Positions 1 to 18,312 of a DNA stretch of 18,312 nucleotides are shown here, in pieces. The translations under genes and the position numbers were made by a program. Each line of letters begins with the position of its first letter. Position 1 is the first letter of the stretch. Origin of the DNA: an uncultured archaeon (lineage in GTDB: Archaea; Thermoproteota; EX4484-205; JAAOZP01). The stretch lies in contig CALIBN010000014.1 in NCBI GenBank assembly GCA_938045545.1, positions 1 to 18,312 on the forward strand, read 5' to 3'. The notes beneath the pieces were generated by a model, which was not told the DNA's origin, searched no databases, and saw nothing but the letters and a program-made list of their open reading frames with translations.

Positions 1-4
1 AAAA

Positions 5-655
5 CTAATAGTTTAAAACACGCTTGAGGAAATCGACCAGCTGTTTCTCCGACCTCATTCCAACCAGCTCATGAGAATCGTTCACGACCGTCTTCGGAAC
101 ACCCGTGACATTATATTTTTCCGCGAGCTCTGGGAACTCCATTGCTTCAATCATCTCACCTGTTATCATATCATTTTCTAATGCGAATTGGTGCGCATAG
201 AAAACCATTGTCGGGCAGTAGGGGCACGTGGGGGTTACGAAGACCTTAATGTTAAGCGGCTCCCTCACCATTTTAATGAAATCCCTCGTGGAATCCTTCA
301 GCATCGTCCTCTTATTGCTGACCATCAGAATATCCTTAACATAGGTTTCAAACTCGTATCCCGATGGTATTCCGAAAAACCTTATCCCGTAATCCTTCTC
401 GGGAGACCTTATGACGGTGGCTGGGAAAAGCCTAATACTGTACTTCTCAAGCTCCGTCAAACTGCTTTCGGAAGGATAGTGTTTCACGACGATATCCGGG
501 TTAATGCTTGAAACCTCCTGAGCTATCTGAAGAGTCTCCCTACAGTATTTACAGTCACCCTTATCCGTGAAAACCACTATGTCAACAGGATCCTTAAACT
601 CCCTGGTGAATACTCCGCGAAGCGTCTCCCTACTCTTCTCGTCTAAAAGAGCCAT
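5..655 (-). CDS. Protein disulfide oxidoreductase (PDO), two thioredoxin/glutaredoxin folds
   Basis: 216 aa with two CxxC motifs (CKYC, CPYC), plus GIRFFGIPSGYEF, VFVTPTCPYCP and the cis-Pro motif GVP typical of archaeal PDO / AhpF N-terminal-like proteins. Confidence 0.92.
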   Translation of the reverse strand: MALLDEKSRETLRGVFTREFKDPVDIVVFTDKGDCKYCRETLQIAQEVSSINPDIVVKHYPSESSLTELEKYSIRLFPATVIRSPEKDYGIRFFGIPSGYEFETYVKDILMVSNKRTMLKDSTRDFIKMVREPLNIKVFVTPTCPYCPTMVFYAHQFALENDMITGEMIEAMEFPELAEKYNVTGVPKTVVNDSHELVGMRSEKQLVDFLKRVLNY

Positions 656-679
656 TTCAAGAGACCAGCATTCTCCGCC

Positions 680-693
680 TATATATCTTTTTA
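680..693 (-). promoter_or_regulatory. BRE/TATA promoter for the PDO gene (probably leaderless)
   Basis: Minus strand reads TAAAAAGATATATA, ending about 25 bp upstream of the ATG at 655. Confidence 0.6.
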
Positions 694-1836
694 TCGAACA
701 CTCTCGCTGACGCTGGCCGCAGCGTCAAGCCTCTCAGCCAAGGCCTTAAGGTTCCTCACCGCGTGCAGCTTATCCTTCTCACCCATTTTCGCCCTAGACA
801 AAGCATCCTCCAGCATTCCTATCACGCGATCCATCCTCCTCCTGTTAACCGGGTACGGGACTCCGTCCTTACCGCCGAAAGAGAACGAGAACTTAACCGG
901 GTCCCTCCAGCTCGGGGGCGCGTCGAAGACTATTTGAGCAACCAGTGAAAGCGCCCTCAGCGTACCGGGCCCAACACCCCTGATGCTGAGAAGCTCCTCG
1001 TAGCTGCCTGGTTTAAGCTCGTAGGCTTCGCTGAGCGCTCTCCAGTTAACATTCCTCTCGAGCACAACCCTGTAGGCAGGAGGCTCCATGGCACCAGGTA
1101 TCCATTTCAAAATGGTTTCTGAAGACGCTTCCCCAACGGTTCTTAAGCATCTTCTGAGCCTCTGAGGAGGCTCTTTAACTATGTCGAGAGAGGCCTGCCT
1201 GTTCTCCCTGCTCTCCCTAGCGGTCAGGTTTAACACGTTTTCATGCTTTGAGACACCTATTATTCCGGAGTGCGGCTCCTCCACGAGGCTTGCCAAACCC
1301 TCGCTAAGCCAATGATACCTCCTAGCCCATTTCAGCCCAGTGTTCATACCCTGCTGGACAACAGCCCAGTTACCCTGCTTGTCGAAAATGAAGACATGAT
1401 GGTAAAGCTGGTACCCGGCCTGTATCAACGAGTTGTCAACCTTAGCGCATATCCTTGAAAGATACGCGAGCCTTCCAGGATCAGCATCAACGCTTCTACT
1501 GTTAACTATGCTCTCTATCTCGCTCGGCGTCCTACGGGAAACAGCCCCCTTGCCCCCGCACGCGTAAACCCCCAAGTCCCTACTGGACAAGACTGTTTTA
1601 AGAACCCCGGCTGTAACCGTCGTTGAGCCTGAGCTGTCCCAATCATACCCGAGAACGTTTGAGAAGCCTTGAAACCAGAGGGGGTCTGAAACACGTTTTA
1701 AAAGCTCTAGGGTGCCGAACTCCATTACTATGGCTTCAACAATAGCACCCCCTAGACGAACCATTCTTGAAACCAGCCACTGCGGAGCCCTGCCGCCGTG
1801 AAGGCGAAGATCGAAGAAGCCTTTCCTAGAGGACAC
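691..1836 (-). CDS. DUF763 family protein
   Basis: Family motifs LHGGRAPQWL, WFQGFSNVLGYDWDSSGSTT, AKVDNSLIQAGYQLYHH, W-VVQQGM, ARRYHW, an HhH-like GVGPGTLRAL and GGKDGVPYPV. Confidence 0.9.
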   Translation of the reverse strand: MSSRKGFFDLRLHGGRAPQWLVSRMVRLGGAIVEAIVMEFGTLELLKRVSDPLWFQGFSNVLGYDWDSSGSTTVTAGVLKTVLSSRDLGVYACGGKGAVSRRTPSEIESIVNSRSVDADPGRLAYLSRICAKVDNSLIQAGYQLYHHVFIFDKQGNWAVVQQGMNTGLKWARRYHWLSEGLASLVEEPHSGIIGVSKHENVLNLTARESRENRQASLDIVKEPPQRLRRCLRTVGEASSETILKWIPGAMEPPAYRVVLERNVNWRALSEAYELKPGSYEELLSIRGVGPGTLRALSLVAQIVFDAPPSWRDPVKFSFSFGGKDGVPYPVNRRRMDRVIGMLEDALSRAKMGEKDKLHAVRNLKALAERLDAAASVSESVR

Positions 1837-1903
1837 TCCTGAACAATGGCTTCCGCCCGCAGCCTAAAAACTTTTTACTCCCCCCAGAGGCTTTAAACCA
1901 GCC

Positions 1904-2395
1904 ATGTCCAGCGTGAGTCTTGAACGCGTCGAGATAAGGCCTCCGGAAGGGGTGCAGCTGATAATAGGCCAGTCCCACTTTATTAAAAGCGTTGAAGACC
2001 TTTATGAGGCGATTGCTTCAAGTATGCCTAAGGTGGATTTTGGAGTTGCATTCTGCGAGTCGAGCGGGCCCGCCCTGGTAAGACACGAGGGGAGCAGCGA
2101 GGAGCTGGAGAAGCTTGCTGTAGAGTATGCTCTCAAGATTTCAGCCGGCCATGTTTTCATAGTTGTTTTAAGAAACGCTTACCCGGTTAACGTTTTAAAC
2201 AGGATTAAGAGCGTGGAGGAGGTTGCCACTGTTTTCTGCGCAACGGGAAACCCGGTTGACGTCATAGTTGCTGAAACAACGCTAGGCAGGGGTGTGCTTG
2301 GGGTTGTTGACGGCGTTAAGACGAAGGGTGTTGAAAACGAGGAGGATAAGAAGCATAGGCGCGAGTTCCTTAGGAGAATAGGTTATAAGAAGTGA
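1904..2395 (+). CDS. Adenosine-specific kinase family (DUF355) adenosine/AMP-binding protein
   Basis: Motifs IIGQSHFIKSVEDL, FCESSG, AGHVF, YPVNVLNRIK, CATGNP, GRGVLGVVDG and a C-terminal LRRIGYK. Confidence 0.88.
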   Translation: MSSVSLERVEIRPPEGVQLIIGQSHFIKSVEDLYEAIASSMPKVDFGVAFCESSGPALVRHEGSSEELEKLAVEYALKISAGHVFIVVLRNAYPVNVLNRIKSVEEVATVFCATGNPVDVIVAETTLGRGVLGVVDGVKTKGVENEEDKKHRREFLRRIGYKK

Positions 2396-2401
2396 GGAGG
2401 A

Positions 2402-3382
2402 ATGAGGTACGTCATAGGTATTGACGGGGGAGGAACCAAGACTCAGGCGGCGCTCCTCAGGCTTAACGGGGAAGTGGCTTCCCACGATGAGACAGGGCCG
2501 TCGAACTACCATAACGTTGGAGTGGAGCAGGCTAGAAGAACACTTGAAGAAGCATGCTTGAAAGTAATCCGGAAAGCAGGCGTAGACGCTGAGAGCGTTG
2601 AAATAGTCGTCGCGTCCCTAGCCGGGCTTGACTGCAGCCTTGATTTTAAAGCCATGTGGAACGCTGTGGAAGGGTTCCCCATAGGCAGCATAACGCTCGT
2701 TCACGATTCTATGGCTGCTCTCTACGCTACTAACGCGGGCAGGGAGAGCGCAATAATAATAGCTGGAACAGGCTCTGCGACAGCCGGCATAAACAGGAGG
2801 GGAGAGTACGCGAGGGCAGGCGGATGGGGGTATATTCTTGGAGACGAGGGAAGCGGCTTCTACCTGGCTAAAAGGGGAATCGTGGCAGCACTTTTAGAGT
2901 ACGAGGAGAGAGGCCCGAAAACCATGATAACCAGCCTTCTCTTAGAAAGGTTCAACGCGAAGACTCCTGACGAGATAATATGGCACGTTTACACGGGTGG
3001 CATGGGCATCACGGAGTTCGCCAGGCTTGCCCCCCTCGTGACCGAGGCTGCTTTAAAAGGGGACAGTGTCGCGATAAGCATTCTGCGCGACGCTGGAAGG
3101 GAGCTTGCGAACACCGTCAGCGGAGTAATAAGGAGGCTTAAAATGGAGGAAGACGAGTTTCCAATAGGATTGATCGGGGGAGTGTTCAAAGCCGGTAGGC
3201 TTGTAACTGGGCCTCTGGAGGAGGCTGTGCACAGGGTTGCTCCGAAAGCCTACTTGACCTCGCCCAGGTTTCCGCCGGTAATAGGCTCATCCCTGATAGC
3301 GCTTGAGAAGGCGGGTGTGAAAATAAGCGACGATGTTCTCGCCAACACGCAGAGAACACTGAGAGAGCACGGTTTACAGTAG
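2402..3382 (+). CDS. BadF/BadG/BcrA/BcrD ATPase family sugar kinase (GlcNAc/MurNAc kinase-like)
   Basis: ASKHA motifs GIDGGGTKT, GPSN, HDS, IAGTGS, GGWGYILGDEGSG and GGVF. A GGAGG Shine-Dalgarno precedes the ATG, 6 bp after the upstream gene. Confidence 0.88.
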   Translation: MRYVIGIDGGGTKTQAALLRLNGEVASHDETGPSNYHNVGVEQARRTLEEACLKVIRKAGVDAESVEIVVASLAGLDCSLDFKAMWNAVEGFPIGSITLVHDSMAALYATNAGRESAIIIAGTGSATAGINRRGEYARAGGWGYILGDEGSGFYLAKRGIVAALLEYEERGPKTMITSLLLERFNAKTPDEIIWHVYTGGMGITEFARLAPLVTEAALKGDSVAISILRDAGRELANTVSGVIRRLKMEEDEFPIGLIGGVFKAGRLVTGPLEEAVHRVAPKAYLTSPRFPPVIGSSLIALEKAGVKISDDVLANTQRTLREHGLQ

Positions 3383-3453
3383 GTTTGAAAGGCGCGTATT
3401 CGAATCCGAGGTTCATCGGAGGACGATTTTAAAAGCTAGAATTCTCCAAGTCG

Positions 3454-4335
3454 TCACGTTTCCTTAAGCTTAATCTTGGCGAGGCTGGTCAGAATCTCGA
3501 ACAGCGCATCGTTAATCTCGCTTGTCGTCTGACACTCCAGAATATACACGTCGTAAGTCTTATAGTAGTCGAAAAGAGCCCTCGCCCGGTCTGAGAGGCT
3601 TGGGACGACGAGAAGCAGCTTCTTATCAGCCTTAACATCCATAGCCTTTAGAACTATTGAGAGCGCAGATTCGTCGACAGGCCTACTGCTCACAATAATG
3701 TCGATCAGCGCGTCCACACTATCCGAGTCCTCCCTGTAGGAGACGGCCAGTGTGAAAACGTGTTCAACACCCGACCTGCCGATTATCCTCGCAGGATGGT
3801 CAACCCTCCAGCCCTTAGCCCTAAGAGCCTCCACGATGGGCTTAAGATCCATAACCCATTTCTCAACCAGGCTCTTCTTATTCTCGTTAAGCCTGTAAGA
3901 ATATATTTTCTTGGGCACTCCCTCACCCTCGTGGAAAACATGCTTCTCAGCCAAGCAGATGAGCCTCCTGCCGAGCAGGTTGCTAACGATGCTTTCAATC
4001 ACCTTAGCCCTCGCCTCAGGCGACGCTGGCTGTATGCCTGAAAGGTCTACGAGAAACCTCGTTTCCCCGCAGTGTGGGCAGGCGAGCACAGTCGCTGACT
4101 CCTCCCTGACCAGTATTCCCTCGTCAGCCAGGGATTCAAGAGTCTCCTTAATACTCTTGGTGGAGGAGCCCATTATTTTTTCAGCCTCAGGGTAGATGAA
4201 CTCCCCAGCCTGGTTTAGCTCAGGCTTAAGCTCAGAAAGAGCACCGTCTATCAAAGCCTTGAGCAACACTTGAACATCGCTCCTGTTGAGGAGCGGTGAG
4301 AACGGTGCTTCCTCGCTGGACTTTTCTTCACCCAT
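3454..4335 (-). CDS. Hypothetical protein: TackOD1-like wHTH/Zn-ribbon N-terminus plus restriction-endonuclease-like C-terminal domain
   Basis: The pattern YP..(x15)..LESLADEGIL..CPHCG recalls TackOD1. GRSGVEHVF recalls the G-x-S-G-x-x-H-x-F motif of Mrr-like/PD-(D/E)XK-fold domains. Confidence 0.6.
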   Translation of the reverse strand: MGEEKSSEEAPFSPLLNRSDVQVLLKALIDGALSELKPELNQAGEFIYPEAEKIMGSSTKSIKETLESLADEGILVREESATVLACPHCGETRFLVDLSGIQPASPEARAKVIESIVSNLLGRRLICLAEKHVFHEGEGVPKKIYSYRLNENKKSLVEKWVMDLKPIVEALRAKGWRVDHPARIIGRSGVEHVFTLAVSYREDSDSVDALIDIIVSSRPVDESALSIVLKAMDVKADKKLLLVVPSLSDRARALFDYYKTYDVYILECQTTSEINDALFEILTSLAKIKLKET

Positions 4336-4443
4336 GTCCCAGTCTTCCTCTCTTAATACTTTCTTTAAAACAGCGTAGTTAAATTTTGCTTATGTAAAAG
4401 CACGATGAAAAAGCCTTTAAAAACATGTTTTCCAAGAGTTTTA

Positions 4444-4600
4444 GCCGGTTCGCCGTGGAGCTTTTGACGCTTCCACGGCTGAAGCCAGTGGGATTCCGGT
4501 TCGTCAGCCTAAGGCTCCATCCCGCCGGGTTACGGGCTGCGTCAAGCAAGCCCCTGCCATACGCATGTAACGCATGGCTCGCTCCATGGTGTTTTAGCTG
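4444..4600 (-). ncRNA. Putative TnpB omega-RNA-like scaffold plus flanking guide position (5' end uncertain)
   Basis: Stem-loop GGGC-T-TGC[TTGAC]GCA-GCCC whose TTGACGC (4545-4539) is complementary to the terminal GCGTCAA (4470-4464), giving an omega-RNA-type pseudoknot. The right-end hairpin is at 4473-4491. Confidence 0.55.
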
Positions 4601-4615
4601 TTGTAGCCGTTATGA
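4464..4615 (-). mobile_element. Decayed IS200/IS605-family remnant (tnpB 3' tail plus right end)
   Basis: The minus strand ends GGAATCCCACTGGCTTCAGCCGTGGAAGCGTCAA, a subterminal hairpin plus TCAA typical of IS605 right ends. The upstream frame reads HNGYNS*NTMERAMRYMRMAGACLTQP, resembling a stop-interrupted TnpB C-terminus (HADxNxAxNI..RA...AGA.LTQP). No tnpA or full-length tnpB is present in the window. Confidence 0.7.
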
Positions 4616-4694
4616 ATCGGGCTGGGATGCTTCCTCCAAAAGCTCCCGATTACTTGGTCCTCCACAGCTCCCGGCCCGTATATTATTATGATAT

Positions 4695-4753
4695 CGGATC
4701 GTATAGAGATGAACACGGATCATACTAAGATAAATTCGGATCGTATTCGGATG
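4695..4753. repeat. Phased direct repeats CGGATCRTA x3 at a 21-bp period, plus a partial fourth copy
   Basis: CGGATCGTA at 4695, CGGATCATA at 4716, CGGATCGTA at 4737 and CGGATGGT at 4748. Confidence 0.75.
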
Positions 4754-4844
4754 GTCCTGGGGAAAGCTTTCAGCGAAGCACTTCAAACGTTAATGGCGAT
4801 TCGACCCCCATGTCCTTCGGGCATTGGCTCTAGCTGGATATGGT

Positions 4845-4858
4845 AAAAAAGATATATT
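4845..4858 (+). promoter_or_regulatory. BRE/TATA promoter for the DUF99 gene
   Basis: AAAAAAGATATATT ends about 25 bp before the ATG at 4883. Confidence 0.6.
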
Positions 4859-4882
4859 CCTTAACCGGTGAATGGACAACGT

Positions 4883-5461
4883 ATGAGAGTAAAGGCTTCT
4901 AAGAAAGCCATAAGAGCACTGGGGGTGGCCGAAAGCTTCCGAAAGGGATCGGCCAAGGCTTTTCTAGCCGGAGTAGTTATGCGCAGCGACTTCATAATAG
5001 ACGGTTTCGCCATAAACCGTACAACGATCTCGGGTGACGACGCTACCGACTCCATCATAGCTCTCTACAGCTCGCTGGGCAGGAGGGACATTAACCTGAT
5101 AATGATCGGGGGAACAGTTATAAGCATGTATAACATTATCGACGTTAACAGGGTTTTCCAGGAGACAGGAAGACCAGTTATAGCAGTAACCTATAGGCCT
5201 TCCCAAGGGATTGAGGACGCTATAAAGAAGCATTTCCCGGACGACTGGGAGAGAAAGCTTGAAGCCTACAGGAGGCTCGGCCCCAGGAGCGAAGTCAAGC
5301 TGAAAAACGGCTTCAAAGTCTTCGTCAGAAGCATCGGAATAGACGATTACGATTCGAAACTTGTTTTAAACAGGTTCACGTTTTTCGGGAGGATCCCTGA
5401 GCCGATTCGCGTGGCAAGGCTTCTGGCTAGAAGCCTTCTACACCTGGAGACCGGGGTTTAA
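4883..5461 (+). CDS. DUF99 / UPF0215 family protein (endonuclease V-like fold)
   Basis: Motifs LGVAESF, GVVMRSD.IIDG, GDDATD, YNIID, PVIAV and IPEPIRVARLLA. ATG 4883 is preferred over GTG 4868 because of TATA spacing. Confidence 0.85.
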   Translation: MRVKASKKAIRALGVAESFRKGSAKAFLAGVVMRSDFIIDGFAINRTTISGDDATDSIIALYSSLGRRDINLIMIGGTVISMYNIIDVNRVFQETGRPVIAVTYRPSQGIEDAIKKHFPDDWERKLEAYRRLGPRSEVKLKNGFKVFVRSIGIDDYDSKLVLNRFTFFGRIPEPIRVARLLARSLLHLETGV

Positions 5462-5536
5462 AGTTCTCCCGAGACAATTTAAACAGGGGTTTCAAGCTTA
5501 GCCAATGCCCAAGTTTCCTCCCAGAGCCCCATGAGT

Positions 5537-5549
5537 AAAAAATATAAAA
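5537..5549 (+). promoter_or_regulatory. BRE/TATA promoter for rpl35Ae
   Basis: AAAAAATATAAAA ends about 24 bp before the ATG at 5573. Confidence 0.6.
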
Positions 5550-5572
5550 CCAGTGTTTCTCCAAGCATCCTG

Positions 5573-5881
5573 ATGATCAGGTCACGGGCTCTCCGTGGAA
5601 TAGTTGAGGGACCCAGGCTCGGAATGAGGAACGTGAAGAAACACCAGTACTTGGCCAGGTTTGAAGGAGTCGCTGACAGGCGGGAGGCTGCTAGCCGCCT
5701 CCTCGGGAGGAAAGCAGTATGCCTCGTGGGGAAAGGCAGGAAAATCTTCGGAAGGATTACCGGCCTGCACGGTAGGAAAGGCACCGTCAGGGTGCGGTTT
5801 AGAAGGGGGCTTCCCGAGCCTTCAAACGGTCTGCCCCTTGTCCTGATAGAGTCGAAACGTGATTTAAAACCTAGGGATTGA
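5573..5881 (+). CDS. rpl35ae: 50S ribosomal protein L35Ae (eL33)
   Basis: Basic protein with EAASRLLGRK, GKGRKIFGRITGLHGRKGTVRVRFRRGLP, matching the L35Ae pattern G.I...HG..G.VR.RF..GLP. Start moved from 5531 to ATG 5573 on promoter spacing. Confidence 0.88.
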   Translation: MIRSRALRGIVEGPRLGMRNVKKHQYLARFEGVADRREAASRLLGRKAVCLVGKGRKIFGRITGLHGRKGTVRVRFRRGLPEPSNGLPLVLIESKRDLKPRD

Positions 5882-5891
5882 GACAAAGGAT

Positions 5892-5924
5892 AAGGCTTCC
5901 TCGCCTAGAGGAGGAAAGCCTTTT
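5892..5924. terminator. Hairpin between convergent genes (possible terminator or 3'-end structure)
   Basis: AAGGCTTCCTC-N8-GAGGAAAGCCTT (one bulge) followed by T residues. Confidence 0.35.
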
Positions 5925-5961
5925 AGCCTTTCCTCGGCTCGGGAAAACGGTTGAACATTTT

Positions 5962-6681
5962 TCAAAGGTTACGCTGGGGGCTTCTCAACGGAACCGTGAG
6001 GCTTAACAGGCCGTTTACGGCTGAAACATAGAACTCTGGGTCAACCTCCGAGACGAGGTCTCCCGCAACGTCAATAACGTAAACCGTGTGAAGCCTCGAG
6101 TTCTTTATCTCCTCAAGGCCTACCGGTGGATTCTTATAGTACAGGTCGCACAGGCTTTTTACCTCAATGATTTCGTCGCTTCTCCTAAACCTCGGGGGCT
6201 TAACTAGGGAAGAGGGTATTTGAAGAACATAGTACGGCGGGATGCCTAGGCCAAACTTGTCGACTAGAACACTGTACCTAGTTATCTTGCTGGCAACCCT
6301 AGCCCTGCAGTAGAGCTCCGGATCCAAAGCGTTCTCCGGAGGCACATATCCTGTTTCAACCTCGACAGCCAGCGTCCCATGCCCCCTGACAGCGTAAACA
6401 TCGCAGACAAGCCCGTTTCCGAGGTCGTGTTCAACATCAACATCGTAGCCTTTAAGCATGAGGTGTTTAGCGCAGACGAGCTCCATCACGGAATGGTTTA
6501 TCTTGACGAGCCCCTTTCGGCTGAGCTCGATAAGCCTGTTCTTCAGGTTTTCAAGCCTACGCCTAATATCCTGGTCCACGTTCCTCCCAATCGCGTCCAC
6601 AAGGGTTTCAACGTCTTCTTCAAACTTATTCCCAGGCAATTCTTCTTTTATAAACCTGCTGTCTAAGGCTTTTAAAAACAT
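5962..6681 (-). CDS. Conserved archaeal hypothetical protein with predicted PD-(D/E)XK nuclease-like fold
   Basis: HSVMELVCAKHL..GY.V.VEH....LVCDVYA.....LAVEVETG fits the helix-E, D, ExE layout of PD-(D/E)XK folds. The true start may be TTG 6639. Confidence 0.6.
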   Translation of the reverse strand: MFLKALDSRFIKEELPGNKFEEDVETLVDAIGRNVDQDIRRRLENLKNRLIELSRKGLVKINHSVMELVCAKHLMLKGYDVDVEHDLGNGLVCDVYAVRGHGTLAVEVETGYVPPENALDPELYCRARVASKITRYSVLVDKFGLGIPPYYVLQIPSSLVKPPRFRRSDEIIEVKSLCDLYYKNPPVGLEEIKNSRLHTVYVIDVAGDLVSEVDPEFYVSAVNGLLSLTVPLRSPQRNL

Positions 6682-6717
6682 TCTGCATAGGATCCAGATT
6701 TTTAGAGTAGTAACTAC

Positions 6718-6761
6718 AGAAGGACTTGCGAAACACTTTTTAATTTTCGCAACTTCCTTCT
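6718..6761 (+). promoter_or_regulatory. TATA box (TTTTTAAT, 6737-6744) embedded in an inverted repeat; putative promoter/operator of the rod-like RNA
   Basis: AGAAGGA-C-TTGCGAAA (6718-6733), an 11-bp spacer, then TTTCGCAA-CT-TCCTTCT (6745-6761). The TATA box ends about 21 bp before the hairpin 5' end. Confidence 0.6.
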
Positions 6762-6764
6762 TTC

Positions 6765-6943
6765 AAGCCCGGCGTGGGAAGCAGGCTTGGGCGGGAAGCG
6801 GCTGTAAAGCTGATTCCAGCAGCAGCCTCACACCGGGTTGCTGGGAGACAACATCAAACAGCAGCTTGGCGGAAGACTGCAGCTGGGAGAGGCAGAACAG
6901 TTGCAGCTCGTTCAGGCTTAGACTCACGGCGGGCTTTCTTTTT
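6765..6943 (+). ncRNA. Unannotated rod-like structured RNA (~172-180 nt)
   Basis: Arm 6765-6843 pairs with arm 6859-6936 in register with one 1-nt bulge: 49 Watson-Crick, 13 G-U and 16 mismatches (13 purine-purine). It is flanked by a TATA box and a TTTCTTTTT tract. Confidence 0.72.
6935..6943 (+). terminator. Archaeal oligo-T terminator
   Basis: TTTCTTTTT overlaps and follows the base of the long hairpin. Confidence 0.55.
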
Positions 6944-6966
6944 AATGGGAACTAGACTCTGAATCT

Positions 6967-7788
6967 TTAAAAAGGGGATATGCCCTTGGGCAGACCAGTC
7001 ATCTCATCATACTGGAAAACCGGGCCGTCTAGACACACGTGCTTCCCCCCGAAATGACAGTGTCCACACTTTCCGATTCCACATCTCATCCTGCTTTCAA
7101 GAGAGGCGTAAATATTCTCCTTGGAGAAGCCCAGTTCAACAAGCCTCCTTAGGACGAACCTTATCATAACGGGTGGGCCGCAGGTGCAGACTATCGCCGT
7201 AGCCCTGTCTAGCTCAGGCTCTCCAAGTATCGTCGTGACGACCCCGACGTTTCCCTTCCAGCCCTCCTCGCCAACGTCAACAGTCAGGTAGAGCTTCACG
7301 CCGCGCCCAGCCCACTCGGCAAGCTCATCCCTATACATTAGCAGCGAGGGTGTTCTCGCACCGTAGCAAACAGCTATCTCACCATACTTCTCTCTTTCTT
7401 CAAGCAGGTGGAGAACAAGCGATCTCAAGGGTGCAAGGCCTATTCCACCCCCCACTATGAGAATGTCTCTACCGTTCATCGTGTCAACCGGCCAACCTCG
7501 GCCGTAGGGCCCCCTCACACCGACCTCGTCTCCAACACTGGCCTCGTGAACCATCCTAGTGACACGCCCCATCCTCCTTATGCTGAACTGTAAAAAATCC
7601 TTGTCGAAGGGGGAGGAGCATATGGAAAAAGGGGCTTCGCCAACCCCGTAGACGGTGAGCATCGCGAACTGGCCTGGCGTGAAGCCTTCGAAAACGTTTG
7701 GGCTCAGCGTAAACGTCTTAGTGTCAGGAGTCTCGTCTTTAATCCCGACTATCCTAGCCGGCTTCGGAGCATACGGGTTTAACCCCAT
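6967..7788 (-). CDS. flxA: FlxA-like FAD/NAD(P)-binding [2Fe-2S] subunit (HydG/AsrB/PyrK family)
   Basis: Motifs PGQF, PFSI, RGPYGRGW, GGGIGLAP, CGPPVM and MRCGIGKCGHC...VCLDGPVF. ATG 7788 (MGLNPY) overlaps the end of the upstream gene. Confidence 0.85.
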   Translation of the reverse strand: MGLNPYAPKPARIVGIKDETPDTKTFTLSPNVFEGFTPGQFAMLTVYGVGEAPFSICSSPFDKDFLQFSIRRMGRVTRMVHEASVGDEVGVRGPYGRGWPVDTMNGRDILIVGGGIGLAPLRSLVLHLLEEREKYGEIAVCYGARTPSLLMYRDELAEWAGRGVKLYLTVDVGEEGWKGNVGVVTTILGEPELDRATAIVCTCGPPVMIRFVLRRLVELGFSKENIYASLESRMRCGIGKCGHCHFGGKHVCLDGPVFQYDEMTGLPKGISPF

Positions 7789-8804
7789 CTTTTTAAAACC
7801 TCCCTTATGTCTACGCCGGCTGGACACAGGGAGACGCATCTACCACACCCGACGCAGCCGTAGGAGTTGAAAGCCAGCGGGATCCTGCTGAGCTTATGGC
7901 AGAACCTGTGGCAGAACATTTCGACCCTGCTTGCCCTGGGGTCCAGGCCGCTCGCCATCCTCGTGAACAATGGTGAGGCACAGGTGTCCCACCCCTTCGC
8001 CCTCATGTAAATATTCTTCTCCAAATAATCCTCGGTGTCGAAACAGTAGCAGACTGGGCAGGTGAAGGAGCAGAGGCTGCACTCCACGCACCTCTGAGCC
8101 TCCTTCTGGAAGAAGCCTTCGTCGAGCGTTTCCTCAAGCCTAACCAAGCGTTCCCTCGCTATTCCAATTCTACTGTTCATCTCCCTCGTCAACCTGCTGG
8201 AGAGTTCCCCATACTCCTCCAGATGCTCAGCGCCAGCTTTTTCAAAAAGGTTTTTGAAAACGTCTACGAGAGCCTGGCCCCTACTGCTTCTAACCTCAAC
8301 CAGGAGCCCCCCGGTTATCCGGGTAAGAGTAATGTCTTCACCGGAGCCCCTGACAGGGCCTGCTTCGAAAACATTGCAGAAACACTCCTCCCCAGGCTTG
8401 GCGCAGGAGAGGCTTACGACAGTGATGCTTCTCCTCCTAGACTCGTAGAAGGGATCCGGGTTCGGAGGCTTTAGCAGAATACTGTCCAGGATGCTTAGGG
8501 CCGACGCGTCGCAAGGCCTAACGCCTAAGAGAACCATTTCGAAGCCCCCTAGGGGCTCGTGTAGAGTCCCCTTCTTGGGATCGTGCTTGAAAACCACTTC
8601 CCTCTGTGGGAGGAAGAAACGTTTAGGGGGAAGCCTCGTGTTAGAGTAGTTTAAGGAGGCTTCTCCGGCGCGCTTAATAGTTTTGAATTCGAAGCAGCCA
8701 TCCGTCTCAACGGGAGCGATAACGTTTTTACTTGAAACAAGCTGCTCTAAGAAAATTTTAAAACCGTCTTCACTCAGAAATAGCACGCGGCTCAGCCTTT
8801 CCAA
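7779..8804 (-). CDS. flxB: FlxB-like 4Fe-4S protein (HydB/AsrA family)
   Basis: Motifs PPKRFFLP, GVRPCD, C....CFC, CVECSLCSFTCPVCYC, WDTC, HRFCHK and GCVGCGRCVSLCP. Confidence 0.82.
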   Translation of the reverse strand: MERLSRVLFLSEDGFKIFLEQLVSSKNVIAPVETDGCFEFKTIKRAGEASLNYSNTRLPPKRFFLPQREVVFKHDPKKGTLHEPLGGFEMVLLGVRPCDASALSILDSILLKPPNPDPFYESRRRSITVVSLSCAKPGEECFCNVFEAGPVRGSGEDITLTRITGGLLVEVRSSRGQALVDVFKNLFEKAGAEHLEEYGELSSRLTREMNSRIGIARERLVRLEETLDEGFFQKEAQRCVECSLCSFTCPVCYCFDTEDYLEKNIYMRAKGWDTCASPLFTRMASGLDPRASRVEMFCHRFCHKLSRIPLAFNSYGCVGCGRCVSLCPAGVDIREVLKRWG

Positions 8805-9616
8805 CCCTCCTTAAAGACCAGTGGCGGAGGAGCCTCGTTGACGCTCCTTCCCGGAGCATAGCCGTAGTTCTCCTTGAACCATTCGTTAAGCTCATGGTAG
8901 AGCCTGGTCAACGGGATTTCAACCGGGCAGGCTGATTCACAGGCGCCGCACTCGACGCAGCGCCCAGCCATGTGGAGAGCCCGGGTAAGGTGGAAAGTGA
9001 AAAGCTCCTGGGGAACTCTAAGCCTATGAACCAGATCCGGCTTAAACCCTTCTATTGAGCACTCCGTGCAGTAGCAGAGGGGGCATGCTTTGACGCACGC
9101 CATGCATTTCAAACATTTCCTGAACAGGCTCAGCCAGTCTGAAGCATCCCCGTCTGCAACCGAGTTTTCACGCTGAGAAGCCTGTCCGTCTGACTTCACA
9201 ACATAGTCTGCAATCGGCGAAACCCGTGTAACACACCTCCTACAGTAGTCCGCTAAGCGTCTCTCAGCCCTGTTTAACCCGTATTTAAAAGGTTTGAAAA
9301 CACCGTTGCACTCCACAGCTATCACAACGATGCTCCCCCTGTCCAGCTGGTTCTCCTTCAAAAGCTCGACGATGGTTTTCCCGTCGCAACCCTTGGCTAC
9401 AATACCCACCCTCCTGTCCCTCAGGCTCCTCAAGTATCTCGCAAGGTTGAACCAGCAGTCAGCGTTCCACACGAGCCTATTAGCCTCCTCGGGCTTTGAG
9501 ACGAAGCACGGCCTAACGCTTCTCCCGTGATGCTCGTAGCCCACTACAAGCTCAACCTCCTTCTTCTCAAGCAGCCTTCCAGCTATGCTTCTCAACTCTT
9601 CCTCAGCCCTGCTCAA
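8792..9616 (-). CDS. flxC: FlxC-like 4Fe-4S protein
   Basis: Motifs NLARYL, KGCD, CLKCMACVKACPLCYC..C and FHLTRALHMAGRCVECGACESACP. It sits between the MvhD-like and AsrA-like genes. Confidence 0.8.
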   Translation of the reverse strand: MSRAEEELRSIAGRLLEKKEVELVVGYEHHGRSVRPCFVSKPEEANRLVWNADCWFNLARYLRSLRDRRVGIVAKGCDGKTIVELLKENQLDRGSIVVIAVECNGVFKPFKYGLNRAERRLADYCRRCVTRVSPIADYVVKSDGQASQRENSVADGDASDWLSLFRKCLKCMACVKACPLCYCTECSIEGFKPDLVHRLRVPQELFTFHLTRALHMAGRCVECGACESACPVEIPLTRLYHELNEWFKENYGYAPGRSVNEAPPPLVFKEGWKG

Positions 9617-10025
9617 CCATTCTCCCCCCTATGTTCAAGGGGCCGAGACCCTTAACCTCCTCGAGTATTCTTGAAACCTCTCTGGAGAAGAGCCCCCCCT
9701 CGTTAGACGAGATCCAAAGTATTCTCAGCCTATCCTCGTCAACCCCGATTGTCCTCAGAAGCCTCCTGAGGAGGCTTACCCTAGCCTCCGTAACCCTGCT
9801 GGGCGCAACCCTTCTAAGCTCGCTCGGCCTGCATGCCGTCACTAAGACGGCGTCAGCACCCTTCTCGAAAGCCTTAACGATGAGGCTTGGGTTTATCACC
9901 GCGGAGCAGGGCACCCTGACCGTTAAAACGTTAGGAGGGTATGTGAAGCCTTCGAAACCCGCCTGGTCGACGCCTGAGCTTGAGCACCAGCATGTGAACA
10001 CTATTACCCTAGGCTTCCAAGCCAA
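9603..10025 (-). CDS. flxD: FlxD/MvhD-like hydrogenase iron-sulfur subunit (divergent)
   Basis: Motifs IVFTCWCS, YPPNV...RVPCS, AFEKGADAVLVTAC and G...DRLRILWIS. It lies immediately downstream of hdrA. Confidence 0.82.
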   Translation of the reverse strand: MAWKPRVIVFTCWCSSSGVDQAGFEGFTYPPNVLTVRVPCSAVINPSLIVKAFEKGADAVLVTACRPSELRRVAPSRVTEARVSLLRRLLRTIGVDEDRLRILWISSNEGGLFSREVSRILEEVKGLGPLNIGGRMVEQG

Positions 10026-10028
10026 CTC

Positions 10029-13000
10029 CTAGTCCTCCAGCATCGCCGAGACCATCGGGGCAAGCTGCTCCAGACCCCAGTTTCCAAGGGTAATCGCCTC
10101 CTGCGGGCATGCTGCCAAGCACGCTCCACACCCGTTGCAAACACTCTCGAGAACCCTAACCTTGTCACCATCCCTGACTATAGCACCGTATTCGCATGAG
10201 GCTAAGCATCTTCCGCAGCCGGTGCACTTCGCCGAGACCTGAGCGTGCTCCGGGAGCCTGGGGCTACTCCCCCTGAAGAGGCTCGTAACAAGCGCGGCTG
10301 CACCGCTCCCCTCGACTGTGCTTTCAACAATATCCCTTGGGCCGTGGCACGTGCCGGCGACAAATATCCCCCTTACCCTTGTTTCAAGCGGCTTCACCTT
10401 AGGGTGAGCCTCCTCGAGGAAGCCATGCTTATCAACGGTGATGCCCAGTCTCTCAGCGAGCTCAAGCATCCTCCTAGAAGGCTTGAAGCCTACTGCTAGA
10501 ACAACCATATCAACCTCCAGCTCGCCCCTCCTACCTGTTAAAGTATCCTCGTAGACTACTAGAAGGTTCCCGTTTCCAGTCCTCCTTATCTCAGAAGGCC
10601 TTGACCTTATGAAGACAACACCATCCTCCAGGCACCTCCTGTAGAGAAGATCCTCCCAGCCTTTCCCGAATGCTCTAAGCTCGTTGTAGAATATGAAGAC
10701 ACTGGCCTCCCTGTCATGCTCACGTATGAGCCTGGCCTCCTTCATGCTTGCGGCGCAACAATAGTACGAGCACTCCTCTATCCCGGGCCCAGACTCCCTT
10801 GATCCGACGCACTGTATGAAGGCCACTCTTTTAGCGGGCTTCCCATCCCTTCTGAGAAGAACTCCTCCAGTCGGGCCTGAGGCGCATATTATTCTCTCGA
10901 ACTCCATGTTGGTAATGACGTTCTCATACTCCCCGTAGTGGTACTCTGGTTTAAGCGTAGGGTTGAAAAGGTCTGAGCCGACTGCGACGACTATGGCTCC
11001 AACGTTCAGCTCAACAGTCTTAGGCTCGTCCTCAAGGTTTATCGCAGCCCTGGTGCAAGCTTTCATGCAGAGCCCGCATTCAACGCAGTAATCCATGTTT
11101 ATCACGTATTTCAAGGGGACGGCTTGGGCGAAAGGACAGTATATCGCCTTAACAGGCTTAAGGTCAGCGTCATACTTGTTAGGCTGGTAGACGGGGCAGA
11201 CGTTCACACACTCCCCGCAGCCGTTACACTTATCCGGGTCAACGTACGTCGGGTTAACTCTGATCCTAACCTTAAAGTCCCCAACCCCACCCTTAACCTC
11301 AACAACCTCAGCGTTAGGAATAATAGTGATGTTCCTGTTTCTCCCAGCCTCTGAGAGAAGCGGCCCTTCGATACAGTTGCTAACTACGAATGCTCCCTTC
11401 GGAATGAAACAATGCGTAGGATCCACCGTTATATCGTAAACATAGTCGTCTGTCGAAGGCACTATTCGTAATTCCTTAACTTTATCTAAGAAGAATTTTG
11501 TTTTAAGAAATTCCTGGAGCTTCAAATAATCGGGATCATTAAGATCAACAATCCTTTTAACGACTTTAAGCACGCGACGTAGGTTTTTAAGAGTAATTCT
11601 ACATTCCTGACGGGTAACTCTGGCAACGTTTGAGTGAGCAAGTGGAAAGGCTCTTAGAGGAATACGATATTTTTGCCTAAGATTTGATATCAATCTTCCA
11701 CATTCCAGAGGCATTTCATCGAACAGTCCGCCACTTGGCTTTTGAAACCTAAGACTTTTAGCAATCCTTCTTAATCTCGAGGCCTTTTTAGGATGATTAG
11801 AACCTACTTTCTTAATGAACGACAATAAGTCCTCCCCGCCTGAAATGTCAACTACTACCCTATTTCCATATTCATACACCTTGCTTAAAATTCCAAGCCT
11901 TTTCAGAAGTAGATGTAATCCATATCCGTATTCATATCCGTTTCCAATCGTGAAAGTTATCTTTGCAGTCACCCAACCGGGCTTATTAGTTAACCTCGCA
12001 TACCCGTCTCCATCAAAGAAACCTTTCAAAAATGCTGCAATCAGCCTTTCATCTAGTTTGAAAATGGTTCCCAGATCCTCTTTCACTTTTAATTTTCTGG
12101 CAACCTCATTAAGGAGCCTATTTTTAATCTGAATCACCATCCTCTTCTTCCAACCTTTCTCTGACTTTAAATAAGTAAGACAAGCAGCCCTAGCTGGAAA
12201 TATTTCTTTATAGTTCTTCAGGAACAATTTTACGAGTTGCTTGTTCGTATTATAAAATCTAATTCTTTCTGTTTCTATACATCCATCCGATGCGATCAAC
12301 CCAAGCAGATACATGAATTTTTCATCAAGAAATCGTGAGTTAAGACGAATCTTCCCGCCAGCTCCCTGATATGTAAGCGTCCGGACCTTTTCTCTAACTT
12401 CAGCCCAATTAAGGCCAATCGCTTTGCAGATCCTTTTCAACTCTCCTATCGAGAGAAAGCACTCGGCTTTTTGCAAAATATCGTATCGAATATCCAGATA
12501 TGAAGAAGCGTTTCGTAGTGTGGTAAATTTCTCCTTTAACTTATTACGGATCATTCTATTAAGTTGAATATCGGCAACTTTAAAGGAATCATCAGGTAGC
12601 AGGTCAATAATCCATTCTCTTGAAGATTTTTTTACGTCAAGCTTTCTTGGCGAGTATAGCCTGTCGCCCACTTTAAGTTGCCCACATTTAATCCAAGCAG
12701 GACCTTCTGGGGAATCTACTAGTATTTTATGATCTGGTGTGAAGCACAATTTTGCTCCAGTACTGGTTTTAACCTCGACCAGTTTTCTTGGAGAAATTAG
12801 TTTTTGGGCCGAAATTATTTTACATTGTTTTAGAGAGTGAGAGTTAAAAGAATATGTTAAAAACTCATCTTTATGCGAAGTTCTCTCCACATCTGACAAC
12901 TTGTCATATAGCTCCTTTAAGGTAATAATCGTTCCATCGTGAAGAATGATTCCTGTGCTTCCAGGCATGCAGATGGAGCAGTCGAGGGTTGGGAAAGTCT

Positions 13001-13526
13001 TGTCAAGCTGAGCCATCACACCCCCTATGCTGGGCTCCTTCTCAACAATGTAGACACGGTAGCCGGCGTCAGCAATGTCTAGCGCACACCGGACCCCCGC
13101 TATTCCACCCCCTATGACGAGCGCCTCCTTAACAATCTTCAAACCATCCACGCTGAGCGGCTCATCGCGCAGAGCCTTCTGGACAGCCCCTTTCACCAGG
13201 CGGATTGCTTTCCAGGTTGCTTCCTCCCTGTTTCCGCATGCCCAGGCGCACTGCTCCCTTATGTTTACAAACTCGGCGAGACCCTTGAAGCTCCAGGAGC
13301 TGTTGAAAACAGCTTCAAGAAGCCTGCTTGAACATGCTGCGACAACAATCCTGCATTCACCCTTTATGCCAAGTTTTTCAAAAGCGTTCTTCTCGCAGAG
13401 CCTGTCGGAGACGAGAACCCTCTCCACCAGAGGGTTTCCTGAAAAAACGCTTCTAAGCCTTTCGAAATCCATTTCCCCAAGCAGGGTCGAGTTGCAGGTG
13501 CATAGCAAGATTGTCACACGCCTCAA
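10029..13526 (-). CDS. hdrA: Heterodisulfide reductase subunit A, intein-containing precursor (1165 aa; about 633 aa mature)
   Basis: N-terminal CTC/VVAACS/NIREQC, FAD motif GGGIAG, MAQLDKTFPTLDCSI|CI, inserted ferredoxin domain, ITNMEFER, QCVGSR..CSYYCC...K and a C-terminal 2x[4Fe-4S] domain. Confidence 0.95.
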   Translation of the reverse strand: MRRVTILLCTCNSTLLGEMDFERLRSVFSGNPLVERVLVSDRLCEKNAFEKLGIKGECRIVVAACSSRLLEAVFNSSWSFKGLAEFVNIREQCAWACGNREEATWKAIRLVKGAVQKALRDEPLSVDGLKIVKEALVIGGGIAGVRCALDIADAGYRVYIVEKEPSIGGVMAQLDKTFPTLDCSICMPGSTGIILHDGTIITLKELYDKLSDVERTSHKDEFLTYSFNSHSLKQCKIISAQKLISPRKLVEVKTSTGAKLCFTPDHKILVDSPEGPAWIKCGQLKVGDRLYSPRKLDVKKSSREWIIDLLPDDSFKVADIQLNRMIRNKLKEKFTTLRNASSYLDIRYDILQKAECFLSIGELKRICKAIGLNWAEVREKVRTLTYQGAGGKIRLNSRFLDEKFMYLLGLIASDGCIETERIRFYNTNKQLVKLFLKNYKEIFPARAACLTYLKSEKGWKKRMVIQIKNRLLNEVARKLKVKEDLGTIFKLDERLIAAFLKGFFDGDGYARLTNKPGWVTAKITFTIGNGYEYGYGLHLLLKRLGILSKVYEYGNRVVVDISGGEDLLSFIKKVGSNHPKKASRLRRIAKSLRFQKPSGGLFDEMPLECGRLISNLRQKYRIPLRAFPLAHSNVARVTRQECRITLKNLRRVLKVVKRIVDLNDPDYLKLQEFLKTKFFLDKVKELRIVPSTDDYVYDITVDPTHCFIPKGAFVVSNCIEGPLLSEAGRNRNITIIPNAEVVEVKGGVGDFKVRIRVNPTYVDPDKCNGCGECVNVCPVYQPNKYDADLKPVKAIYCPFAQAVPLKYVINMDYCVECGLCMKACTRAAINLEDEPKTVELNVGAIVVAVGSDLFNPTLKPEYHYGEYENVITNMEFERIICASGPTGGVLLRRDGKPAKRVAFIQCVGSRESGPGIEECSYYCCAASMKEARLIREHDREASVFIFYNELRAFGKGWEDLLYRRCLEDGVVFIRSRPSEIRRTGNGNLLVVYEDTLTGRRGELEVDMVVLAVGFKPSRRMLELAERLGITVDKHGFLEEAHPKVKPLETRVRGIFVAGTCHGPRDIVESTVEGSGAAALVTSLFRGSSPRLPEHAQVSAKCTGCGRCLASCEYGAIVRDGDKVRVLESVCNGCGACLAACPQEAITLGNWGLEQLAPMVSAMLED
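11376..12971 (-). mobile_element. Intein with LAGLIDADG homing endonuclease in hdrA (residues 186-717, 532 aa)
   Basis: Starts CMPGST. Block B is FTPDHKIL, the endonuclease motifs are LLGLIASDG and FLKGFFDGDG, and blocks F/G read YVYDITV...FVVSN followed by Cys+1. Removing it restores FPTLDCSICIEGP. The DNA is visibly AT-richer than its flanks. Confidence 0.95.
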
Positions 13527-14272
13527 CGCTTAACCACTCTCCTAAGCAGAGCCTCCGGGAAACCTATTTGAAGCGGGTCTGAGCCCAGTGAGAAAGCTGA
13601 AAGCTGGCCGAGGTGGAGTACAGGGATTCGGCTGACTGGGCTTAGTCGAAGCATGCAGTGCGAGCACGTTGCAACAATACAGTCTGCCCCAGCCTTCTCA
13701 GCCGAGCCTGCCTTCAACCTAGCCATCTCTCCACCGACATTCTCGTCTGAAACAAACCCGCCGCAACAGTTAAGCTCACCCTCGTAGGATACGGGGAGGA
13801 AACCCAGCGCCTCGAGAACACTCTTAACCGTCTTAGGGTCCTCAGGATTATCCAAGCCCCTGCCAGCCGGCCTTAGAAAACGGCAGCTGTGTTGAACCGC
13901 GCATCGTAAACCTTTGAAGCCGAGCCGCGGCTTAACCTCCCTCAGCCTCTCCAGCAGCAAAGTCTGGAAAGGCTTCAGCCCAGGAGGCTTAACACCCTTA
14001 CTCTCGGCGATAATCCTGAAAGCGTCGCTAAGGCTTGCGAAACAGTCGTCGCACGCGGTTACCACAGTGCTGTTTAGAAGCCTCATGTTCCTCTCGTTAA
14101 GCCTGAGCCAAGCCTCCCTGCTCAGGGAGAAGAACCAGGAGGGGGCGCAGCATGACGCCTCAGGCTGCTCGCTGAACGAGACCCCTATCCTGCTCAGGGT
14201 CTCTTTAACAGCCTTCTCAACCTCAGGTTGAACAGTCCTTATAACGCAGCCCAGGTAAAGGGTTAGACTCAT
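13523..14272 (-). CDS. hdrB: Heterodisulfide reductase subunit B (two CCG domains, compact)
   Basis: YLGC..SCCAP..TACDDC and HSC..NCCGG..TCSHC provide both five-Cys sets. It lies between hdrC and hdrA with 4-bp overlaps. Confidence 0.88.
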   Translation of the reverse strand: MSLTLYLGCVIRTVQPEVEKAVKETLSRIGVSFSEQPEASCCAPSWFFSLSREAWLRLNERNMRLLNSTVVTACDDCFASLSDAFRIIAESKGVKPPGLKPFQTLLLERLREVKPRLGFKGLRCAVQHSCRFLRPAGRGLDNPEDPKTVKSVLEALGFLPVSYEGELNCCGGFVSDENVGGEMARLKAGSAEKAGADCIVATCSHCMLRLSPVSRIPVLHLGQLSAFSLGSDPLQIGFPEALLRRVVKR

Positions 14273-14715
14273 TTAAAGCCGGCCTCCCTCAGGATCCTCC
14301 GGACCTCGCTTAAACCCTGCTCGCTCAGCCCCGCCTCAGGCAGACAAAGTAGACGCCTTTTTTCACGAGACTCAGGCGTAAGCGGGAAGGCTAAACCCGT
14401 TTCCCTCACCTGCTCAACCATTTTAAGGATGCTTAAAGGAGCCTCACCCCCGTTCTCATAGAGGACTGACCTAAGAACCATTATTATGCTGAAAGGGTTA
14501 ACCGCCTGGGGGCATCTTTCAGAGCAGAGGGAGCATGTTGAGCAGAGCCACGGGTCCTGGTCTGGAAGCCTGTTGAACCTCGCTATCGAGCCGACAATCC
14601 TACGCGGGTTAAAGTCTTCACGGATTAGGGTAACTGGGCAGGCGGAGGTGCATGAGCCGCACTGCACGCATTTAAGAGGATTCCCCGCCCCCTTCTTCCT
14701 TAAGGTTTCGATCAA
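14269..14715 (-). CDS. hdrC: Heterodisulfide reductase subunit C
   Basis: Motifs CVQCGSCTSACP, FNPRRI and WLCSTCSLCSERCPQ. A GGAGG Shine-Dalgarno precedes the TTG start. Confidence 0.9.
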   Translation of the reverse strand: MIETLRKKGAGNPLKCVQCGSCTSACPVTLIREDFNPRRIVGSIARFNRLPDQDPWLCSTCSLCSERCPQAVNPFSIIMVLRSVLYENGGEAPLSILKMVEQVRETGLAFPLTPESREKRRLLCLPEAGLSEQGLSEVRRILREAGFK

Positions 14716-14739
14716 GCCTCCGTTTATGTTTTAGTCTGG

Positions 14740-14813
14740 TTTAAAGCCGGTTTTAAAGGTTTTGAAAATCATCTAGCCGTTTCTAGAGGCGGCTAGTCTC
14801 CAAGCATGCTTGG
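14740..14813 (-). promoter_or_regulatory. hdr-flx promoter region with TATA-like boxes and two palindromes
   Basis: Two TTTAAA boxes (14740-14758), the near-palindrome CTAGCCGTTTCTAGAGGCGGCTAG (14773-14796) and the perfect palindrome CCAAGCATGCTTGG (14800-14813). Confidence 0.5.
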
Positions 14814-14921
14814 CACTTAAAACCAGGCTTAATACGGGGCTTCAAATATGGTTGCAGCGATATGCCTGACGCCACCTTCACCTTTAACAGCTTCTCCCCA
14901 CGGGTGTAGAGGACCGGAAGG

Positions 14922-16103
14922 CTAATACTCAGCGACAAGCCATATGGTTGAACCCTTGGCCACACTTATCCTGAGCGTGCCAAGCGGGTTATCCAGGGTT
15001 CTCCAAGCGTGCTTAACCACTCTGAAAGCCTCCTCCACAAAATTCCCGTCCAAATGCTCCCTAAGGCTCACAGCCTGCTGAATCCTGACGGTCAGCGTTT
15101 TCCCAGACCGGCAAGACACCCCGAGGAAGACCCTCCTAGCCCCAAGAAGATCATAGAAAGGAGGATTCTTAACAGCCCTGTCGTCGAACACAAGCTTGTC
15201 GAACATCCTCCCATAGGTCTTGGCGTCGAAAATGTTGAAACCCGGCTCCCAGACCCAGATCTCATGCCTCCACTGCCTGCTGTAGTCTACGACTGGAAAC
15301 GGGGGCGCGTGCGACATGAAGAAGCTGAAGAGAACCTTAGGCTTACCGTCAGGGCCCGTTGTGAAAGAAGGATGGCCGAAGTTGCTGTAGCCGTCGTTGA
15401 AAGGAACGGGGAGGCTTGCGCTCAAACCCCTCACGTTGGGAGCAAGATAGGCTCCGCACATAGCTATTCGCGACCTCCAGTTCTGCCTGTCGGTGAAATA
15501 CTCGACTAAAACACCGAGCCTGTCGTTAACCCTGAAAGCATCTATGACATCGTTAGAATCCTCCCAGTTGGAGAAAACCATTTCTTCACCTAGCTCCAAA
15601 GCGTTCAAGTCGTCAACGCGTTTAACAAGCCTCCAGAGAACCCTGTCCCCCTTCGGATAGAATATTGCTGCATCCGGGTTCTGCTCGCTGTAATTACCCA
15701 TCAGGCTGAGGACGCCGGCTCCAGAATCCTGCATCCCGTCCAGAAGCTTTCTTGAACCAAGCTCCTTTAAACCCCTGTCGAAAAACCTGATTTGCAACGG
15801 GCCGCCTTCAGTCGTTAGAACGATGAAACCGTCCCCCCAAGGGTTGTAAATCGCGTTTACAGCGTCCCTCGTAGGCGGCGACGGCAAAATCTTCTTAATC
15901 CTACTCACCGCCATGTCTTTCTCAACCTCAGCGGAATAGACCTCTCTAGAGTTAGCGTTCCTCCAGCCGGTGAAGAAGAGAAGCCAGCCTCCCGTCTCAG
16001 GATCGTAAACCATTCTCGGAGTCCCAACGCCTCCTCCAATATCCGGAATGCTCTCCCTGTATCTTGAGGGAGTTATCAACGGATAGACTCTTCCAGCCGT
16101 CAC
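14922..16103 (-). CDS. Hypothetical protein, probable glycoside-hydrolase-like beta-propeller with a C-terminal beta-rich domain
   Basis: Blade-like repeats GTPRMVYDPETGGWLLFFTGW, AVNAIYNPWGDGFIVL and GHPSFTTGPDGKPKVLFSF. Transcribed divergently from anmK. Confidence 0.5.
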   Translation of the reverse strand: MTAGRVYPLITPSRYRESIPDIGGGVGTPRMVYDPETGGWLLFFTGWRNANSREVYSAEVEKDMAVSRIKKILPSPPTRDAVNAIYNPWGDGFIVLTTEGGPLQIRFFDRGLKELGSRKLLDGMQDSGAGVLSLMGNYSEQNPDAAIFYPKGDRVLWRLVKRVDDLNALELGEEMVFSNWEDSNDVIDAFRVNDRLGVLVEYFTDRQNWRSRIAMCGAYLAPNVRGLSASLPVPFNDGYSNFGHPSFTTGPDGKPKVLFSFFMSHAPPFPVVDYSRQWRHEIWVWEPGFNIFDAKTYGRMFDKLVFDDRAVKNPPFYDLLGARRVFLGVSCRSGKTLTVRIQQAVSLREHLDGNFVEEAFRVVKHAWRTLDNPLGTLRISVAKGSTIWLVAEY

Positions 16104-16191
16104 AACGCTTTAAGAAGCTTCCACCATATATAAAAATAGCGCCCAGAGCAATCCTAAGGTTAAAATATTTGGGAAAGGGCTCTAATACACT
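16104..16191. promoter_or_regulatory. Divergent promoter pair (propeller gene / anmK)
   Basis: Minus-strand TTTTATATA about 25 bp before GTG 16103, and plus-strand TTAAAATA (16160-16167) about 25 bp before ATG 16192. Confidence 0.55.
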
Positions 16192-17397
16192 ATGGGGCCT
16201 GGCCCGCTGGCGAGAAGGCTTGTCGACAAGATTTTTTCAGAGGAAAGGGTTGTGGCGGGACTCATGTCTGGAACAAGCGCTGACGGTGTTGACATAGTAG
16301 TCGCAAAGATAAGTGGCTTCGGAAGAGATATTGAGCACAAGGTTCTTCATAGGGAGACGGTTCCCTACCCTAGTGGGCTAAGGAGTTACATACTGGATTC
16401 TATTGAACAAGGCTCAGCCCGAGACATATGCCTCTTGAACTATCTCGTCTCTGAAGCATTCTCATACGCGTTGAAGAACTCTTTAGAGTGCTCAAACATC
16501 TCCCTGGACGAGGTTGACCTAATCGGGTCGCATGGCCAGACGTTGCATCATTTTCCAGAATACGCTTCCGCGGGAGGCTTTTCAAGCAGGTGTTCCCTTC
16601 AACTGGGTTCTGTCCAAGTCATAGCTGAGAGAACCGGCTTAATAACCATTGGAAACTTCAGGGTTAGGGATATTGCCGCAGGGGGGCAGGGAGCACCCAT
16701 AATAGCGTACGTGGATTACTCTCTCCTCTCAGACCCCGTGAAAGGGAGGCTTGTGCAGAACATTGGAGGCATAGCCAACGTGACGGTTCTTCCCGGAAAC
16801 CCTGAAATCAGCGACGTCTACGCTTTCGACACGGGTCCCGGAAACAGCCTGATAGACTTTACGGTTGGAACGCTTTACCCTGGTCTGTCCTACGACCCTG
16901 ATGGCGAGATTGCTTCCAAAGGGTCCTGCGATGAAGAAGTCTTAAGAGAGCTTATGGCCCACGAATACATCGCTAAGCCTCCTCCAAAAACCACTGGGAG
17001 AGAGGTTTTCAGCAGGTCTCTCGCGAAAAGGATTATTGAGAAGGGGCTTGGCAAAGGTTTGTCTAAGGAGGACCTGGTTGCCACCGTAACAATGTTCACT
17101 GTGAAAAGCATCGTTAAAAACTATGACCTCTTCATACTGCCGAAAACCAGGGTTGAAGAGGTTATTGTCGGCGGGGGAGGAGTTGGAAACAAGACGCTTA
17201 TGAAGCACTTCGAAGAAGAGTTGAGGGAAAGAGGCTTACGAATGCTTAGACACGAAGATGTGGGGATAGACTCGAAGATTAAGGAGGCTTTGGGAATGGC
17301 CATACTGGCTCACACAACCCTGAGCGGAGTTCCAAACAACATACCTGGGGCCACGGGGGCGGAGAAAAGCGTCGTCATGGGGGAGATAGCGCTATAA
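16192..17397 (+). CDS. anmK: Anhydro-N-acetylmuramic acid kinase family protein
   Basis: Motifs GLMSGTSADGVD, IGSHGQT, R.RDIAAGGQGAP, QNIGGIANVT, AFDTGPGN, PPKTTGREVF, GGGG..N, KEAL..A and GATGA. Confidence 0.93.
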   Translation: MGPGPLARRLVDKIFSEERVVAGLMSGTSADGVDIVVAKISGFGRDIEHKVLHRETVPYPSGLRSYILDSIEQGSARDICLLNYLVSEAFSYALKNSLECSNISLDEVDLIGSHGQTLHHFPEYASAGGFSSRCSLQLGSVQVIAERTGLITIGNFRVRDIAAGGQGAPIIAYVDYSLLSDPVKGRLVQNIGGIANVTVLPGNPEISDVYAFDTGPGNSLIDFTVGTLYPGLSYDPDGEIASKGSCDEEVLRELMAHEYIAKPPPKTTGREVFSRSLAKRIIEKGLGKGLSKEDLVATVTMFTVKSIVKNYDLFILPKTRVEEVIVGGGGVGNKTLMKHFEEELRERGLRMLRHEDVGIDSKIKEALGMAILAHTTLSGVPNNIPGATGAEKSVVMGEIAL

Positions 17398-18312
17398 GGA
17401 GGATACCAGCAGGTTGTGGAAAACAGGTCTAAACCTCATTATCCGAGTGTTCTCCCTGCTCGGGTGAACCCTGTTGCTTAAAAGGACGGCGACAATTCTC
17501 TGCTCAACATCTATGCATATCGAGGTGCCTGTGAAACCAGTGTGGCAGAAAGCCTTGCCATCCGTGAAAAGGTCTCCGAAAGCCTGTGTAACAGTCTTCC
17601 TGTAAACCTGCCAGCCCAGCCCGTAGCAGTACTCACCGTCTGCCCAGGGCCTGAGCATCGTCATCGCAGTAGCCTTTTTAACGAGAAGGTCGCTTTTACC
17701 CAAGTAGGATTGCAGGACCTCGTTCCCTATTAAAGCAACCTCCCTCGACACTGAGAATAACCCTGCGTGACCCGAGAGGCCCTCCAAAGCTCTAGCATTC
17801 TCATCGTGCACAATCCCCCTTAAGGGGAGGCCGGTTGCAGGATCGATTTCCGTTGACGCGATTTCGTTTTCCGTGAAACCATGGTTTAAAGGATTGTAAA
17901 CTGTTCTCCTTAAACCCAGAGGCTTCGCAACCAGTTTCTCGAAAAGACTGTCTATCTTCTCACCCGTGACATTCTCCATCAGTGCCGTAAGAACAATGTA
18001 GCCCAGGTCGCTGTAGACAACCCTTGAACCGGGAGGGCTGCTGATAAAAGACCTTGCAGCCTCCTCAAAAAGCTCCCTCCTACTGTTCTTGCCAAGCTTA
18101 TACAGGGGAGCCCACGCTGGGAGACCAGCGGAGTGGGAGAGCAGCATCCATATTTCAGTCTTGCTCTTTAAATCGTCTTGCCCCGCGTTAGTTACGGAGT
18201 ATTCTGGAAGAACTTCTGAAACCCTCTGCTTCAAATGCAGAAGACCCTCCTCCACAAGCTTAGCGACAATGATGGATGTGGCAAGGGGTTTAGTTAGTGA
18301 GGCGAGATCGTA
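17392..18312 (-). CDS. Serine hydrolase, beta-lactamase class C fold (AmiE-like); 5' end lies outside the window
   Basis: The frame is open to the window edge and reads YDLASLTK (SxxK), LLSHSAGL, YSDLGY, G.VHDENA, GHAGLFS, HTGFTGTS and LSNRVHP. The 18255 start in the ORF track is internal. Confidence 0.9.
   Translation of the reverse strand, partial: YDLASLTKPLATSIIVAKLVEEGLLHLKQRVSEVLPEYSVTNAGQDDLKSKTEIWMLLSHSAGLPAWAPLYKLGKNSRRELFEEAARSFISSPPGSRVVYSDLGYIVLTALMENVTGEKIDSLFEKLVAKPLGLRRTVYNPLNHGFTENEIASTEIDPATGLPLRGIVHDENARALEGLSGHAGLFSVSREVALIGNEVLQSYLGKSDLLVKKATAMTMLRPWADGEYCYGLGWQVYRKTVTQAFGDLFTDGKAFCHTGFTGTSICIDVEQRIVAVLLSNRVHPSRENTRIMRFRPVFHNLLVSSL

Follow-up and report, generated by a model that had tools for sequence, protein, structure and literature searches.

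The window, that is, the whole stretch of 18,312 nucleotides that was analysed, carries on its (-) strand an hdrC-hdrB-hdrA-mvhD operon (Table 1). In anaerobic energy metabolism HdrA forms the core of flavin-based electron bifurcation, and the gene for its homologue at this locus encodes a precursor in which an intein separates an N-extein from a C-extein. The TGA stop codon of the hdrB-like gene shares bases with the TTG start codon of the hdrA homologue (TTGA). The three genes downstream of mvhD, at 6967..9616 (-), likely provide the Hdr-like complex with an NAD(P)H module. The gene that had initially been called a protein disulfide oxidoreductase (PDO) is rightly so named, given its family score and its two CxxC motifs; it lies 10 kb from hdrA and outside the operon. 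Rfam gave 0 matches at gathering thresholds over the whole window, and the antisense ORFs 11815-12132, 13075-13533 and 10245-10499 (+), which matched 0 Pfam families, were taken as chance frames.

Table 1. Positions in the window of the HdrA-homologue precursor, its intein and the neighbouring genes
Feature	Position	Strand	Remarks
PDO gene, two thioredoxin folds, CKYC and CPYC	5..655	(-)	TIGR02187, 248.6 bits (cut-off 185)
Gamma/AsrB-like FAD/NAD(P)-binding protein gene	6967..7839	(-)	NCBIfam match below equivalog cut-off
Sulfhydrogenase-beta/AsrA-like gene	7779..8804	(-)	NCBIfam match below equivalog cut-off
Fer4 protein gene	8792..9616	(-)	NCBIfam match below equivalog cut-off
mvhD/FlpD-like gene	9603..10025	(-)	Pfam FlpD, 110.6 bits
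HdrA-homologue precursor ORF	10029..13526	(-)	1165 codons + stop; N-extein, intein, C-extein
C-extein, 448 aa + stop: remaining FAD domain, inserted ferredoxin domain, C-terminal ferredoxin domain	10029..11375	(-)	
Cys+1 codon TGT, second splicing nucleophile	11373..11375	(-)	Counterpart of residue 197 in solved HdrA
Intein, 532 aa, class 1, with LAGLIDADG homing-endonuclease domain	11376..12971	(-)	Pfam, AF2, Foldseek
Blocks F and G, YVYDITVDPTHCFIPKGAFVVSN, last residue Asn532	11376..11444	(-)	Penultimate residue Ser, not His
LAGLIDADG motif 2, FLKGFFDGDG	12003..12032	(-)	Catalytic Asp present
LAGLIDADG motif 1, YLLGLIASDG	12282..12311	(-)	Catalytic Asp present
Block B, TPDH (TxxH)	12729..12740	(-)	T and H in 20/20 HdrA inteins
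Cys1 codon, first splicing nucleophile, C186 of precursor	12969..12971	(-)	Invariant in 27/27 aligned inteins
N-extein, 185 aa: N-terminal Cys-rich domain and start of FAD-binding domain, C-terminal end ...FPTLDCSI	12972..13526	(-)	
Cys-3 codon, extein Cys183	12978..12980	(-)	Aligns with Cys194 of 5odc_A and 9sfi_A
hdrB-like gene, 249 aa, CCG domains	13523..14272	(-)	Pfam CCG, 82.6 bits, two stretches
hdrC-like gene, 148 aa, 4Fe-4S dicluster	14269..14715	(-)	Pfam Fer4_8/Fer4_9; NCBIfam CoB_CoM_SS_C 75.9 bits, below cut-off 160

The precursor matched the solved HdrA chains 5odc_A (E 2.3e-152) and 8rvu_a (E 1.8e-150). The similarity to 5odc_A falls into two stretches, which stop and restart exactly at the intein junctions. 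Alignments to solved HdrA span residue 3-4 to the C-terminus, with the N-extein placed on residues 3-196, and overall cover the N-terminal Cys, FAD and both ferredoxin domains. In the numbering of 5odc_A and 9sfi_A, Cys+1 of the window falls on position 197 and Cys-3 on position 194, in agreement with the earlier proposal that the +1 nucleophile is the second cysteine of the conserved HdrA motif. The equivalent position is occupied by cysteine in M. wolfeii HdrA, where Cys197 is a cross-dimer Fe-S ligand (PMC9012536), and by selenocysteine in M. maripaludis HdrA, where Sec197 is proposed to act as a redox relay paired with a cysteine (PMC13518236). Unlike the homologue in the window, neither of these two methanogen proteins carries an intein. 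With the C-extein alone, a partial sequence, as query, the NCBIfam model HdrA2 gave 482 bits, its cut-off being 1100; the HdrB and HdrC scores also fell below their CoB-CoM equivalog cut-offs, and no mcrA was found in the host genome (92% complete). We therefore call the gene an HdrA homologue and leave its disulfide substrate unnamed; this substrate may differ from that of methanogen HdrA. The same genome contains a second HdrA paralogue, an intein-free HdrA-MvhD fusion (C17, 812-aa frame).

Translation of 10029-13526 (-) gave a frame that is open throughout, with the junctions KTFPTLDCSI/CMPGSTGII...PKGAFVVSN/CIEGPLLS (slashes mark the splice points here and below). The conserved CxxC of HdrA is split in this translation at the DCxxC junction, and its uninterrupted form, FPTLDCSICIEGP, is found in nine congeneric orthologues, which follow the pattern FPTLDCSIC[IV][EQ]GP. 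C183 and C186, read from the same translation, bear out the Cys-3-x-x-Cys1 arrangement described in the first-pass annotation. The span 11373-12980 given there runs from the Cys+1 codon to the Cys-3 codon inclusive; the intein proper occupies 11376-12971 and has 532 aa.

The intein scored above the cut-offs of Pfam Intein_splicing (PF14890, 50.4 bits versus 35.8) and LAGLIDADG_3 (PF14528, 60 bits versus 22.5). Its AF2 model reached a pLDDT of 92.3 and a pTM of 0.92, and the best Foldseek matches of this model were the intein endonucleases 2cw7 (E 8.8e-20), 7qss and 1dq3. Residues T78, H81, S531 and N532 are invariant in the intein alignment, and C1, TxxH, VYDxTV..H, VVSN and C+1 were found in every one of the 20 aligned HdrA inteins. 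Both LAGLIDADG aspartates are kept in 13 of these 20, the window's own counted in. The penultimate residue is Ser531 where His is usual, a clade-wide feature, members of the clade ending in VSN or KN. Inteins lacking a penultimate His can splice, this residue being common and not obligatory. The GC content of the intein is 0.385 compared to 0.54 for the exteins, and GC3 is 0.35 compared to 0.63. An insertion sequence or other foreign insertion was considered for this low-GC stretch and ruled out, since the stretch is in frame and wholly intein. The insertion in the hdrA homologue is thus confirmed as a genuine class-1 intein and not a chance pattern, as reflected by the open 1165-codon frame, the Pfam matches, the interrupted HdrA similarity and the empty orthologues. 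An assembly error is formally conceivable because the host genome, at 92% completeness, is spread over 51 contigs; the same architecture in four independent genomes argues against it.

Of the 13 orthologues that could be read within the genus, 4 carry the intein and 9 lack it. A database search for HdrA inteins at the same site, which had been suggested as a check, returned the same allele in about 20 other HdrA-like proteins or clusters of public databases, one of them already under the automatic label 'heterodisulfide reductase subunit A-like polyferredoxin/intein/homing endonuclease'. The scan of genome contigs relied on two short peptide patterns and reaches close relatives only. Synonymous divergence differs between intein and exteins in either direction: extein dS is 0.154 and intein dS 0.829 in the pair G006/G063, and the values are 1.67 and 0.343, respectively, in the pair G063/G047. 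The dN/dS ratio amounts to 0.13-0.19 for the intein and, in the alleles that carry it, to 0.04-0.07 for the exteins, and the intein is under purifying selection. The +1 codon is TGT in all 6 intein-bearing alleles and TGC in all 9 empty ones. In a midpoint-rooted FastTree of 82 inteins, the branch supports of which were not inspected, the HdrA inteins form one clade. Judged from its patchy presence, the mismatch between intein and extein dS, the GC content and the co-segregation of TGT and TGC, the intein, which is intact in all splicing residues and in both LAGLIDADG aspartates, looks mobile. In P0015, G058 and G236 the HdrA-like protein starts 55 residues ahead of the intein; frameshifted or broken N-extein genes were ruled out as the cause, and the protein simply has no N-terminal domain.

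The Ser in place of the penultimate His and the intein-free HdrA-MvhD fusion elsewhere in the genome could also be read as signs of a decayed intein that no longer splices, with this hdrA copy inactivated and the second paralogue doing the work. We consider this scarcely credible, and rejected a pseudogene or decayed intein on the grounds of the open frame of 1165 codons, the splicing residues that are invariant over 20 homologues at 38-77% identity, and the dN/dS ratios of both intein and exteins. Moreover, VSN/C is the norm of the clade, even where the host protein is essential, as Cbf5 and A/V-ATPase B are.

We favour, with a probability of roughly 0.8, a class-1 intein that is functional, moves horizontally and has kept its LAGLIDADG endonuclease intact; it is inserted just before the cysteine at HdrA residue 197, and the Cys-3-x-x-Cys1 spacing would be a by-product of that position. 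From this anatomy we infer the following order of events. Translation of the operon would yield the 1165-aa precursor, in which an N-S acyl shift at Cys1 would be followed by a transesterification that hands the N-extein to Cys+1. Cyclisation of Asn532 and an S-N shift would then produce the native ...DCSI-CIEGP... sequence with the junction peptide TFPTLDCSICIEGPLLSEAGR. Only splicing would free Cys+1 for its mature role, as an Fe-S ligand or as a redox partner between FAD and the N-terminal cluster, so that cofactor insertion and dimer assembly would come after splicing. Since the intein sits on residue 197, maturation of HdrA would strictly depend on this reaction. The excised intein would cleave intein-free hdrA alleles and then spread via gene conversion, and the mobility signals are fully explained by such a selfish homing element. 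Points against parts of this reading are the penultimate Ser instead of the usual His, albeit clade-wide, and the recurrence of Cys-3 where inteins have entered metal sites several times independently, in view of which the spacing could have a significance beyond that of a by-product.

A redox trap in the MoaA intein was reportedly described by Callahan et al. in 2011. The first-pass annotation had cited the P. abyssi MoaA intein, which a Cys-3/Cys1 disulfide can keep from splicing; two reviews bear this out (PMC10663303, PMC3922620), and by analogy redox gating of the HdrA intein is plausible. In the adaptive form of this proposal, a Cys-3/Cys1 disulfide would block the N-S acyl shift and HdrA would stay a cluster-free, inactive precursor until conditions become reducing, with thioredoxin or PDO as a possible reductant and with selection maintaining the arrangement. 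The Cys-3-x-x-Cys1 geometry is present here as it is in the MoaA intein, for which those reviews report native disulfide control. The motif that is split here is proposed to be a redox-active Cys/Sec pair in M. maripaludis HdrA (PMC13518236), so that a disulfide may be favoured by the N-extein around it. Two further Cys-3/Cys1 inteins occur in the same genome, at radical-SAM CxxxCxxC motifs, and related inteins precede the second CxxC cysteine in AcsB (4/4) and in NiFe-hydrogenase-like large subunits (3/3); the HdrA, AcsB and NiFe-hydrogenase-like sites do not form a single lineage in the intein tree. The PDO gene lies within the window, but at its distance of 10 kb it is unlinked.

The spacing itself, however, arises automatically because a Cys1 intein has been inserted ahead of the second Cys of a CxxC. 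All 20 HdrA inteins share it only through an extein cysteine that is equally conserved in intein-free HdrA; its conservation is uninformative and therefore provides no evidence of adaptation. An enrichment of Cys-3 is expected for Cys+1 inteins at metal-ligand cysteines, where CxxC is common, and of about 17 sites at which related inteins are inserted, 12 lack a Cys-3. The absence of the intein from 9 of 13 congeners indicates that the host thrives without it, and no sequence feature shows splicing to be redox-gated. Taken together, selection for redox gating appears unlikely to us. For the narrower proposition that under oxidising conditions in vitro a Cys-3/Cys1 disulfide forms and reversibly stalls the N-S acyl shift, we would give about even odds; we regard such stalling as a chemical side-effect and not as a demonstrated regulatory adaptation.

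A broader version extends the argument to anaerobic archaea in general. Cys1/Cys+1 inteins would have inserted independently into metal-binding or redox-active CxxC motifs of oxygen-sensitive metalloenzymes, each time just ahead of the second or the last cysteine, and Cys-3/Cys1 would act as a redox or metal-supply checkpoint that delays cofactor insertion until the cell is reducing. Such inteins would be more than selfish elements, having been domesticated as switches of maturation. Sites with Cys-3 were found in HdrA (DCSI/C), acetyl-CoA synthase (AcsB; YSCTL/C), a NiFe-hydrogenase-like large subunit (RICGI/C), a NuoB-like subunit (DCGS/C) and radical-SAM enzymes (CNFSCWY/C). A single lineage hopping among C-x-[IL]/C look-alike targets was not supported as their origin, the HdrA, AcsB-a, NiFe-LSU-like, NuoB-like and helicase sites falling into separate site-specific clades of the tree described above (FastTree, 82 inteins, midpoint rooted, supports not inspected). 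We judge the checkpoint version quite unlikely.

Inhibition of inteins by zinc or Fe-S is described in the general intein literature. Three cysteines come together in the precursor's active site, and other cysteine chemistry may be envisaged, either a Cys1-Cys+1 disulfide or the binding of a metal (Zn or Fe) or of a nascent Fe-S cluster by Cys-3, Cys1 and Cys+1. Splicing would then depend on the supply of metal or Fe-S instead of on a Cys-3/Cys1 trap. A precedent for the former is Pab PolII, where, according to a review, a Cys1-Cys+1 disulfide prevents splicing. In mature HdrA, Cys+1 serves as a ligand of a cluster or as a redox partner (PMC9012536, PMC13518236). This alternative is nevertheless purely inferential, and we hold it to be very unlikely.

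In the searchable literature we found no published account of an HdrA intein, and supplementary file 2 of Novikova et al. listed no Hdr or hydrogenase intein hosts; within these bounds the HdrA site is apparently an undescribed intein site. The earlier remark that HdrA is not a common intein host thus holds for described inteins, and has to be qualified for public databases, where about 20 clusters carry the allele. That most inteins reside in replication, repair and nucleotide-metabolism proteins agrees with the published survey of archaeal hosts, 66.9% of which belong to replication/repair and 8.3% to nucleotide metabolism. The HdrA allele extends this range to a flavo-Fe-S enzyme of energy metabolism. 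Together with the two radical-SAM inteins of the same genome and the CxxC inteins of AcsB and hydrogenase-like proteins, it offers a natural panel in which to ask whether such inteins are regulators or parasites. HdrA surveys and gene callers are liable to misjudge intein-bearing hdrA genes as length outliers or to truncate their starts. Finally, the HdrA intein is a candidate for a thermostable, possibly redox-switchable, splicing tool.

Among known systems, the archaeal-type inteins of solved structure, PI-PkoII (2cw7), TliVMA/PhoVMA (7qss, 7qst), PI-PfuI (1dq3) and PI-SceI (1vde), have the same HINT fold with an inserted two-motif LAGLIDADG domain (Foldseek E 8.8e-20 to 3e-10). The identity to them is 13-18%, their hosts are DNA polymerase, ribonucleotide reductase and V-ATPase A, and the HdrA intein differs by its penultimate Ser. 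Redox-responsive inteins include Pab PolII with its Cys1-Cys+1 disulfide and Mma PolII with an internal disulfide, according to a review, and intein 1 of Mycobacterium smegmatis DnaB, which reportedly responds to oxidative stress (PMC6195587). In all three, reversible oxidation of catalytic cysteines is reported to stall splicing; the disulfide partners and hosts are different from those considered here, and none is in an energy-metabolism flavo-Fe-S enzyme. The Mycobacterium tuberculosis SufB intein also resides in a protein of Fe-S metabolism (PMC8891592), but SufB is a bacterial Fe-S assembly scaffold and not an Fe-S enzyme, and its intein does not interrupt a CxxC ligand motif. The P. abyssi MoaA intein, in a radical-SAM protein, is likewise of class 1 with Cys1 and Cys+1 and, according to the two reviews, sits in an oxygen-sensitive enzyme just ahead of the final cysteine of an Fe-S CxxC motif (PMC10663303, PMC3922620). 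The HdrA intein, which has 532 aa with a homing endonuclease, instead occupies residue 197 of HdrA and not a radical-SAM cluster; the genome of the window has an intein at a radical-SAM site of its own, CNFSCWY/C.

Translation of the window placed an intein inside an hdrA-like frame of 1165 codons, with the two junctions reading ...KTFPTLDCSI/CMPGSTGII...PKGAFVVSN/CIEGPLLS... (a slash marks the junction). Pfam matched Intein_splicing at precursor residues 193-713 with 50.4 bits (cut-off 35.8), a LAGLIDADG_3 match of 60 bits (cut-off 22.5) was nested within it, and the Pyr_redox_2/FAD and 4Fe-4S domains lay outside. The GC content was 0.385 for the intein versus 0.54 for both exteins, a dip visible in the 1-kb profile, and GC3 was 0.35 versus 0.63. 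The first-pass annotation had described an intein between Cys-3, the extein cysteine three residues before it, and Cys+1, the first C-extein residue; translation, Pfam and the GC profile bore out every detail. Antisense ORFs of the region matched no family and Rfam found nothing in the window.

Features on contig CALIBN010000014.1 and, where prefixed C17 or C6, on other contigs of the same genome
Feature	Position	Strand	Remarks
PDO (protein disulfide oxidoreductase)	5-655	-	CKYC and CPYC motifs; TIGR02187 248.6 bits versus cut-off 185
Fer4 protein, then sulfhydrogenase beta- and gamma-like (AsrA/AsrB-like) with FAD/NAD(P) domains	6967-9616	-	operon end
mvhD/FlpD-like	9603-10025	-	operon member
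hdrA precursor	10029-13526	-	operon member between hdrB-like and mvhD/FlpD-like
Intein proper	11376-12971	-	532 residues
Span in first-pass annotation	11373-12980	-	last base of +1 Cys codon to first base of Cys-3 codon
hdrB-like, CCG domains	13523-14272	-	TGA stop overlaps hdrA TTG start
hdrC-like	14269-14715	-	operon member
Radical-SAM enzyme (L001)	C17:54926-57334	+	intein before third Cys of CxxxCxxC
Radical-SAM enzyme (L002)	C6:116731-118242	-	intein before third Cys of CxxxCxxC

The solved HdrA chains matched the precursor in two stretches that end and resume at the intein junctions. For 5odc_A (E 2.3e-152), query 57-187 aligned with residues 63-198 and query 718-1164 with residues 197-651; the N-extein alone aligned from residue 3-4 of the solved HdrA, N-terminal CxC region included. 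Cys+1 aligned with Cys197 and Cys-3 with Cys194 of 5odc_A, which identifies the splicing nucleophile as the second cysteine of the conserved HdrA motif, as had been proposed. In 9sfi_A, presumably the entry of the M. maripaludis HdrA paper (PMC13518236), the N-extein can be aligned as far as ...DCA195 and the C-extein from residue 200, which faces query 721, so that Cys+1 is again residue 197. According to the accessible part of PMC9012536, Cys197 of one HdrA in the M. wolfeii complex ligates the N-terminal Fe-S cluster of the partner HdrA, a cluster on the path to ferredoxin; the accessible part of PMC13518236 proposes a redox-active selenylsulfide relay for M. maripaludis HdrA, in which residue 197 is a selenocysteine, and gives the partner cysteine without a number. 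The intein splits a motif that is conserved and central to the mechanism, and the cysteine acting as splicing nucleophile is the one that the low-potential branch requires. We infer that the unspliced precursor cannot be active; Cys+1 would enter cluster ligation or redox pairing only after splicing.

The host is an HdrA homologue of an Hdr-like, probably NAD(P)H-linked complex, so named because HdrB and HdrC scored below the CoB-CoM equivalog cut-offs and the genome, 92% complete, yielded no mcrA. The AsrA/AsrB-like subunits ending the operon, together with the lack of mcrA, suggest an NAD(P)H-linked Hdr-type bifurcating complex of a non-methanogen. The database gene call P0002 (1147 aa) begins 18 residues beyond the TTG at 13526, omitting 13473-13526 (minus strand) and with it a CTC motif whose counterpart in solved HdrAs is the N-terminal Cys region; the overlap of the TTG start with the hdrB stop (TTGA) suggests translational coupling and the longer hdrA start. 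A second HdrA paralogue of this genome, an HdrA-MvhD fusion in an 812-aa frame on the plus strand (L052, C17:68187-70622), is 43% identical and has an uninterrupted DCTAC motif; in all three other genus genomes with a paralogue locus examined (L039-L041), this paralogue likewise lacks an intein.

Across 20 aligned HdrA inteins (a 21st, P0015, with a miscalled start, was left out), Cys1, the T and H of block B (TPDH in the window), block F VYDxTV..H, the C-terminal VVSN and Cys+1 were invariant; the penultimate residue is Ser, as throughout the wider intein clade. An AlphaFold2 model from a 27-row alignment reached a mean pLDDT of 92.3 and a pTM of 0.92, and its best PDB matches were the intein endonucleases PI-PkoII 2cw7 (E 8.8e-20), TliVMA 7qss and PI-PfuI 1dq3, followed by PI-SceI. 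Both LAGLIDADG motifs, YLLGLIASDG and FLKGFFDGDG, keep the catalytic Asp. Of the 20 HdrA inteins, 13 retain this Asp pair; the other seven (P0008, P0009, P0013, P0017, P0020, P0022, P0025) have a different residue in place of one Asp or both, and two of the seven are also shortened (456-458 aa). Judged from sequence, the family would present the familiar picture of endonuclease decay with splicing retained.

The genus comparison comprised 17 genomes including the window's own (G000), with the orthologue site readable in 13; three others held only a paralogue and one gave no match. The intein was present in four orthologues (G000, G006, G063, G047) and the site was empty in nine (G079, G135, G031, G157, G119, G071, G150, G127, G023). 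Extein similarity does not predict which alleles carry it: ranked by C-extein identity to G000, an intein-bearing allele (93.1%) falls between two empty ones (93.3% and 92.9%). Intein and extein divergences are likewise incongruent. Between G006 and G063 the C-exteins share 98.9% aa identity (dS 0.154) and the inteins 75.0% (dS 0.829), and between G063 and G047 the values are 84.0% (dS 1.67) and 86.8% (dS 0.343). Intein dN/dS of 0.13-0.19 indicates purifying selection. The +1 Cys codon (window 11373-11375) was TGT in 6/6 intein-bearing and TGC in 9/9 empty hdrA alleles (L009-L014, L027-L037, L042), samples that are not independent given the kinship of the genomes; the split fits co-conversion of flanking sequence in homing or a target-site polymorphism linked to homing. 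All 21 HdrA inteins formed one clade (FastTree, 82 inteins, midpoint rooted). The pattern fits a homing element that may be active and pass through cycles of gain, endonuclease decay and loss. The intein is real and intact, appears to be mobile and is seated at HdrA residue 197.

The window's own genome (G000) is unusually rich in homing elements. Its matches, 16 in all, comprise many LAGLIDADG_3 matches in free-standing frames of about 300 aa (e.g. C42:45936-46523, C18:38517-39071, C11:32759-32998) and others in long LAGLIDADG frames unflagged by PF14890 (C17, 1580 aa; C12, 815 aa).

A word-indexed search with the intein region (7998 candidates scored) gave 71 proteins at E<=0.001, of which P0003-P0022 and P0025 are HdrA-like with an intein at the same junction (38-77% identity); HdrA inteins at this site thus exist elsewhere, a point the first-pass annotation had left to a search. 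Among their source labels are Thermoproteota, Caldarchaeum, Bathyarchaeia and Hermodarchaeota, and one JGI protein is already named 'heterodisulfide reductase subunit A-like polyferredoxin/intein/homing endonuclease'. When 50%-identity representatives were searched exhaustively with HMMER, 695 matches reached E<=0.001, 35 of them E<=1e-30, and just two HdrA representatives stood on top. In a sample of 401 genomes of the phylum, matches at E<=1e-20 turned up in 15, six of them with an HdrA host (G000, G006, G047, G063, G058, G236). Scanning one genome per species with two short peptide patterns, which detect close relatives only, yielded five full-length loci (L056-L060), probably of the same species as five sampled-genome alleles, whose identities they equal. 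The same intein allele occurs in the HdrA-MvhD fusions P0013, P0017 and P0021, and in G058 and G236 (L013, L014) its host is an HdrA-like protein lacking the N-terminal Fe-S domain. This protein begins MADAVLVIGGG... and is encoded directly downstream of 2-oxoacid:ferredoxin oxidoreductase-like genes; P0015, the database call for this type, wrongly starts at MDCSI.

The first-pass annotation had read the Cys-3/Cys1 pair as a candidate redox gate on splicing. Its precedent is real: according to the consulted parts of two reviews (PMC10663303, PMC3922620), a native Cys-3/Cys1 disulfide controls the P. abyssi MoaA intein, the Cys-3 trap of Ssp DnaE is engineered, and other archaeal inteins have Cys1-Cys+1 and internal disulfides. 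The intein, site and spacing stood; the spacing as a sign of adaptation did not. It arises automatically whenever a Cys1 intein precedes the second Cys of a CxxC, and Cys-3 is equally conserved in empty alleles, so that its conservation is uninformative on selection on the precursor. The arrangement does recur. Of six inteins found in G000 with PF14890, HdrA and the two radical-SAM enzymes (CNFSCWY/C, CNFSCPW/C; L001 carries an HMPTM zinc-ribbon domain) have it, and RtcB, a T2SSE ATPase and SMC (named from a sequence motif alone) do not. Both junctions were resolved in 81 of 101 proteins examined; among about 17 insertion sites of the nearest relatives, grouped by eye, Cys-3 was found in HdrA (20/20), AcsB YSCTL/CQSFAP (4/4), NiFe-hydrogenase-like large subunit RICGI/C (3/3), the NuoB-like subunit (1/3) and one helicase site, whereas 12 further sites lack it, among them OFOR beta, Cbf5, A/V-ATPase A and B, AcsB site b, AOR and MCM-like. 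The Cys-3 sites fall in separate clades of the FastTree phylogeny and therefore appear to have independent origins. Sites of the nearest relatives in other anaerobic metalloenzymes include the NiFe-hydrogenase/NuoD-like RxCGxC, CODH/ACS beta (also ..TS/CGCFEC) and NuoB-like small subunit DCGS/CNGC (P0073, P0079, P0082; P0023, P0053, P0087, P0089; P0048-P0061; P0075), where we take the cysteines to be known metal ligands. Enrichment in Cys-3 is expected if Cys+1 inteins settle at conserved metal-ligand cysteines, where CxxC is common; selection for a redox trap is compatible with it and not required.

PDO enzymes are associated with the disulfide-rich cytoplasm of thermophilic archaea, and the PDO of the window is bona fide by TIGR02187. 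Its gene lies 10 kb from hdrA, unlinked. In 9 of 13 congeners the host manages well with no intein. An evolved regulatory role for the disulfide appears possible but rather unlikely, and its chemical formation in vitro under oxidising conditions has about an even chance.

HdrA is not known to have been described as an intein host: full-text searches found neither HdrA nor heterodisulfide reductase in this role, and a broader search on archaeal inteins and iron-sulfur or cluster-ligand sites found no work on HdrA. The word intein is absent from the main text of a 2025 survey of 1,152 HdrA sequences (up to 1,182 aa). The 2015 survey (Novikova et al.), in its accessible part, lists a radical-SAM 'MoaA' host and, in agreement with the expected bias, assigns 66.9% of archaeal intein hosts to replication/repair and 8.3% to nucleotide metabolism; Hdr, polyferredoxin and hydrogenase hosts are absent from its supplement file 2. 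The site is striking and the redox hypothesis cheaply testable. HdrA adds an apparently new host and insertion site to a known intein type, with an allele that machine annotation had already glimpsed; all findings stay within established intein biology, and the redox hypothesis follows an earlier precedent.
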